Source: Cyanidioschyzon merolae (taxonomy: Eukaryota). Taken from it: a DNA stretch of 64,000 bases. The notes under the pieces are model-generated. The model did not search any database. It saw nothing but the letters and a program-made list of their open reading frames with translations, and had not been told where the DNA came from. The first letter of the stretch is position 1; each line of letters begins with the position of its first letter. The position numbers and the translations under genes were made by a program. The stretch is taken from assembly GCA_000091205.1 (NCBI GenBank), contig AP006502.2; one strand, written 5' to 3'. Shown piece after piece: positions 1-64,000 of this stretch.

Positions 1-319
1 CGTCCAGAGAGGCTACGCTTCAGCGATCCCCGGTGATCATGTGTCCGTTGCTCTCTCTCTATTTGCGGTTTCGCATTGATGTGCGTTTGTGTGTATGTGT
101 ATCCCAATCGATCTTGTTCGGATGGTACGGCAGCAATACCACCATCATCATCGCCATCACCGCCAGCCGCAACAACAGCAGCAACGTTCCGCGACGCTTC
201 CTCGCAGCAGCGTCCTATGCAGAGCCATCCCCGCGAAACAAAGCACCGACCGTTGTGATCCCGAGCTTACCACAGCCGACTACGGAAGCGCAAACAACAA
301 GACGTGTCCAGCGCTATAC

Positions 320-1831
320 CTATTGGGAGCTGCTCAATTTCACCTGAAGCTTCACTAGGTTGCGTGGATCGTTTCCCCGAATGACCTCCAGAGTCACAAC
401 CTGGCCCGGTTTCTTCTCCTCGAGGACGCGGAACAGGTCTGCTTCGTTTCGGATCCGCTCACCGTCAAGACCGACAATAATATCACCGAGCTCCAACTGA
501 CCAAACGTGGAGCGACGCGTACCCTGGAGACCCGCTTTTGCGGCTTCGCTCCCTTGAGGAACGTCGAGAACAAGAACGCCCTCATTAATACCTAGAATCT
601 GCGCTTGGCTGCTCTCCAGGTACGAGATGCCTATCATCGGACGCGTTACCTTGCCGTATTTAATCAGGGTGTCTACCACTGTCTTCAGGGTATCGATGGG
701 AATGGCGAATCCCACACCAGCACTTGCGCCGCTCGGTGAGTAGATGGCTGTGGTCATGCCGATGACACGTCCTTGCGAGTCGAGAAGCGGTCCACCCGAA
801 TTACCCGGATTGATGGCGCTGTCGGTCTGTAGCACGTTCGTGATCGGTCGCCCAGTGGGTGAACGTATTTCCCGCCCCAGACCACTTATGATGCCTTGCG
901 TCATTGTCTCATTGAGTCCAAAAGGATTCCCGATTGCGTACGCTCGCTGACCTACATGTAATCCCGCCGAAGAGCCCAGGGTAACCGGACGAAGCGTCTC
1001 CGTTGGAGCGTCTATCTTGAGAACGGCCACGTCCTTGTCGGCATCGTAGCCCACCAGACGAGCCGGGTAGGTTTTCCCGTCGGCCATGGTCACCCGCGCA
1101 GCCTCCGCTTGGCGCACAACGTGAAAGTTGGTCACCACGTGACCGTCTTTGTCCCAGATAAAGCCTGAGCCGTTCCCAGACGGGACCTCCATGATATTCA
1201 AGGAGGAAAAGTCGCGTCGCTCGATCAACGTGGTGACCAGTACCACCGAGTCCCGGTTCCTTTCGAAAAGCGCAACTGTGGCTTTTTCCTCAGGACTCAG
1301 GTCGCTTTCCGTATACGTCGCTGACTGCGTTGCCGCGACCGCCTCAGTCACTGGAAGCACATAGTTCGGGGCACTGGGCAGCGAGAGCGCCGACACTGCA
1401 CTGTGATCGCCAGGTGCAACGCACCATAGGGCAGCACCAAGGAGACTCGCAAAAGTCCGACCCAAGCCTCGGCTCAGACAAGTTGAGCTCAAAGCGCGCA
1501 GGTGCTTCTGACTCGCTCTTAGTTTCCGAATCCCGGGCACTGTATCAGCAGTAGCAGTAGCAGTAGCACCAGCCGCAGCAGCACTCGTACCTGTCCGACC
1601 AGCTACACTCCCGCAGCGCAGCCTCGACATGAGGAAGCGACGAGGCAAAGCTCGCAGCTGCCACTGCTCCCGCACCACCGGCAACAGAAACCCCACGTTA
1701 AAAGCGTTGCTCGGGTTTCCTGAAGGTAACGTCTCGCGCTCCATAATACGCTGGGGTACGTCCGTATGCCAAGTGCAGGCACCGGATCGCCATGCAGTCA
1801 TCCATTCATCCATCTTGATCCCGATGCGCAT
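320..1831 (-). CDS. Deg/HtrA-family serine protease (trypsin-like domain plus C-terminal PDZ) with a long N-terminal S/T/A-rich extension that is probably an organellar targeting sequence
   Basis: Translation contains GNGSGFIWDKDGHVVTNFHVV (catalytic His region), the Asp region AVLKIDAP and GNSGGPLLD (catalytic Ser). The architecture and motifs match chloroplast Deg1/DegP-type proteases. ATG confirmed at 1829-1831 on the minus strand. An alternative internal ATG lies at 1628-1630 (MSRLRCGS...). The ~190 aa before the protease domain are low-complexity (AAAAGATATATAD encoded by a GCT/GCA repeat). Confidence 0.85.
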   Translation of the reverse strand: MRIGIKMDEWMTAWRSGACTWHTDVPQRIMERETLPSGNPSNAFNVGFLLPVVREQWQLRALPRRFLMSRLRCGSVAGRTGTSAAAAGATATATADTVPGIRKLRASQKHLRALSSTCLSRGLGRTFASLLGAALWCVAPGDHSAVSALSLPSAPNYVLPVTEAVAATQSATYTESDLSPEEKATVALFERNRDSVVLVTTLIERRDFSSLNIMEVPSGNGSGFIWDKDGHVVTNFHVVRQAEAARVTMADGKTYPARLVGYDADKDVAVLKIDAPTETLRPVTLGSSAGLHVGQRAYAIGNPFGLNETMTQGIISGLGREIRSPTGRPITNVLQTDSAINPGNSGGPLLDSQGRVIGMTTAIYSPSGASAGVGFAIPIDTLKTVVDTLIKYGKVTRPMIGISYLESSQAQILGINEGVLVLDVPQGSEAAKAGLQGTRRSTFGQLELGDIIVGLDGERIRNEADLFRVLEEKKPGQVVTLEVIRGNDPRNLVKLQVKLSSSQ

Positions 1832-2180
1832 TCAGATTCCGGGCGCGTTCGACGGCCCTCTGCTCGAGCGCGCGCAGAGGCACCTACTTCAGAAGCGGGG
1901 CCTGCGTCTAGGCGTCGCTTCGACCCGATGATTCCTTTGTGTTGAATGGGATTTTATATGGACCAGGGATCCCAGATTACGGGATGGGTATTGGCATTCG
2001 GGAAAGCGTCCATCACGCCCCAGCACACTGTCACGTTGCATCAACAAAGACGCCGACTGCTTCGTTTCGGAGCTAGATACAGGATGCATCGGCATCGACG
2101 GGTGATCATCGACATCCGTGAGCGCGTCCTGTGCGCTGCACTGTGCGTTGAAGATCCGCGACCACCAATGACGATAACGA

Positions 2181-3329
2181 ATGTTTGCGCTCGTAGACTC
2201 ATGCGGTGTGTGCGTACGTGTAGGTGTGTGTGTGTGTGTATGTGTGTGTGGGTGTACGCAGATGCATCACCAGCCGAGACTCGGTGGTAAACGAATCGGC
2301 ACTGGGAGCGTTTCCGGATCCCGCGCCTCCAAGTGCACCAGCACGCCGATCAGGGGCCAGTCCAACGGACTCGAGTCTCTGGTGGAGCACCGTGGTCGTT
2401 TCCGTAACTACCGATCGCCATCGCCAATATTCAGGAGATATCGATTTGATCCATGGATTGCATCAAATGCGTTTCGCGAGTCCACGGCGGGTGTGGATAC
2501 GGGGCAGTGCTGTGGCAGCGCGAGGGCGGCGACGCTGGCTGCCCGAGGATCCCCAATCATCGCTTCAGCGTTCGCTGCGCGTAAACGATGGATGGATGAA
2601 CAATGCTGTCAGATTCGTTGCTGTTGGTGTTCTTGGGTACTCATGCAACGTTTGCAGGCAAGGGAAATGATGGCAATCGAGCGTTCAGGTTGTAGCCGCG
2701 AACACACAGCGTTTGTACCAACTTTCTTGAAACCGAATTTCTCAACCTGCGTGCGTTCCAGAACGTGGAGTCTCACAGCTGAACGCGTGACTCGACAGGC
2801 ACGTTGCCCGGCCGGTGTACTTCCCGTCAAAAAACTGGGGCTTCGCTGTACACTGACAAAGTTCGAGCCCTTCACAGTCCGACCGAGTCTGAAGTTGCCG
2901 GTTACGGTTTTGGGGATTGCGGGTGTGCTCGCTGGGGCCGGTGGAGGTGCCGGCAAGGTTTTCGCTGTCCCTGTCGGCCTTCTTGGTGTTTTCCTTGTCG
3001 TGAACGCCGGCTTTCTGCTGAGGTTCCGTTTTGGGCCCGATGCGATAGAGGTCTGGAAACGGGGTGCAGCCGACTCCGTACAACCAACGGCTGGTGACGA
3101 TGCCGCGCTTCGGGGCTATCGTTACGTCCGCGGCTGGCACTACGACCGCATCGAATACTGGAAACTGTGGTGGCCGCGCTTTCCGGTATTGTTTTATTTT
3201 CGAGAATCGGAAAGTTACGATGGACGCGGGAGCATTCATTTTCTACCGGTCGTTTTCGACGCCCAACAGTGGTTGCGGGGCTTCTCGGAGCGCACGCAAC
3301 GAAAAGACTCGGGGCGTTTTCGGTACTGA
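2181..3329 (+). CDS. Hypothetical membrane protein. The conserved C-terminal region is (W/Y/R)-rich and preceded by predicted TM helices. The true start is probably internal (ATG at 2592, 2643 or 2667).
   Basis: ORF of 382 aa, but the first ~30 codons are translation of a (GT)n microsatellite (CVCVCVCV) and unlikely to be coding. From about residue 160 there is a plausible targeting-like N-terminus, then hydrophobic segments (LPVTVLGIAGVLAGAGGGAG, VPVGLLGVFLVVNAGFLL), then a conserved-looking block DAIEVWKRG...YRYVRGWHYDRIEYWKLWWPRFPVLFYFRESESYDGRGSIHFLPVVFDAQQW. I cannot name the family with confidence. It may be a cyanobacterial/plastid-lineage DUF. Confidence 0.35.
   Translation: MFALVDSCGVCVRVGVCVCVCVCGCTQMHHQPRLGGKRIGTGSVSGSRASKCTSTPIRGQSNGLESLVEHRGRFRNYRSPSPIFRRYRFDPWIASNAFRESTAGVDTGQCCGSARAATLAARGSPIIASAFAARKRWMDEQCCQIRCCWCSWVLMQRLQAREMMAIERSGCSREHTAFVPTFLKPNFSTCVRSRTWSLTAERVTRQARCPAGVLPVKKLGLRCTLTKFEPFTVRPSLKLPVTVLGIAGVLAGAGGGAGKVFAVPVGLLGVFLVVNAGFLLRFRFGPDAIEVWKRGAADSVQPTAGDDAALRGYRYVRGWHYDRIEYWKLWWPRFPVLFYFRESESYDGRGSIHFLPVVFDAQQWLRGFSERTQRKDSGRFRY
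2205..2258. repeat. (GT)n dinucleotide microsatellite in the divergent intergenic region between the Deg protease and the hypothetical membrane protein
   Basis: gtgtgtgcgtacgtgtaggtgtgtgtgtgtgtgtatgtgtgtgtgggtgtacg read directly. Confidence 0.9.
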
Positions 3330-4695
3330 GCATGCGGTATACATGGAGTCGTGCCGCCAACGCGTCTGCGCCTCGTTGTCATGCTTGCACATATGCATCA
3401 GGTTGAGGGCTGGTCGTCCGCGCTAGTGCAGTGCGAACAGCGCGAACCGGCACGCTGCTCACTGTACACGAAGTGATAGCATCGATGGGTGCTCTGCAGA
3501 TGCATCAGCGGTGCATTTGCCCAGGCGTCGGGATACGTTGCGCTCAGCATCGCTGGTGTCGAAGATCACCCAAGCGTCTCCCCGAAAGCAGTGTTTCATC
3601 TGCGGACTTTTTGTTTGGAGTGCCGTTGCTTCTCAACGCTTGTCAAGGTGAGTTGTATAAAGATCACGGGAATCACGTGTTCTGATTGTAAACAGATCCA
3701 GAATAACAAACGCAGACTTATCACTAGCGCTATAGACGTCCTGTGCACGCCTGAGCGTACGAAGCGCACGCGATTCGTAGAAGCAGCGTCCGTGCTTTGC
3801 AACGCTAGGGCATCCTGAGCGCGTGTACACCCATAGAGGCATGCCTCTATGCAATTGTACACAGCATACATACATACACGAACGTCGCTTTGCGCTGTCG
3901 ACGCGAACGATGCATTGTGACGTACGCCGAAGTGTATGTGTGTGTCTAAACGTCTGTATATGTATGTATGTTTGTACGAGAATTGCGTGCACTTGATAAA
4001 CAGCGCGGTACAGGCGGATGTGTTGCATCCGCTGGCATCAGCTGAGGAGGTCACCGCCCCAGCACGTGATCTACCCATGGACGCCGCGTGGAAAGGCCCG
4101 TGCAATGCTAGTGCAACCTGAGCGTTCTCTTACAGGGGCACAGCATATACACCACCCGGGGTCCGCCAGATACGCATCCAGCGTTCCTGGAAGAGGGCGC
4201 ATGCGCGTTGCGCGAAGACCTTATCGAGACGGGGTTTTCCCTTTTGTGCCAGTCGGAAAATCCGAGAGTCGTTGACCAAAAAACATCTCCTGGCGACAGC
4301 AGCGGATACGTCAGGCATATCCAGCGTACGCTTCACCCGTCAGCGATATCAAGTGCTGCACCAGGTATACCGCAGCGTTGGCACCTCTGCAGCCGCCTTT
4401 CAGGCGATACATAGAACGCGTCCCTGTGGCAAGGCGCCGGAGCGCGATACGCGAAGCGATATTGCATTTCCAGGCTTATCCGGAGATCGACTTTGGAGCA
4501 CGCGGGACTGCGGATCAGTTGACTGGTTGGGTTTTGGGGCTGGTTGTTGGATTCCATTCTCCACGGCGTTGTGCCCAGGGTGCAGTGCACGTGCTGGCGG
4601 TAGCGCCCAGGCGTTCCCTGCTTGGTCCGACGTGGCAGGCGTCGCACTCGCTGCACCGCTGCCTGCGAGAACGCACGGACGTGTCGCTCCCGAAC

Positions 4696-5985
4696 ATGGG
4701 ACAGTGCCTGAGCTGCACCCGAGCTAGGGGTCACCGCCGTGCTAACTTTGCCCCGACGGTAGCGGCAGACGGTACATCGACCGGCACGGGGGAGCAGGAG
4801 GAACCAGAGGAGGAGGAAGAGGCCGAGTCGCTCCTTTTCCCTCGCTTCAGTCGGGCAAAGGTGGACACTGAGAGCGTTGCACGCTTGCTTGATGACTCCA
4901 AGGCGGACGCAAAGGCTCGTATGGAACAGAGCCTGAAAACAGAGAGCAAGCGCGAGCGTTCCTCTACCCACAGCTCGTACACAGACGCGCAAGAAGAGTC
5001 GCAGGGGTCGTTTCGTCTCTCGAGAAGCACAAGCCGCTCCTTTTCGACGTCATCCGAAGTTGATGCCCTCAAGAGCACGCTCGCTGACCTGGAGGAACAG
5101 GTGAGCGTGGTCGAGTCTGAGGACGATGCCATTGAACTGCTCTGTCATATGGCGGATCTGCGACGAGAGATGCAGATCGTCGCAGCGCTCCGACACCCGC
5201 ATCGCGCCCAGAAGATTCACAGTTTGCTCATTCGTCTGGAATCCTTGATTCATCGCTTGCAGGCGTACGTGCTGCGGAGTCCTTCTCCTGATGGCTTTCG
5301 TCGAGTCCGTGAAAGCAGCCGAGGCGTCCTCTTCCAGCGCGGTGCTGCAGCTCGAGTGCGGCCAGTCACAGAAAGGGAACGTCACGCTTTACCCCATCGG
5401 TATCTGAGTTTCAACAGCGCCACTTTTTACGATTCGGGGGCCGTTCTTAAGAGGGAATCAACGGTGCGAGACCAGTCGGGGCAGCTGCGTATCGATCCAA
5501 CGCGTGGTGACGGCCGTTGCCTCTTCCGTTCGGTAGTACGGGGTCTTGCATTCTACGCAGGCCTCTACCCCGGGTCGAAATGGTCGGAACGACGTGAACG
5601 GCGCGAAGCAGATATCTTGCGATATCTCTGCGTACGAGAGATGCGAAAGCATCGAGACCTGTTTCTGAGAGACCAGGTCGTTGAAGAAGACTTTGATGAA
5701 CATCTGCGACGCCTCGTGCACAGTGATGAGTTCGCTGGCGAACCCGAGTTGCTCATTCTGGGACCGCTCTTACAGACACCAATCTGTGTCTATATGAGCA
5801 CGGGAGATCAAGCGGACGCCAATGCTGCTAGAAGCTCGTCCAATGAACGGACCAAGTCGAGTGATCTATTTCTGGTTGCCGTCTATGGTCGCAGTTTCAT
5901 CGCTGAACCTGTGAGTTTGCGGTATCAATCGATGCATTATGATCTGCTGCTTCCGCGAAGCGATCATGAACTCGGGAAAACTTAG
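4696..5985 (+). CDS. OTU-domain cysteine protease (deubiquitinase-like) with an N-terminal myristoylation/palmitoylation-type motif (MGQCLSC) and an acidic, Ser-rich central region
   Basis: OTU Cys-box DPTRGDGRCLFRSVV (D-G-x-C-L-F-R pattern) and His-box ...RYQSMHYDLLLP near the C-terminus. The longest ORF begins at 4378, but its first ATG in a good context that gives an MG start is at 4696-4698 (MGQCLSCTRARG: Gly2, Ser6, Cys4/Cys7). There is a Glu-rich stretch EEPEEEEEAE. Confidence 0.75.
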   Translation: MGQCLSCTRARGHRRANFAPTVAADGTSTGTGEQEEPEEEEEAESLLFPRFSRAKVDTESVARLLDDSKADAKARMEQSLKTESKRERSSTHSSYTDAQEESQGSFRLSRSTSRSFSTSSEVDALKSTLADLEEQVSVVESEDDAIELLCHMADLRREMQIVAALRHPHRAQKIHSLLIRLESLIHRLQAYVLRSPSPDGFRRVRESSRGVLFQRGAAARVRPVTERERHALPHRYLSFNSATFYDSGAVLKRESTVRDQSGQLRIDPTRGDGRCLFRSVVRGLAFYAGLYPGSKWSERRERREADILRYLCVREMRKHRDLFLRDQVVEEDFDEHLRRLVHSDEFAGEPELLILGPLLQTPICVYMSTGDQADANAARSSSNERTKSSDLFLVAVYGRSFIAEPVSLRYQSMHYDLLLPRSDHELGKT

Positions 5986-6295
5986 ACTCGCAAGAGCGCG
6001 ACTGCTGCGCAACGTTCGTGCTTGCAAGGTAGTTGCAGGCGCGGGACGAAGCCGCTAGACTCGTCCGCAAAAGCGCGGCAAAGCGCGGTTTTCATCGGTT
6101 TGTGCGTTGCGCCTTGCACGTTTCGTTGCGAGGGATGCTCAGCGACTTACAGGAAAGGATTTTTCCGAAACCCTGTAAGCAATCAGCAATGAAAAGCGTG
6201 GGGTTTAGGCGCCAGCGTGCATACGTCAGCGCTTTGCGATCAGTGGCACGGCGTTTATCCAAGACACCAGATGAGGTCGGGAAATCAGATTCTCA

Positions 6296-8989
6296 TCAAG
6301 ACATAAGCCACTGGGATACGCATTCCTCAAGCACTCGAGCTGCTCGCTGGATTGCCGCTGCAGTAGCCGCCAGGCCCTGCGAAGCATTTGTCGCCGTCGA
6401 GCCGTACAAGAACGGAAACGCAACCGCGCTGTAGCCCTTGTCGGGATGCGGTGCAACGGCTGTGTGGCGATACCAAGAACGACCAGGAATACCGTCCGAG
6501 TGGATGAGTGCGCGTTCCACGTTCATGAGCGCCTGGTTCAGCGCTGCGTACTTGGCAACGTCCCGGTCCAGGAGGCGACGACTAGCGCGGTCCGAAAGCG
6601 CCGCACGACACTCGCGCAGTGCCCAGCATTGCGCAACCGTGAGCATCCGCTGTGCCGAAAACCTCTGCGCAGCGCCTGCGAATGCATCCATCGCTGGCTG
6701 CAGTTGCTGCTGCACGACACTGAGAAGGTCTGGGCGGCTTGTCTCTAGCAGCCGCAGATGATAGCGCAACCAGTGTGCGTAGTCTGTGACATTCATCGGC
6801 AGCAGAGGCGCATCGACCAGATCCAAGAGCAGCGTGCTCACCAGCTGCGTCGCAACAAGATGCAGTCGGAAATCCGGATCCGTGAAGCCAAGGAAGTACG
6901 CTTCGTCGTCGTAGATTGAGTGGTACACTGGATACGACGGGTGATCAAGCTCATCGAAACCGATGTCGAGGCTGCTGACCCCCGCATGGTGCAGAAAAGC
7001 GGTATGATCGCTACCGCCTCCCAGAAGATCCAGGAGCGGTATCCAGTTCGCAGTCGCTGCCCGATTGTGCAGCGGACCTGGAGGCTCGTCTCGAAAGTCC
7101 GTACCAAGATGGGGCGCCTCGTTCGGCGAGCTTCGCTGAAGCGCTCGCTCCGAATCAATTGCCTGCTGTCGACGAGCTTTCCAGTCCTCTACCAAAGCCT
7201 TCGATGTGATTGGATCCGTGAGACCACGCATAGCCTGCTCAGCAGCCTGCGTGAGCAGCGGAGAACCCGCAAGACCCAGTCGAGCAGTAGAACCGCTCAC
7301 AATCACATCCGCGTTCACGTAGACGAGTGTGCGTCCCCGAATACGACTCTCTAGATTGGTTTCCACGTGTTCCACCGATCCAATGGTGCCCCATTCCTCG
7401 GCATCCCATGAGGCGAAAACTAGAGTTCTGCGTGGTCGCCATCCGCGTCGTAGAAGCGCTCCAAACGCTCGAACGCTTTCCATCTGCACCAGGGTGCCGG
7501 TATGCGGATCTACAGCGCCATAGATCCAGGCATCATGATGATTCCCAAAGACAATCTCTTTGTCACTCTCCAGGTCGCCATGCGCGCCCGGTATCACGCC
7601 AATGACGTTGTAAATCGGTTTCAACGCGTACTCGTGGACAACCTCAAGATCAAGACGCACGTCATCGTTTCCGCTGAGAACGTAGAGCTTCGAATCCAGG
7701 CCGCCGCGGAAGGCCTCCGGTGCCGTCATCAACGATACCAGGGTATCGTTCTTGGAACCGGCCCGCTGCCAAGACTCGTGCATGCGACGGAAGAGGATCT
7801 CAGCACCAGCAGCCGATATTGGTACCGAGGGAATCGAAGGCAGGCAAGACTCGCGCACAGCCGCCTCGTAGGTGCGTCGCGGGGCCGCCTCTGTCGACCC
7901 GTAGCCCGGTGTTGACGGATCCCCGACACAAAGTGCATTAAACTGGACAGAGCCGCGCTGGACGGCCTTTGCTGGCCGCCAGGGTCCGTCGGGATACGTC
8001 GACCCGCGTGCTGCCCCGTCATCCCCGGGGTCCGAGTAAATGAGCACGGCAGCTGCCTGCCGGACTTGTGCGTGGAATACTTTCAAACCGCGGAAGAGTT
8101 GCCCGTAGCGAACGAGTACGACCTTTCCCGAGACGTTGATCCCTCGGCGCTCCAGTTCCGCGTAGTCCTCTGGACGACCATAGTTCACGTAGACAATGGG
8201 CGCTGAGCGAACCTTTCCCGATGCAGCATAGCCGTGGAACGTGGTAGCGTTCGACACTGCCTCGGTCGCAGCGTCTCCGCGGATGCTCGGCTCGGTGAGA
8301 TCCATGATAGAGGTTTCCGGTGCGCTGGGGTCGGTTTCACTCCAGCGAATGACGAGATGAGATGGTTGACTGCCCAGGAGCACCTGAAACGTCTCTATCT
8401 GAGCCGGGATTCCCGCAGCAACCCACTCGTCGCGAATCAGCTCTGCAGTGCGCTTTGCGGCATGTGTTCCGCTCATATGCGGCTCGGACGTCAGCCGATG
8501 CAGCAAGTTTCGCATACGTTTCGGGTCCGGTGCACGCAGGAGCAACGCATGCCAGTATGGATGTCCCATGAACTGCGCTTTTTGCGACAACGCATCTGTG
8601 GGGGCGTCGGTCGGTACGCGCTCGCCACTTGAGCTCCAGCGCGATAACAGAAGGAGCACGAGCGACAACGCCAGCGCACCGAGCGCTGTGTACGCCCATA
8701 TTCGCCAGTGGTCTCGAATGCACCAGAAAACCCGGCTCTTTAACGACTCACGGAAGGGGTTCCCGCTCAAGCGACTCCGACGCTTGGGATGACGTACAGC
8801 GACAGCGCCGCGCTCTGTGCTGTCTTCTTCGTTCCGCCGAAAAAACGGGAGTCGATCCTGAACCACTTCCTCGTGCTCCGCGGACTCCACGTCCATAACA
8901 AAGTCATCAATGATCTGCTCATCGTCGCTGAGCTCTCCGAGTGTAGTCTGGAGCCCAGCGCTCTCCGTAGACGCACCCTCGGCAGGCAT
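6296..8989 (-). CDS. Glutamate carboxypeptidase II / transferrin-receptor-family protein (M28B peptidase with PA domain and TfR-like dimerisation domain), type II membrane topology
   Basis: N-terminal cytoplasmic tail, then a single TM (IWAYTALGALALSLVLLLLS). PA-domain-like block VYVNYGRPEDYAELERRGINVSGKVVLVRYG...AAVLIYSDP. M28 zinc-ligand blocks GNHHDAW, ASWDAEEWGTIGS, GGGSDHTAF. C-terminal helical dimerisation region. ATG confirmed at 8987-8989 on the minus strand. This is the same family as plant AMP1, PSMA and NAALADase. Confidence 0.85.
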   Translation of the reverse strand: MPAEGASTESAGLQTTLGELSDDEQIIDDFVMDVESAEHEEVVQDRLPFFRRNEEDSTERGAVAVRHPKRRSRLSGNPFRESLKSRVFWCIRDHWRIWAYTALGALALSLVLLLLSRWSSSGERVPTDAPTDALSQKAQFMGHPYWHALLLRAPDPKRMRNLLHRLTSEPHMSGTHAAKRTAELIRDEWVAAGIPAQIETFQVLLGSQPSHLVIRWSETDPSAPETSIMDLTEPSIRGDAATEAVSNATTFHGYAASGKVRSAPIVYVNYGRPEDYAELERRGINVSGKVVLVRYGQLFRGLKVFHAQVRQAAAVLIYSDPGDDGAARGSTYPDGPWRPAKAVQRGSVQFNALCVGDPSTPGYGSTEAAPRRTYEAAVRESCLPSIPSVPISAAGAEILFRRMHESWQRAGSKNDTLVSLMTAPEAFRGGLDSKLYVLSGNDDVRLDLEVVHEYALKPIYNVIGVIPGAHGDLESDKEIVFGNHHDAWIYGAVDPHTGTLVQMESVRAFGALLRRGWRPRRTLVFASWDAEEWGTIGSVEHVETNLESRIRGRTLVYVNADVIVSGSTARLGLAGSPLLTQAAEQAMRGLTDPITSKALVEDWKARRQQAIDSERALQRSSPNEAPHLGTDFRDEPPGPLHNRAATANWIPLLDLLGGGSDHTAFLHHAGVSSLDIGFDELDHPSYPVYHSIYDDEAYFLGFTDPDFRLHLVATQLVSTLLLDLVDAPLLPMNVTDYAHWLRYHLRLLETSRPDLLSVVQQQLQPAMDAFAGAAQRFSAQRMLTVAQCWALRECRAALSDRASRRLLDRDVAKYAALNQALMNVERALIHSDGIPGRSWYRHTAVAPHPDKGYSAVAFPFLYGSTATNASQGLAATAAAIQRAARVLEECVSQWLMS

Positions 8990-9212
8990 GAACCAAGCCT
9001 ACACCAGACCCAACGTCGTACTGCACTCTAGTGGACTGTACTGTATTACACTGTACTGGACTGCCTTTTTAGGCGCTGTTGCGCTCGCCGATCGTGCCGG
9101 AAGAGAAGCAAACGCGGCAAGGGGTGCGCGTACTCACCAGCAGCCTAGCAGCGGATCGAATCGGTGGCACTGCTGGTAGCCGGTATCGTCCTCGATGTCG
9201 CTGCTTGTTACT

Positions 9213-9433
9213 GGTGTTCAGAGACAGGGCGTTTATTCCGTTGTGTTTCATGGCGTCGAGTCTATGCGTCGAGCTAGAGATGCATTGAATACGGGACGGG
9301 TCCTGATGTTCATAAACAGAGCGTTTATTCCGTTGCGTTTCATGGCGTCGAGTCTATGCGTCGAGCTAGAGATGCATTGAATACGGGACGGGTCCTGATG
9401 TTCAGGGATATTGCATTTATTCCGTTCATCCGG
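9213..9433. repeat. Tandem repeat, 92-bp unit x ~2.3, in the 5' flank (about 230-440 bp upstream) of the GCPII-like gene
   Basis: The unit agggcgtttattccgttgtgtttcatggcgtcgagtctatgcgtcgagctagagatgcattgaatacgggacgggtcctgatgttca recurs at 9229 and 9321 with 1-2 mismatches. A third, truncated copy runs 9405-9433. Overlapping ORFs 9079..9288 and 9195..9380 end in the identical peptide RAFIPLCFMASSLCVELEMH because of this duplication. Confidence 0.9.
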
Positions 9434-10316
9434 TCATTCTAGGGGTATCTTGAATCAATTCTAGATCACGGCACCAGACAAGAGAGTCTCCAAGGTGAAA
9501 CTCTTGCGTGATCCCGGGCGTGTAGACGTGTCCGCGCAGCAGCTCCTTCTACAATACCGCATCGAAGGACCAACTCTTCTGTTCGGATTTGTGGTGGTAT
9601 GAGCACACGAGTCACAGCATAAAAGACCGCTTCCGCTGCATAAAAAGATGGGACAGTTATCGTAGAATAAGTCCCGACGCTAGATCTATGTAAAAGTAAA
9701 CCCTGAAAGAGCTTCCGATTTACGTACTGAACTACCCACTTACGGGCTCTCCGACGAACGCACGCAACTTATTACCAACGGGTGCCTGGCCAGTGATTAT
9801 TCGGTCACGAGAGGACCTCTCTGGTGCTCATCTGGGCGTCATGCATATCCGTGAAGAACAGGTGCGTCAGGTTATCCGAGGCTACGAGATCAGTGCGCCT
9901 GAACAGGCGCCCTCGCGAAAACCGAGCGTGCTTATGGTAACACTGGAAGAGGCCAAGGCTCCTGCGCAAATGCTTCTAGGTTCCGAAAATGCAGCCCAAT
10001 CTTTGTCGTTCTAAGAGCGCTCGAGTGATGCAGGGCTCACGGGCACCGAACATGTCATGCGCGTTTGCGGCATATTGTACACCCAAGTCAGGAAAACATA
10101 GAAGAGCTCCACGCACTTACCGTGGACGTATGTATTGAGGTTTGGGCGGCTTAACACGCTTATCAACACCAACTGTTACAGGCTGGTTCTGTGACTGCTT
10201 CTTATTCTCTCTCTCTCTTGTATACAGCTTTGCATTTGCCAGTCTATCGTTTTCCATCAGCATCATTGCAACCAGTCGAGAGATGCTAATGGCAGCTATA
10301 AAGTCAAGATTGCACA

Positions 10317-10470
10317 AAATCTACCCAAGCACTGGACATGGCATGCTCGTAGGAAATACCCATACAGTATCCTTTAGTGCTAAATCTACCCAAGCACTGG
10401 ACAAGGCATGCTCCCTAGCAAAGACCCATACAGTAACCTTTAGTGCAAAATCTACCCAAGCGCAAATCCG
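10317..10470. repeat. Tandem repeat, ~65-bp unit x ~2.3, 230-380 bp upstream of the 10696 ORF
   Basis: aaatctacccaagcactggaca(t/a)ggcatgctc...cccatacagta(t/a)cctttagtgc starts at 10317 and again at 10383. A truncated third copy (aaaatctacccaagcgcaaatcc) starts at 10447. Confidence 0.85.
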
Positions 10471-10695
10471 CCTCCATCCACAGGATATGCCCTCAAGAAC
10501 GGTGGCGGATCGAGTGTCTGTGGGGCGCCCCTGCGGGGCTACCTCCATATGCGGAGACGCTGTGCGGATACTGCCGAGCGGAACTCGCTCCGTCGAAACT
10601 TGCCGTTGACCCCAAAATCATAACAGACATTTGGTGCAGGGTGCGTCTCCTTCAGCGACTGCGTACTGGTTTCTAGTTGCTGGACGAACGCGTTC

Positions 10696-13599
10696 ATGCA
10701 GGGCACAGACGTCCTGGTTCTGCTGCGGGTTTGGAACGCTGAACTCGAGCGAAACGCATCGTGGCTCACACAGCCTCAGGGTGCTCCGGCTGTACCCAAG
10801 TCGGAGGGTGAAAGTGTGGCTGCAGCTCACGCAAAGTACGGCTGCCGAGAACCGGGAGTACACGGCGTACAACGTTCGAGTGAAGGTTGTGGAACGCGGC
10901 CTGCGGAATTCCCGCGAAGGACGTGGCGGAACGAGTGCGGCGCGCTCGGTGGTGGTGGACTCGGGTCGGCGCTTACCACGGCAATCACGGAACAGAATGA
11001 ACGTAGTGAATCTGTGGTGTTTCAGCAAATCAATTCACAACGCCAGTCCGAGGGCTTGGCTCGGGTAAAAGCGGACTCGGGAACGCGTACGCGACCGGGG
11101 AAAGCTGCTACTGTTGCTGCAGCGACCAGTGGACGTCGCACGCCGCGTGCAGAGACTGAGCGTCTGACAGCGTACCAAGAGCTGAAGACTGAAAGCTATA
11201 CTTCCCCGAGCGCTACGCGAGTACCACTCTCCAGACAAATTTTGAGTGCATTGCGTAGCCATGTGAAAGCGATCCCGATGTCTGACGTTCATCGATCCCA
11301 TCGCATGAGATTTCTGCGCCTCTCCAGGGTGCCGCCATGCCCATTAAAGTGCAAGACAGAGGATCTACCGTGGAATATGGGCATCGAGAGAGCGCTTTGC
11401 ACGACCGAGTCCGGTTTGGTGATGCCGCCCGTGGAACCACGCGACAGGGAAGCATTGGGCAGCCCGGAACAGCGCTGGAACTCCAGCGAATCGTATCCTC
11501 CCTTGACATATCGCACGGTACGGGATCCCCAGGTACAAGAGCGATCCAGTTCTGTTGCTGATGCTCGTCGTCGAGTGGTACCGCCGCGGGCAGACTCTGC
11601 GGCGGAGTCGCCCGAGGGCCTCTGCGGTCACAGTGCGCCGCTTCTTGCGGATGATTCGAAGCCGTCTCGACGGGAGATTGCACCGGAGTCCTCGCATTTC
11701 CAGAGAGAGCGGATAGATTTCATCCACGAGTATAATGGTGCGCATGGTGTAGATGGAGCATGTGTCGGTGGCTGCCTTGGGCTAGAAAGAGCACGCGGCC
11801 ACGTGACTGTTACTGGAAGAGAGCATCCGGGGATTGCGCCTCGACCAATTCCTGGAGAGAACAACCCGTGCAAACGCCGCCGCATGGCGGATGACCTTGC
11901 GCAATCCAAATGTCACCGACTCGGAGACATGCTCGGTAATCGTTACCTCTTTATGGATGCCATGGACGCAGAATTGCCGCGGTACATCCTGCTGCTTCCC
12001 CTTTTGGCCCGAGTGTTGGCCGTATCGTGCCCCGGTCTCCACTGCGTGGTGCAGTTTCCGCTCAAGTGGCAACTGGATTTGGCCATGATACAGCGTTCGT
12101 GGTCCGTTGGAGAGGGAAACGCCGGTGATCGCTCGGGCACCATCACATCCCAAATCGAAGGAGAGAACCGGCATCGAGCGTGCGTTCCCAAGAGTTGTAC
12201 ACCGGGCATTTGGCGGGCGCCAAGCCAGCATGCAAGGGCACGAGGAGCAGCTGCACCAACCTGCAGTGCAAGACGATCAGCAGTGCCGCAGCCAAACGAT
12301 TCCGAACGCTCGCCGGACACGGCATCATTCCAAGAAGCGCTGATGAATGCTCTACTTTTACGTGGCTGGCAGCTGCTTGTATTGCCAGCCTCAGATTCGG
12401 AATCGCCACAAGCAGACACGGCAACACTCTCCCTCGCTCAGGTTCATCCACATAGCTGGCGGGTATCCAGTCTACAGGATGGCCAGCTGCTTAGCGGTTG
12501 GCGACGAAATGATGGAGCACCATGCGAGCCACCGTCTCGCTTGCCGTCTTCTGTGTGGAGGCGAGTTCAGAAATTACGCACACGAATCGGGGGCTTCGGC
12601 GCGGAGGTCTCGGCTCCGGACGCCGGATGGTCATACGCTTCGCATTCGAAGCACACCGGCATTCTGAGCTGTGATAATGTCGCTCAACATGTAAGGCCCA
12701 GCTGTGCCGACGACTTGAGATTCTACGTCGCGTACGATAACGGCTCGTCGGTAGAGCTGGTGACCTGCGCCGATCCAGTGCTCTACGGTGTGCGCAAATC
12801 CCGTGTGAACGGTTGCCAGCCAGTGCTGGTTTTTTGTTTCAATCAGCATCATGCTAGTATTGAGCTTGCCGATCTCGTGCTCCCGCTGACCGAAAGCGTA
12901 TATGCGCACGCTCCTGCGTGCGTACCACGTGCGACACGTTTGCCATCACAGCCTAGGCGGTTGCCTTCAAAGGGCATGCGTTCCCATGAGAATGTTCTTG
13001 TCGTCGATATTGGTGCACAACCCGTGGATATGCGGATGGCATTCGACGCCCATCGGGAATCGACTGCTTCGACGAAATCTTCCGCAAATTCGACTCCGTC
13101 TGAAGCGTTGATCACGGAAAATCCCGACACAGATACCGAAAGAAAGATGGAAACCGCTGCGGATCGTCAGAGTCCGTGTTTTAACGGCGATATACCATCG
13201 CGTGGAGGCCCCGATCTGCTCGACCCTGCACGTCGAGCGCAGAGCGCAGATCACGGTCCATTATTGGCCGCAGACGAGCGCCTCGACCATGCGCACATGG
13301 AACGTGTTCATTTTGATGGGAATCCCAACGAGGATGTGTCGGCAGTCGCGAGCGGACAAGAGTCCAGGCCTGTGCAGCCGCGCTCCGACCATCACCGCAG
13401 TTCTACGCAAGAGCACGATGCTGCGCTGCAGCGTACCTCTATGGACTCCCAGCGCGCCGTACCCCAGGCTCCAGATGTGCATCGAGCGCAACGAAGCACC
13501 GAGACCCGCTTTGAGCAGTCCACCGGCTGCGTCTACAAACCATCACTGGGCCAGGCGCTGAATGACACATTCACAACGTGCCGAATGCGACGCACCTGA
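10696..13599 (+). CDS. Large hypothetical protein (967 aa), low-complexity and rich in R/S/A/P, with no domain I can recognise
   Basis: Uninterrupted 2.9-kb ORF with ATG at 10696. No other long ORF overlaps it on the opposite strand, but GC-rich sequence inflates ORF length, so coding status is uncertain. No motif matches were identified by eye. Confidence 0.3.
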   Translation: MQGTDVLVLLRVWNAELERNASWLTQPQGAPAVPKSEGESVAAAHAKYGCREPGVHGVQRSSEGCGTRPAEFPRRTWRNECGALGGGGLGSALTTAITEQNERSESVVFQQINSQRQSEGLARVKADSGTRTRPGKAATVAAATSGRRTPRAETERLTAYQELKTESYTSPSATRVPLSRQILSALRSHVKAIPMSDVHRSHRMRFLRLSRVPPCPLKCKTEDLPWNMGIERALCTTESGLVMPPVEPRDREALGSPEQRWNSSESYPPLTYRTVRDPQVQERSSSVADARRRVVPPRADSAAESPEGLCGHSAPLLADDSKPSRREIAPESSHFQRERIDFIHEYNGAHGVDGACVGGCLGLERARGHVTVTGREHPGIAPRPIPGENNPCKRRRMADDLAQSKCHRLGDMLGNRYLFMDAMDAELPRYILLLPLLARVLAVSCPGLHCVVQFPLKWQLDLAMIQRSWSVGEGNAGDRSGTITSQIEGENRHRACVPKSCTPGIWRAPSQHARARGAAAPTCSARRSAVPQPNDSERSPDTASFQEALMNALLLRGWQLLVLPASDSESPQADTATLSLAQVHPHSWRVSSLQDGQLLSGWRRNDGAPCEPPSRLPSSVWRRVQKLRTRIGGFGAEVSAPDAGWSYASHSKHTGILSCDNVAQHVRPSCADDLRFYVAYDNGSSVELVTCADPVLYGVRKSRVNGCQPVLVFCFNQHHASIELADLVLPLTESVYAHAPACVPRATRLPSQPRRLPSKGMRSHENVLVVDIGAQPVDMRMAFDAHRESTASTKSSANSTPSEALITENPDTDTERKMETAADRQSPCFNGDIPSRGGPDLLDPARRAQSADHGPLLAADERLDHAHMERVHFDGNPNEDVSAVASGQESRPVQPRSDHHRSSTQEHDAALQRTSMDSQRAVPQAPDVHRAQRSTETRFEQSTGCVYKPSLGQALNDTFTTCRMRRT

Positions 13600-13767
13600 G
13601 CTGAGCGAAACTGCGCCCAGCGTCGTTCCGCTCCACATCATCGTTGTTCGCTGCACCTATCGACGTTATCCACGGTGCACGAAAAACAGTCTCTCTAAAT
13701 AGGGTAATCTGAACGCAGCTCCAACTCAATGACAATGTCGCTTTGGGGGTCGCGCGCATTACCCGAA

Positions 13768-14802
13768 TCATTGTCGTTGACGCTTCTGAGCGAGCGGTGT
13801 CGGTCGGGTGTCCGGTACTCGTACGAGCTTTTGTTTGGTTTGGCGACTGCGACGTCGACGACGCTCAGGTGACCACATTGTAAAGTTGGAGCGTACCGGT
13901 GCACTCGCTGCGAGCACCTGCGTTGTCCGATCCGCCACATAGAGCGGAATCGGGACCCGCGCTCTCGTTTTCAGGTAGATACTGAGAACGCCCCGCCGAA
14001 TACCTCCTGGAATGAACGTTGGCAACTGGTGCAGGACTTGCTCCACGTTCGTCTTGAGTGCCTCCGGCGACATGGAGAGCCTTCCGACTCGGATGGCACA
14101 GCAGGTGCCCGCCGCTAGCCCCGGATACCAAACAGTGCTATCGCGTACGCGTTCACATGCTCGAATCACCCGCTCCGCCACCACGGAAGTACACTGGTCT
14201 AAACCAGAAAAGTTCACAGGCAGAGGGTATTTCTTACGTCGAAAGAACTCTTTTCCGAGAAGATCCGGCAGTAATGGCCACACGCGCGTATCGGCGAGGA
14301 ACAGGTCATGCTTGGCAGCAAGCCGGCGACGTTGCTCAAACTGGAGGTAGTCTCGGCGAAGCTGCCTTACCGACAGCACCTCGGTGACGCGTAAGGATCG
14401 AATGCGCTCACGCCACTGCGCTGGCGGTGACTCGACCAGAAACCGGCGGTACGGTCGCACGGGGTCTGGGCACACCACACACACCGACAGCGACGCGCTC
14501 ACAGCGTCACCTGGCTCCGTCGATCGATAGAGAGGGTTCGGCAACGGTATCAATCGGGGCCGTCGCGGCATATTTTCCGGTATACACTGCAGGGTCAGCA
14601 CCAAAAATACCCAATCCGTTGCACCGTCCGGCTCTGACTCACTACCCGAGTCCGCGTCCAGAAGGTCCCGTGTACGGCGTCGATGCTTCCTGCACCGCTC
14701 TAGAAGAACTTTGATCGCGCTTTCGATGACGGGCGGCCTCTCTTTCGTGTCCCCTTGAGACGCACTTGGATTCGAAACGGATTGCGTTACAAGTTCTGAC
14801 AT
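13768..14802 (-). CDS. Ribosomal-L1-domain-containing protein (Cic1/Nsa3/RSL1D1-like ribosome biogenesis factor)
   Basis: Contains HDLFLADTRVWPLLPDLLGKEFFRRKKYPLPVNFSG, which matches the characteristic L1-domain block (DLFLAD.RI..LLP.LLGK.FF..KK.P.PV). There are flanking blocks typical of the L1 fold and a basic C-terminus. The ORF-track start at 14838 is GTG. The first ATG is at 14800-14802 (MSELVTQ...). Confidence 0.6.
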   Translation of the reverse strand: MSELVTQSVSNPSASQGDTKERPPVIESAIKVLLERCRKHRRRTRDLLDADSGSESEPDGATDWVFLVLTLQCIPENMPRRPRLIPLPNPLYRSTEPGDAVSASLSVCVVCPDPVRPYRRFLVESPPAQWRERIRSLRVTEVLSVRQLRRDYLQFEQRRRLAAKHDLFLADTRVWPLLPDLLGKEFFRRKKYPLPVNFSGLDQCTSVVAERVIRACERVRDSTVWYPGLAAGTCCAIRVGRLSMSPEALKTNVEQVLHQLPTFIPGGIRRGVLSIYLKTRARVPIPLYVADRTTQVLAASAPVRSNFTMWSPERRRRRSRQTKQKLVRVPDTRPTPLAQKRQRQ

Positions 14803-15004
14803 TGGCTTTGTTGCCAACAAACGTACCAAGTACCGCACAAGTATCGATTATATGTGTAGTATGTGTGCCTGGTCGCGGGCGTGCACGCCCGCCGTCGGCG
14901 GTGTCCGGCGAAGGCGCACCCGCGGCTGGCGTCCCCAGCGACTTGTAAGCCAACTCGTTCGCGCTCAGCAGAGGCGAGGCTAGTTGCCCGTTGCTTCGGT
15001 TTCC

Positions 15005-15994
15005 ATGGCACCCAGGTACACACCGAAAGTGACTGGTTTTGTCGAAAGCGCGAGCTGGTCGTTGAATGGAGGAAGCAACACGCACCACCTGCTGGTCAGC
15101 GGGCGAGGAGAGGCTGCGGTGCTGGAGGCCCCAGCAAGGAAGTCGCGGTATCAGACGGCCGCTGGCGTGCGTACTCCGACCGTCCGACACGTCGCTGCGG
15201 TGCGACACCTCCGCTGTACCCAGGAGGCGGGCCCTGGCAGTCGTTGGAACGCCTCTTCTGGAGCGTCCCGGCCAGCGGACGATCGTTTCGCTGTGCGTGA
15301 CTCGAATGTGGTCGAGATACCGGGACGCACGCTATCCGTGTCGGAGCTGAAAAGCGAGCTCTTGCGATCCGTGGCTGAACAGAACCGGGGTCTTGCGTCC
15401 ACCAGCTCCAGTCGAAAAGAGACACTTGAGCTGGTACGCGCTCTGGAACGTGAGCAAGCGCAAGGAAGCAGTCCGTCGACGACGATTGCGGCACCATGTA
15501 ACCTCGGCTGGGCGGAGCAAGCGTCCAAAGTATCCGGTGACTGGAAGCTGTTGTTTACAACCGCCCTTGATGTGCTTCTATTGGGATGGAGTGTCTTACC
15601 ATTCACTCCGCAGGTCGGATCGATCTATCAGAATATTCGTGTCGCGCTATCCGCGGATGCGATGGAATTCACGCTCGAGAACGTGGTGCAGTTCGCTGCA
15701 CCAGCTAGTTTCCTGCTAGCCCAGTTTGGTATAGAGGATTCCGACGCTACGCTACGGGTATTTGCACGCGGACAATGCGACCGCAGCCGCCCACAGCGAC
15801 TGTATCTGCGTTTTGAGCGTGCGCGGCTGGAGCCGAATCGCTTTCTGGGACGCCGCATAGACGAGACGCTACCACCGCTGCAGTTGCCGCTTCGAGGAAC
15901 TGCCGTTGGGTGGACAGAACTGACATTCCTGGATGAAGATCTGCGAATCATTCGAACTGCAGTGAATGATGTGTTTGTGCTGTGGCGCGTCTGA
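15005..15994 (+). CDS. PAP/fibrillin-family protein (plastid lipid-associated protein) with an N-terminal extension consistent with a transit peptide
   Basis: N-terminal fibrillin block GDWKLLFTTALDVLLLG and the diagnostic C-terminal block GWTELTFLDEDLRIIRTAVNDVFVLWRV (compare TYLDEDLRISRG..G.LFVL of the PAP_fibrillin domain). The ORF-track start at 14984 is TTG. The first ATG is at 15005. Confidence 0.7.
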   Translation: MAPRYTPKVTGFVESASWSLNGGSNTHHLLVSGRGEAAVLEAPARKSRYQTAAGVRTPTVRHVAAVRHLRCTQEAGPGSRWNASSGASRPADDRFAVRDSNVVEIPGRTLSVSELKSELLRSVAEQNRGLASTSSSRKETLELVRALEREQAQGSSPSTTIAAPCNLGWAEQASKVSGDWKLLFTTALDVLLLGWSVLPFTPQVGSIYQNIRVALSADAMEFTLENVVQFAAPASFLLAQFGIEDSDATLRVFARGQCDRSRPQRLYLRFERARLEPNRFLGRRIDETLPPLQLPLRGTAVGWTELTFLDEDLRIIRTAVNDVFVLWRV

Positions 15995-17249
15995 GCTGCA
16001 GCGCATGGAATTCGTTCGGGTCCAGGATCGATGGCGCTGATCCAGGGCTTTTGAAGGCCCGCGTGCCGCTGGCAACCGTGTCGAACATAATACCAAGCTT
16101 TCACAAAGGTTTCGATACTCCACAAACTCCATGCAAGCATTCTCGAGCGGCGTGGAGGCTTGATCCAACGCGCCACGATGTGTCGATTCTACCGTGGACG
16201 CCTCTTGCAACACTGGATATGCGCCTGCACAGTTGCCGTGCGCGATGTCTGGGCCTCTTCGCCGTGCCGCTGGGTGTATCCGGTCAAGGCGGCGCTTGCA
16301 ACGAAGGTGTGCTAACCACAACCAGAGCTTTGTTACCAGAACACGGTAATCGTACAGACACTTTTCCAGCTGCCTTATTCCATCGTGATGCGCAGCTACC
16401 CAGAGTAGTGCGTGCCAGCGGCAAACAGAGGCCTTGGATAGGCGGCGCTGCATGCATGCATGCATGCCGCGGGACACGATTTGTGACAGCGAGCGTCACG
16501 TTTCTCTGTGGACGCTCTGCACCAGGCGACACATGCCTCTCGCTGACCTGGTCCGCATGCAAATTGATGCGCACTCGGTATAGCGGCATGCGGCCGGCGG
16601 AGATGATCTCGCCACCCTAGCGTATGAGCTTAGGGTGCCCTACGACACGGCTTCGTTCATGAGAAATACGTTGGGCAGTCACGAATGAACATGATACGTC
16701 GAACGCTAAGCATCGGTCGCAAGAGCTGACAAGCGAATGCTTCTGTGTTTGCCTAGACTCGTGTCCGATGAGCATGGAATACCGCATTGCTGGATCAGCT
16801 CCTGCCTTGCGTTTTTTGGAAGTTTTTTCTGATGTATAGCCTCGACGTTTGAAGTGTAGAAATCAGGGGTTGAAGGGTTCATTCGCAGTTTTAGGATCCT
16901 CGGTTGGATGCTTTGCAGTGGATGCGTTCACGCGTTGCCGCTGGAACTCGTTGCATCATCGTGATGAAGGTGATGATTCTCGACGCCATCGAAGGGGAGT
17001 TCGTAAAATATTCGACATTCATACCCGATGCATATATACACGCCTCGACTTGTCTTCGTTCCATAGGTGTAACATGCTCAGATCACGCATGCTACAAGTT
17101 TTTGATTTTTCTGTTTTAATGCAACTCGAGGGTGCATAAATTTGCACCACTGGATTGACGACGAAAACGAAAATCGATGTCGTATCTTGACAGTTTGTGT
17201 ATAAGCTCATGCCAGAACTTCACTGAACCTGTCTCGGTAAACAGTCAAT

Positions 17250-17470
17250 GCCGTTCGTCGTACGAATATTCCTCGCTTTGTCGTCATCGACGAAGCAGCA
17301 TTCGACGGCACCGCTATGACAAGGCTCATGCGATGCGCTTCCAGATGCTCCTGTCTCTTCTGTTTACATACAAAAGGATCTTGGACAGGGACTAGAGTTC
17401 GTGCAGCGACCGCTTCCAGTGGGGCGTGCGTCATTGCTTTGTACGAAGGAAGCGTAGACAATTCGAAGTT
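17250..17470 (-). repeat. Copy A of a dispersed ~170-bp repeat family, in minus orientation relative to copies B and C, inside a 2.3-kb gene-free AT-rich island
   Basis: The reverse complement of 17271-17448 aligns at ~80% identity with 32128-32285 and ~75% with 48912-49060. The shared core is ...ctggaagcg(g/a)t(c/t)gctgca..aac....ccaaga(c/t)cctttt..atg.aaacagaagagac....c.tctggaagcg.atc.catgag.... The three copies translate to similar but frameshifted peptides, so they are not under coding constraint. Confidence 0.8.
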
Positions 17471-18896
17471 GCTCGACTTGATCTCCAGCCTTGAATTACC
17501 TTTTGGTACCTGCTCCGTCATGGACAAGATCGCGTTCCACAAATCCTCCATCGAATGGAACAGCGTGCAGCGGGCAGCGTACTCGTCGAGGGCCTCGCCC
17601 TAGAAGAAGCTCGGCATCACAGAGAACAGTACCGGTCGTGGAAATGGAAGCGTACATCCAGGGGCGCTTTCTGCATCTGGTACGGGCATATACCGAGCAG
17701 TGAAACACGCCTTCATGCGCGGCAGGGTGGCACTCAGATCGGGAGGTATCGTAGACATGCTGGAATACCTGACCGCATCCAGTTGTCAGTAGTGCGAAGG
17801 ACGCGCCGAGGCTACATACAACGGAGATGACAATGGGAAGCGAAGCTTGGATTGCAACTTCCGCCTGTGCATCGAATGCTTAGAAACAAAGCCGGAAGGT
17901 GCAAAGTCAGGACCTCTACGCCGCCATCAACATCTGTCAACTGTATCCAATGGAGCTTGAGGGAAAGGAGAGACGGGCGCATATCAATCCGGAGATAGGA
18001 GAGAAGCACAGGAATCAGTTGCAGAGAAATCGCGCAGTGGCTACTGTTGGCGACAATAAGAAGGCTACCCAACTTTCATGTATACGCCCGAGTCAAGGTA
18101 CCCGTTCCATTTTATTCCGTCTTGGATGTCTCGCAATGTCGAAATGTTTGCGCAGGGCATCGTCCGAATCGCGGTACTTTTGAAACCTTTATCTCATTAG
18201 AGCGCGCTGCTTGATTAAGATAAAACCTAGTCGACGTATCTTCCTATCGCATCTGACGAATTGCTGTATTGTTGCAGCCTCTCGCCCATAACAGCGCGAT
18301 TCTCGAGCGAAATAGACCGAGAACGCGCCGCCAGGAGAGCTGCGCTTTTTGCCCTGCGTACCAGAAACCGACTTTTCTTTCTACATTCTCCGACGATTCG
18401 CTGGATGGATCTGCCACCCATCGCATAGGCATGGATGGCGCTGCGAAGTATGGAATATAGAAGCATGTCCAAAAAAACTGCGGTTGCTTTCCTTCTGATC
18501 CTCGGAAGCGTTCACGCTCCCGTACAGTTCAAACGGCACATTTCAATCGCGTTGCGCTGAGCAGCGCGAGTCTGACACAGCGGCAGGCGCCGGTTTGCTC
18601 ACGAGTTTGTACAGAGCACGACGAAGAGCACGCTAGTGCAACTTTAACAGTCGCGAGGCAAAAACCGGGGTATGCGTATGCGCTGAAAAACACGGCTGGA
18701 GAAGTGTGAGCTGAACGGCCAAACAGCACGGCGAACAGGCCGCAGGGCTCGCTGGAGCCCCTGAACTACGCTACGCACTGGGGTCTCTTCCGTGCTCGCT
18801 GGCTACTTGGAGCGTACTTCCGATCGCTTTCAAGTCGTCGTTCAACCATCACTTACGCCCTACACGCTTAACTGGTGGTGCAGGCACCGGCGCGGC

Positions 18897-18940
18897 GCGT
18901 ACTGACCTCCGCAACGCGTACTGACCTCCGCAACGCGTGC
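18897..18940. repeat. Perfect 22-bp direct tandem duplication (gcgtactgacctccgcaacgc x2), ~75 bp upstream of a small ORF starting at 19012
   Basis: cgcgtactgacctccgcaacgcgtactgacctccgcaacgcgtgcgc read directly. Confidence 0.85.
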
Positions 18941-19011
18941 GCTTATCGGCCTCGCCTCTGACGTGCGCTGCGTTCGGAGACATCGGAAAAAGCTTATCAC
19001 ACGCCGAGCTG

Positions 19012-19527
19012 ATGCAGAGCTCCAACGAACCCGACGGCGCTGCGCTTCGAGCTCCGCGACCGCACTTTACGGCTCAGATTCTGTACAGTGTCCGACTGAC
19101 TACAGCAGGTCATGACGACGACGACGACGACGTCCCGACGCCACCAAAAAGTGACCAGATACGCGAAGCGCTTTCCCGAGTCGATGCCTTGCTGTCGCAG
19201 AAACCAACAACAAACGATACTGCACGGACTCGGTCAACGGAAACGTTTTCAACGCAACTGAACCAGGACAGGGTGACCCCCGAATACCTTGCTCAGCAAC
19301 GTAGGCGTCCTGCACAAGCATATGAGGAGGGTGCACCATGTCAGCGTGCTGAAAGCGTTGCTAGAGCGACACTCGCATCACCGTCGCCAAGCGCGACGGA
19401 TGCAGAAGGGCGGCGCGTCACGGCAGACCATGCGATGCTTTCGGCGTATGCGGCGTGGCGTGCACGAGAGCTTGCCCGCAAAGCTCGCGACGAGGCAGAG
19501 AGAGCCCATTTCCGACGACAACCGTAG
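19012..19527 (+). CDS. Small hypothetical acidic protein (171 aa) containing a poly-Asp tract encoded by (GAC)7
   Basis: ORF with ATG at 19012. It contains GHDDDDDDVPTPP from gacgacgacgacgacgacg at 19110-19130. No homology was recognised, so coding status is uncertain. Confidence 0.2.
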   Translation: MQSSNEPDGAALRAPRPHFTAQILYSVRLTTAGHDDDDDDVPTPPKSDQIREALSRVDALLSQKPTTNDTARTRSTETFSTQLNQDRVTPEYLAQQRRRPAQAYEEGAPCQRAESVARATLASPSPSATDAEGRRVTADHAMLSAYAAWRARELARKARDEAERAHFRRQP

Positions 19528-19665
19528 CGCGTTTCCTCGTTTGCGTTGTTGCTGGTGGAGCGTCTCGCATGCTACAATGAAGGCATGTGCGGAGCGGTAC
19601 ACATGTTGGATCGCATGCAACGGCACTGGATGGTATGCTCGAACGCGGCGCACGCCCGGTGCCTC

Positions 19666-20964
19666 TCAAAGGAATAGTTGACGCACTTGGGCGTAAACTT
19701 CATCCACAGAGCGTTCTGCTGGGATGCGATGCACGCGCATGCGGCGTTCTAGAAACTCTATGACTGGCATGGTCGTCTCTATAAAAGTGCGAAAGCGCTT
19801 GCGAATAGATTCAGGATTATCATCGGTACGGCCGCTGCTGCGACTGCGCTGCAGGAGGCGGCGCTCCATTTCGGCTTCGGAACACTCGAAGAAAAGGCAA
19901 AAATCAGCGCGGCGGAGTAGACACTCAAAATCTATGGCTTGATCCAATGCACGAGGGAACCCATCGATCAACACACCAGGCACTGCGAGGGTGCTACCCG
20001 CATCAACTAGTTTCTTCCGTAAAAGTTCCAACGTGATATGACCGGGCACAATGGCGCCTTGGCGAATCATCTCGTCAATCAGCTGGCCCTGTTCGGACTG
20101 AGTCTGGATCTCAGCGCGCAGCAGATCACCTGCTGAAACATGCCAAAAACCAAACTCGGCGACGAGTCGGGCGCACTGGGTACCCTTGCCGGCGCCTGGG
20201 CCGCCGAGTACGAAAACCAACCGAGGCGGCAGACGCGCATGACCCTGCAACGAGGCAGCTTCCTGGAGGTACGCACCAAGCCACTCCAAGGGCTGCGCTG
20301 GCTGCGCCATACAAAGTCGGGATAATGCGGTCGTAAGCGTCTCTAGTACGGTGGAGCTCAAGTACGACTTTGCAGCGGAGCCTCCACCGGCCACTTGCTC
20401 GCCGACGACGCGCACTCGTTCGTATATGCGCTCCACTTCTGTTGCATCGTGGAAGCATTTCGCAAGATCACTCGTAATTTGCGTTACATCCCGACTGGTC
20501 CAGACCCCACAGTGCGCCTTATCCACGCCGAAAAGCGCACGAAGGCTTCGGGGCGCCAGGGCGCGGGCTTCAGCGGGGTCTACGGGTCCGCACAACTCGA
20601 GCCACCGTTTCCAGTCTGTCGCCGAAGTCTGCTCCAGAGGCGTTGCCTCTTCGTTCGACAGGAACACCATCTCGACAGGCGGAGTCGCTCTGCGAAGCAC
20701 GACGATCTCAGAACGCCCTTCACACAGCGCAGCGACGTGTTGTTCGTTGTGCACCTCATCGTCTGGGGCAGGCGTCGTGGTCTCGGCGGGCTCAGGTGAA
20801 AGCAGCGCACGCGCTCGTTCGGGCGTCCAGACGACGGTCTGCCGCGCAACCTCGGTCCAACCGTCTGTCTTTCGTGCGTACGCCAGAATCGGATCTTTTC
20901 GATAAAAAGCTTCCGGCTGAATAACGAGCAGCACAAAACCCGGCCAAGTCGTTCGTTGCGTCAT
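19666..20964 (-). CDS. UMP-CMP kinase (adenylate-kinase family) with a ~240-aa N-terminal extension that looks like a divergent nucleoside-diphosphate-kinase (NDK)-fold domain
   Basis: C-terminal domain: P-loop FVLGGPGAGKGTQCARLVAEFGFWHVSAGDLLRAE, then LIDGFPRALDQA and the LID/CMP-binding blocks typical of UMP-CMP kinase. N-terminal region: FVLLVIQPEAF (compare NDK FIAIKPD) ... LCGPVDPAEARALAPRSLRALFGVDKAHCGVWTSRDVTQITSDLAKCF (compare NDK [44 protein letters not shown]). The ORF-track start at 21003 is TTG. The first ATG is at 20962-20964 (MTQRTTWPGFVLLVIQ...). Confidence 0.8.
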   Translation of the reverse strand: MTQRTTWPGFVLLVIQPEAFYRKDPILAYARKTDGWTEVARQTVVWTPERARALLSPEPAETTTPAPDDEVHNEQHVAALCEGRSEIVVLRRATPPVEMVFLSNEEATPLEQTSATDWKRWLELCGPVDPAEARALAPRSLRALFGVDKAHCGVWTSRDVTQITSDLAKCFHDATEVERIYERVRVVGEQVAGGGSAAKSYLSSTVLETLTTALSRLCMAQPAQPLEWLGAYLQEAASLQGHARLPPRLVFVLGGPGAGKGTQCARLVAEFGFWHVSAGDLLRAEIQTQSEQGQLIDEMIRQGAIVPGHITLELLRKKLVDAGSTLAVPGVLIDGFPRALDQAIDFECLLRRADFCLFFECSEAEMERRLLQRSRSSGRTDDNPESIRKRFRTFIETTMPVIEFLERRMRVHRIPAERSVDEVYAQVRQLFL

Positions 20965-21102
20965 ATGCAGTGCAGCTTTGTGGCTGGAGCAGAAATACGG
21001 CAAGTGCTGTAGGCGTCGCTGTGTTGCCTAGTTGCTCGTTTGAAGTCAGTAGCGCATGCGACGCGCGTCATTCGAGCGACTCGCATCGATGGACACGGGA
21101 CA

Positions 21103-21272
21103 GCTATATCCCGTTTTGTACTGTATCGCATTCGCGCATCCCCGCATGCGCAGCGTGCATCCCCGGCATGTTGAGTTGATTCCTGAGATAGCTATATCCC
21201 GTTTTGTACTGTATCGCATTCGCGCATCCCTGCATGCGCAGCGTGCATCCCCGGCATGTTGAGTTGATTCTT
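21103..21272. repeat. Tandem duplication, 88-bp unit x2, 140-300 bp upstream of the UMP-CMP kinase gene start
   Basis: gctatatcccgttttgtactgtatcgcattcgcgcatccc(c/t)gcatgcgcagcgtgcatccccggcatgttgagttgattc occurs at 21103 and again at 21191 with 2-3 mismatches. Each unit contains the short palindrome-like element gcatgcgcagcgtgcatcc. Confidence 0.9.
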
Positions 21273-22757
21273 GGATCGTGCGCGGCACCCGGTTCATCCG
21301 TATGTTCTCGAATGGTTCATTCTACGTAGACGTCAGCGTGGGCGCACAGACGCTGGATCGCAGAGACGTGCATCGCATCGCTGTCGTGGAGGTGTCGACG
21401 TTTCACCAGCACCTCTGCAATGCTTTGCTTGGAAACAGGCACTCGATTCCCCGAAGCGCCGGGTCGCGCGTAGCAGCTTCATGCAACGCCGTTCATCGCG
21501 CATAAAGATGAAGTCAGCATTCGATGACGAGTGTGCGTATGCAGGTTCTGTCGAGAGGGTAGCATCCCCGGAGTCACGACTCGTACACAGCGACATGGTG
21601 ATCGGGGCGTCCATCATTGATCGCTGAGCGTACTCGTAGAGGTGATTAGGTCACGATGACTCGCTCAGTGGAGCGAGCATGAGAGGCGCGGCGCTTCCAG
21701 GACCTTTACGACAGAAAGGGACCGGGACGGAATGTGCCTCAGCGCCTCGTCAACAAATTCGCTGGGTCCCCATATAGCATCCATCCGGGGTCGTTCGTGT
21801 CATTGCGAAATGCACGCCTCCAGTCCCAGTGTGACTGCTCAATCGCAGCATGGCGCATCTGGTTCGAGCAAACGCTGTCCAACGGTGCGAATGGGATGTA
21901 AGACATCACGCCGGATTCGGGTTTTGCTGTTGTCGTGTGATCCGCCGTGTCGTTTCACGTCACATGCATGATCTGACACATGCGGATGAAATGGCCAGTA
22001 AACAACCGGAAAGCGTTCACTTTCTCCGGGTTTCTCATGCCAGCAAAGCTCTTGTTCTTCAGTGACAGGGAACTCCGCATGTGTACCACCCGCAAGCTTC
22101 GAGACGCCAAACTCCGCGCCTCATTTCGTCATCGCGCACCATTGCAGGCTCACAGCGGCACTGCAGCTGTCGCCTGCCCAGCATGGTAAGCAGCGAGGCG
22201 TCCGTGCGTCGCAGCACGTCGCTCTAAGCGGACGCATAGCGCCAACATACGGAGCCTGTGCGCGCCACCGCTACAATGCACGCCGCGCTCGTCCATTGAC
22301 CATGCGCGATGCACTAGACACACGCACGAGGCTACGAAACGACACCACTGCGGCGCGCCACGTAGACACGTGGCGCTCGTGCAGGCTCGCGCAGATGCGC
22401 CAGCGCATGCGATCCGTTGCGTCCGTGATGTTCCACATTATTCCTATTTAGTACATTCATGAAATAAATGGACAATGCACAAAGAACACAGCGCTGGGGT
22501 GGCATGGCGCGCAATTTGGCGCGAAGTCAGCGATGGCGCGCAAACTGGTTGAATACCCGCAACAGCTTCAAGCGCGTTAGGACTCGCCACCACGTATACG
22601 ATACTGTGGTTGCGTCAGTGTTCGTACTCGCGACATGTGGGTGGTCTTTGTGAATCAAGTAAGGCGCACGCATGATGGAATTGATGTATCGAGCCGTGGA
22701 CGCTGGTACTTAAATGCGAACAAGCTCCGGTGCAAGCGGGCTCGGTCGCTTGCGTAT

Positions 22758-25010
22758 ATGACTGTTGTTCGCAGCTTGCCACGGCCACCGGGCTTCTACG
22801 TGACGACGCAGGATGGTGACACGCTTGCGAGTATCGCGTCACGCTATGGCATTGACGCGAAACGTGTTTGGGAGCTGAATAACCGCGCTTCGCGTTTAGA
22901 GTTTAAGCGTGGCAAGTTCCCATTTCTCCCTGGTTTGAAACAGCACGAGGTTTCGAGGCAAGCGCCTTCAGGTGGCGTATCCCTAGAGGAGGCGCTGGAG
23001 CGGCCACTATGTTCTGGGCAACGCATCTTTGTACCGAATGAAACAGTTGCACAGACTGCAAAAGGCGGTAACCTCCATGGGGCTTCCTTGCGCCAAACGG
23101 CACCTCCAAAAACAGTCGAAGCACCTCCGGTTACCCGGACGTTTGTTCCTCCCAAGGCACAGACCACTCCGCAACAGAAATCTTCAGCAGCGATGGGTGC
23201 TCCATCCGCGCCACCGGCCAAGGGTGTCCCGGTTGTAGAGCAGCAGGCACTGCCGCCGTCACCACCATTACAGGGTACGCTCGTTGGCTCGGTTGGGACA
23301 ACGGATTTCTTCCTGGGCGTCTTCGCGGTGCTCGTTGGATTTTATTCGGCGAAGATGATGCTGCCGCGGTCGAATACCGAACCCGGAACGCAGCCAAAGA
23401 CCTCACTCCTAAAGGCCTTGTATAAGAGGCTCGTGGGCTTTCTACAGGCCATGATTACTGTTGCTGTTTTGATTGGGCTCGCGGCAGGCGCGCTAGGCGC
23501 TCGCCTCCGAGCGGCGCTGCTGTTCATCTTTAACGCCTGCACGATACTCTTACGTGGCGTATCGCAGATGATCGTCCTCTTCGGCCAGTTCATGTGCGGC
23601 ATGCTCGGTGTCGTGGCGCTTGCGGTTCAGGGTGTCGTTCAACTGTTCCAACGGCTTGCGCAGGCGGCATTCTTGCTGATCGCGTCGATTTTTTTGGTTA
23701 CGTGGCAGAGCGCGGTACGTCTCTGGTCGGCAGCCTCTACGCGTTCGAGCGCAGTACTAGAGAACATCACCCAGCGCGGGCTGTCACCATCGCTGCCCTC
23801 GGCGGAAACAGGATTGTGGTCTGTACCAGATGAGCGCTCTTCCTCCGTCGACCAGACGGCATCCGAGTCGTTCTTTGGGCTCATTCGGCAATTTTTCTCG
23901 CGGGATTCGGGAAGCGATCTCATTCGCTGCGTTCTTCGTGAACGCACCCAGATCTCGGACGCCTTCGTTCGAATGCGATTCGATCTTCCGGGACCCGACG
24001 ACCAGCTAGTTCTCCAGATGGGTCAACGCATCGAAGTGCATGTTCAGAAAAGCCGCCAAAGTCTCTGGAGTGACGTTCAGCCCCTTGATCAAGCGGAATC
24101 TTCTTGTGGGCTTGGAGCAATCAGGCCGCACCTGCTAGCGGTCGCCAGTGATCGCCATCAGCCTGGTAGCTTCGAGATCATAGTGCCCGTGTCGCACGCA
24201 CTGCAGCAAGTGCTTTGGGAAGCGAGCGACGCAGATAATGCGACGCATTCGGCTGCCGCTGCTCCAATGGACGCCGAGTACGATGGTGCTTTCAGTACAG
24301 GAAGCGATGTCCAGGTCCTGGAGCGGCCATCTACCTCCGACCACGTATTCTCGGCGACGTGCAGTGCAAACAATGACGAGTTCGACGAGCATTTCCTAAT
24401 CGCGCTTGAATCCCTTGTGGAAGGTGTTGATGCTATCCGCGTTCGACCAGCCCCGAATACGGAGCTCATCTACCGTCGCGCGATGAATCCCTCCGCTGGG
24501 ACCGTTGTGGTGCATAACGTTGTGCTCTTAGCATGCGGTCTGGGCATTGTATCCGCGGTGCGCATCGCCGACGAACTCCTACAAGACTCCGAGTCCGCGG
24601 TGAGCCGCATCACGCTAATCTATTATAACGAGCGCGCCCGAGATTTCATCCTCCTCGACGACTTGGAGCGCATGAGCAAAGACCATGGTGAGCGATTCCG
24701 CCTCCATTGTGTTTGGAATGAGAACGCTGGCGCGTACCTTGCCAGCACAGGATTCCCCCGAGCTGCAACGGCTTCCGCTGGTGCGGGTACAAGCGCAACC
24801 GTCGCTGCCGCCGCAGCCAGACGCAACGGCTACGGCCGTGAAAGACGCGCGGCACAGCCGGTGCCTGCTACCGTCCGGGTGATATCGGCCATACCAGCGT
24901 GGACGGAAGGTACAATGGCCATTATCAGCGGGAACGAGTCATTCTCCCAAGAAATGTGGTACGCCTTGGGGGACTCGGGTTACCCGGAGGACGCGATCAC
25001 CTTCATATAA
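22758..25010 (+). CDS. LysM-domain protein with a multi-pass hydrophobic region and a large C-terminal domain of unknown function
   Basis: LysM signature FYVTTQDGDTLASIASRYGIDAKRVWELN near the N-terminus. Then a P/A/Q-rich low-complexity stretch, then predicted TM helices (FLGVFAVLVGFYSAKMML; ITVAVLIGLAAGALGA; IVLFGQFMCGMLGVVALAVQGVV; AAFLLIASIFLVTWQSAV), then ~430 aa with no recognised motif. First ATG used is at 22758 (MTVVRSLP...). The ORF extends upstream to 22635. Confidence 0.55.
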   Translation: MTVVRSLPRPPGFYVTTQDGDTLASIASRYGIDAKRVWELNNRASRLEFKRGKFPFLPGLKQHEVSRQAPSGGVSLEEALERPLCSGQRIFVPNETVAQTAKGGNLHGASLRQTAPPKTVEAPPVTRTFVPPKAQTTPQQKSSAAMGAPSAPPAKGVPVVEQQALPPSPPLQGTLVGSVGTTDFFLGVFAVLVGFYSAKMMLPRSNTEPGTQPKTSLLKALYKRLVGFLQAMITVAVLIGLAAGALGARLRAALLFIFNACTILLRGVSQMIVLFGQFMCGMLGVVALAVQGVVQLFQRLAQAAFLLIASIFLVTWQSAVRLWSAASTRSSAVLENITQRGLSPSLPSAETGLWSVPDERSSSVDQTASESFFGLIRQFFSRDSGSDLIRCVLRERTQISDAFVRMRFDLPGPDDQLVLQMGQRIEVHVQKSRQSLWSDVQPLDQAESSCGLGAIRPHLLAVASDRHQPGSFEIIVPVSHALQQVLWEASDADNATHSAAAAPMDAEYDGAFSTGSDVQVLERPSTSDHVFSATCSANNDEFDEHFLIALESLVEGVDAIRVRPAPNTELIYRRAMNPSAGTVVVHNVVLLACGLGIVSAVRIADELLQDSESAVSRITLIYYNERARDFILLDDLERMSKDHGERFRLHCVWNENAGAYLASTGFPRAATASAGAGTSATVAAAAARRNGYGRERRAAQPVPATVRVISAIPAWTEGTMAIISGNESFSQEMWYALGDSGYPEDAITFI

Positions 25011-25339
25011 ATCCAGCGTCTGCAACGGCGACGCCGTACGCAGCGGTTTTCGCCCTAACGCGACACATTGATTGGGGGTTTGTCCATTATATGCATGGCT
25101 GATTATTCCATTTAAATACAAGTCATTCCGCGTGCTCGTTTTCGCCTCCGGGTTGCGCTGCCCGAATCGTTTGCGTTGCCCGCATCAAGCGTCCTTCAAT
25201 GCCTCGTTCTGTCGTCATCCGGAGTTGCAAGACAGTCCAACAGAACGCTTCTATCTGGATCTCGAATTCCGCGATCGACAGGCAAGTAGACTACAGAGAG
25301 AGCGCTTTTGCGTACGCTGCTCACTTGTAGCCGTATTCA

Positions 25340-25420
25340 GGATCACGACGGACACGCATGCAGACACGCATACATGCAGACACGCATGCATGCAGACACG
25401 CATACACGCATACATGTTTG
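25340..25420. repeat. Imperfect microsatellite-like repeat (cagacacgcat[ag]ca)n just downstream of the LysM gene
   Basis: acacgcatgcagacacgcatacatgcagacacgcatgcatgcagacacgcatacacgcatacatg read directly. Confidence 0.8.
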
Positions 25421-25577
25421 AACACGTGTCCTCTGATGCTGTCCAACAAGTCCACCTTCGTTCCACGCGACGCAGTGCGCCCTGTTCCAGGCCAGCTTCC
25501 CACCGGACCCAGTGATCCAGGACGCCACGGACCAAGACAATAACGAAACCACAGGTGCCACGCGCGTTGCTTTATCT

Positions 25578-28500
25578 CTAGGAATGCGTTCGAGTGGGCG
25601 GCATCGCTGCCCCATTGTTGCCGCGCGGCGGAGAAGAAGCCATCTGCTCGAGCGCTTCAAGCTCCGCTACGGTGTTCACGCCCTCTAGACGCCAGAGAAG
25701 ACCGCTTTCTTCACGAACACAATAAACATCGACGTCATAGCCACAGTCCACTGCCATCTGAACGAGATCAGTGGCGTAGTATTCGAAGCGCTCAGGTACA
25801 GGACTCGAACTGCGCACCCGCTGGTTGCCTTTGTCGACTCGATGCGGTAGCGACGCTGCAAGGAGCTGCATCGAAAGCGCACGATCCACCACCATGATGC
25901 CGGAGTAGAATTCTCGAATGGCCAGGATCTGGGCGCCGTCTGGTCGCTGCAGGGCCTCGCGATACTCCACAATGGCGCGCAGGGCGCCGCTCTGGGCGTC
26001 GCGAACAACGCGTCCATAGGCGCCCGCGTCTCTGGACGTATAGCATCCGCTCAAAATGACGCCGAACGTCTGCGATGGCCCGTTTGGATGGGCCGCTGCC
26101 TCACGCTGACGGCTTCGTTGATCTAGCAGTGGTTCCAGAATCGCAGAATCTACCCCTGGATTATCGCCGTAGAGCACGAGTATGTCACCGGAGAACGTCG
26201 AAAGCGTCGAGCACAGGGCCGCATAGAGGGCGTGGCCGGTCCCGAGCGGCTGGCTCTGGCGAACCAGGAGGTACGGGAGCGCGTCAAGCGCTGTTCGGAT
26301 AGCGCCTTCGACAGACTCGTTGCCGACCACGACAGTCGGTATTCCCATGGTGTGGAGCGTCTCCACCACATGTCGAAGCATGGGTTTGCCACAGAACGAA
26401 TGCACGACCTTGGGGTACGCAGCGCGGAACCGAGTACCTCGTCCCGCGGCGAGCACGATACCGACCACAGCAGCACTTTGGAGTTGCGCTTGCCAGGCGG
26501 ATGCTGGCCCCAACTCGCCAGCGTCTGCCTCAGCCAAAAGCGCACCAGCTACTTCCAAATCGCCCAATCTCGAGGTTTCCGCCAGGCGAATGCCGAATGA
26601 ACCACTTTCAAGGTGTCGGAGTTCATTCTCTGACAGCGACGTGGCCACCTGCTCCAAGATTTGTCGAAGCCGCGACCGCAGCAGCCTTTCTAGCCGACGG
26701 GCGAGCGTTTTGGCGACCTCACCCTCCAGGGCGGTTGAACTGACTTCCACGCGTATCCGCCAGAACGGCTGTGTGCGCGACGGACGTACCAGCACGCTCA
26801 CAGCGTCCTCAATCGACACATCTGGAAATTCCAGCTGAATCCGTTGTAGTTGCTCATCGATGAGGGCCGTTTGCACCCATTCCGGATCTAAGACGCGAGT
26901 TTCGTCTGCAGTGTAGCGCCAGTTTGCTGCGGCGTAGCGACTCGCCTGGCGCAGAAGCGGTGTTTCCATGTCATGCTCTGTGAGCTGCGCGTTCACCACT
27001 TCGCTGTGTCCAGCCGAAGCAAACACCTCTAAACGTTCTAATAAATGCGTGACTGGCTCCGTACGAAGCAGCGCCTCCATCGTAAGTAAGGTGGCAACGC
27101 CGTCGCTGCCCGCGGGGTTCGCCAATCGCGCCAACGATACGATGCATTCAGCAGCGTACCGCGCTTCCCGCGTCAGGGGCGTGCTCACGTCCCGCAACAA
27201 CAACTCGTAGAGCTGACGCTGCACCAGAGGTGCCACGTAACAACCAACATGTCCATTCGGCTCGGCATAGACGGCGAGATTAAAGCAGCGCTCGACGATA
27301 TCGCGGCCGTACTGAGCGCCTGTGGGCACCAGCACCAGGTTGCCATCGCAGAGCGCACGGATTCGCTCGCGATACACACGTCTGCAGTAAGCTGTTAGCG
27401 CACAGCCGAACGATAGTCGGGGCAGTACTTGTATGGGTGTAGTTGTTGTTTCCGGGGCCGCCACGAGCAACTGGACGCAGCGGCGCAGGAATGCAACCAA
27501 ACAGAGCGCTATCCAGTCACCGTCGTAGACTACGATGGATGAAATCGATGATGCCTCTTTCGTTCGACCCGCTGAACGCTGCTCGGATGATGCGTAGTAG
27601 ACCAGGCGATCCGCATCGCCGTCCAGAGCCGCCATGCGGTCGCCCGACACGAGACAACGGAAGTCATCGCCGTGTCCAGCGTGCTGGTGGATGTACTCAG
27701 CCCCGCAGCGCTCGTTCACGGCCTGCGACTCCTCATGTCGATGCGTCGTGCTCAGCGGAAACGATAATAGCGATGATACCTCCGCAAGCACCACCGAAGC
27801 TGATCCATATGCGCAATCAACTCGAAGTCTCGTCGTCGAGTCGACTGCGCCCGATCCAGTCACCTCGGGATCCCGTTGCAGCGCTCGACAAAGCGCATGG
27901 TACCCTTTGACGAGCCGTTCGTGGACATAGGCATCAAAGGTACTCAATCGTCCATTTTGCGATGCCCAGACTGCGTACTGCGTGAATGGTGTGGTGGTGA
28001 GGCCCAGATTTCGCACCCCCGAGCACTGCGTCGCTCGTAGCAAGACTTCTAAAGCTACCTGTGCGAGACGAGCGGAACTCGGACGATTGTCGTAGCCGAG
28101 GATGACGACACCACCGCGCCCGGACTTGTCGTCGATGCTTGAGCCTGCCGCTCCCGGGAGAGTCGCGGTTTTCTCGGCGGCGGCCGGTTCCCTGCCATGA
28201 AGCATTCGATGCGCTAGGCGGTGGAACAGGGAACCAAGAGCCACAGCCCTCGGTGCATGAATCGGTACCGTCAGCGTTTCCACGTTCATTCCGTCGAAAG
28301 AGTCGTTATTCGCGGAATCTGTTGGTGGTGCCAGCGTCTCCTGCAGCAGGTCTGCGAAGAACTCTCCCAGCAAGGGGTGCGGCGTATCCTGGAGGTGCGC
28401 TTGCAACAGACCCCCGTCGCTGCGCACAACCTTGACGCCGTTCTCACTTGACGGGTTGTGGGAAGCAGTTATCATCAGGCCCAGTACACACTTTCGAAAA

Positions 28501-28928
28501 GAAGCGACCAGCGCGACGACAGCTGCGGCTCGGGCGACAACAGCGTCCAAAGCGGGTCCGTCGCGTACGCGGACGCCTGCACCGGTATAACGCACGGCTT
28601 CTGTGAGCGGGTATCGATTGGAAAGCCAGTTTGCGAGCTCGTGAAAGGGATAGGGAGAAGCATCGGTCGTGTTTAGACATTGACCGGCTTCGGAACGTTC
28701 CCCTAACGAGCAGAGCGTGGCACGTCCGACACCGCCAGCGAGCTTGCAGGGTCGCAACCGCACGCTGCGAGGCGGTGCGCGACCACGGAGCCTAGTTTGG
28801 TGCCTCGTTATAGGACGAAGCTGAGGCGAAACCGTTCGTCGACTTGCAACCAGGGCCAAGTCAGGGACCAGGCCGCTTGCCCCGAACATGAAGTGTACTC
28901 GGTGCGAAAAATCGATGGCGAGCGTCAT
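25578..28928 (-). CDS. Bifunctional fusion: phosphoacetylglucosamine mutase (AGM1/PGM3-type alpha-D-phosphohexomutase) followed by a GlmU-type N-acetylglucosamine-1-phosphate uridylyltransferase N-terminal domain, with no LbH acetyltransferase domain
   Basis: Mutase part (approx. 26705-28610): YTGAGVR (compare YGTAGFR), active-site loop GLMITASHNPSSENGVKVV (AGM1 signature GVMITASHNP..DNGVK), Mg-binding LDGDADRLVYY, sugar-binding AEPNGHVG, phosphate-binding LVRPSRTQ (compare RPSGTE). Uridylyltransferase part (approx. 25638-26471): VGIVLAAGRGTRFRAAYPKVVHSFCGKPMLRHV (compare GlmU LAAGKGTRM.S.LPKVLH.LAGK.M..HV), QPLGTGHA, ILVLYGDNP, YGRVVRD...AIVEY, FEYYATD (compare GEYYxTD), LEGVNT. The longest ORF extends to 29372 (GTG). 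Plausible ATGs are at 28926-28928 (MTLAID...) and 28887-28889 (MFGASGLVP...), about 100 aa before the first conserved mutase block, so an N-terminal targeting extension is possible. Confidence 0.8.
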   Translation of the reverse strand: MTLAIDFSHRVHFMFGASGLVPDLALVASRRTVSPQLRPITRHQTRLRGRAPPRSVRLRPCKLAGGVGRATLCSLGERSEAGQCLNTTDASPYPFHELANWLSNRYPLTEAVRYTGAGVRVRDGPALDAVVARAAAVVALVASFRKCVLGLMITASHNPSSENGVKVVRSDGGLLQAHLQDTPHPLLGEFFADLLQETLAPPTDSANNDSFDGMNVETLTVPIHAPRAVALGSLFHRLAHRMLHGREPAAAEKTATLPGAAGSSIDDKSGRGGVVILGYDNRPSSARLAQVALEVLLRATQCSGVRNLGLTTTPFTQYAVWASQNGRLSTFDAYVHERLVKGYHALCRALQRDPEVTGSGAVDSTTRLRVDCAYGSASVVLAEVSSLLSFPLSTTHRHEESQAVNERCGAEYIHQHAGHGDDFRCLVSGDRMAALDGDADRLVYYASSEQRSAGRTKEASSISSIVVYDGDWIALCLVAFLRRCVQLLVAAPETTTTPIQVLPRLSFGCALTAYCRRVYRERIRALCDGNLVLVPTGAQYGRDIVERCFNLAVYAEPNGHVGCYVAPLVQRQLYELLLRDVSTPLTREARYAAECIVSLARLANPAGSDGVATLLTMEALLRTEPVTHLLERLEVFASAGHSEVVNAQLTEHDMETPLLRQASRYAAANWRYTADETRVLDPEWVQTALIDEQLQRIQLEFPDVSIEDAVSVLVRPSRTQPFWRIRVEVSSTALEGEVAKTLARRLERLLRSRLRQILEQVATSLSENELRHLESGSFGIRLAETSRLGDLEVAGALLAEADAGELGPASAWQAQLQSAAVVGIVLAAGRGTRFRAAYPKVVHSFCGKPMLRHVVETLHTMGIPTVVVGNESVEGAIRTALDALPYLLVRQSQPLGTGHALYAALCSTLSTFSGDILVLYGDNPGVDSAILEPLLDQRSRQREAAAHPNGPSQTFGVILSGCYTSRDAGAYGRVVRDAQSGALRAIVEYREALQRPDGAQILAIREFYSGIMVVDRALSMQLLAASLPHRVDKGNQRVRSSSPVPERFEYYATDLVQMAVDCGYDVDVYCVREESGLLWRLEGVNTVAELEALEQMASSPPRGNNGAAMPPTRTHS

Positions 28929-30713
28929 CGCCTGTGCGCACAAGCTCACTGGCGATGTTCGCTTAGGACCCGTCCCGTTCCGAATAACTTCCTGTTGGGT
29001 TCCGCATGAAAGATTTCCTGCTGGACGCTGTGATCTTCGTTGTGTCGAGAGGGTTCCGTGGGAGCTTGGACTTTGGGTGCAGTTATGGAATACGGAGACC
29101 AGTGGGGCTATGCATAGACCCCTGCAAACAAGTGCTGAGCATTTCCAGGAGGAATCGTATGCGCGCGCAGTCTGTTGCAGGTTCGGTGGACGCCCATTCG
29201 TGGTCAGCGCTTTCTCGGGTATGAGTAGCGTCGCATGCTGCCCGTTCGCCCTTGTTGAAGAGCCGGAACTCGACACGCGAGGAAGCGTCGACTCAACGAT
29301 GGATCCGATTGTTCTGAAAACGTACATATATGTACAATGGACAGATCGCTGTACTGTAATGCGTGCGCGCACGGAAGCAGTGCACGCTTCGACCGAGTCT
29401 TCGGTGCGTTCGATTCTTCGCGAAAAATAAAGATATTTATCATTTACAATTCACTGGACTGCACGCGTGCACAAGGGCGCAGCATCGACAGCGCGCCGTT
29501 CAAATCGCCGGGTCAAGCGCCGAGCGCTCCGGGTCGCCCGCTTCAGCAGCGCGTTTTTCTCACTGTTCGCCGTTGCCGCAGCGCTGCCTCCAAATGGGCG
29601 AGACAGGGCGCTCCGAAATGTACCGACTGCTTGCGTTCGAAATGAGTAGACTCAAACTGACTATGGAACGGTTGGGTGAGACTCTGGACCGTACCGATGC
29701 AACGACAGCGGCAGCGATAGGTTTTGTGTTGTTGGGCACGCAACTGAGCGTGGGCGCGCGCTGTGCTCTCCAGACAGCCCCAGCGCAACGATCCGTCGAG
29801 TCCACGTCACAGGACGCCTCTGAGCTGGCAACTGAGGAGTAAACGCGTTGTGTGCGCGCGATTACGACTTAAAAAAGTGCCATGAACGCGTTGCATCCCG
29901 CAGAGGATATGCATCGGAGTGTAGGCGGGTCGAATGGGCGGTGCTTCCGGCTTGTTTGTAAGCGGGGGCGCACCACTGCGCCGCCCAGCTCTGAACAAAG
30001 TGCCAAGATCGTGCGGACACCTGCCGCTGTTATTGGAGGTGCAGAATCGGGCGACTCGCTGCAGCCGCACCGGGCCGGCATTCCCCGGAAGAAAGCTCCG
30101 CCAGCGCATCCACCAAAGCGAGGTCGCGTGGCGTGCGAGCTCCGCGCCCCAAGCCACAGAGGTTTGAAAATCCTTCATGGTCTCGTCAAGCGTGCTGCTC
30201 TCTGGTGAAAGCCGGTCGGCATGTACGCAGTCCACCTCCGTGTTGTTCTTCAAATCGCGCCTGATAACATCCATAGTTTACGGTGACGAGGTGCCTTTGC
30301 CAGAGTCGGAACGCTGGCGCACTGCCAGAATGTTTCCCTGGGCCATGCATTGCTTAAGAGCAGTCATCCTAGAATAAATCCAAGACCCAGACTTTGAGCC
30401 TCGCTTCACAATGAATCAAATGCAAGTATCGTCTCCAGAGCATCTTGCAGCGCTCGATTCGCGGGAGCTTGTTTCCGCTGACGGACGTTTTCGGTCGACC
30501 GACAACAAGTGACGCAGCATAGTCTCTGTTCCAGCGACTTTGTGCGATACGAACGGGCTTAACAAACGAGCACCTCATCGTCGAACCTGATGCGGTGTTA
30601 CCAGAACTGTCTCTGAGGCAGTCCGGCGTCTCTATGTAAAACACGCGCCTCCACTTCGCTCATTGGCAGTGTGAAAAGTCTACGAGCAGCGCTCGGTTTT
30701 CACGTCGCTTTCG

Positions 30714-31370
30714 ATGACAGCGAACCTGGCGGCAACCGACGACTGGGGTGAGCTCCTCGACGTCCTGGACCCGGGGGATCCAACCGGCTCCCGGGTGATA
30801 GCACGCTACGATCGGTTACGCGTTCACCGCGAAGGGCTGCTTCACCGTTCGGTGCACGTGTGCGTGGTACGCTCCGTGCCCGACTGGCCCGCCCAGGTGC
30901 ACGGTCTGCGCAATACCAACTACAAGCTTCTGCTTCAGCGACGGAGCGAGTCCAAGGCGATTGCTCCCGGCTGTTGGGACCTATCCTGCGCAGAGCACTT
31001 GCGCGCCGGCGAGTCCTTCGAAGGAGCTGCTGTGCGGGGCCTGCAGGAAGAGCTCGGTCTAGCGCTTGCACCGGACCAGCAGACGACGCCAATACATGCC
31101 CTTGACGACGGAGAGCCGGCCTTGCAGCTCTACGACTATCCGAGCGTCGGCTTAACGGACTATGAATGGAATCGAATTTACGTAGTGTTCGTTACGGACC
31201 AGGCTGATGAGGCCCTGGCCAAACTCAAACTCGATTCCGCGGAAGTTGCTCAAGTTCGGTGGATTACCCGCGAGTCGCTCCAAATGGAACTTGCAGAGAA
31301 TCCATCGCATTTCACTCCGTGGTTTCGAGATCAGGCTCGAAAGCATCTCTTACCCAGTGCGTACAACTGA
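30714..31370 (+). CDS. IDI: Isopentenyl-diphosphate delta-isomerase, type I (Nudix-fold IDI)
   Basis: LLHRSVHVCVVR...KLLLQRRSESKAIAPGCWDLSCAEHLRAGESFEGAAVRGLQEELGL aligns with IDI (LHLAFSSWLFN...[45 protein letters not shown]), including the catalytic Cys and the Nudix-like GES..E....R...ELG block. DYEWNRIY corresponds to the ENEV metal/Glu motif, and SPW/TPWF is near the C-terminus. ATG at 30714. An AATAAA hexamer lies ~70 nt past the stop codon, at 31437-31442. Confidence 0.75.
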   Translation: MTANLAATDDWGELLDVLDPGDPTGSRVIARYDRLRVHREGLLHRSVHVCVVRSVPDWPAQVHGLRNTNYKLLLQRRSESKAIAPGCWDLSCAEHLRAGESFEGAAVRGLQEELGLALAPDQQTTPIHALDDGEPALQLYDYPSVGLTDYEWNRIYVVFVTDQADEALAKLKLDSAEVAQVRWITRESLQMELAENPSHFTPWFRDQARKHLLPSAYN

Positions 31371-32124
31371 GCATGGTTCGTGAGCGACTTGTTGCTATCA
31401 CACATGCTGCGGATCGTCGGGTTATACCCGTGTCAGAATAAAGTGGAAAGGGTCCATTTCGCTGATACAGGCGCAAACGCTCAGGTTGGGGTCTGTTCCC
31501 GTTGCCGTCAATAACGGCCTTTGCTGGCTTTTTCTGTGCATGTTTTCTTTTCCTCTGTCTGAACGCAAGCTTTACATGGACCGGTGTCTCGCTTCTCCCT
31601 GTAGGTCCGTTGTCAGCGGGTAAAAGATATTGATGGCAGCATGAAGTTCCTTATCGACGTGCTGCTGGCTGTTGTGGATGGGTTTCATGCACACGCGGAA
31701 GTTGTCATCTAAGCGTCGTAGGCCGTTTTCACCCTCTTTGGACACAGCGCCCAATAGCCCGTTGCAGGTTGACGCTTCACTGCGATTGGATGCTCGCATA
31801 TATCCGCTAGAGCTCCTACTCCGAAAGCTGTCCTGGAGCGTGCAAAACGATTGCTTCATCGCCGTCGAGAGGTGCCGTCGAAGAGTGCAACAAAAGCTCC
31901 AGTCGATGCCGTCCTCGATTTCCGTACCTGGTGTCGTACTCTATGATTCCAGGCTTGTTCTGGGAGATTTTCTAAGCGAGTGCTCTGTTTGGTGCACACG
32001 CAAGCGCGCGCTTTTCCTTTCGATAGAGGATTGGTGGAGCGCGACCTCGCCTATGATGAAACAAGTGCAAGGGTAGGGAATCCATGCTGGAGTACGAATC
32101 GACATATAGCTATCCCTGTGCGCT

Positions 32125-32285
32125 CATTTCATGCGAAGCGATGTCGCACTCCTCATTGGAAGCGATTGCTGCAATAACGAAACTCCAAGCGCAAGACCCT
32201 TTTCCATGCAAACAGAAGAGACGCGATCCTCTGGAAGCGTATCCCATGAGAGGCACCGTGCCGCTGGCGAATCTCGTTTTTTGGA
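32125..32285 (+). repeat. Copy B of the dispersed ~170-bp repeat family, inside a 1.6-kb gene-free AT-rich island between IDI and MCM8
   Basis: See copy A. Sequence: gaagcgatgtcgcactcctcattggaagcgattgctgcaataacgaaactccaagcgcaagacccttttccatgcaaacagaagagacgcgatcctctggaagcgtatcccatgagaggcaccgtgccg. Confidence 0.8.
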
Positions 32286-33044
32286 TGAGGACAACGAGAG
32301 AGGGACTTGTTTTTCGAATAGAGTCGATGATTTTTACACGACCAGTCTAGTAAGACTCTGGACATGAACTTGTGCATGGTCGCCAAGCAACGCCACGGAG
32401 TTCTCTTCGTCGTCAGTCCGGCGGGATGAGTTGCTGAACCCACGAGTTGCCTTGCAACGGGAAAATGAAATGCTTGAAACATGCTTGTTTCGAACAATCT
32501 ACATGTAAGCGCATGGGAGGCATGGAGGTTTGTACACGTGGATTGTATAACGTATCGGTTACTCTAACGAATCCTGTTCGAGGGGCCGTCACAAATCATC
32601 TTCACGACTGTGACATAGCGAATTCCAGTGACAAGTAGCGGATACAACCACTGCGAAAAACACGACTAAGCATTCTAGAATTGGGTCAGAGTCTGTAAGC
32701 TCCTCTCGCTACGCTTCGGGTGCCGAGACCGTACTTCTGAAAAACTGCGGAAGAAATCAGACGACAGGAACATAGCACCCAGTCCAGTGTTCCAGATGCA
32801 TCTGGTACGAGTGTCGTCGCTGCCCAGTCAGAGAGCCAAACGACGAACTCGGAGCCGTATGCGACAAGCAACCTCCGCTCAGGTGCCGAGTGTATCAGCA
32901 CTTTCCGTAATCGTGCGTGATTTGCATCGTGGAATCAGTGCGTCTCGCCTTCGATCCCATTCGCTGACCGGCTGCCTGCCTGCCTCGCTGGCTGGCTGAT
33001 TTCTTGCTCAGGTCCCGCTGACCCTGCGACTTGGTTCATTGTGC

Positions 33045-36017
33045 TCAGCTGCGTCGACGGGAGCCCGTATCTGTCGCCACACCAGCGAAATCGTTGCCCT
33101 GAAGCCGATACGTTCGATAGGAACGTTGGAGTAAGAATCCTTGCAGATTCAGCATATCGATAAACTGCGAGAAATCGGTTCCATGTTCAATATGATGTTG
33201 CTGAGCGATTTGCCGCAGTTCATCGAGGTGAAAAAGAGCATTCTGGCGACGGTTCGCCTCCTGGTGCAGCACCAAAAGGAACCGCCGAACATCGTTCGCA
33301 CGACTGGTGCCGCCTACGCGCGAAAAGTCAAGCACCCCGCGTTCATCCGAGTACACGTCCAGCATGGAGCACTGCATGATTTCAATGACATCGCGAGCAT
33401 CCTGAGCGCTAACAACGGAGCGAAGTTCAGCGCGCGCTCTTGCTTGTGCAAGTCGTTTCAGCGACTCAAGCTGACGAGTGGTGACCGGTGGCAGCGCCTC
33501 ATGACCGTGAACACCAGCAAGCGCATGCGCATTCCGGCGCATGAGTAGATAAAAATCGCGCAGGATTTGTTTCGCCTCTACACTCAGCACAGGGTGAATA
33601 AAGCGGCGCGCAAAGGCCACGTATGTTCGGAGATCCCGCGTAGATGCGGGCTTTTGTGCCCATTTCCTCGACTGCTGGAGGCGCTGCCAGAGGCTAACGC
33701 CCACGCTGCATTCTCCCGCCTTGTTGTTGGTAGCGGGCGGACTCGAGCCGTCGCTCGACTCTGTCGAGAGCGACCAGCGCATGGGTGCCGCGCGCTGGCG
33801 CCGCCCGCCAAACGTGGCCATGACATGCTCCGAGATGCGCTGGTCGCGGCAGCGGTCAGGCTGATCCTGAATCACAAAGACGAGGTCAAATCGTGAGAGG
33901 AGCGCGGGACACATTTTCAAGTTCTCGCAGACGGTGCGACGCTTGTCGTAGTGCCCTCCGATAGGATTTGCAGCCGCCAAAATGGAAGCCCGGGCAGCGA
34001 GTGTGCCGACAATGCCCGCCTTGGCGACACTGATGCTCTGCTGTTCCATGGCCTCCAAGAGTACCTGATAGTCCGCAGACATCTTATCGAATTCATCGAT
34101 GCAGCAAATGCCCCGGTCGGCGAGGACGAGCGCACCCGCCTCAAGCACGTACTCGCCGCTGCCGGACTCGCGACTTACGGTAACTGTCAAGCCCGAGTTG
34201 GTCGTGGTGTTGCCACAGACATAAACGGAGCGCGGGAGCAGTGCAGCAGCCGCTCGCAGCATCTGCGATTTCCCGACACCGGGATCTCCAACGACGAGTA
34301 CATGGATGTCGCTACGCGCTACGGAATGCTCCAGCGACTGCTGGTGTTCGCTCGCATCGCTCGCGTGCAATGCAGAGAGAATGTCGCTGTCCAGCATAGA
34401 GATGCCTGCTGGCCCGACATTATCTATGGCGGGGACCGGACGGGTTCCGCCACGGTTGCTGCCGCCCAGAATACCCAGCAAAAGCGCCGCCTTAATGATA
34501 TCATGACCGCATATGAGCGGACATAGCGATTGCACGAGGAACTCGAAGACATGTCCGCGATGCTCCAAAATTCCCCGGATGCACCGGAGATCCTCATCCG
34601 TAAACGAATCTGCATGCGGCCTGGAGCCACCGATGCCGGCTGGCCGAACCATGGTACCCTTGGATCGAAGCGACTGCGAGGTCTGGCCTCCGTCTTGCTC
34701 AGTGGCTGGATCTGGGGCGGCTGCCTCGAAGGTTGTCGCATCAGCAGCAAGCTCCCTCTGTTCGCCTTCCTTGGCGTCGTTGGTGGGAGTCAGCGAAATT
34801 ACCTCGAGGTAGACTTGGTAGAGCGCGTGGTCGCGGCCCCGTCGCGCGCGTGACGCATCCGCATCAAGACTCAGAAACCTGACAATGCCAACAACATCGA
34901 CGATATCACCGGGCACTACAGTGTCCAACATGTCTGCATACGTGAGCTCGCACTCCACGGTCCGCGGTATACCGCCGACATCGGCAACATTGCCCACAGA
35001 CGACAGCTCCTGCAGACGAATCCGTTGCCAGTCTAAAGTTACAGCCGAGCACCGATCCGGAAGAAAAACACGCGATTTGCATTCGGCAGACGCCATACAA
35101 TGCGGTGGTGGATTATACTGAAAGTTCGGGCATGTGACACGTTGGCTTTTGCCACATGTCGCGCAGGCAACGCTGATTGAGGACAACTGAGGACGGATGC
35201 TGCTCATTCGAATCACGGTGCCTCGAATACCAACGAGGCGGCCAACCGCATGTGCGCGCAGTTCGCTAAAATCGGTTTGGTCGCGTAGCCCCTGAAGGCG
35301 AACGACGGCGCGCGGTAAGCGAACAGCAGCCAGGTGCTCACCAATAAGGTCCAGGTATTGCTGAGGGCAAGAACCGAGAGCATGGAGATGATCGGCGCGA
35401 ACCCATGCGTGGATCTTCACTACCTGCACGATGGCCAGACCGAGGCAGTTCAGGGACTCCTCGGGGTTCTCTATAACGGCGTCAGCAAAGGTGCTCATGG
35501 TAGGCGAGCGCACAAGCAGCGTGTGCTCGACCGGCACGCTGATCTCATCAATGGTATCCATGAAGACACGGCAGCGCTGCATGTCGCCATCGGTTTCGGC
35601 GGATAAACGCTGCCAGCGATCAGTCGCGTCCATGGACTTTTCTCGGAGAGATTCGTCTCCACTTTCGAACGGGAACACTGACAGACCCGCTGCAGCACCT
35701 ACGATGCAGCTTCCAGAACCCGTGTCGTTCCCAGCAGGTCCCAGAGCGTTTACCCGAGCTGAAGACAGCGGCGCTGGGCGAACGGATTCGAGTGCTTGAC
35801 CTAGAGACGGTATACCAACCGCGGCAGCTGTCTGTTCGTAGCGGCACCGTGCTTGCGTCGCAACTGACTGCCCCTCTTGCGAAAGCAGAAACAATACAAC
35901 ATTTGCGGTGATTGCAAGACGAAAGTCACGATTCGTAGCGTTGCTATCCGCGTCGGTATCGTCTGCCCAAGCGTAGCACTCATACTCTGGCAGCCCAAGG
36001 GGGAAGCGAAGCTGCAT
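33045..36017 (-). CDS. MCM8: MCM8 (minichromosome maintenance 8-type AAA+ helicase)
   Basis: The AAA+ core (VGDPGVGKSQMLRAAAALLPRSVYVCGNTTTNSGLTVTVSRESGSGEYVLEAGALVLADRGICCIDEFDKM...LLEAMEQQSISVAKAGIVGTLAARASILAAANPIGGHYDKRRTVCENLKMCPALLSRFDLVFV) is near-colinear with human MCM8 rather than MCM2-7 or MCM9 (GDPGLGKSQML...YVCGNTTTTSGLTVT...EAGALVL.D.GIC.IDEFDKM). There is an N-terminal OB/Zn region with CATCGKSQRVTCP...C. ATG confirmed at 36015-36017 on the minus strand. Confidence 0.85.
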   Translation of the reverse strand: MQLRFPLGLPEYECYAWADDTDADSNATNRDFRLAITANVVLFLLSQEGQSVATQARCRYEQTAAAVGIPSLGQALESVRPAPLSSARVNALGPAGNDTGSGSCIVGAAAGLSVFPFESGDESLREKSMDATDRWQRLSAETDGDMQRCRVFMDTIDEISVPVEHTLLVRSPTMSTFADAVIENPEESLNCLGLAIVQVVKIHAWVRADHLHALGSCPQQYLDLIGEHLAAVRLPRAVVRLQGLRDQTDFSELRAHAVGRLVGIRGTVIRMSSIRPQLSSISVACATCGKSQRVTCPNFQYNPPPHCMASAECKSRVFLPDRCSAVTLDWQRIRLQELSSVGNVADVGGIPRTVECELTYADMLDTVVPGDIVDVVGIVRFLSLDADASRARRGRDHALYQVYLEVISLTPTNDAKEGEQRELAADATTFEAAAPDPATEQDGGQTSQSLRSKGTMVRPAGIGGSRPHADSFTDEDLRCIRGILEHRGHVFEFLVQSLCPLICGHDIIKAALLLGILGGSNRGGTRPVPAIDNVGPAGISMLDSDILSALHASDASEHQQSLEHSVARSDIHVLVVGDPGVGKSQMLRAAAALLPRSVYVCGNTTTNSGLTVTVSRESGSGEYVLEAGALVLADRGICCIDEFDKMSADYQVLLEAMEQQSISVAKAGIVGTLAARASILAAANPIGGHYDKRRTVCENLKMCPALLSRFDLVFVIQDQPDRCRDQRISEHVMATFGGRRQRAAPMRWSLSTESSDGSSPPATNNKAGECSVGVSLWQRLQQSRKWAQKPASTRDLRTYVAFARRFIHPVLSVEAKQILRDFYLLMRRNAHALAGVHGHEALPPVTTRQLESLKRLAQARARAELRSVVSAQDARDVIEIMQCSMLDVYSDERGVLDFSRVGGTSRANDVRRFLLVLHQEANRRQNALFHLDELRQIAQQHHIEHGTDFSQFIDMLNLQGFLLQRSYRTYRLQGNDFAGVATDTGSRRRS

Positions 36018-36269
36018 CGGAGCCGGTTCGGAGGCTTGGCGGTTGCGCTACTCCGGCAGCGCCAGCGTGATCCGCCCGTGAACTTCCCGAAAAGAAAGTA
36101 TGGATGAGATTTCGAGCTCGCGTGGAACGGTAGCGCTTACAGAAACTTGTTAAAACACGAGCTGCCGTCCAACCAGGGCAAGTGTGACGGAGTCTTGTCG
36201 CGAATCGTGTGCAAATGACAACATAGCAGCTGCACTGCTCAGGGAAGTGTTCGACGTTGTCGCTCTGCG

Positions 36270-36297
36270 CGCACACGCACACACGCACACACGCACT
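36270..36297. repeat. (CA)n/(CACG)n microsatellite in the MCM8 5' flank
   Basis: gcacacgcacacacgcacacacgcac read directly. Confidence 0.85.
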
Positions 36298-36362
36298 GCA
36301 GCTCCCGTTGCACGCATACGTGACACGTGTCCGCGGCTGCGCATCTGCACGCATGCATTAGA

Positions 36363-36374
36363 TTTCGCGCCAAA
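36363..36374. promoter_or_regulatory. Palindromic E2F-type site TTTCGCGCCAAA, ~350 bp upstream of the MCM8 start codon
   Basis: gatTTCGCGCCAAAaac is TTTCGCGC on one strand and TTTGGCGC on the other, i.e. the canonical overlapping bidirectional E2F/DP consensus TTTSSCGC. MCM genes are classic E2F targets. A 12-mer like this is expected well under once by chance in 64 kb. Confidence 0.4.
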
Positions 36375-38248
36375 AACAATTGCTGGCATCGCTTCATTCG
36401 GCACAAGCGTACGCAGGGCAGTGTTCCCCAGCTGTGCACTTATTCGCAGCGCGCGGTGAAGCATTCATCATTCCGCGCCCTACTTCCAAGTTCCATAACC
36501 CACAACTCTTCTCGGATATACCAGTCGTTTCGTATGTTCTTTCGTTCGCCGAGCGCCTGTCCTGATCATCCGCAAGAGCGCGTCTAGCGCCGATGCGGAA
36601 GCAACACGGAGACAGAGCGGCGTTGCCATACCACAGAGGGCGGCGACTCGAGCATTCCCTGACTCACCCGACGCAGGATCCGGTCTCGTCGTCGATTCAT
36701 GCTTAGCCAGTCTCCGCATGCAGACTAACCGTCGCTGCATGACACGCTGGAGAGACTTCGATGTTCGGAGGAATCCCGGGAGACGCCTCTCGCCTTCGCG
36801 ATCGTTTATGGAATGCATTGTCGGTTCGCGACGCGGGCTTTTGCTTGGCATCCCTCAGTGCTTGGGGGTACAAAGTGCTGGGCTCGTGTGTGCATCCGGT
36901 TCAATGGACCTTCCGCCTAGAGAGCAGACAATTGCTGGTATGCAGTGCGCATAGCGCTGACCAGGCGAGCATCCGCTGGATACAAAGCGCCAGCGGGATA
37001 CACTTTTTCGGGTTTCAACATCGTTTACCTATAAAAGAGATCCTCGAGTGCGCCACTCATACTGTCTTTCAGGAGAGCGTGCATCATCGGTAGATCCATG
37101 ACAAGGGCTGCCTGTACGCGTTGCGCCCTGTCGAAGTTAAGGATGACGTTTGGGGCAGAGGCGCTCGGAATGCCGCTGCACTTGCGAAGACGCTACCCGC
37201 GTGCTTGGATACGTGTCGCGAAACCGTGTGTGTTAGGGGACAACTTGAACGAGGCAGCGGATACACCACTGCAACGATTGCAGAGAACATGTCCAGCAGT
37301 TTGTCCAGCTGGGCAGATGCTCGTTGGCGAATCGCTGCTACGTCCGGATGTGCCTGCCATGGTTCCCGTGCACCTCTCATCCTGGAGGATGCGCGCACGA
37401 TAATTTGGCCACCCGATCCGAGACAACGATCGAGGTTCATGGAAGCCGCAGATCCCATGTTCATTCCGGCAACATGGATGATCTAAGACACAATCCGCAA
37501 GTAATGCATGTGCTCCTTGAACGAAACGCGAACATTAGCATCTCGAGAGCAGTTTCGCGCGCTCTGAAGCGACCAACGAGCGACTTGTCAAGCCCGTGCG
37601 TATCGTACGCGTGCCCCCTGGCATGTCTAAATTTCAGTCGTTGCATCATTCGTCGAAACATTTCGAGTCGAGCGCACGGCAGCGCCATCTCATTCCGGAC
37701 ACCTGATGTTGAGTGATGTCTTCACGAGCGCTACGACGTTGCCAGAATTTCGGGAGGTTTCCGTCCTGTGTAGAGCCACCAGCAATTTGCAAAAGCAGCA
37801 ATTTGAGTCTCTACACAGTTCCGATTAGACGCTTTCGTGATTCGCGTCTAGCGCCCGTGCGAATTATTGAGAGACGCATGCGACGGAAAAGAATGTCTCT
37901 CACGCACTACCGCAAAGCTTCGTTCGAAGTATACGCGCGTGCCGTACAAGCCGCTTCACCCCGGTAGATGTCGAGAGCCGCGTTGATGCCTAGCAAAGCT
38001 TCCAATGCCAAGTTGCTGTGGCTTGTGGCAAATATCCGCCGCCCCCTCGTCTCAAATTCGACCGCTGTAATTTGCAAACGAATGGACCCGTGTAGCGCCC
38101 ATCCAAATAGACCTCGAGTAAAGGCGGCACGTGTCGCTCGCACTCACTACGATCAACGACGAATCGGTGCTGCAGCGGAGACCAGGACAAGCAACTTGGT
38201 CTTGATTCGGCGGCAGTACTCACCGTTCACCTCCGCCGTACGCAGCGT

Positions 38249-40348
38249 CTAACGGTCAGCAAGGCCTAGCCTGTCTGCTTTGGAAAGAAAGCACCACGGA
38301 CGCACCGAAGGTGGCTTTTCTAGGGCGTCACCGGGGTATGCGTCCTGGTGAACAACCCCATCTTTCGGTGCAGGCCAGGCTTCGAGATGCTGCCAAGCGC
38401 TGCCCAGCCGGGAGGCAAGCGCTGCTGGCATCTCGCTCAGGCGGCCGTCACGAGCCTGGAAAAGGCGCGCAGACAGCGCGCCTCGCGGCATCAGGGTTCG
38501 TTTGTCGGTCTCAGCGTGTAATGTAGCCGCTGCTGCCCCGGTCTGGGATAGAAACGCCTCCCAGTGAAGCATCGCGAATGGCGAAAGCGGCCCTTTGAAT
38601 TCGAGCGTGACCGAGTAAGACGGAGTGCAGTCTCGCGGTCCAGTCGAGGAACACGGATGTGATACTTCATCGCCGGCCAGTAACACGTCATCATCGCCGA
38701 TGAATGTATAGTCGGTCAGTACGAGACTTGCACCCATGAACGGAACGTCACTCGAGGCCAGCAAAAGCGGCACATCCGTATTTGAAAACAACCAAGGCCC
38801 AAAATGCAGAAGGAGCTCAAAGAGACCCTGAACGTTTCCGGCGCCACGAACGACAACTGGACAAGAGCGTGACCTGGCAGCGTCAACTGGCTGCGACATC
38901 CAGTCCTTCTCAAATGTCGCATCCGCGCGCATAAAGTGCGGTGAAACTGCAGGTCGCACACTGCGCTGATCTCCTAGCACATCATACTGTACTGCAAAGA
39001 TAGAGTCGAGTAGGTTGCGAACCCGCTCTGTCGTATGGGACATAAAACCAAACGGCAGCGCGAGATTTCGCTGTTTCTCTTCTTTCATCGACTGGGTGTT
39101 CGCATTGGCGCCCATCGACGAGGGTGCCTTTTTCTGATCGCCGCCGCAGTTGCCCTGACGTGGAGCCGTCTCCAGTCCCGATATCCAGCCAAAGGTCGCC
39201 CAGTAATGATCACCAACCACATGGAAACCCGTGGATCGAGCCAAGGTCTCGGGCGGAGTGCATTGCGCAGCTCTTCGATACACACGGTACAGGGGCAGAA
39301 ACGCTTGGCGCCAACGCGAGATGCGTTGTTGCCACCACTGCAAGGCAGGAAGCTCGCAATTCGTCGATAAATGCATATTCCAGCCTGCCAAGTCCTCCAA
39401 CAACAATGGAAGCGTCTGAGGCTGTGGCGACAAGCCTGCCGAGAGTCTGCGATCCGCAGCAGCACCAGCCTGTGAAGCTCGAGCGCCATCACTTTTATTC
39501 GGCAGTTGCGTACCACGTTGCGGCCGTCGCACGCCTGGATGCCAGAGTTGCTGGAAGTCAAACTCCTCCTCATGCAACGCACGGTGGGCTAGGCTCAGGC
39601 GCCGCACCCAGGACCAGGCGCGCTTCTGTTCTGGGCCAGCCGCCGCAGCGGGAAAGCAGTAACACGACATGGCCCTCACAGCTGGCCCAACAGGGTCGAG
39701 GTTGTACCCTCGCGCTTGTCTGCTTTCAGCGATCGATGCGACGGCGTGCAAACGACGCATAGAGCGTACGCACTCGAGCGCACGCTTTCGGTCAACGAAC
39801 CGCAGGGTCATTCGTATGCAGCGCCGAAGCACCAGATCGCCTGGTATATGGGTACAGGGTGCTGGTCCTCGGTTGGGGAGACCCTCCTCGCGTTCGTCCG
39901 GGGGAAACTCGGGTGGCGTTTCCGGTTGCCTACTCGGTGATGCCTCGAGAAGGCTTGCGTCTATCCGCGCAAGCGACTCCTCAAGAACGCTAGAGTGATT
40001 CGTGTAAACTAAAGAGCTACGTTCTTCCCATCCTGTGGACGTTCCTTGCCAACAATCTTCGACATCCAAGCTGCTCGCTGGTTTTTGTAGTTCGTTCGCT
40101 GACCAGACCGGCTCGTTCGAGTCTCGACCACTGTCTGTGGCGCGTCTAGCTTCCCGTCGGCGCTTGTACTCTAGCGCCGTCAGCGTTTCGATTTCTTCAG
40201 CTTCTAAGTCAGCTTTCATAAGCTCATCATCATTACGAAGAGGTGAAGCCCTCGAATCCGTCAACGTCCCCGAAGAGGCGCTCCTGGAAGGACACTGTCG
40301 TTTTTGGTATCTCGCCTGGAATGAGTGCCGGCGCTGGCCAGTATGCAT
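38249..40348 (-). CDS. Hypothetical protein (699 aa) with no recognisable domain
   Basis: Uninterrupted ORF with ATG confirmed at 40346-40348 on the minus strand. Composition is less low-complexity than the 10696 ORF, with blocks such as LLLHFGPWLFSNTDVPLLLASSDVPFMGASLVLTDYTFIGDDDVLLAGDEV. No family was assigned. Confidence 0.4.
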   Translation of the reverse strand: MHTGQRRHSFQARYQKRQCPSRSASSGTLTDSRASPLRNDDELMKADLEAEEIETLTALEYKRRREARRATDSGRDSNEPVWSANELQKPASSLDVEDCWQGTSTGWEERSSLVYTNHSSVLEESLARIDASLLEASPSRQPETPPEFPPDEREEGLPNRGPAPCTHIPGDLVLRRCIRMTLRFVDRKRALECVRSMRRLHAVASIAESRQARGYNLDPVGPAVRAMSCYCFPAAAAGPEQKRAWSWVRRLSLAHRALHEEEFDFQQLWHPGVRRPQRGTQLPNKSDGARASQAGAAADRRLSAGLSPQPQTLPLLLEDLAGWNMHLSTNCELPALQWWQQRISRWRQAFLPLYRVYRRAAQCTPPETLARSTGFHVVGDHYWATFGWISGLETAPRQGNCGGDQKKAPSSMGANANTQSMKEEKQRNLALPFGFMSHTTERVRNLLDSIFAVQYDVLGDQRSVRPAVSPHFMRADATFEKDWMSQPVDAARSRSCPVVVRGAGNVQGLFELLLHFGPWLFSNTDVPLLLASSDVPFMGASLVLTDYTFIGDDDVLLAGDEVSHPCSSTGPRDCTPSYSVTLEFKGPLSPFAMLHWEAFLSQTGAAAATLHAETDKRTLMPRGALSARLFQARDGRLSEMPAALASRLGSAWQHLEAWPAPKDGVVHQDAYPGDALEKPPSVRPWCFLSKADRLGLADR

Positions 40349-43300
40349 CGGGCGTGTAGCGCGGCGGGAAATGCACGATGACTCGAGGGCAACGGAGCTT
40401 TCTCGGGTTGTCTCAGTATTGGAGTTGGTTGCTCAAGACAGGTTCAGAGACGAGAGGATGTATTTTGGACGGGGGCCGCGTTCCCCTCGAGAGGCTGGAA
40501 ATCCAAGACGAAGCGCAACCCTCGGCAGCGAGTGTGCGCGCTCGCAAGCTCTCGCGGCAAGCGGTCGTCCGCAATGCACTACGGATGTCCTCGATCCTCG
40601 CTTTGTACCTTCAAGTCGTTGCCAGTAGCACGAACGCAACTGCTGCGCTCTCCTTGCCACGAGGCTGGATATCGTGGAACATTGTCGGCGACAGAAAGTC
40701 CAATCCAGTGCATCCTTTGATAGAGTGACATCGGACTCGGTAGTCTGCGAGGTGTATTCGTTTTCGATGCCATGCACCCGCTGCAACTCGACATCGATGC
40801 CCACAGTATTTCGCGATGCCCCCTGGTCTACCGCGCTGGCTCAGGTGCTGATCGTCACTGGCGCTCATCGATTGCGATTGCTCAAATCATCGGTCTAGGT
40901 ATGCGCATCCATTGCATGCGACACAGGTTCTTCTAAACTCATTGAACAGCAGCTTGTCGCCACGGCAGCGGCACGTGGCAGAGCGCAATCGAGCAGATGC
41001 ATCGGAATATGGCGCGAACGGTTTGGACGAGGCGCTGCACCCTGCAGATGCAGTTACACCCAGAGCGGAGAATTCAGGATCTCCGGTACCTGCACACCAT
41101 TTTTGGGTTTGTCTATCCAGGTAGCAGGTATTCAACAGAGGGAGTGTATCGTGGATGTTGGAAAAAAGTCGCCGAAAGACTTTGTGAAATCACGGCTGGC
41201 GTGGAAGAAACTTGCATGTGTATGTCAGTGACTCTATGGACGGACAGCAGACGGATGAACCGCCCTTCCTGTCGTCCTTGTCCAGAATGTCGCGAGCCGA
41301 AACGGCACCGCTCAAACTAAACCTAAAAGACTGTCTCGTTAACAATACGTTTCACTCTGTTTGGTTTTTGCGAGATACCACCAAAGAAACCCGCGGGTTC
41401 GAAATATTCCTACTTTTGGTACGAACGGTGAAGTAGAGACACGAATGGACTGAGAAAAAAGCACGCTTCTCTGGGAGACAGTCACGCGTTGAACAACACG
41501 GTATTGATTTCGAACGCGAACGTTCATACCAGGAGGGCACGAGTTCTACGCTCCCGCGATGAGACTCCTTTCGGGAAGAATCGTTGACCTGTGTATGCGT
41601 ACGCATACAGGCGCCATCCGATATTCGTATCGGGGAGACAGACGAGCGGAACGACATTACTCGCCCGGGCGTCGATTCAGGTATGCAGTCGCCTACGAAG
41701 AGCTAAACGGACGGATTCGTTCAACAAATAGCCTTTCGTCGAAGCGCTCGTCACGACTTCTCCTTCATATAAATATAGATGCTTCTGTCCTGGTCGGAGA
41801 CACGGTCGCTCTCCATGACTCCAAAACGGCCAGTGTGCATACGTCTGAGAATGGCGCTGAGCAGCACTTGGTGCGAGCCTATTCTCATTCGTTTCATCGA
41901 GCCGAAGGTGGGTACTCTGTTTTCAAAACACCGTTTCTAGGCGCGCCATTTCACAGACGAGTCGTTCGCATCCATGCCACTGAGGCTCTTCGAAAACTCT
42001 TTCTCTGCATTCATGAAGCCCGACCTGCCGTAGTGCTTCTCCGCGACTGCATGGGAGCAGCCGCCCAGCAGCGCATTGACCCGTGGCCGTGCTCGCGACA
42101 GCTGGGGTACTAAAAATGGGCACGAGCACCAGTGGACACATACATACGTAGCAAAAAGCGAGCTTCAATTCAATTGTCCATCGAGTTCGTTTCAGTTCCA
42201 GGGCAAACAAGCGGATACAGTGTATGGCACGCGCATCTCTGCTACCCCGCCAAGTAAAGCAGAACGAGGAGACTCCACTGAACAAAATAGAAGGATCTTT
42301 TCGAAAAGAGGACGAGGCTGGACGCGAAGGAAGCACTGCCGAGGCCAAAACATCAGTCCGAAACCGTTGCCAACGCCTCCATATCCAAGCACATCAACGA
42401 GAAGCATCTTCCAAAGCGTAGGTAACAGACCGCTATCAGGGATCGCGTCGCTTCGTACTCCATGCAGGCTCGTCTAGCTTCTCTCGCCCTGAAGTGCGTC
42501 GTCAAGCAACTGCTAGCATGCCTCTCGGAGACTGGGCAGCAACCTGTACCCATTGCGCTGGCGCTTTCGATCCGACCTCCGTAGTGCAACTGATGTGCGG
42601 AACAGAAGATGCTGAACGATCTGATATCTCAGGGGCTCGTTTTCATCGCGAGTCGGACATGGTGGACGCCACGAAGTATACCAACAAGTTGAATGATGAT
42701 GGCGTCAGGACTCATCTCCAAGCCCTGACCACCGTTTCGAGCAGGGTGGAATGCGCTGGCCATTTGCTCCCGAGCGCACACGAGCGTCCAAAACATACCG
42801 TGCTGCGGAAGCGTCCATCGACTTTGTGTGGAGCGAACTTTCGAGGTTACTTTCTGGTAATAATTCTGGCTATCGTGCTGAAATACTGCGAGCTCTTTAA
42901 TGAAAGAAACCGGTAACCTGCAGGAAGGGGCATTGGATTCCCACCCAGAGCCAGGCAATGGCGTGCCGTATACGTACACCGGAAAGCATTTTCCGGTGCG
43001 GTCGGTAAGCCATAAACCTGATCCATGACTCGACATTCCCGGAGTATACGACTTTGCAGTCCGGATGCAGACGACCGTCAACTCGATCTCCTGCGAGCGG
43101 CTGGGGGCGTCCGCCGATATCTCCAGGGTGCGCTCCGTCCGACACGCCGAGATATGCCCCAGGTTCAGGGCAGCCTGTGCGGGAACTCGCTCAGGACGTG
43201 TATGCTGTACGCTTCTCGTAACGCTGGTTACGACGCAGTTGCCTGAGCAACAGGTATTGACGTAGTTGACCCTAGGTGTCTTGTCTGGTGCACTCGAGCA

Positions 43301-43513
43301 GGTCTCTGTCGACCTGGGGCAAGCTTGTGCTCGTTGTTCGTCGAGCGCCTTCGGGGCCCTAACGAGCTCTTGACGGGCGACGCTCGGTGTGCTTCATCTG
43401 CCTTTCTGGACGCACGCACTGGAGCAGCGGTCCAGAGGAGTGGATACTAGACGGCGTTTCAAAGCAGAGTTCTTCCATGCTGTCACAGCCCGTTTTTTTG
43501 TGAGGTATTCCTC

Positions 43514-45295
43514 ATGTTGGGCCTGTTCAGGAGCACATCGCTGGGTACGGGCCCTTCGCGGCCTCGCAGGAATCCGTGCACGCTATCTCCTCTCTGGCAG
43601 CGGCGTTGCAGCTCGGAAGCTGAGGCGCTACGCTACGACCTGCTCGTTGTAGGCGCCGGTCCAGCAGGCCTGTCGGCAGCAATCCGGGCGAAGCAGTGCC
43701 TCCCAGAGGCACGCGTGGCTATTCTCGAAAAAGGCTCCGAAGTCGGCGCGCATATCCTTTCTGGCAACTGCTTCGAGCCGCGAGCACTCGATGAGCTGCT
43801 GCCAAACTGGCGACAAGACCCAAAATTTCCAGCTCATGAGCCAGTCACTCACGACCAGTTTGCACTGTTCCTGAGCCACCGACGTCAGCTACCGCTCCCT
43901 GTGCCCCATTTGATGCGAAACGATGCGAATTACATCGTCAGCCTCTGCCAGGTCACTCGGTGGCTTGCCAAACAGGCGGAGGCACTCGCAGTGGACATTT
44001 ATCCCGGATTCGCTGGTGCCCGGTTGCTGGTCGACGAGAATCCAACCCGAGTTTACGGAGTCGCAACCAATGCTTTCGGAATAGGTCGCGATGGTCGCCC
44101 AAAACCCAATTATGCACCGCCGGTGTCGATCCACGCAACGTATACGCTGCTCGCGGAGGGTTGTCGAGGATCCCTGACACGTCAGGCGATCGAGCGCTTC
44201 CGCTTGGCCGATGCATCGGAACCGCAGTCTTATGGCCTCGGTGTGAAAGAGCTCTGGCGGGTCCCTGCTTCCGTTCATCAGCCGGGCTCTGTTCTCCACA
44301 CTGTGGGTTGGCCTCTGGACATGCGCACATACGGCGGCTCCTTCATGTATCATTTCCGTGATCGTATCTCAGGTAGCATGGAAAACCTGGTCGCCGTGGG
44401 CCTTGTGGTCGGCCTCGATTACGAGAACCCGCTTCTATCACCGTACGGGTTGTTGCAGAAGTGGAAAACGCACGATCAGATACGCAGGGTGCTTGCGCAG
44501 GGCGAGCTTCTCGAATACGGTGCACGATGCCTGAACGAGGGAGGTTACCAGAGCATCCCGCAAGTTGCATTCCCTGGTGGGGCGCTGATCGGGTGCAGCG
44601 CAGGCTTTTTGAATGTACCAAAACTGAAAGGAACGCATACCGCCATGAAGAGCGGCATGCTTGCTGCCGAGTGCTGTTGCGAGGAGCTCAGAAAACCGGA
44701 ACCTAGTCCAGAGCCCTCACAGTACGCTGAGACGTTACGCCGCAGCTGGATCATCGAAGAGCTGTACGCGGTACGCAACATACGCCCAGGGTTTCGCTGG
44801 GGCCTCCTACCTGGCCTGCTCCACGCTGCAGTGGACACCTATCTGTGGCGAGGTCGTGCGCCCTACACCTGGAAACTCGGCAGGGCTGATCACACCGCAA
44901 CCAGACTGGCTGATCGGTACCGTCGACCGAGCTACCCAGCACCAGACCAGCGGCTGGTGTTTGATATTCTCACAAATCTGGCTCGCAGTGGTACGAATCA
45001 TGAACATGATCAGCCTTGCCATTTGAAGTTGAAAGATCCTACCATCCCAGAGCGGGTGAATTTGCCCCTCTACGGTGGACCAGAACAATTCTACTGCCCA
45101 GCCAAGGTCTACGAGTACACCCCAGCGCCACCGGACCCAGCTTCAAAGACGACGACGACGACGACGACAATCCGGTTGCAAATCAATGCGCAGAACTGCC
45201 TCCATTGCAAGGCCTGCGACATCAAGGACCCGACCCAGAATATCGTGTGGACGCCCCCCGAGGGCGGTGGTGGCCCCAGGTACTCGCGCATGTGA
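43514..45295 (+). CDS. ETFDH: Electron-transfer flavoprotein:ubiquinone oxidoreductase (ETF-QO / ETFDH) with an N-terminal presequence
   Basis: FAD-binding YDLLVVGAGPAGLSAAIRAK. Long colinear match to ETF-QO (GSFMYHF, GGALIGCSAGFLNVPKLKGTH). C-terminal 4Fe-4S ferredoxin-like motif CLHCKACDIKDPTQNIVWTPPEGGGGPRY. ATG at 43514. Basic/Ser-rich N-terminus MLGLFRSTSLGTGPSRPRRNP. There is a poly-Thr insertion (T7) from (GAC)7 at 45148-45169. Confidence 0.9.
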   Translation: MLGLFRSTSLGTGPSRPRRNPCTLSPLWQRRCSSEAEALRYDLLVVGAGPAGLSAAIRAKQCLPEARVAILEKGSEVGAHILSGNCFEPRALDELLPNWRQDPKFPAHEPVTHDQFALFLSHRRQLPLPVPHLMRNDANYIVSLCQVTRWLAKQAEALAVDIYPGFAGARLLVDENPTRVYGVATNAFGIGRDGRPKPNYAPPVSIHATYTLLAEGCRGSLTRQAIERFRLADASEPQSYGLGVKELWRVPASVHQPGSVLHTVGWPLDMRTYGGSFMYHFRDRISGSMENLVAVGLVVGLDYENPLLSPYGLLQKWKTHDQIRRVLAQGELLEYGARCLNEGGYQSIPQVAFPGGALIGCSAGFLNVPKLKGTHTAMKSGMLAAECCCEELRKPEPSPEPSQYAETLRRSWIIEELYAVRNIRPGFRWGLLPGLLHAAVDTYLWRGRAPYTWKLGRADHTATRLADRYRRPSYPAPDQRLVFDILTNLARSGTNHEHDQPCHLKLKDPTIPERVNLPLYGGPEQFYCPAKVYEYTPAPPDPASKTTTTTTTIRLQINAQNCLHCKACDIKDPTQNIVWTPPEGGGGPRYSRM

Positions 45296-46112
45296 CCCTA
45301 AAGACGCAGCGAGTTGGACTTGACGAGCGCATGCCGCTGATAGACGACGCATTGTGTGCATCTATCTTTGTGTGCATTTATATGCGTTTATGTGCATTCG
45401 CAGTCTCCTGGTGAGAACGCAGCACACGCCCACGGAACGACGTTGAGTAGCGATGCTGCCGCAGATCACCCCTAGGGAGAACCTGCTCCGAATGAACTGG
45501 GTTGCGCCTGGAATCACGTCTCGATTCAAGTGGCGTTTCACGACTCTCGCTTCTTTGACGGCGACTGAGCACCCTGTGAAATGTACAGCGTGTGTGTTCA
45601 GCTGGACATGGAGTCATATTTCGTAGCCCGTCTCGAGGTCACCAGTTCTATCAGAACGACATGGATGTGCATTGGCAGGTCTCGTTCCACGTTGCGAATC
45701 CCTTTGCCCTGCAATTCTTGGATCGGGTCTATATGGTGTGCACGCGATACCGCGGCACCGAATCGAAACACTGAGCATGGACTCTGGCGGAGATCCAAAG
45801 CGCTCCAGAGAGGTCGATTCTCTGGAAGCAGCCATCCCAGGGATTCTCGCAGGCTCAAGCGCGATCGAGTCCCTCGCTGTCGGTATCAGCCAAGTTTTCC
45901 GGTTACTGGAAAGCGCATTTCGCATCCCGGGGGTACCAGAATCCGAAATCACGCCCATATCGATACGTCGAGGCCACAACGTCCGCTTCAATAGACGCTA
46001 TGGTGTACCGAGAACGCAAACGTGCCAAAATCGGGTGCATCCTACGGGGTCTTGGACCGCTCGCTTTATGAGCGAGCAAGGAAGGAAGGAAGCTGTTTTG
46101 CATCCATGGTGC

Positions 46113-48062
46113 TTACAGCGCACGGCTGAGCGCGTAGCGTTCCCGAAACGACCCCGGTGTGTGCATCAGGTCTCCGGCTACGTAAAACGTAGTACCCTTG
46201 GGTATGCTTTGGAAATCCCGCCTACTGCCGATACGTGCTGTGGTGTCACCCTGAAACGCCGCGGTCATGCGCGTCTCCTCGGCAGTGATGCCGCCTATGA
46301 CGTAGACGATCACCACCGAAAATGGAGAGCCGTCCGCAGACGCACTTGGCAGCAGCTCCTCGAAAGTGTCCGTGGGCAAGCGCCCACGTGCAGCGTCCTC
46401 CATGACTTGTGCGAGAAGTGGTTCATGCTGGATATACTGGTTATCCACGCTGGCGCTAAATCCACGTCTCAGCGTATTTTTGGCGCGCGCGAATAGGTCA
46501 CGGTTACCGAACAAGTCCAGAGAACGGTGTTTGGAGCCACAGGTCTGCAAGAGCATGTCCAACGCGGCTAGCTCCGAACTAGGCATCTGCAACTGCTCGT
46601 GCAGTAGTCGTTTGACCTGCTGCAACAGTTCCGGTCGCGTACTCTCGTACCGGAGCGCAAGCAGAGCAGCCAGTCTCCAGGCGTCTGCGAGTCGCGCCGA
46701 GCGCATCCCCAAAGTGGATGCCTTCCCGTCTGCGACGAGCCGCACCCAGTCCCGAAAGCGTCGCAGATGCTCCTGTTCAGCATCCCGAGAAACCACATCC
46801 TGCTCAATTTGCGACATCTGCAAAAGCGCTCGCTCCTTCACTTGCTGGCTCAGCGCGCTAATCAGTGCGACGTGTTTGCTTGCCAACTGCGATTGCCGAC
46901 GAAACTCAGGGAAGAATTCGAGGATCTGCGTCATGCGCTCCGTATCGGTTGCGTCGTAGTCCCCATTCGTGGCAATGTCGATGCCCGGTGCTACAGCAGT
47001 GGGATCCGCGAGCGCTGCATCCTGTCGGGCAGCGTCGGTGACATGCGCAAGAGCGGCATGGCGACGTTCTTGAAAGGAGGCCACAAGCCGATGAACGGCC
47101 TCCCCGATGTCCCCGAACGTCGCATACCGATTCGCTGCGTAGAAGTCATCGCTCTCGGGAAGTACGATGTACTCTTGTTCCTGCGGTGCTGCTGCGTGTG
47201 GCGGATCTTTTCCCTCTAAAGTGGTAGGTATTCGAACCCGACCCGCTCGGATGCCGAAGAATTGATGCAGCATGGCTTCGTACGTCCACTGCGTCAGCAG
47301 AGGAGTGACCGGATCCTCTCTCCGATCCAAGATCACGACTAGGCAGCGTTTAGAGCCTGCTCCATGAGCGCTCAACGGTGAAGTCCCTGGTGAGGGGTCA
47401 GTCGCTGGTACTTCCCAAAGTCGCGACTCCTGGTCAATACGCACTGCGAGCCGTTCTGCAAGCGCACGGCAGCTTCGGAAGGAGCGCAGGACCCGAAGAG
47501 AAGCCGGTTTCTGTTTCAAAGAGACCAGGATGCTGAATAAGGTATCCAGTTGGCGATCCAAGGTGAGCTGGTGCGGGGCAAGGCCGGCAACAGGAAGCCG
47601 CGGCTCGTTCTGAACAGGCGCGTCGCAGAGGCCGCCTCCGGTGGCAACCCACGGGCTCCAGGGAAGAAAGTCAAAGTAGATTTCCTCGACATGGACCACG
47701 CTTTCCAGAGATGCGTCCGCGTCTGCGAGATCCTCCAGCAAAGTGCGGCGAATGAGGTTCACGAGGAAGATGTGGTACGCACCAAAGTGCGGTTGCGCCA
47801 GTTCCCGCCGCAGCGCCAGCAACGTTTCCGTGGAAGGACGACCAACCACGATGCCTGTGACGTATACTTGTCGGTCGCGAGCTGGCTCCTGAACAAGGTT
47901 CTCTAGCTTCTCCACGAGCACAAAGTCTTCTCTGAGCGCCTCTGTTTGCGTCAAAAGCGTCGCGAAGGTTGGCAACGTGTCGGCGTCCAGAACGAGCGCT
48001 TTCAGGCCTTTGGGCGCCGTGATTCGAGACCTGTAGAAGCGACTTGCACTTTCGAAGTTCAT
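46113..48062 (-). CDS. Sec1/Munc18 (SM) family protein, most similar to Vps33 (HOPS/CORVET subunit)
   Basis: The SM-family fold is recognisable along the full length. The N-terminal block ...QVYVTGIVVGRPSTETLLALRRELAQPHFGAYHIFLVNLIRRTLLEDLAD...VHVEEIYFDFLPW resembles Vps33 (...FFVRPRLELMDIIAENV...[40 protein letters not shown]). The C-terminal block is FSVVIVYVIGGITAEETRMTA. The ORF-track start at 48065 is TTG. ATG is at 48060-48062 (MNFESASRF...). Confidence 0.65.
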   Translation of the reverse strand: MNFESASRFYRSRITAPKGLKALVLDADTLPTFATLLTQTEALREDFVLVEKLENLVQEPARDRQVYVTGIVVGRPSTETLLALRRELAQPHFGAYHIFLVNLIRRTLLEDLADADASLESVVHVEEIYFDFLPWSPWVATGGGLCDAPVQNEPRLPVAGLAPHQLTLDRQLDTLFSILVSLKQKPASLRVLRSFRSCRALAERLAVRIDQESRLWEVPATDPSPGTSPLSAHGAGSKRCLVVILDRREDPVTPLLTQWTYEAMLHQFFGIRAGRVRIPTTLEGKDPPHAAAPQEQEYIVLPESDDFYAANRYATFGDIGEAVHRLVASFQERRHAALAHVTDAARQDAALADPTAVAPGIDIATNGDYDATDTERMTQILEFFPEFRRQSQLASKHVALISALSQQVKERALLQMSQIEQDVVSRDAEQEHLRRFRDWVRLVADGKASTLGMRSARLADAWRLAALLALRYESTRPELLQQVKRLLHEQLQMPSSELAALDMLLQTCGSKHRSLDLFGNRDLFARAKNTLRRGFSASVDNQYIQHEPLLAQVMEDAARGRLPTDTFEELLPSASADGSPFSVVIVYVIGGITAEETRMTAAFQGDTTARIGSRRDFQSIPKGTTFYVAGDLMHTPGSFRERYALSRAL

Positions 48063-48909
48063 CAAGAAACGTCCAGCTCAGGATACCAGACTCAGCGCTG
48101 GAACGAGCGTGCCATGCGTTGGTAACGACAGCATCTGCAGCGGTTACGCTGACGCGCCCACCACGGCTGGTCATTCACTAGTTCGTTCGCTTCGACGCAA
48201 AGCGCTGATACGGTGATGACCGCAAATGACATGGGACACGTCCATATGGCTATATCGAGCGTATCCGCTAACGTTCGGGTCAGTTTCCTCGTATGATGAG
48301 CACCAGACGTTGAGAGGTTTCTCTCTGGCTGCTCCATTGTCTTTTGCCTCCTGTATCCGGCTTTCAATCCGACTGTCTCTCCTGCGCCTCCATTTTCGGT
48401 GTCATCCGTCAAAGGTTGTCGATGGTGGTGTTCAAGTCCTGATTCCGCAGCTTTAGGCTCCTGTCAAGGCATTTGATGCACAGGCGCAAGTTGCGATCGT
48501 TGCTTCACTTCCCGTGCTCATCTTGTTTATACGCAGCGTCGGTGCGCTTTTCGCACCGCTTTCATGATTATTCTCAGGCGCCCTGCATGTATCCAGAACT
48601 TTAACTCATCAGGGATGCTGCGCTGTGGAGCGTGAACACAAGCCGCTTCGCTCAGTGCATGCCCTTGACGGGAGCGGATGATACCGTGGAATTCCTTTGC
48701 TCGGTTTCAGCGCCTGGAGCCTTCGACTTCCAAAACGCACCTGTTCTGAACGCTTTCCTGAACGAGTACTGAATCCGCTGGACAAGCAAGTCCAAGATGT
48801 TCCATTCGATCGTGGATTTCCGGAGCGCAATGCTTCCCAGGATGACTCAGGAGCCAGAGAGACCGTTGAGGCTGCAATACATGTCGAGAAACGCCGACCC
48901 GTCTAGGCT

Positions 48910-49065
48910 CCCTTCATGCACAGCGGTGACGCATGCCGCAGTCGAAGCTATCGCTGTGATAACGCAAGCCCGATTCCAAGACCCTTTCTCCCGTGCAATC
49001 AGAAGAGACGGGTCCCTTTGGTACCATATCGAATGAGAGGTACCATGCCGATTTGGAATTCGGTT
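48910..49065 (+). repeat. Copy C of the dispersed ~170-bp repeat family, inside a 2.6-kb gene-free AT-rich island downstream of the SM-protein gene
   Basis: See copy A. Sequence: cttcatgcacagcggtgacgcatgccgcagtcgaagctatcgctgtgataacgcaagcccgattccaagaccctttctcccgtgcaatcagaagagacgggtccctttggtaccatatcgaatgagaggtaccatgccg. It carries indels relative to A and B (a frameshift in the conceptual translation). Confidence 0.75.
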
Positions 49066-50354
49066 TCACCAGTTGCCATACGGGAGACGTGGATTCATCT
49101 GTGGAACGGGGCATCGATTATTTGACGTGACAAGCACAGTGAACACCCGGCATGCGCTTGTGAACAAGTCATCACGGGCGGCGTGGCGTATGTTTCCTCG
49201 TGCATCCACTGGAGAGCATTGCTGCGCCCATGAGCTTCCTTGAAACAGAGAGATCCAAATCTTGAAGCAAGCGAGATTTCAGTACGCGACACATAACGAA
49301 TGGAGAAGCGTGGAGATTTGTCCATATGCGTTGGATTCTGATAACGCATATTTTACGAAAGCTTGTTCGTAGGCGAGATGGATCATCCAGATTGCTGTAT
49401 TCTAACGAATTCCGGGGTAAGGGAATCCAGGGATGCACTCCAGGAAAACAACATATGAATCCGTTAGCTTTTGTTGCTGGATTCCGAATGTTGACGTTGT
49501 ACATGTGAACAAATGTCGAACAGTCGCAAGTCAAGAGCAGAGCGAGCACTGAAGCGTCCCGTTTTTATCGGACACGACCACAACGTCTGCGTGATACTCG
49601 ATCACCACTAGATCACTGGATCTGTTGCATTCTTATTCAAGGGGAAAATTTCGGAACGGGGGCCTTCGAATATGGAAGCGTTCACATAGCGGGCCTCGTT
49701 GGTAATACACTGACGAGTGACAACATTGGGCCACCCAGCGGAACCCGGTTGTACGCATCCAATCGACACTGCAGGAAGGCTACAGCCGTTGTGTGTACAT
49801 GTCGACACTCAACGGAGACGACAACCGTTACTGATAACGCATCCAAGCCCAGCTTGTGTGCATGAGATAAAGCCAAAATGCTGCGTATTTTGTAATCAGC
49901 GGAGAAGGTGCGGCAGCGCGCTTATCCTTGGGAAAGTTTCCCAAAGAGATCGTGCACAGCAACGAACTGCTATGCTTTGAAGCTGGTTTTTCCGCGTACG
50001 AACACTGCGGTAGGTCACTGAAGCGACGTCCACAGCCAATATGAGAAGACGAACCAGAGCCGCGAACCCTAGGATACTCTTCGCAGCTGCGCTGGCTGCG
50101 AGCGCTCGTCGAAAGTGCTTGCTGCCCAGAACGCAGTGCCGCTCTTGCACCCATACGGCTCTGAGACTGTGACGCACCTGGCGTCTATGGAGAGTAGCAC
50201 ACGTTAGCGGTTGACGAATGTAGTGCGGACAGCAGTCTACCTTGGTTTGCGGCTGTCTGAGCCCAGGTCGCTGAAGCGGATGCGCACGCCTCGTACGCGC
50301 TACAGGACCCCAACTGCCAGACGTTTCTCCGTGCGGAAAAACATAAGCTTGTGT

Positions 50355-50378
50355 GCAGCAGCAGCAGCAGCAGCAGCT
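50355..50378. repeat. (GCA)8 trinucleotide microsatellite, intergenic
   Basis: gcagcagcagcagcagcagcagc read directly. Confidence 0.9.
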
Positions 50379-50705
50379 AGGTATTGCATTCGTCGGTTTA
50401 AGTAGCCTGTACACGTCTATGCAGTGCGCTGAACCGAGGCCGCGATGAGAACGACTGCTTCTACAAGCGCACCGCTTGATTCCGAGAGCGCTGTGCTCTC
50501 TGAAGCATCCTTTTTGTGTTGGAAAACAAGCCACCAAGTCACACCATGGGCCAGCGTTCCTCGAATCGTTTCTGATTCCGCACATATCTCCGAGACCAGG
50601 ATTGAGCGGAAGCCACGGTTTCGATGTCCAGTCCCGGTCCTTGCGGAATGTTGTTGCACCCTGCGCGTATCGTCGAGTGGCACATTCGTATACGCACGAG
50701 CCACA

Positions 50706-52016
50706 TCACTGCGTATTCCATTGCTGGACTTGCGCTGGCTGAGACGCTCTCCAGATACCCGTTCCGATCTTGTATGTGAGATACAGTAAAGCGAAGATTC
50801 CGAAAAGTATCCAGGATCCCAGCAGCGTACCCAAAAAGTAGTGTTGCCGCAAAAAACGCCGCCATCCCACAAGTACCCACTCAAAGTGCATCGTCGCGGA
50901 GCCGTCCTCCATTTCCATGAACGGAAACTGTGCTCGATCATACGCGGAGGCGCTTTCCATCGCCGCAAACTGGTAGAGCTCCAGCCGCACGAGCATTTGC
51001 ACTGGCGGATGCGAGCGAACAAAGCGATCGTTGATCCACTCACCGATACCCAGCGGTATCAGAGAAATGAGGCCGCCTAGCAGCTGGTCACGGAATAGTC
51101 GACGGATCACATTATCGCTGAGGACGCCTATCCAGTGAGCTACCGTTCGCAACATCACCACGGCAAAATGAAAAGCCGCCCTTCGGGAAGCATTCCACGT
51201 TCGAAACACAGGCGTGCTCCGTGCCTCTTGGACGATTTGCAAAGTAGCACAACGGAGCAGCTCAATGCTACGCAGCTGAGCGTCTCGGCTCGCGAGACCG
51301 ACCGGCTTTTGGGTCCAGCGCCAAACGCTCAGAGCGCTCAGAAAGGAATGCGGCAACGTGAGAAGGCTTTGCATGGCCCGCTCAGTGCTCGAACGATAGG
51401 CCAAAACGCGGACGCTGCGCCGCTGCTCACAGAGCGGTAACGCAGGTACCCTAGCCCGCCGGTATACTCGCGGATGCGGTTCCTGCCACATCGTCAGAAC
51501 CACCGTCACAGTCCCAGCCTGCTGATTTCGGACCGACTCTGGCAGTACCCAGTGCAGGACAGCGTTAAGTGTACCGCTCGCTTCACAGCGACCTTGCCCG
51601 TCACTCGACGGCATGCAGCGGTCTGGGTTACGAGAGCGACCGCTTTCCAGCGGTACGAGTGTTCGCCGCCTAGTCCATAGCCTGCGAACGAGCAGAGAAG
51701 GCAGCGCCGCTTCCGCTTCGGCAATAACAATCCCCAGCGTGTCGTTTTCGGGCATTCTCGGGGTGAAAACGAAGGCAAGAGGTGCAGAGAAGCGCGTCCG
51801 AAATGGAACGCCCCAGTATAGAACGTTCAACTGCACGAGCACTGCACAGAAGAAGAGTACGACAAGCACGAGTCCAGTTTGCCATAGCTGTTGGAAAAAA
51901 TTGAGCTGCTGTACTCGCTTCGCTGGTTCAGCGTTCCTACTTCCTGGTGCTGCGCGGGTGTGCTGCTGCCGCCAGGGCAACCGTCGCAGCGCCGGCGTGG
52001 TGCCGCCAACATCCAT
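50706..52016 (-). CDS. Seipin-like ER membrane protein (lipid-droplet biogenesis), tentative
   Basis: N-terminal TM (LVLVVLFFCAVLVQLNVLYW). Luminal block ASGTLNAVLHWVLPESVRNQQAGTVTVVLT resembles the seipin core (L.LPES.vN...G.F.V.l). C-terminal TM (LLGSWILFGIFALLYLTY). The ORF-track start at 52043 is TTG. ATG is at 52014-52016 (MDVGGTT...). Confidence 0.5.
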   Translation of the reverse strand: MDVGGTTPALRRLPWRQQHTRAAPGSRNAEPAKRVQQLNFFQQLWQTGLVLVVLFFCAVLVQLNVLYWGVPFRTRFSAPLAFVFTPRMPENDTLGIVIAEAEAALPSLLVRRLWTRRRTLVPLESGRSRNPDRCMPSSDGQGRCEASGTLNAVLHWVLPESVRNQQAGTVTVVLTMWQEPHPRVYRRARVPALPLCEQRRSVRVLAYRSSTERAMQSLLTLPHSFLSALSVWRWTQKPVGLASRDAQLRSIELLRCATLQIVQEARSTPVFRTWNASRRAAFHFAVVMLRTVAHWIGVLSDNVIRRLFRDQLLGGLISLIPLGIGEWINDRFVRSHPPVQMLVRLELYQFAAMESASAYDRAQFPFMEMEDGSATMHFEWVLVGWRRFLRQHYFLGTLLGSWILFGIFALLYLTYKIGTGIWRASQPAQVQQWNTQ

Positions 52017-52968
52017 TCCACCAGCAAAACAGGTTGAGAGCAAGAGCTACCTTGAGAATATATTTTCACACTTTCATGACTTGTCACCGACGACAAAGAA
52101 GTGTGCACACTCGAGCGCAGCTTCGCCAACAGAAACCCCTACTTGGGCGCTTTCGAAAGGCGGCATGGTAATCGGGACGCACTTGTGTGTCCGATGGCGC
52201 GCGCCTCGGCACACACAGACGACGACTGCGTCTTCGACTGAGGCAAGTTGCTGCCTGCCCCAGATGGGCCCTGCCAAGCCCCCGGGATATCTGGGTGGAA
52301 GGCATTGATCGTCGGCGACGTGCTTAGGAATCGGGTGGGATTTCATCTGCTCATTCGAAAGATCCGAAGTTACGCTGCTTGTGTGGATGTATGGGAACTC
52401 GTTCAGATTCTTCGAGTTTACAGTGGAGAAACAAGGACGTCAAGAGGTTCTTTACCTCTCAAACGCAAAGCCTGGTCATACCGAACCCTAAAGCGGCCGT
52501 CGGACGCACTTCTGATACCTGGAACAAGGCACGTGGCGTACGCAGCAGCCTCTGTGCACCAACAGCACGTACTCAGGCAGTCTGCACTGGTGTCCAGCGG
52601 GGCGCTTACGCCGGGCACTCGGCACCCGGGGAATCGGGTGATCTGCCGGGTATTGCCGACGAAACGTATGCGCAGTGGTCGTTTACGGAGTTCTCAGATC
52701 CGATGTGGAATCCATGACGATTCCTGAGATGCCGAAGAGTGTTGCGAGCAGTGAATCATCCGCTGTTCAATGTCAATCTCGTGTCGATCAGGAATACTAT
52801 CGACGCTGCGCTGAGGAAGCGCTGCTCCCGATATCGGGCAAACGGCACGCGGAAAGCGCCCCAGCAGCGCCGTGACGCCGCCGATCCACTGCAGCGTCTC
52901 CGGCAGCGCGCAGGCGGCGAGAATCAGGCTGCTTGCCTACAGAACTTACGGAGGCATTGAGCTCAAAA

Positions 52969-53832
52969 ATGTCCAGAATGTCGAGGGAGCCGCTGTGTTT
53001 CGTGGTAACGGGTGCTCAGCCTCGGCAGCGTGCAGCTCCAAGTGTACGATGTCCGACACCGAGACCTCTCGCTGGCACGGACCGGTGTCCAGTCGTCGTC
53101 GGGGTATGCCGCCGGCGTTCCGGCGTGCGCAAAGCACCGCTGGTGCCGCTCTCGGAACGCCTCGTGCTTAGCACTGTTGAGGACGGGGTCGTTTATCAGC
53201 AACTCCGTGAGAAACTGCACGGTGCCAGCGTGTACCTCGTGGGCATGATGGGCTCTGGCAAGTCCACTCTGGGAGCTTACCTCGCTAAAGCACTTGAGTA
53301 CGCTTTTATTGACACGGATGTCATTATTGAGAGGACGCTGCAGAAAAGCATACCGGAGATCTTTGCTCAGGATGGTGAAGAAACTTTTCGGGACGTTGAG
53401 AGCCTCGTACTCGAGTCGCTGCAAAGCCACGTCCGAACAGTGGTTGCGACTGGCGGTGGCGTTGTACTACGGCAGCGCAACTGGGGAACCTTGCATACGG
53501 GACTCGTTGTGTACCTCAACGGAACGCCCGATATGCTCGCTAAACGGGTGCAGGGCGGTGCGGGTCGCCCGCTGCTCTCCAATACAATGCACGCACCAGC
53601 GGACTCGACTATTCCTGAACCTGCGGCAATTGAAGCACTCAGCGCGCGTCTCGCGGAGATTCTTTCGGAGCGCGAGCATTTCTACAGACAAGCCGATGTG
53701 ACTGTGGAGCTTTTCCCCGACTGTTCCGTGGCAGAAACGTCCCGCGCTGTCGCAGCAAAGCTCATTCGATTCATCGAAGAGAACCCGTCCGCATCGTCGA
53801 AGCATCGCCGTCAGCACAGTTCAGCATCATGA
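52969..53832 (+). CDS. Shikimate kinase (monofunctional, AroK/SK type) with an N-terminal basic/Pro/Arg-rich extension consistent with a plastid transit peptide
   Basis: Walker A VYLVGMMGSGKSTLG, shikimate-binding FIDTDVIIE, GGGVV LID region, and colinearity with bacterial/plant SK. The ORF-track start at 52933 is TTG. In-frame ATGs are at 52969 and 52978 (MSRMSREPLCF...). About 80 aa precede the kinase core. Confidence 0.85.
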   Translation: MSRMSREPLCFVVTGAQPRQRAAPSVRCPTPRPLAGTDRCPVVVGVCRRRSGVRKAPLVPLSERLVLSTVEDGVVYQQLREKLHGASVYLVGMMGSGKSTLGAYLAKALEYAFIDTDVIIERTLQKSIPEIFAQDGEETFRDVESLVLESLQSHVRTVVATGGGVVLRQRNWGTLHTGLVVYLNGTPDMLAKRVQGGAGRPLLSNTMHAPADSTIPEPAAIEALSARLAEILSEREHFYRQADVTVELFPDCSVAETSRAVAAKLIRFIEENPSASSKHRRQHSSAS

Positions 53833-55414
53833 TTTGTGTATGTATCTGGCTGGGAACAAAGAGCGTCCCATGCCAAAAAAGAACACGAGTGAATGGATTT
53901 GCGGTCGTTCGGACCAGTGCAGTGGTGCGGTCGGTGTTCCGGATCATCCTGGAGCAAGAGCGCTGCAGGAATCTGAATGGCATGAAGCGCTCTTGCTTGC
54001 GCTGTGCGGTACCCAATGAAACCCATGCCAATGCCCCCTCCAAGGCTTGCTCGTATCGCTCACCTTAGAATGTGCTTCCTGCGACCGTATGCGCGCCGTT
54101 GACAACACTCACACAGATAGGGTGTCGCTTCCGACCCAGCAAGCCTCGCATCTGCGGCTGCATAATTATAGGAGCGCGTGTCACATATTTCAAAGAGTCT
54201 AGCCTTCAATAGACGGCCGCGTTAGGGTGCGTTGCATCACCGGCAAGCGCTGCTGGACTAGATTCTACTAAACAATGATGTCTACTCTTGGACTTTTAAG
54301 CCCGCGGGAGAGTCGCTCTCATTCCAAGGATGCTCGCGTGCCGCTCTTCGGCGTAACGAAAGATATAAGGGTCATCTGGGCGATTTCCTGTAGGTGATCG
54401 CTGGTATCAAACTGCGCAGGACTGCTGTTCACTACTTTGATGATGACGCTGGCATCGCGGGTGTTCAGCGTCGAAGCGCCGAGCGCACTCCCGTACAATC
54501 CTGGGATACAACGCCTACTTAAGCGATTCGCTCGAAAGGCTTGCCGAGGACGTGCTCAAACAGCACGCCCATAAAGGCTATCGGCTCTGGTCGAGCGTTG
54601 CGCTGCAGCACTGCTGTTGTATGACGATGTAGACCATGAAACCGAGCTACAGCGCGGGGCCGTTTCCACCAGAGGAGCGCGTCCATTCGAGGGGCCTTCA
54701 TCGACATGCCTCGCGATTGGTCATCGTATACCATCAAGCGATTATCAGTAGCCCATGATATCCCTCTAGATCGAGCGTGGAACGAACGGTATGGATACGG
54801 AGCAGCTGACCAGCGTTCAAAGTCGGATGCGTTCGGGAAACTGGTGCTCAAGGAAGAGACGACCTGCTCGTATCTCATGAGTTCCCGGCAGCATCCAGTA
54901 CCGTAAAAGTGTACGACTCGGGATCGATTCACCACCGAGCCTGAGTTCATCGAAGAAAACACTCCGGCCGATGCAGTCTTCACTGCGTTCCGGCAGTTTT
55001 CGCCGCTGGGATGCCGTGCACTCGCCCGGTAAGCATAACGGTACCGCAAAACCTCGCTCGTTTCTCGACAATGAAAGCTATTTGCGTTCATGAGGAAGCA
55101 GGGCGTCCAGGATGAACACGGGAACCCAGTGCCCCCGACACGCTCCTGCGATGAACGTGTGCGCCCAGCCGGTGTATCTCTTTACGGAAACGACGTTTGT
55201 GTTTGTTTGGCGGACGAACTGGAGTCAAGTCCATGCTGCGTTGCTCAACGAGCGCTGCGACGTGCACACAGCTTCGATAAAGCACTTTAGCGAGTGGTTG
55301 TGTGCGCTGTGCTCGGCTGTCTCGAGGAGTTTTGTTGTCGAGACGCGAGGCAGTTTCCGAGGAACGTTCCCAGAACACCGTAAAACGAGATCGGCCGGGT
55401 TTGGGCTCAGGCAA

Positions 55415-55517
55415 GTGCAGGTGTTTGTGGAACTTGTCGATTCTCTGGTACGCTACACATCAAAAAAGGTGTCGTTTGCTAGATTTCGAGACACACCGGT
55501 GCAGGTGCCTGTGGAAC
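55415..55517. promoter_or_regulatory. Pair of 19-bp direct repeats (GTGCAGGTGYYTGTGGAAC) 84 bp apart, 45-150 bp upstream of the ketopantoate reductase start codon
   Basis: gtgcaggtgtttgtggaac at 55415-55433 and gtgcaggtgcctgtggaac at 55499-55517. The overlapping ORF 55302..55538 shows the repeat as KCRCLWNLS / RCRCLWNVT. Confidence 0.3.
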
Positions 55518-55563
55518 GTCACCGGTTTCCCGGTGTAGAGCGTGCTGGCAACACGAGACGTGC

Positions 55564-56982
55564 ATGGAGGTACAGAGCTGTTCCCTATCACCGAGTCGAC
55601 TACCCCGCGTCGCTGTTGTCGGCTCAGGCGCTATCGGACTCACGCTGTTTGGAAAACTTGTCTCTCTGTACCGAGCTAGTTCCCAGAGCTTCTTCTCAAG
55701 CTTGACGCTCGTTTGTCGTACCGAGGAGAACGCCCGGTGGATCACCAGCCGGGGCGGTATCGCCCTGTATCACGCTTCCAAAACCGAGACACCAGCCACA
55801 TGCGCCTCCGGAGACCTCGAATGGTGTGCGCTGCAACCTCCTGCAGTGAACGTCGTGGATCAACAACGCTTCGCAGAGACTCCAGTGGACCTCGCGCTGG
55901 TCTGCGTAAAGAGTCATCAGGTCGAATCTGTCGCTCCGCTTCTGCGACGCATGTTCGAGCGTCATCGCGAGGCTGGTGTTGTGGTTCCCCTCTGCAACGG
56001 CATCGGGCATGTGGCTCGTTTGGCGACTGCGCTGCCTGCGGATGTCGCTGTGTTACCAGCAGTAACCTACTTGGCAGCGGAGCGGATCGAACGGCATACC
56101 GTTAAGATTCACGGAGCGGGCGCAACCTACGTGCTCGTGAGGGGTAGCTCGCATGCGTCAATGGAGACGCGTCCGAAGCAGGCAATAAACGCCTTCTCTC
56201 GCGAAGCATGCAATGCCGCGAACACGGCAGACCAGACGGAGAGACTGAGAACGCTCCCAGCAAGCGAAGGTGTCGGTGCAACGCGGCTGCCGGCACCAGC
56301 GCCCAACGCTTCCAGTTCGCCAGCGTTACCAGTCGTTACCGGACAAGCAGCGCTTGCGTACCCTGTTGGTACCATGCTGCAGCCGGAGACGCTCCGAGCG
56401 ACCCGGCGGTTCCAGGATGATATGCACTCTGAACCATGGGGCCCTGCACTGCATCTGAGCGCCGCACAGTGCCGCTTACTGGATGAGGATCGCGGCCTCT
56501 GTGCCTGGCTGAATGCCGCTCGACTGGGTCCAGCGCTTGTAACCAATGACGAGCGACCTTTCGTGGAGAAATTGGCGGTGAATTGCGGTGTCAACGCGGT
56601 CGCTACCTTGCTTGGCGTGCGAAACGGTGAGCTGCTGCATCTTCCAGACGCCTGGCAGGTTACCGAGTCCGCTGCAATGGAGGTGGCGACCCTGTTTGGC
56701 CTGCCGCACGCAAGCATCGGGCCACGGCTTCGACAGATTGTCGAAGCGACCTCCGGCAACGTGAACTCGATGCTAAGCGATGTGCTTGCGGGTCGCGTTA
56801 CGGAAGTTGATGCGCTGAACGGCGCTGTGGCTCGACTGTCTATCTCGAGAACGAATCGACCTTCGGTGGTGAACGCGACGCTAGCAGCGCTCGTGCGCGC
56901 TCTGTCTCAGCGTCAGCATCAAGCAGAGTGCTGCATTGCCACGCCACAGCAAACCCATCCTCCCGACACGATTCACAGGTAG
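55564..56982 (+). CDS. 2-dehydropantoate 2-reductase (ketopantoate reductase, ApbA/PanE family) with insertions
   Basis: N-terminal Rossmann block RVAVVGSGAIGLTLFGKL. C-terminal KPR block NVNSMLSDVLAGRVTEVDALNGAVARLS (compare SSMLQD...GR.TEID.LNG). ATG at 55564. Confidence 0.75.
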   Translation: MEVQSCSLSPSRLPRVAVVGSGAIGLTLFGKLVSLYRASSQSFFSSLTLVCRTEENARWITSRGGIALYHASKTETPATCASGDLEWCALQPPAVNVVDQQRFAETPVDLALVCVKSHQVESVAPLLRRMFERHREAGVVVPLCNGIGHVARLATALPADVAVLPAVTYLAAERIERHTVKIHGAGATYVLVRGSSHASMETRPKQAINAFSREACNAANTADQTERLRTLPASEGVGATRLPAPAPNASSSPALPVVTGQAALAYPVGTMLQPETLRATRRFQDDMHSEPWGPALHLSAAQCRLLDEDRGLCAWLNAARLGPALVTNDERPFVEKLAVNCGVNAVATLLGVRNGELLHLPDAWQVTESAAMEVATLFGLPHASIGPRLRQIVEATSGNVNSMLSDVLAGRVTEVDALNGAVARLSISRTNRPSVVNATLAALVRALSQRQHQAECCIATPQQTHPPDTIHR

Positions 56983-59900
56983 CCCAGCAGCAGCGCATAT
57001 GTACGATAGGAGCGACTTGCGGAGATCCCGTGTGAAACCCCGTATCCAACATCGATACTGGTGCCGGATGCATGCAGGAATATCGCGCTGGTGGACGCAA
57101 CCGCAAATATTGCTTTGTGTGATGTGATGAAAGCGCTCTGTGGGCATTGTGAAGGACGCAGTGCCTCGACTGGATCGGATCCCGAGGAAGCGTACACTGT
57201 TTTCTTTTGGCGGGGCCAATGCCTGACTTGGGTCTGTGGCTCGAAGCGGCAGGGCATCTCGACAGAGCGCATGAGGTAGCCGCTTTCACGCACTGAGACG
57301 CGGGGTCTGCGTCTGGGGCGCGGTGTCGGTTACCCCGTGCCAACGAAGACCCCAGCATCCAGCGATTCGAATCGAGAGGCATCTCAAGCAAAAGACGCAT
57401 TGACGAGAGCGTCGCAAGCAGCGATGCGCCCCAGGGCGTTGGTGTTCAGGCGAATCGTTGTTTGAATCAGCGTCCACTGGATATGTTGTTTGGGGAGAAT
57501 CCAGAAAGCAACCTGGTCTAGACAGAATGTGAATTCAAAGGCAACTGCTGCTGCCGCTGCCGCTGCATATTATCCGCGAAATGCGGCTCGTCGATTGCGC
57601 GATAGAGCGGTCTCGAACTGAGCGGCTTCAAAGCTGTCGCAATGAAGCGTGTCGCAGATATTCGTGATATTGTCAATGGGATTCGCGGATATTCGGCGAC
57701 ATGTCGAAAAAGGCACCTCGCTTGAACAGAACAAAGCCGGGAGTTGAAGACCAAGCGTGGTTCCGGACGGAAGCCTCCACCCGGCTTGGGTTCGTACCGA
57801 GGCAAGCGCAGCAGCCGAGTCTTTCACTCCAGTAGACGCTCGCATACGTTCTCGTCATCATGCAGCGCTATGGATGCATGCAGAAGTGTCGGGCCTCATT
57901 TATTGGCGGCAGAGGCTTCTCTTTACACGCAGTCTGTTCGAATACCTTGTTGGAGCGAGCTCTGATTTCTCCCAGTGGACTTGGATGATCTGAGTACGAC
58001 TCACCATGGGCGATGCCCAGGACGCTCCTTTGTTCTTGCCCGATACTAACGGCCATTTACGAGCACCCTCCCGGGATCCTCAAAAGGGATGAGGGTGTCG
58101 CGGTAAGCTCCGTCGGGCCTGTTGACGCCTCCGTCACCACCGAGAAGACCATTTACGAGAGTACTGCGCTCTTCATGGTGTCAGGAAAGCTCAGCGAGTG
58201 ATCGCAAAGCGAGGCTGACTGCTGCGCTTCATGTGCCTGCAAGCACCGTAGACAGCTGGCCCAGCGCGTTCCCTGCGTATCGAGTCTCTCTGGCAGTCTA
58301 GTCAGACGGTGATGCTCGGCATCCGAACACCAAAGTTCCGGTAGACATGGATGCGTGCTTCTGATGCTGTGCATGCTACAGCGAGTGCCGTTTGTGCTTG
58401 TCCACTGCATCCCGAAACAGATGCGGGAGAATATTGCACCTACCCCACGGAAAAAAAAAGCGAAGCACGTGTCCAGTCCGAGTTCTCTTACCTGCCAGGG
58501 AGCAACGCTATGCAAGCGCTTGTTGCAGCGCAGTTCGAGTTTCTTCGCTTCGTATCGCCCGGAAGCGAACATGCGGCAGCGGTCTCATCGGTAAAGCGTC
58601 TGAAAGTAAACCTGCCTGTGCACTCAATGTGGTTCGATATCGTGTGCAAATGAGGCTGGTCAAGTCGACACTCGGTGTTACGTGACCACGTAACATGCAT
58701 ATGGCCTGCCAGCAGCCACGCAAACCATTTCGTTGCGAGCAAGCAACACTGAGGCCTCTACAAGCGTTCATAGCTCTGTAAGGCAGCGCGCGAGCCCTGT
58801 GTGTCGGCACGTTGGTAGCGATCCCGCGTCTTGCGTTCCGGCCAGCGCTCTCCACGCGGTGGCTGATTCGTCGCTCCTGCAACTCGACAAAGCGCGAGCG
58901 CAGCACGAACGAACAAGTACCTTAAGCGCTGCCGACTGCGAAATACCTCAAAAGCAGTTGCTGCTGTGGTCGTTGTACTCGTGCGAAGAACCCAGAACAA
59001 GCACGTCGACGTTGGACGTCTCTGTCACTGACTCGTAGCTAGAGACTATCGCGACAGGTCGAAATCGCACACATCTTTTGGCGAACGACTTGTTCGGTGG
59101 CCGTGAATCGTAAATTCTTTCGTATAGCTGCCCGCTTTACACCAGATCCACAGACTAGCTGACGTACACGCTGGTGCTGTGTCTGCGCTACCGCGGACAG
59201 CGGCGTGTTCACGCGTGCTGGCAACCCGCTCAAGACGCCGTTGGTGTACAGCAGGTCAAGATCCAACGCTCCCGTCGCGTTCAAGTCTTAGAGTGTCTTC
59301 AGCCGTCAACCAGCAAACAAAACTCTCTAAGACCAGTTTCGCAGCTTGTCGAGGCTGCTTCGAATTCGCACGGAGGCTGCGGTACCACGAGCGCTCATCG
59401 ACATTCAGGCGCCCGTACCCAGCGGGCGGCGTAGGCAGCGCGGATGTCGTCGACGATGGTACTCACTTGTACAGAAATGTTCCGTCTATCAATATCCATC
59501 GCAGTGGGGCAGGCGCTACACCATGCGCTCCACGTGTCCGGCTGCAGCGGGTGAACGCCAATAGCTTGCGCTTGGGCATGTGCCCAGCGGTGGCTACGGA
59601 TAGCGCTGAACGATCCAGGTCAGGCACCGCATCCACCAGACGAGGCTGGCACGAGCTCGGGACCCGGGTACTGGACACCACACGGCTCGGGACGAGCGCG
59701 CAGAGAGCGCTCTGGCGGCCTGGAGCGGGTGCGGCAAGCGAGACGCATGAAAACGTCATGCTTGGGCGCGCATATTCGCCAGCAGAAGGCACGCTCGGCA
59801 TCCGATGGAATGTCTGAACGGACGAGAATCTTCGAACGTAGGCATAGGGTTGGGATTCGTCGAGCCTGGGAGCATGTTGTAGCGCGGTGGACGCTGTCCC

Positions 59901-60255
59901 GAACGCGACGATCCATGACACGATTCTGGGATCCGTGGTCAATGGAAACGTGTCCCCCAACCGAGGCAAAGAAATACGCGCTGGACACGTAGCATCGAAT
60001 CGCCAGTCGAGGGCGTGCGTGTAACAGGTAGACATGTGTCCATAAAATGACAGATATGTACAGATGTCACGTGACGTGACGGGAGGGATCCCCAGCAGCG
60101 CCAGCGGGCTGCCAACGCCGCGTTGCTCCGTCTCGCTTCATTGCGCGGCCTGCGTACCGGAGCGGCGCCCTTCCTGGACCTGCCGCAGTGGACACACCTT
60201 GAAACGCAGGATCCTGTACACTCCGCTCGTTGAGGTCTGCTGTACAGCGCTCAGA

Positions 60256-62280
60256 ATGCAGGCTACGCGGGCTCGAATCGAAGAAAGGCACCGATCTTTC
60301 AAGAAAGCTGTTGATTTGGACGAAGCAAGGCGAAAGCGTGATGAGCACAAGGTGGAAATCCGGAAAACGAAGCGCGAAGAGACGCTGATGAAAAAGCGTC
60401 GTGAGCACCCAGCTGTGCAGGCAACGTCTCGGGCCGGTGCTTCAGTCCCAGGCGACATGGCGGCTGTCCATGACCCGACAGCAGCAGCAGCAGCAGCAGC
60501 TGGAACTGCACGTGCTGCGCCCGCCGTCGGCGAAAACTTGCTATCAGCACCGGTTTCCGGCGAGAAAGCCGCCGGGTCACTGTCGGAGAGCGCTGTACCA
60601 GTAGAGAGCATGCTGGACGCTCCCGGTGAATCGGCCGAAGCGAGCTCCTCTCTGTTAACGACGCGTTCTCGGCAAGAAATCCTGGCAAGCATGCCAGCGC
60701 TCCGAGACACACTCTACCAGGCTGGAGCGAGCCCGGAGCAGCTGTTACGCACTGTCCGCGAGTTTCGCCGTATTCTCTCCATCGAACGAGCTCCACCTAT
60801 TCAAGAAGTCATCGAATGCCAGGGCACCGTCGAGAAACTTGTCGAGTTCTTGAGCTACGACCAGTTTCCGGCGCTTCAGTTCGAGGCGGCATGGGCACTC
60901 ACGAATATAGCCAGTGGGAATACCGAGCAGACCACAGTGGTTGTTCAGGCCGGTGCAGTGCCGCACTTTGTTCGCCTTTTGCGTGCGCCTAATGAGGATG
61001 TTTGTGAGCAGGCTGCATGGGCGCTGGGAAACATCGCCGGAGACTCGGTACAGTATCGTGACTTGGTCCTTGCTCATGGCGCGATGGAACCGCTGCTGCA
61101 GCTTCTCCAGACCCAGCACAAACCAGGCATGCTCCGCAATGCGACGTGGACGTTGAGCAATTTCTGTCGCGGTAAGCCGGCACCAGACATGCCCCTCATT
61201 CTAGCTGCCTTGCCAGTGCTCGCGCAGCTGGCTCAAAGCACAGACGAAGAGGTACTGGTCGACACCTGCTGGGCGTTGTCCTACGTCAGCGATGACAAGA
61301 CCGAGCATAACGCTCAGATCGACGCGCTCATCCGCTCGGGCGTCGTGAAACGGGTCATCGAACTTTTGGGTCACGAGTCCACTGCCATCCAGCAGCCGGC
61401 ATTGCGCACGATCGGCAACATTGTCACGGGTACGGATGAACAAACACAGGTCGTTTTGGATTGCGGGGCGCTCCCGTATCTTCTGCGCTTGCTATCATCC
61501 AGCAAACGACTCATTCGCAAAGAAACGTGCTGGACGATCAGCAATATCACTGCCGGCACGATTGAACAAATTGAATCGGTCATTCAGAGCGGTCTGATAC
61601 CGCCCCTGATCTCCTTACTGGCGAATAGCGACTTTGAGACGCGACGCGAAGCGGCCTGGGCGATCAGCAACGCCACCGCTGGAGGAACCGATGCTCAGAT
61701 ACGAATGCTCGTCCTGCACGGCTGCTTGAAACCGATGTGTGATCTGCTATTCGCGAACGATAGCAAGCTGCTGATTGTCGTTCTCGAAGGCATCGAGAAC
61801 ATTCTCGCATCGGGTGAACGCGAACGGGAACGCCTGCACCAGCCTGCCAATGAATATGCGTCGTTGGTGGAACAGGTCGGTGGCCTCGAGAGAATCGAAA
61901 TGCTGCAGAACCACGTCAACGAGGATATTTACTTCAAGTCGCAACATATTCTTCGGACCTACTTTGATGTTGAGGATGAGGACGAGATTCAGGGGTTGGT
62001 CCCCATGGCCGCCTCAGAGGGTGACGGTTTCGGGTTTGGGATAGAGCGAAACGATGCCTTGGCGCGTTCGGGGTTTCATTTCGGCACGTCGTCGTCGTCG
62101 TTGATGATGACTTCATCGGGTATGATGACCGCGTCCACGAGCGTACCTCATGCGACTCACGAAACCGCGTTCGGTGCTGAGACTGCCTCGCCCCGAACCG
62201 GTCAGGTGTCGTGGCGACCCAGCGACGACACCAATGGCGATGGCGATGACGCAACGAACGGTATGCCCATGGGCTCGTGA
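60256..62280 (+). CDS. Importin-alpha (karyopherin alpha) with an Ala/Gln-rich insertion after the IBB domain and a ~180-aa Gly/Ser/Thr/Met-rich C-terminal extension
   Basis: IBB domain RARIEERHRSFKKAVDLDEARRKRDEHKVEIRKTKREETLMKKRRE. Ten ARM repeats with the conserved W/N arrays (EAAWALTNIASG, QAAWALGNIAGD, NATWTLSNFCRG, DTCWALSYVSD, ETCWTISNITAG, EAAWAISNATAGG). First ATG is at 60256 (MQATRAR...). The ORF extends upstream to 60064 with no ATG. (CAG)8 at 60481-60501 encodes AAAAAA/QQQ. Confidence 0.85.
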   Translation: MQATRARIEERHRSFKKAVDLDEARRKRDEHKVEIRKTKREETLMKKRREHPAVQATSRAGASVPGDMAAVHDPTAAAAAAAGTARAAPAVGENLLSAPVSGEKAAGSLSESAVPVESMLDAPGESAEASSSLLTTRSRQEILASMPALRDTLYQAGASPEQLLRTVREFRRILSIERAPPIQEVIECQGTVEKLVEFLSYDQFPALQFEAAWALTNIASGNTEQTTVVVQAGAVPHFVRLLRAPNEDVCEQAAWALGNIAGDSVQYRDLVLAHGAMEPLLQLLQTQHKPGMLRNATWTLSNFCRGKPAPDMPLILAALPVLAQLAQSTDEEVLVDTCWALSYVSDDKTEHNAQIDALIRSGVVKRVIELLGHESTAIQQPALRTIGNIVTGTDEQTQVVLDCGALPYLLRLLSSSKRLIRKETCWTISNITAGTIEQIESVIQSGLIPPLISLLANSDFETRREAAWAISNATAGGTDAQIRMLVLHGCLKPMCDLLFANDSKLLIVVLEGIENILASGERERERLHQPANEYASLVEQVGGLERIEMLQNHVNEDIYFKSQHILRTYFDVEDEDEIQGLVPMAASEGDGFGFGIERNDALARSGFHFGTSSSSLMMTSSGMMTASTSVPHATHETAFGAETASPRTGQVSWRPSDDTNGDGDDATNGMPMGS

Positions 62281-62502
62281 GCTGCGCTTGCTTTGCACCC
62301 GCGCAAGCAAGCCAGCGAGCGAGCGAGAATGACTGCTGGATGGCGACATCGGACGCACCACGCGTCGCGTTCAGCATCGAGCGTGGCGAGCGCGAGTGCA
62401 AGCGTGCCGGCATCAGCACGTGTCCATGCTAGCGCGAAGCACAGACAGACGCTGTGCTTGCTGGTGTGCGCGTGGGATGAGGCACTAGGCCTCGGGCAGC
62501 GG

Positions 62503-64000
62503 CTACCGTCGGGATACGTTCGGTGAGGCGTGCGCTGTTGCCGCTGGAGCGCCCTCCACGCGAGATCCAAAGGCATATCGGACGCGTGCGGGCGTACCGG
62601 TGCGCTTTGCTTCATTCGCCTGGCGACGCAGGAGGTCGGCGCGAGTCTCTCGCAAGACAACTCGACGGGCACTCGGTGGAGTCGGCGGGCCAGCGCTTCC
62701 GGTCTTTGACGAACTCGGCAGAGCGGTGACCGCGGAACTGGTTCGTGCGTTGGCGACGGCGACGACGTTCCCGGTGCGCTTGGACGTTGCTTTGGAGGCA
62801 GGCGTATTCGCGATACCAGTCGAAGAGTTGTTGTTGCGCTGCTGCTGCTGCTGCTGCTGATTTGCTGTTGCGAGCGGGGAGCAAAGGCCCCTGGCTAATT
62901 GCCGCTCGGTGACGCTCGTATTGCTTGTGGCGATGCCGGCGTCTGCTGGATTGATGTCGACGGCTGTGTATACCTCAGAGACGCCGTCGACGACGCATGA
63001 CACTGTGGTATCCACGGTGGTGGACGCGTCATTCGCATTGCACCCCTGCAGAGCGTGCAGCGCAGCGGCGCTGTGCCTCGTATTTGTGCCTGGCGGCGAT
63101 GCAGCTGGTGCCAGGCGAGCTGAGCGCCTGCTGTCGCGACGCCCCGCGAAGCAGTTTTCTTTGTCGTCTTCAATGTCGCTGGCGGTGGTGTCATCTGGTG
63201 GCGTCGTTGCCAATGTGCTGCTGTGCGCACGCTGCAGTACCGTACGCTGGTTGGAAACGACCTGAATGCCATTTCGTGTACCAGGCAAAGAACGGATGCT
63301 GGAACAGGTCCCGCGAACCTGAGGCCGCTGCAACTGCTCAATTTGCTTTCGGAGGAGCGCGATTTCATCGTCTCGCGCTCGGATGTCGTCCTGTGCTTTG
63401 GCGACCGCTTTCATATACTTGGCAACTTGGGCGCTTTCCACGTGTTTGCTAGCTCGCGGAAGCTCCACCTTGGCTACGCGCTGTGCGAACATCAGAGAGC
63501 TCAGCGTCTCGGTTTCGTCGGCTGCCGTTGGACTTACGTTCACGAACATGAGGGTTTTGCTGTCGCCGCCGAGCGAGTCTTGCAATAGGTACGTGAGCTT
63601 GCTATTGCGATACGGTACATGTGATTGCTTCGCGAGGAGCGCCATAAATACGTCGCCGAGCGCCGATAAACTCTTGTTGATGTGTTGTGCCTCGCGAAGA
63701 CGATCGCCTTCAGCTTCGCTACGAGAGACGCGTTCGCTACCAGCGAGATCGACGAGGTGCAGTTTGCCTTCGAGCTTATCTCCGGTACTGCGACTGACGG
63801 CCTCGATCATGATGGACACAATGAGGTGGGATCGCGACGAATGAATGTTCATTCGCGTTGCGCCCTGAGAGCGGTTCCGCGTACCCGCCTCGATGACTGA
63901 CCAGACGTGGTCCAGTTGTTCGACGGGGATCCAGATCAAGTCTGGTACATAGGGCTTGCCGTCTGGACCCAGTTTGATCTCGAGGCGGGTCTCTGTCTTG
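62503..64000 (-). CDS. Kinesin motor protein, 5'-truncated (the N-terminal part of the motor domain lies beyond the window end). Coiled-coil and low-complexity tail with poly-Gln.
   Basis: Motor-domain switch motifs NIHSSRSH (switch I), LHLVDLAGSER (switch II), HVPYRNSKLTYLLQDSLGG. The reading frame is open from 64000 (...KTETRLEIKLGPDGKPYVPDLIWIPVEQ...), so the P-loop is upstream, off-window. The neck/coiled-coil DDEIALLRKQIEQLQ follows the motor. (CTG)8 at 62837-62860 encodes QQQQQQQ near the C-terminus. Confidence 0.8.
   Translation of the reverse strand, partial: KTETRLEIKLGPDGKPYVPDLIWIPVEQLDHVWSVIEAGTRNRSQGATRMNIHSSRSHLIVSIMIEAVSRSTGDKLEGKLHLVDLAGSERVSRSEAEGDRLREAQHINKSLSALGDVFMALLAKQSHVPYRNSKLTYLLQDSLGGDSKTLMFVNVSPTAADETETLSSLMFAQRVAKVELPRASKHVESAQVAKYMKAVAKAQDDIRARDDEIALLRKQIEQLQRPQVRGTCSSIRSLPGTRNGIQVVSNQRTVLQRAHSSTLATTPPDDTTASDIEDDKENCFAGRRDSRRSARLAPAASPPGTNTRHSAAALHALQGCNANDASTTVDTTVSCVVDGVSEVYTAVDINPADAGIATSNTSVTERQLARGLCSPLATANQQQQQQQRNNNSSTGIANTPASKATSKRTGNVVAVANARTSSAVTALPSSSKTGSAGPPTPPSARRVVLRETRADLLRRQANEAKRTGTPARVRYAFGSRVEGAPAATAHASPNVSRR

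Follow-up and report, generated by a model that had tools for sequence, protein, structure and literature searches.

A probable bifunctional enzyme of UDP-GlcNAc synthesis in Cyanidioschyzon merolae, with an AGM1-type mutase fused to a GlmU-type uridylyltransferase domain

A long reading frame on the minus strand of a 64,000-nucleotide window of Cyanidioschyzon merolae (contig AP006502.2) raises the question of whether a single eukaryotic protein makes UDP-GlcNAc in two consecutive steps. The most rational explanation, which we hold to be likely, is that this nuclear gene of C. merolae 10D encodes a bifunctional enzyme of UDP-GlcNAc synthesis, in which a eukaryote-type mutase is joined to a bacteria-type uridylyltransferase. 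The preliminary description of the window took the architecture to be undescribed, and this did not hold, as the identical protein (1249/1249 amino acids, 100%) is already deposited for C. merolae 10D as BAM83103.1, XP_005539139.1 and UniRef100_M1VMA7, under the product name 'UDP-N-acetylglucosamine pyrophosphorylase fused with phosphoacetylglucosamine mutase'. In the literature we found no experimental, comparative or other paper on the C. merolae fusion protein, and no enzymology for any member of the fusion or GlmU-N-like family. The architecture is thus not new, having long been deposited under a fusion name, yet it is apparently unstudied. The annotators of BAM83103.1 had already seen both halves and the fusion, and the record consists of the name alone.

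Table 1. Features of the fusion gene; positions are those of the window and residues are counted from the GTG at 29372.
Feature	Position	Strand	Basis
Complete ORF, 1264 codons from GTG plus stop codon	25578..29372	-	translation
Annotated start of the deposited CDS, Met16	29327	-	deposited CDS
Alternative candidate start Met149 (MTLAI), chosen in the preliminary description	28928	-	ORF translation
Alternative candidate start Met162	28889	-	ORF translation
Residues 16-161, coding according to GenBank, not conserved	28890..29327	-	comparison with Cyanidiococcus
Residues 162-240 (MFGASG...), basic Ser/Thr/Pro/Arg-rich extension preceding the mutase core	28653..28889	-	composition
AGM1-type phosphoacetylglucosamine mutase, residues ~241-900	26673..28652	-	Pfam, PDB matches, loop spacing
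Phosphoserine loop TASHNP, residues 302-307	28452..28469	-	loop comparison
Metal-binding loop DGDADR, residues 584-589	27606..27623	-	loop comparison
Sugar-binding loop EPNGH (EPNGHV), residues 704-708	27249..27263	-	loop comparison
Phosphate-binding loop RPSRTQ, residues 863-868	26769..26786	-	loop comparison
Linker, residues 901-964	26481..26672	-	aligned relatives, both fused and stand-alone
GlmU-type N-acetylglucosamine-1-phosphate uridylyltransferase domain, residues 965-1250	25623..26480	-	NCBIfam, PDB, AF2, Foldseek
Nucleotide-binding signature LAAGRGTRFRAAYPK (LAAGRGTRF..YPK), residues 974-988	26409..26453	-	alignment to GlmU
Tyr1156, aligned with the GlcNAc contact Asn169 (N-T-G) of GlmU	25905..25907	-	column statistics

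The raw ORF has 15 codons more than the annotated protein, upstream of its Met, and its translation contains no stop and no frameshift. A single uninterrupted ORF with the halves in pathway order, as first proposed, was confirmed, and the fusion is intact in at least six lineages. Every motif quoted in the preliminary description was found where it had been placed, and the matches of the domain scans fall within the residue ranges predicted there. An environmental strain that is 99.5% identical has no indels over 4.8 kb, and 10 of its 13 substitutions in the core are at third codon positions, which speaks for selection on the protein.

The N-terminal half is of the AGM1 type. Pfam PGM_PMM_I matches residues 284-325 (E 2.7e-14) and AMG1_III residues 617-771 (E 1.5e-6; 28.5 bits, which is 1.4 bits over the cut-off of 27.1), while PGM_PMM_IV matches weakly at residues 859-891 and AMG1_II gave no match in the Pfam scan of the ORF. 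The best PDB sequence matches are AGM1 structures, 4bju (E 1.8e-17) and 2dka, with GlmM about 11 orders of magnitude behind (E 2.6e-6); the half is not a generic PGM/PMM. All four loops of the family are present. TASHNP, with Ser304 as the presumed catalytic phosphoserine, is invariant across all orthologues, and so is DGDADR. The sugar loop EPNGHV has the core E-x-N-G-H of the canonical E-A-N-G-H-G, and the phosphate loop RPSRTQ keeps Arg, Ser and Thr of the canonical RPSGTE with Gly replaced by Arg and Glu by Gln. RPSGTE was found in the 8 canonical AGM1 representatives inspected, RPSRTE or RPSQTE in the sister lineages and RASGTE in Rhodelphis. Insertions between the catalytic loops make the C. 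merolae mutase half about 110 amino acids longer than canonical AGM1. The half is thus strongly diverged, and its activity as a GlcNAc-6-P/GlcNAc-1-P mutase is predicted from its sequence.

The C-terminal half is of the GlmU type, and here the NCBIfam models, the PDB sequence matches and the AlphaFold model searched with Foldseek all agree with what had been proposed. Pfam NTP_transf_3 matches residues 971-1101 (E 6.6e-17). The NCBIfam GlmU models match residues 968-1245 only (best E 1.6e-34, over model positions 4-236), from about position 4 to about position 240 of some 452, and the bifunctional equivalog TIGR01173 reaches 119.5 bits where its cut-off is 366.85. Neither Pfam nor NCBIfam gave a Hexapep or left-handed beta-helix match anywhere in the ORF, which bears out the claim that the acetyltransferase domain of GlmU is missing. 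Because the match ends at about model position 240 of 452, the score is below the cut-off and Hexapep is absent, we regard this as a GlmU-N-like domain and not as GlmU; residue 1250, where it ends, coincides with the start of GlmU's helical arm. Pfam gave no UDPGP match in the ORF at E up to 0.1; the relationship to UAP1 is one of functional analogy only. The best PDB sequence match is GlmU 2v0h (E 1.3e-19, GlmU residues 5-237), and in a set of 5.8 billion proteins the closest ones are genuine bacterial GlmU, at 32-38% identity. In the AlphaFold model the domain has a pLDDT of 90, and when this model is compared with the PDB by Foldseek, GlmU takes the first 37 places (E 5e-23 to 1e-14) and other sugar-1-phosphate nucleotidyltransferases follow from about 1e-12. 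The domain-scan, PDB and Foldseek scores are far beyond chance. Mannose-1-phosphate guanylyltransferase or another family was ruled out for this half, since GlmU matches best in both sequence and fold.

The residues of the active sites are in agreement with this. The signature LAAGRGTRFRAAYPK differs from the GlmU pattern L-x2-G-x-G-T-x-M-x4-P-K in having Phe for Met, and R981 and K988 correspond to Arg18 and Lys25 of GlmU. Gln76, Asp105 and Asn227 have their equivalents in Q1039, D1070 and N1233, and the motifs LGTGHA, LVLYGD, EYYATD and LEGVN also lie in the domain. All columns that are invariant in 49 bacterial GlmU N-domains are kept (R981, K988, Q1039, G1044, T1045, D1070, G1120, E1197, D1202, N1233), as is E1136, where 48 of the 49 have Glu. 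Nearly all catalytic residues of both halves are retained, the exceptions being the Asn169 equivalent, which is Tyr, and the mutase phosphate loop. Bacterial GlmU shows 41 Asn and 5 Tyr among the 49 in the Asn169 column.

One could argue from the diverged mutase half, with its insertions and its non-canonical phosphate loop, that one of the halves is a decayed, non-catalytic module, left only with a scaffolding or regulatory role towards its partner. This is very unlikely, since among orthologues with about 50% overall identity the four mutase loops and every invariant transferase residue are both present and unchanged, a sign that catalysis is under selection in each half. Somewhat more credible, but still improbable, is that one or both halves of the same architecture work on another sugar phosphate, in a series from GlcN-6-P over GlcN-1-P to UDP-GlcN, or with Glc or GalNAc, and that the product is not, or not only, UDP-GlcNAc. 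GlmU-fold and ST0452-type enzymes can accept various sugar-1-phosphates, a GlcNAc-contacting residue is changed, and the strongly diverged mutase half departs from canonical AGM1 in its phosphate and sugar loops. The change from Asn to Tyr is however seen only in C. merolae, P0002 and Cyanidiococcus, which are closely related lineages, whereas P0143, Rhodelphis, Cyanophora and the stand-alone red-algal members all keep EFNSG. The remaining GlcNAc and uridine contacts are kept as well (Q1039, T1045, Y1068, G1120, E1136, E1197, N1233), and in sequence and fold the GalU, GMPP and RmlA types trail the best matches, GlmU and AGM1, by about 10 orders of magnitude. We therefore prefer UDP-GlcNAc as the product, and given the divergence either half may have an altered specificity or a reduced activity.

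The fusion recurs beyond C. merolae. In the same order it is found in Cyanidiococcus, in the orthologues P0002 and P0143, and in two distant lineages represented by Rhodelphis marinus (EP00736_P000065, 866 aa) and Cyanophora paradoxa (tig00001206_g7496.t1, 925 aa); the first three keep the fused ORF at about 50% protein identity, and the last two have strong AMG1_II/III matches. The GlmU-N-like domain falls in a clade of eukaryotes only (100/100 neighbour-joining bootstraps). A profile of this clade gives its members 230-452 bits, C. merolae 325 and bacteria at most 172, and C. merolae also belongs to it by the motifs LAAGxGxRF, (Y/C)(A/G)DNPG, EF(N/Y)SG, E(Y/F)YATD and EGxNT. The protein occurs stand-alone in Galdieria, Porphyridium (KAA8498821.1), Gracilaria, Timspurckia and other red algae, labelled 'UDP-N-acetylglucosamine diphosphorylase' in UniRef and in some cases named 'GlmU', and there is no AGM1 among the neighbours of the stand-alone gene of Galdieria sulphuraria. 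The GlmU-N-like module represents a family of bacterial origin that is confined to red algae, Rhodelphis and the glaucophyte Cyanophora, with the free-standing form in Galdieria and the mesophilic red algae. The identifier of the Rhodelphis entry, Rmarinus@m.940, looks like that of a transcript-derived ORF.

The linker is helical at first, according to a low-confidence full-length model, and then poorly conserved. About 50 residues ahead of the nucleotide-binding motif it holds a family-wide element, [S/T/P]-L-x-x-[F/Y], which is degenerate in C. merolae (RLGDLEV), and it is exactly at this element that the stand-alone homologues start in the alignment. The poor conservation and the coinciding starts are what one would expect if the single ORF were an artefact of assembly or annotation, or if the halves were made separately, whether from an internal start, from two transcripts or by proteolysis in the linker, and an older annotation of Cyanidiococcus did split the gene (KAF6002017.1, 533 aa, 'Phosphoglucomutase-3'). 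There is little to recommend such an origin, as the finished 10D genome and the independent environmental contig both show a continuous ORF, four cyanidiophyte lineages stay in frame although their linkers differ in length, and the Rhodelphis entry and the Cyanophora gene model have the same fusion. Moreover, between residue 802 (26969) and residue 998 (26381) there is no in-frame Met from which the second half could be started, and the latter residue lies 25 residues inside the transferase domain. We thus keep to one fused protein.

The beginning of the protein is less conserved. Residues 16-161 show no significant similarity to the N-terminus of Cyanidiococcus (best E 0.45), and both of the two strain substitutions there change the first or second codon position, unlike those in the core with their mostly third positions, although these counts are too few to decide on translation. 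Prokaryotic gene callers start at Met162 (P0001). Residues 162-240 contain 13 R/K but only 4 D/E, and the orthologues P0002 and P0143 have extensions that are alike in length and composition and unrelated in sequence. The basic composition and the lack of sequence conservation between species fit a presequence, and this stretch may be a putative organellar one.

In the pathway that we propose, the N-terminal AGM1/PGM3-type phosphohexomutase would convert GlcNAc-6-P to GlcNAc-1-P by way of phosphoserine (Ser304) and a bisphosphate intermediate, and the C-terminal domain would join GlcNAc-1-P and UTP to UDP-GlcNAc with release of pyrophosphate. The C-terminal module would have lost the acetyltransferase beta-helix or never had it, and with no acetyltransferase the acetylation must come earlier, at GlcN-6-P, as in the eukaryotic route. 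Both activities and their substrates, and likewise any channelling and the cellular location, are what we infer. The UDP-GlcNAc pyrophosphorylase step is apparently carried out here by a GlmU-type domain.

Among known systems, AGM1/PGM3 (PDB 2DKA from Candida albicans, 4BJU from Aspergillus fumigatus) is the best sequence match to residues ~241-900, and the C. merolae protein has TASHNP, DGDADR, the loop cores E-x-N-G-H and R-P-S-x-T, and AMG1_III at a score just above its cut-off. Unlike AGM1/PGM3, the latter has an N-terminal extension of about 75-225 residues, a C-terminal uridylyltransferase domain and some 110 extra residues in the mutase half, with RPSRTQ for RPSGTE and no detected AMG1_II. 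Bacterial GlmU (1HV9, 2V0H, 1G97) has the N-terminal fold, the pattern L-x2-G-x-G-T-x-(M/F)-x4-P-K and the catalytic and ligand residues in common with the C-terminal 286 residues, but continues C-terminally into a beta-helix acetyltransferase and trimerisation domain, where the C. merolae protein instead has a mutase partner N-terminally, Tyr for Asn169 and a eukaryotic host. GlmU normally trimerises through the beta-helix, the very part that is absent. UAP1/AGX1/QRI1 (Pfam UDPGP) catalyses the same reaction as we infer for the C-terminal half and belongs to a different protein family; UAP1 is a separate gene in yeast, animals and plants. The fusions of Rhodelphis and Cyanophora and the stand-alone red-algal proteins share the clade, the family motifs and the linker element with C. 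merolae, but the former two have canonical AGM1 halves, with AMG1_III at E 1e-50 or lower, while that of C. merolae is highly diverged, and the stand-alone forms have no mutase. A metagenomic protein of 733 aa (P0004) likewise joins a hexosamine-phosphate mutase to a GlmU uridylyltransferase domain without the beta-helix. It is a prokaryote-type fusion of a truncated GlmU-N and an archaeal-type GlmM in the opposite order, with a mutase that is not of the AGM1 type and a transferase domain only 30% identical to that of C. merolae, and it looks like an independent, analogous fusion.

The fused protein of C. merolae is encoded in a single ORF with no stop or frameshift between its halves, just as it had been read from the sequence, and the start chosen in the preliminary description (28928) is Met149 of the 1264-codon ORF. 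Introns are absent from almost all C. merolae genes, and the window, which is nuclear DNA, has a G+C content of about 57%. The contig L003 from an environmental strain is 99.48% identical to the window over 4823 bp with 0 indels, and 10 of 13 core substitutions fall on third codon positions; residues 1-161 hold only two substitutions, which is too few to place the start codon. One ORF is also kept, at about 50% identity and with linkers of varying length, in the cyanidiophyte orthologues P0002 and P0143 and in Cyanidiococcus yangmingshanensis (KAK4532415.1, and longer in P0022). The rival view, that the two halves are made as separate products, has to be weighed against the lack of any Met between residues 802 and 998, the latter lying 25 residues into the transferase domain, which leaves the transferase half no start from which it could be made alone.

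Features of the fusion ORF and of its neighbours (residues numbered from position 29372)
Feature	Position in window (strand)	Residues	Source
Fusion ORF, 1264 codons from GTG	25578-29372 (-)		
Candidate in-frame start, Met16	29327	16	
Candidate in-frame start, Met149	28928	149	
Candidate in-frame start, Met162	28889	162	
PGM_PMM_I		284-325	Pfam
AMG1_III		617-771	Pfam
PGM_PMM_IV		859-891	Pfam, weak
NTP_transf_3/NTP_transferase		971-1107	Pfam
ORF of 967 aa	10696-13599 (+)		
Adenylate kinase with Dpy-30 motif	19666-21003 (-)		
LysM/ferredoxin-reductase-like protein, 791 aa	22635-25010 (+)		
NUDIX-fold protein, 218 aa	30714-31370 (+)		
ORF of 699 aa	38249-40348 (-)		

GenBank, RefSeq and UniProt already list the gene as a fusion. 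A homology search placed the protein in a 100%-identical cluster with the 1249-aa C. merolae 10D entry BAM83103.1 / XP_005539139.1 / UniRef100_M1VMA7, whose gene is on a 1.62-Mb record, and BLASTP gave 1249/1249 identities to BAM83103.1, beginning at Met16. The product name of this entry is [quoted passage not shown]. The genome annotators had therefore recognised the fusion before, the gene itself is not new, and the earlier view of the architecture as an undescribed one has to be given up. Our literature search found no paper on an AGM1-GlmU fusion, nor any on red-algal or glaucophyte enzymes of the GlmU type; the sole paper found with both "Cyanidioschyzon" and "UDP-N-acetylglucosamine pyrophosphorylase" deals with apicomplexan trehalose genes.

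The preliminary description had proposed an AGM1-type mutase followed by a GlmU-type domain without the acetyltransferase part, and the Pfam and NCBIfam scans bear this out on all three points. Eleven GlmU equivalog models of NCBIfam match only residues 968-1245, which correspond to model positions ~4-240 of ~452 (best E 1.6e-34), and the scores are far under the cut-offs for full-length GlmU because the beta-helix half is absent. When compared with solved structures, the mutase half matched AGM1 of Aspergillus fumigatus (E 1.8e-17) and Candida albicans (E 2.9e-12), and GlmM with just 2.6e-6; a generic PGM/PMM or a GlmM identity was rejected on such far poorer scores. The C-terminal part matched residues 5-237 of GlmU (E 1.3e-19), and the closest relatives of the C-terminal 300 aa among 5.8 billion proteins are bona fide bacterial GlmU, with 32-38% identity. 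An AlphaFold model of this domain, built on a 70-sequence alignment, reached a pLDDT of 90, and the 37 PDB entries that Foldseek ranks highest for it are GlmU without exception (E 5e-23 to 1e-14), followed at ~1e-12 by GalU, GDP-mannose pyrophosphorylase, ST0452 and MurU. A full-length model from a 4-sequence alignment was unusable (pLDDT 34). Mannose-1-P guanylyltransferase, GalU, RmlA, MurU and IspD/MobA were all rejected as identities of the C-terminal domain, being at least 10 orders of magnitude worse than GlmU.

The loops of the mutase are TASHNP (302), DGDADR (584), EPNGHV (704) and RPSRTQ (863), and judged from their spacings this half has about 110 extra residues. Eight representatives of canonical AGM1 have EANGHG (EPNGHG in one) and RPSGTE, and Rhodelphis has RASGTE, whereas the Gly of the phosphate loop is replaced by Arg or Gln in all four sequences of the Cyanidioschyzon group (C. 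merolae, P0002, Cyanidiococcus and P0143). In the transferase, all columns that are invariant in 49 bacterial GlmU N-domains are kept (R981, K988, Q1039, G1044, T1045, D1070, G1120, E1197, D1202 and N1233), and so is E1136, a Glu that 48 of these 49 share. The possibility that one half is dead has to be set against these residues; since they are kept in both mutase and transferase, both halves seem fit for catalysis, although their substrate pockets have been remodelled to some extent in particular lineages. A changed sugar specificity is another alternative. The exception among the conserved transferase positions is the asparagine of the NTG motif (GlmU Asn169), which is Tyr1156 in C. merolae, a change found only there, in P0002 and in Cyanidiococcus, while all other eukaryotic relatives have EFNSG.

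The best-supported reading is that the protein is a bifunctional enzyme of UDP-GlcNAc synthesis, and we think this very probable, though we infer its activities, as well as its specificity, oligomeric state and any channelling. The AGM1 module would convert GlcNAc-6-P to GlcNAc-1-P via phospho-Ser304, and the GlmU-type module would then uridylylate GlcNAc-1-P with UTP. As the protein contains no acetyltransferase, acetylation would have to happen at the GlcN-6-P stage, as in the eukaryotic route. Bacterial GlmU has a trimerisation domain, which the fusion protein lacks.

The Cyanidioschyzon group shares the fusion with Rhodelphis and Cyanophora. An exhaustive search of 1.84 billion representatives with a profile of the full-length alignment gave two fused proteins beyond the cyanidiophytes, EP00736_P000065 of Rhodelphis marinus (866 aa) and tig00001206_g7496.t1 of Cyanophora paradoxa (925 aa), and in both of them Pfam finds NTP_transf_3 behind AMG1_II and AMG1_III (E 1e-50 and 1e-55). 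There are also stand-alone GlmU-like proteins of 320-440 aa that score above every bacterial GlmU; with the domain profile about 30 clusters lie at 230-452 bits, and bacteria come next at 172 bits or less. The named stand-alone members are all from red algae: Gracilaria domingensis, Agarophyton chilense, Galdieria sulphuraria, G. partita, G. yellowstonensis, Porphyridium purpureum, Timspurckia oligopyrenoides and a fragment from Cyanidium caldarium. The fragment is just 40% identical to P0143, which rules out that P0143 is Cyanidium caldarium. A split-gene artefact in Galdieria could also be ruled out, as no AGM1 is found among the neighbours of the G. sulphuraria gene, which is therefore genuinely separate. 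Our analysis adds that red algae as a whole have a distinct, bacterial-derived GlmU-type uridylyltransferase.

Both deposited models of the Cyanidiococcus yangmingshanensis orthologue look truncated. The older annotation, KAF6002017.1, is a 533-aa piece named "Phosphoglucomutase-3", and the newer model, KAK4532415.1 (953 aa), covers both halves and begins inside the phosphoserine loop (MITASHNP); the version from a run assembly (P0022) has 1213 aa. The stand-alone proteins vary in their N-termini. Those of Porphyridium, Timspurckia and Gracilaria begin directly at the conserved pre-domain element, and that of Galdieria yellowstonensis (P0148 / KAK4528291.1) has a hydrophobic, membrane-anchor-like N-terminal segment, MMLLWGSLALIGIYLITW. 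Four family members from sequencing-run assemblies (P0146, P0147, P0153 and P0309; locus L002:8001-9608) have low-complexity, acidic or proline-rich N-terminal extensions of 240-390 residues, which in the first three begin with MTHEAP. Their contigs are eukaryotic and intron-poor, with Pex14 and ribosomal L10 as neighbours, and the proteins are nested among mesophilic red algae in the NJ tree. A 507-aa protein from the representative library (P0161) has two tandem GlmU-N-like domains after a signal-like hydrophobic N-terminus.

In the NJ tree the eukaryotic clade has a bootstrap of 100/100, the Cyanidioschyzon group 100, and Rhodelphis with Cyanophora 68. The tree gives no supported sister group that could be the bacterial donor, and the nearest bacteria are a taxonomic mixture at about 35% identity. 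Fused and free proteins alike have a short [S/T/P]-L-x-x-[F/Y] element some 50 residues ahead of LAAGxG, and the free proteins begin right at it. This element is compatible with a single early fusion that was later undone by fissions, and also with fusion events that recurred at one boundary. In the former case a bacterial uridylyltransferase domain would have been captured beside AGM1 in a common ancestor of red algae, Rhodelphis and glaucophytes, the fusion would later have been split in Galdieria and the mesophilic red algae, and in these lineages it would provide the UDP-GlcNAc pyrophosphorylase, or an organelle-directed form of it. That AGM1-GlmU(N) is such an ancient invention of the Archaeplastida rather than a peculiarity of Cyanidioschyzon, acting as their pyrophosphorylase and perhaps directed to an organelle, seems to us rather unlikely as a whole. 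A prokaryote-type metagenomic protein of 733 aa (P0004) has a GlmU-N without beta-helix at its N-terminus and an archaeal-type GlmM at its C-terminus; the order is the reverse of that in the algal fusion, and it is apparently an independent invention.

Residues 162-240 are basic and rich in hydroxyl residues, with 13 R/K against 4 D/E, and the extension fits an organellar presequence, a possibility raised in the preliminary description. The extensions of the orthologues are alike in size and composition without detectable sequence similarity, and the N-terminal regions of C. merolae and Cyanidiococcus show no significant conservation. The Rhodelphis protein has no extension, and that of Cyanophora has one of about 95 residues that begins MPFVSLL; an N-terminal Phe is typical of glaucophyte transit peptides. 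This start, together with the basic extensions of the Cyanidioschyzon group, makes a plastid supply possible. The fused enzyme might then feed UDP-GlcNAc into peptidoglycan in Cyanophora and, because glmS, lpxA and lpxC are presumably plastid-encoded in the Cyanidiales, into a lipid-A-type pathway there. It is an attractive idea that the enzyme is tied to the plastid's need for UDP-GlcNAc.

The ORFs around the fusion gene, among them those for MCM8, an adenylate kinase, PAP-fibrillin and a LysM/FNR-like protein, are eukaryotic. The last of these lies tail-to-tail with the fusion gene and has a LysM at its N-terminus and a FAD_binding_6/ferredoxin-reductase-like part at its C-terminus, with a long hydrophobic stretch between them. 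LysM binds GlcNAc-containing glycans, and the mix is odd for a wall-less alga, in a gene adjoining one for UDP-GlcNAc synthesis. Head-to-head with the fusion gene lies that of the NUDIX-fold protein, whose best solved relatives are isopentenyl-diphosphate isomerases (just E ~2e-7); this pair is kept in L003. Adenylate kinases with Dpy-30 are associated with cilia or flagella, and C. merolae is not known to have flagella. No Pfam match with an E of 0.001 or less was obtained for the ORFs of 967 and 699 aa.

The fusion is a modestly interesting lead in comparative biochemistry and not a discovery, and what is added here is its conservation across lineages, the red-algal GlmU-type family and the largely intact catalytic residues. 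A compact two-step biocatalyst for UDP-GlcNAc from a thermoacidophile is a possible use and, if the enzyme is organelle-targeted, it would bear on the UDP-GlcNAc supply for envelope-glycan pathways in the plastids of early-branching algae. If no other enzyme carries out the uridylylation step, an essential pathway would here show a clean non-orthologous displacement, and the protein would also count as a natural "Rosetta-stone" fusion of two successive steps. The textbook view assigns UAP1 to eukaryotes and GlmU to bacteria, and this split fails where a GlmU-type uridylyltransferase, often joined to AGM1, is present: in red algae, in Rhodelphis and in a glaucophyte.

Follow-up and report, generated by a model that had tools for sequence, protein, structure and literature searches.

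Does the E2F-type double site upstream of MCM8 in the red alga Cyanidioschyzon merolae serve as a regulatory element of this gene, or does it only resemble one? The site had been singled out in an earlier note on a 64-kb stretch of chromosome 20 (the whole stretch of DNA that was analysed, referred to hereafter as the window); the genome is ~57% GC, near-intronless and gene-bearing on both strands, and MCM8 is the sole recognisable replication gene within the window. We found the exact 12-mer where it had been reported (36363..36374), reading TTTCGCGCCAAA on the plus strand and TTTGGCGCGAAA in the orientation of the gene (minus strand). Its description as the classic E2F/DP consensus overlapping on both strands was borne out by two matches to TTTSSCGC, TTTCGCGC on the plus and TTTGGCGC on the minus strand, which overlap on opposite strands at these positions.

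The downstream gene is MCM8, as had been proposed. Its intronless coding sequence (33045..36017, minus strand, 990 aa, ATG at 36017) corresponds at 100% identity to XP_005539141.1 (CMT087C) of C. merolae 10D, and the protein comprises MCM_OB, MCM P-loop and MCM_lid domains together with the MCM8-specific winged helix (Pfam PF25051, WHD_MCM8). The top matches among solved structures (PDB) are MCM8 proteins (E ~1e-156), far above MCM2-7, and a profile search with the MCM8 alignment for further red-algal orthologues recovered the same eight proteins only. Because Met1 is invariant in the orthologue alignment, the distance from site to start codon can be taken as correct: the site spans -357 to -346 from the ATG (346-357 bp), in agreement with the ~350 bp previously estimated. 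At this distance the site may sit farther from the transcription start than typical E2F sites do. The intergenic region upstream of MCM8 measures 2231 bp, carries a short upstream ORF between the E2F-type site and the MCM8 ATG, and yielded no known RNA family in Rfam.

How unusual the site is depends on the length of the motif considered. The degenerate double site TTTSGCGCSAAA was found once in the 64-kb window against 0.01 expected, while the TTTSSCGC 8-mer is not enriched (14 found, 15.8 expected in 64 kb) and most of its copies lie within coding sequence. The assertion that the site is statistically unlikely thus holds for the 12-mer, but not for the 8-mer, and a lone 8-mer match is meaningless here because it occurs at the chance rate. 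Since the first choice of the site was post hoc, its real support has to come from cross-species conservation rather than from a single-sequence statistic.

The trans-acting components are in place. The earlier note had suggested looking for E2F/DP genes, whose absence it would have counted against the site; both are characterised in C. merolae, where the literature lists one E2F (CMT067C), one E2F7/8-like protein (CMT433C) and three DPs (CML181C, CMT601C and CML315C; PMC11231608), along with RB (CMT038C). When E2F is degraded by induction, G1/S is delayed and the expression of 201 genes falls, PCNA and RNR-beta1 among them (PMC11376382); 118 of the 201 E2F-dependent genes are cell-cycle dependent, and the RB-E2F-DP pathway gates S phase to the evening. 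The premise that MCM-family genes are E2F targets holds for MCM8 itself, which is a documented target in human and mouse (Hayashi et al. 2006, Gene 367:126, as cited in the literature searched) and in Arabidopsis is responsive to E2Fa-DPa. In C. merolae, CMT087C rises under nickel stress with MCM2-7, GINS and PCNA; the text of a 2009 microarray study counts pcna, mcm3 and mcm6 among the S-phase genes and makes no mention of MCM8.

The phylogenetic footprint of the site was assessed in syntenic loci recovered from four further lineages by exact-protein look-up: Cyanidiococcus yangmingshanensis (L008, L076), a third lineage represented by GCA_041825655.1 (L002-L007, L077), Cyanidium caldarium (L075) and a second Cyanidium-like lineage (L078). 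The identity of their MCM8 proteins to that of C. merolae amounts to 65% in Cyanidiococcus, 63% in the third lineage, 48% in L075 and 49% in L078. The DNA upstream of MCM8 is unalignable between lineages (whole-region MAFFT returned noise with misaligned motifs), and we made use of k-mer sharing together with randomisation (Markov-1) in place of MAFFT alignment. In gene orientation, the MCM8 promoters contain TTTGGCGCGAAA at -357 from the ATG in C. merolae and at -323 in Cyanidiococcus, ATTGGCGCCAAA at -291 in the third lineage, and TTTGGCGCGAGA at -140 in Cyanidium caldarium (L075) and at -133 in the Cyanidium-like lineage (L078). The core TTTGGCGCG is therefore found in four of the five lineages, the remaining one (GCA_041825655.1) having its variant at the same place, and in all five the orientation is the same, with the T-run distal to MCM8. 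As Cyanidium has TTTGGCGCGAGA, the conserved part is restricted to this one-sided core in a fixed orientation. The term 'bidirectional', by which the site had been introduced, consequently fits C. merolae (where both strands match), but does not describe a conserved feature.

Further evidence was obtained from exact matches between otherwise dissimilar regions. The only 14-mer common to the MCM8 upstream regions of C. merolae and Cyanidiococcus (L008) is TTTGGCGCGAAATC, which contains the E2F site, and any shared 14-mer was reached in 2% of the Markov-1 randomisations. Within the C. merolae clade, six alleles differ at ~20 variable sites per kb upstream of MCM8 and at none between -381 and -262; this invariance around the site lends weak, low-power support, as the expectation for 105 bp is ~2 variants. 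Taken together, these comparisons indicate that the site is under purifying selection in five lineages, in a fixed orientation and a promoter-proximal position.

Conservation of this kind is confined to few genes of the region. For 13 syntenic gene groups, we tabulated TTTSSCGC in the upstream DNA (<=500 bp) of every lineage, and two groups only, MCM8 and CMT084C, had it in each of them. The eleven other groups (RPL1, PAP-fibrillin, adenylate kinase/Dpy-30, PGM-NTP-transferase, NUDIX, the upstream neighbour of MCM8, ETF-QO, RING, TGT, a 350-aa gene and a protein kinase) gave four matches in 13.6 kb, none of them conserved beyond the two Cyanidium contigs, which are close relatives of each other; two of these matches come from Cyanidium, where they fall in the divergent promoter of CMT084C. 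In control intergenic regions, three lineages had no k-mer of at least 10 nt in common. The tabulation indicates that, within the syntenic set, such selection acts on particular genes only.

The second conserved E2F-type site, TTTGGCGCGAAG (22515..22526, plus strand), lies 120 bp upstream of the ATG of CMT084C (22635..25010, plus strand, 791 aa; identical at 100% to CYME_CMT084C), a cytochrome-b5-reductase-like protein with LysM and FAD_binding_6/NAD_binding_1 domains. The core TTTGGCGCG recurs 96-266 bp upstream of the CMT084C orthologues, in the same orientation in all five lineages, and in the window ATGGCGCGCAA repeats flank the site on both sides (22504-22514 and 22533-22543). These observations make CMT084C a candidate second E2F target; the literature searched contained no mention of this gene.

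Several other features of the region were recorded along the way. The 1264-aa gene at 25578..29372 (minus strand) combines phosphoglucomutase/phosphoacetylglucosamine-mutase domains with a MobA-like nucleotidyl-transferase domain, a fusion kept in all five lineages (1075-1264 aa). The divergent promoter that it shares with the NUDIX gene (29373-30713; L008 9863-11373) has no E2F-type site in any lineage, and there C. merolae and Cyanidiococcus have in common the 15-mer GCTGCGTCACTTGTT, perhaps a conserved regulatory element of another kind. At 21102-21270 an 88-bp unit is duplicated in tandem (1.9 copies, 98% identical), ~100-270 bp upstream of the adenylate-kinase/Dpy-30 gene (19666..21003, minus strand), and each copy contains ATTCGCGCAT and GCATGCGC. 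The upstream same-strand neighbour of MCM8 (38249..40348, minus strand) encodes a conserved protein of 699 aa without a Pfam domain, with orthologues at L008 3063-5009, L075 20151-21818 and L078 20165-21832. The Cyanidium orthologues bear a 'faint' match to DONSON (a replisome assembly factor) in precomputed annotation, for which hmmscan (E<=1) and a PDB profile search returned nothing, the single-sequence fold having a pLDDT of 39; in Cyanidium, the promoters of this neighbour and of MCM8 have the 12-mer GGCGCGAGACGC in common.

The E2F-type site of C. merolae does not stand by itself. A palindrome with a CACGTG core (TGACACGTGTCC on the plus strand, GGACACGTGTCA in gene orientation) is located 30 nt away, at 36321..36332, and GACACGTGTC was found once in the 64-kb window against 0.21 expected. 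The only 11-mer common to the MCM8 upstream regions of C. merolae, Cyanidiococcus and the third lineage is GGACACGTGTC (0.2% of randomisations), and GGACACGTGTC(C), with its CACGTG core, is palindromic and conserved in the orthologous promoters of these three lineages, the features by which a G-box/E-box is recognised. The full 12-bp palindrome GGACACGTGTCC occurs at 36321-36332 of the window, at 5662-5673 and 2641-2652 of L008 and at 2247-2258 of L002, the second perfect copy in Cyanidiococcus belonging to the divergent promoter next door; neither Cyanidium lineage has the palindrome in its MCM8 promoter. The gap between palindrome and E2F site is 4 and 6 nt in the other two of these lineages, compared with 30 nt and a different motif order in C. 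merolae.

The cluster includes further short motifs. The only two copies of TGCACGCAT in the 64 kb are both found in it, on the plus strand (36309..36317, and 36346..36354 between the palindrome and the E2F site), and single copies adjoin the E2F site in L008 (5711) and L002 (2284). The 10-mer ACGCACTGCA (36291..36300, plus strand) is common to the same three lineages (C. merolae, Cyanidiococcus and the third), and its significance is uncertain because it overlaps the end of a CGCACACA microsatellite. This microsatellite, (CGCACACA)x3.6 at 36268-36296, adjoins the motif cluster, and one C. merolae-clade allele (L069) has an 8-bp insertion in it. From its distribution, the CACGTG palindrome looks like a clade-specific partner site, and together with TGCACGCAT it probably provides sites for partner factors within a 70-90 bp cluster in the Cyanidioschyzon/Cyanidiococcus clade. 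According to the literature, C. merolae has a single bHLH gene; a search of it for binding of the element by a bHLH or bZIP dimer gave no data. One could go further and regard GGACACGTGTCC, the E2F site and TGCACGCAT as a lineage-specific composite module, through which a CACGTG-binding dimer (e.g., the single bHLH) would couple RB-E2F control directly to light or circadian gating at particular S-phase promoters, and CMT084C would mark an unrecognised red-algal S-phase activity; we offer this as a speculation, and a rather improbable one.

Metagenome contigs were also scanned for the composite pattern GGACACGTGTCCN{2,9}TTSGCGC. The 60 matches correspond to about the chance expectation (by our own estimate) and none is similar to the loci studied here; since the sites of L002 and L008 themselves were not returned, the collection evidently lacks the Cyanidiales contigs, and given both this and the chance-level number of matches the scan is uninformative on the regulon. 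Among the matches, GGACACGTGTCCGCGTTGGCGCGAA recurs in four contigs from different metagenomes (L009, at 764-785, L017, L028 and L066), and was dropped as the ORFs around it are short, overlapping and without a Pfam match. One sample that carries it (Ga0078972) also has C. merolae-like contigs.

We consider it highly probable, chiefly from the conservation data, that the 12-mer is a functional E2F-family binding site in the promoter of MCM8 (CMT087C). The core TTTGGCGCG would be recognised by a heterodimer of CMT067C with one of the three DPs (CML181C, CMT601C or CML315C). During G1, RB (CMT038C) bound to E2F would hold the MCM8 promoter off; at the evening-gated G1/S transition, phosphorylation of RB by CDKA-cyclin would allow E2F-DP to activate transcription, and MCM8 would be expressed along with the replication and repair machinery. 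We infer that E2F occupies this particular site and that CMT087C owes S-phase periodicity to it. The site would add a further case of a well-known mechanism, from an alga in which the pathway is already characterised.

The same element could instead be used mainly by CMT433C, the atypical, DP-independent E2F7/8-like protein, acting as a repressor that would silence MCM8 once cells have entered S phase. E2Fs of the atypical class carry two DNA-binding domains and, like the others, recognise TTTSSCGC-type sites, which is in line with the palindromic double site of C. merolae and Cyanidiococcus, and C. merolae possesses one member of each E2F clade, both induced at G1/S. The second half of the palindrome is, however, not kept in Cyanidium (TTTGGCGCGAGA), a single conserved half-site in a fixed orientation fits E2F-DP equally well, and no functional data on CMT433C were found in the literature searched. 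We regard predominant use by CMT433C as unlikely; it is compatible with activation by E2F-DP, and the two could occupy the site in turn.

The E2F-DP reading has further to be set against the possibility that a real cis-element is read here by an unrelated factor with a preference for GGCGCG (a CAMTA-type CGCG-box binder or a red-algal factor), the E2F match being coincidental. On either side of the CMT084C site there are GC-rich GGCGCGC repeats that lack the T-run, and such repeats are seen again in the orthologues; of the two GGCGCGAGACGC copies in the Cyanidium promoters of MCM8 and its neighbour, the neighbour's is without the T-run. Yet the T-run, which is the E2F-specific part of the consensus and lies outside the CGCG box, is kept as TTTGGCGCG in nine of the ten promoters, and MCM8 belongs to a classic class of E2F targets in an alga in which E2F is active. 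These points render a CGCG-box factor very unlikely.

Still less probable is that the element serves another transcript, either that of the upstream same-strand neighbour, at its 3' end, or one within the 2.2 kb of intergenic DNA that is antisense or has escaped annotation. It is true that this region is long in C. merolae, that in metagenome contigs the cluster is covered by small ORFs predicted by gene callers, and that in Cyanidium the stop codon of the neighbour precedes the site by only ~140 bp. These small ORFs show no conservation, however, because the DNA is unalignable, and Rfam gave no match. The distance to the MCM8 ATG is kept (-133 to -357), whereas that to the neighbour's stop codon ranges from ~140 to ~1870 bp, and the same motif is found upstream of CMT084C amid entirely different neighbours. 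A functionless chance match, for which the chance-level frequency of TTTSSCGC in this 57% GC genome (14 copies, ~16 expected per 64 kb) and the post hoc choice of the site could be invoked, is the least credible explanation of all: the motif precedes MCM8, always in one orientation, in five lineages between which the rest of the intergenic DNA cannot be aligned, is absent as a conserved match from the 11 other syntenic promoter groups, and (with TTTGGCGC expected ~0.02 times per 500 bp per strand) would be repeated in three further independent lineages with a probability of ~1e-5 by our own estimate, conservation data which, in our judgement, effectively refute it.

C. merolae is a leading model for the links of the cell cycle with the alternation of day and night and with the division of organelles. 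As an E2F-DP target, the site would be a concrete promoter element for its RB-E2F-DP pathway, and the TTTGGCGCG core, with its fixed orientation in five lineages, offers a concrete sequence to mutate in a tractable alga. The motif may also help to tell which of the 201 responsive genes are direct targets of E2F and which are indirect ones. The control of MCM8 by E2F, known in animals and plants, would thereby be extended to red algae, consistent with an ancient link. Our understanding of the E2F mechanism is unchanged by the finding; the points of (modest) interest that it adds are the deep conservation, the fixed core and orientation, the companion palindrome and CMT084C.

Known systems offer three comparisons. 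The first is with the E-box plus E2F composite promoters of animals and with the plant G-box, which the MCM8 promoters of three lineages resemble in that a CACGTG palindrome adjoins an E2F site; here the palindrome is a longer 12-mer (GGACACGTGTCC), absent from the MCM8 promoters of Cyanidium, and its order and spacing differ in C. merolae. The second is with the RB-E2F-DP module of the same organism (Miyagishima et al. 2014; Fujiwara et al. 2024), in which CMT067C activates S-phase genes, CMT038C restrains this E2F and the pathway is gated to the evening. As far as the literature searched shows, these studies defined the proteins and the responsive transcriptome rather than cis-elements; that literature yielded neither a description of E2F cis-elements in C. 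merolae nor ChIP data for its E2F. The closest comparison is with the MCM8 promoters of mammals (Hayashi et al. 2006) and of Arabidopsis. The present site differs from the mammalian ones in belonging to a red alga (Cyanidiophyceae), in its distance of ~350 bp from the ATG and in being known from sequence comparison, and its companions in C. merolae, a CACGTG palindrome and TGCACGCAT motifs, differ from the mammalian partner sites. Gene, factor family and the presence of TTTSSCGC 5' of MCM8 are alike, and so is the logic, by which a site detected by comparative genomics is linked to expression at G1/S.
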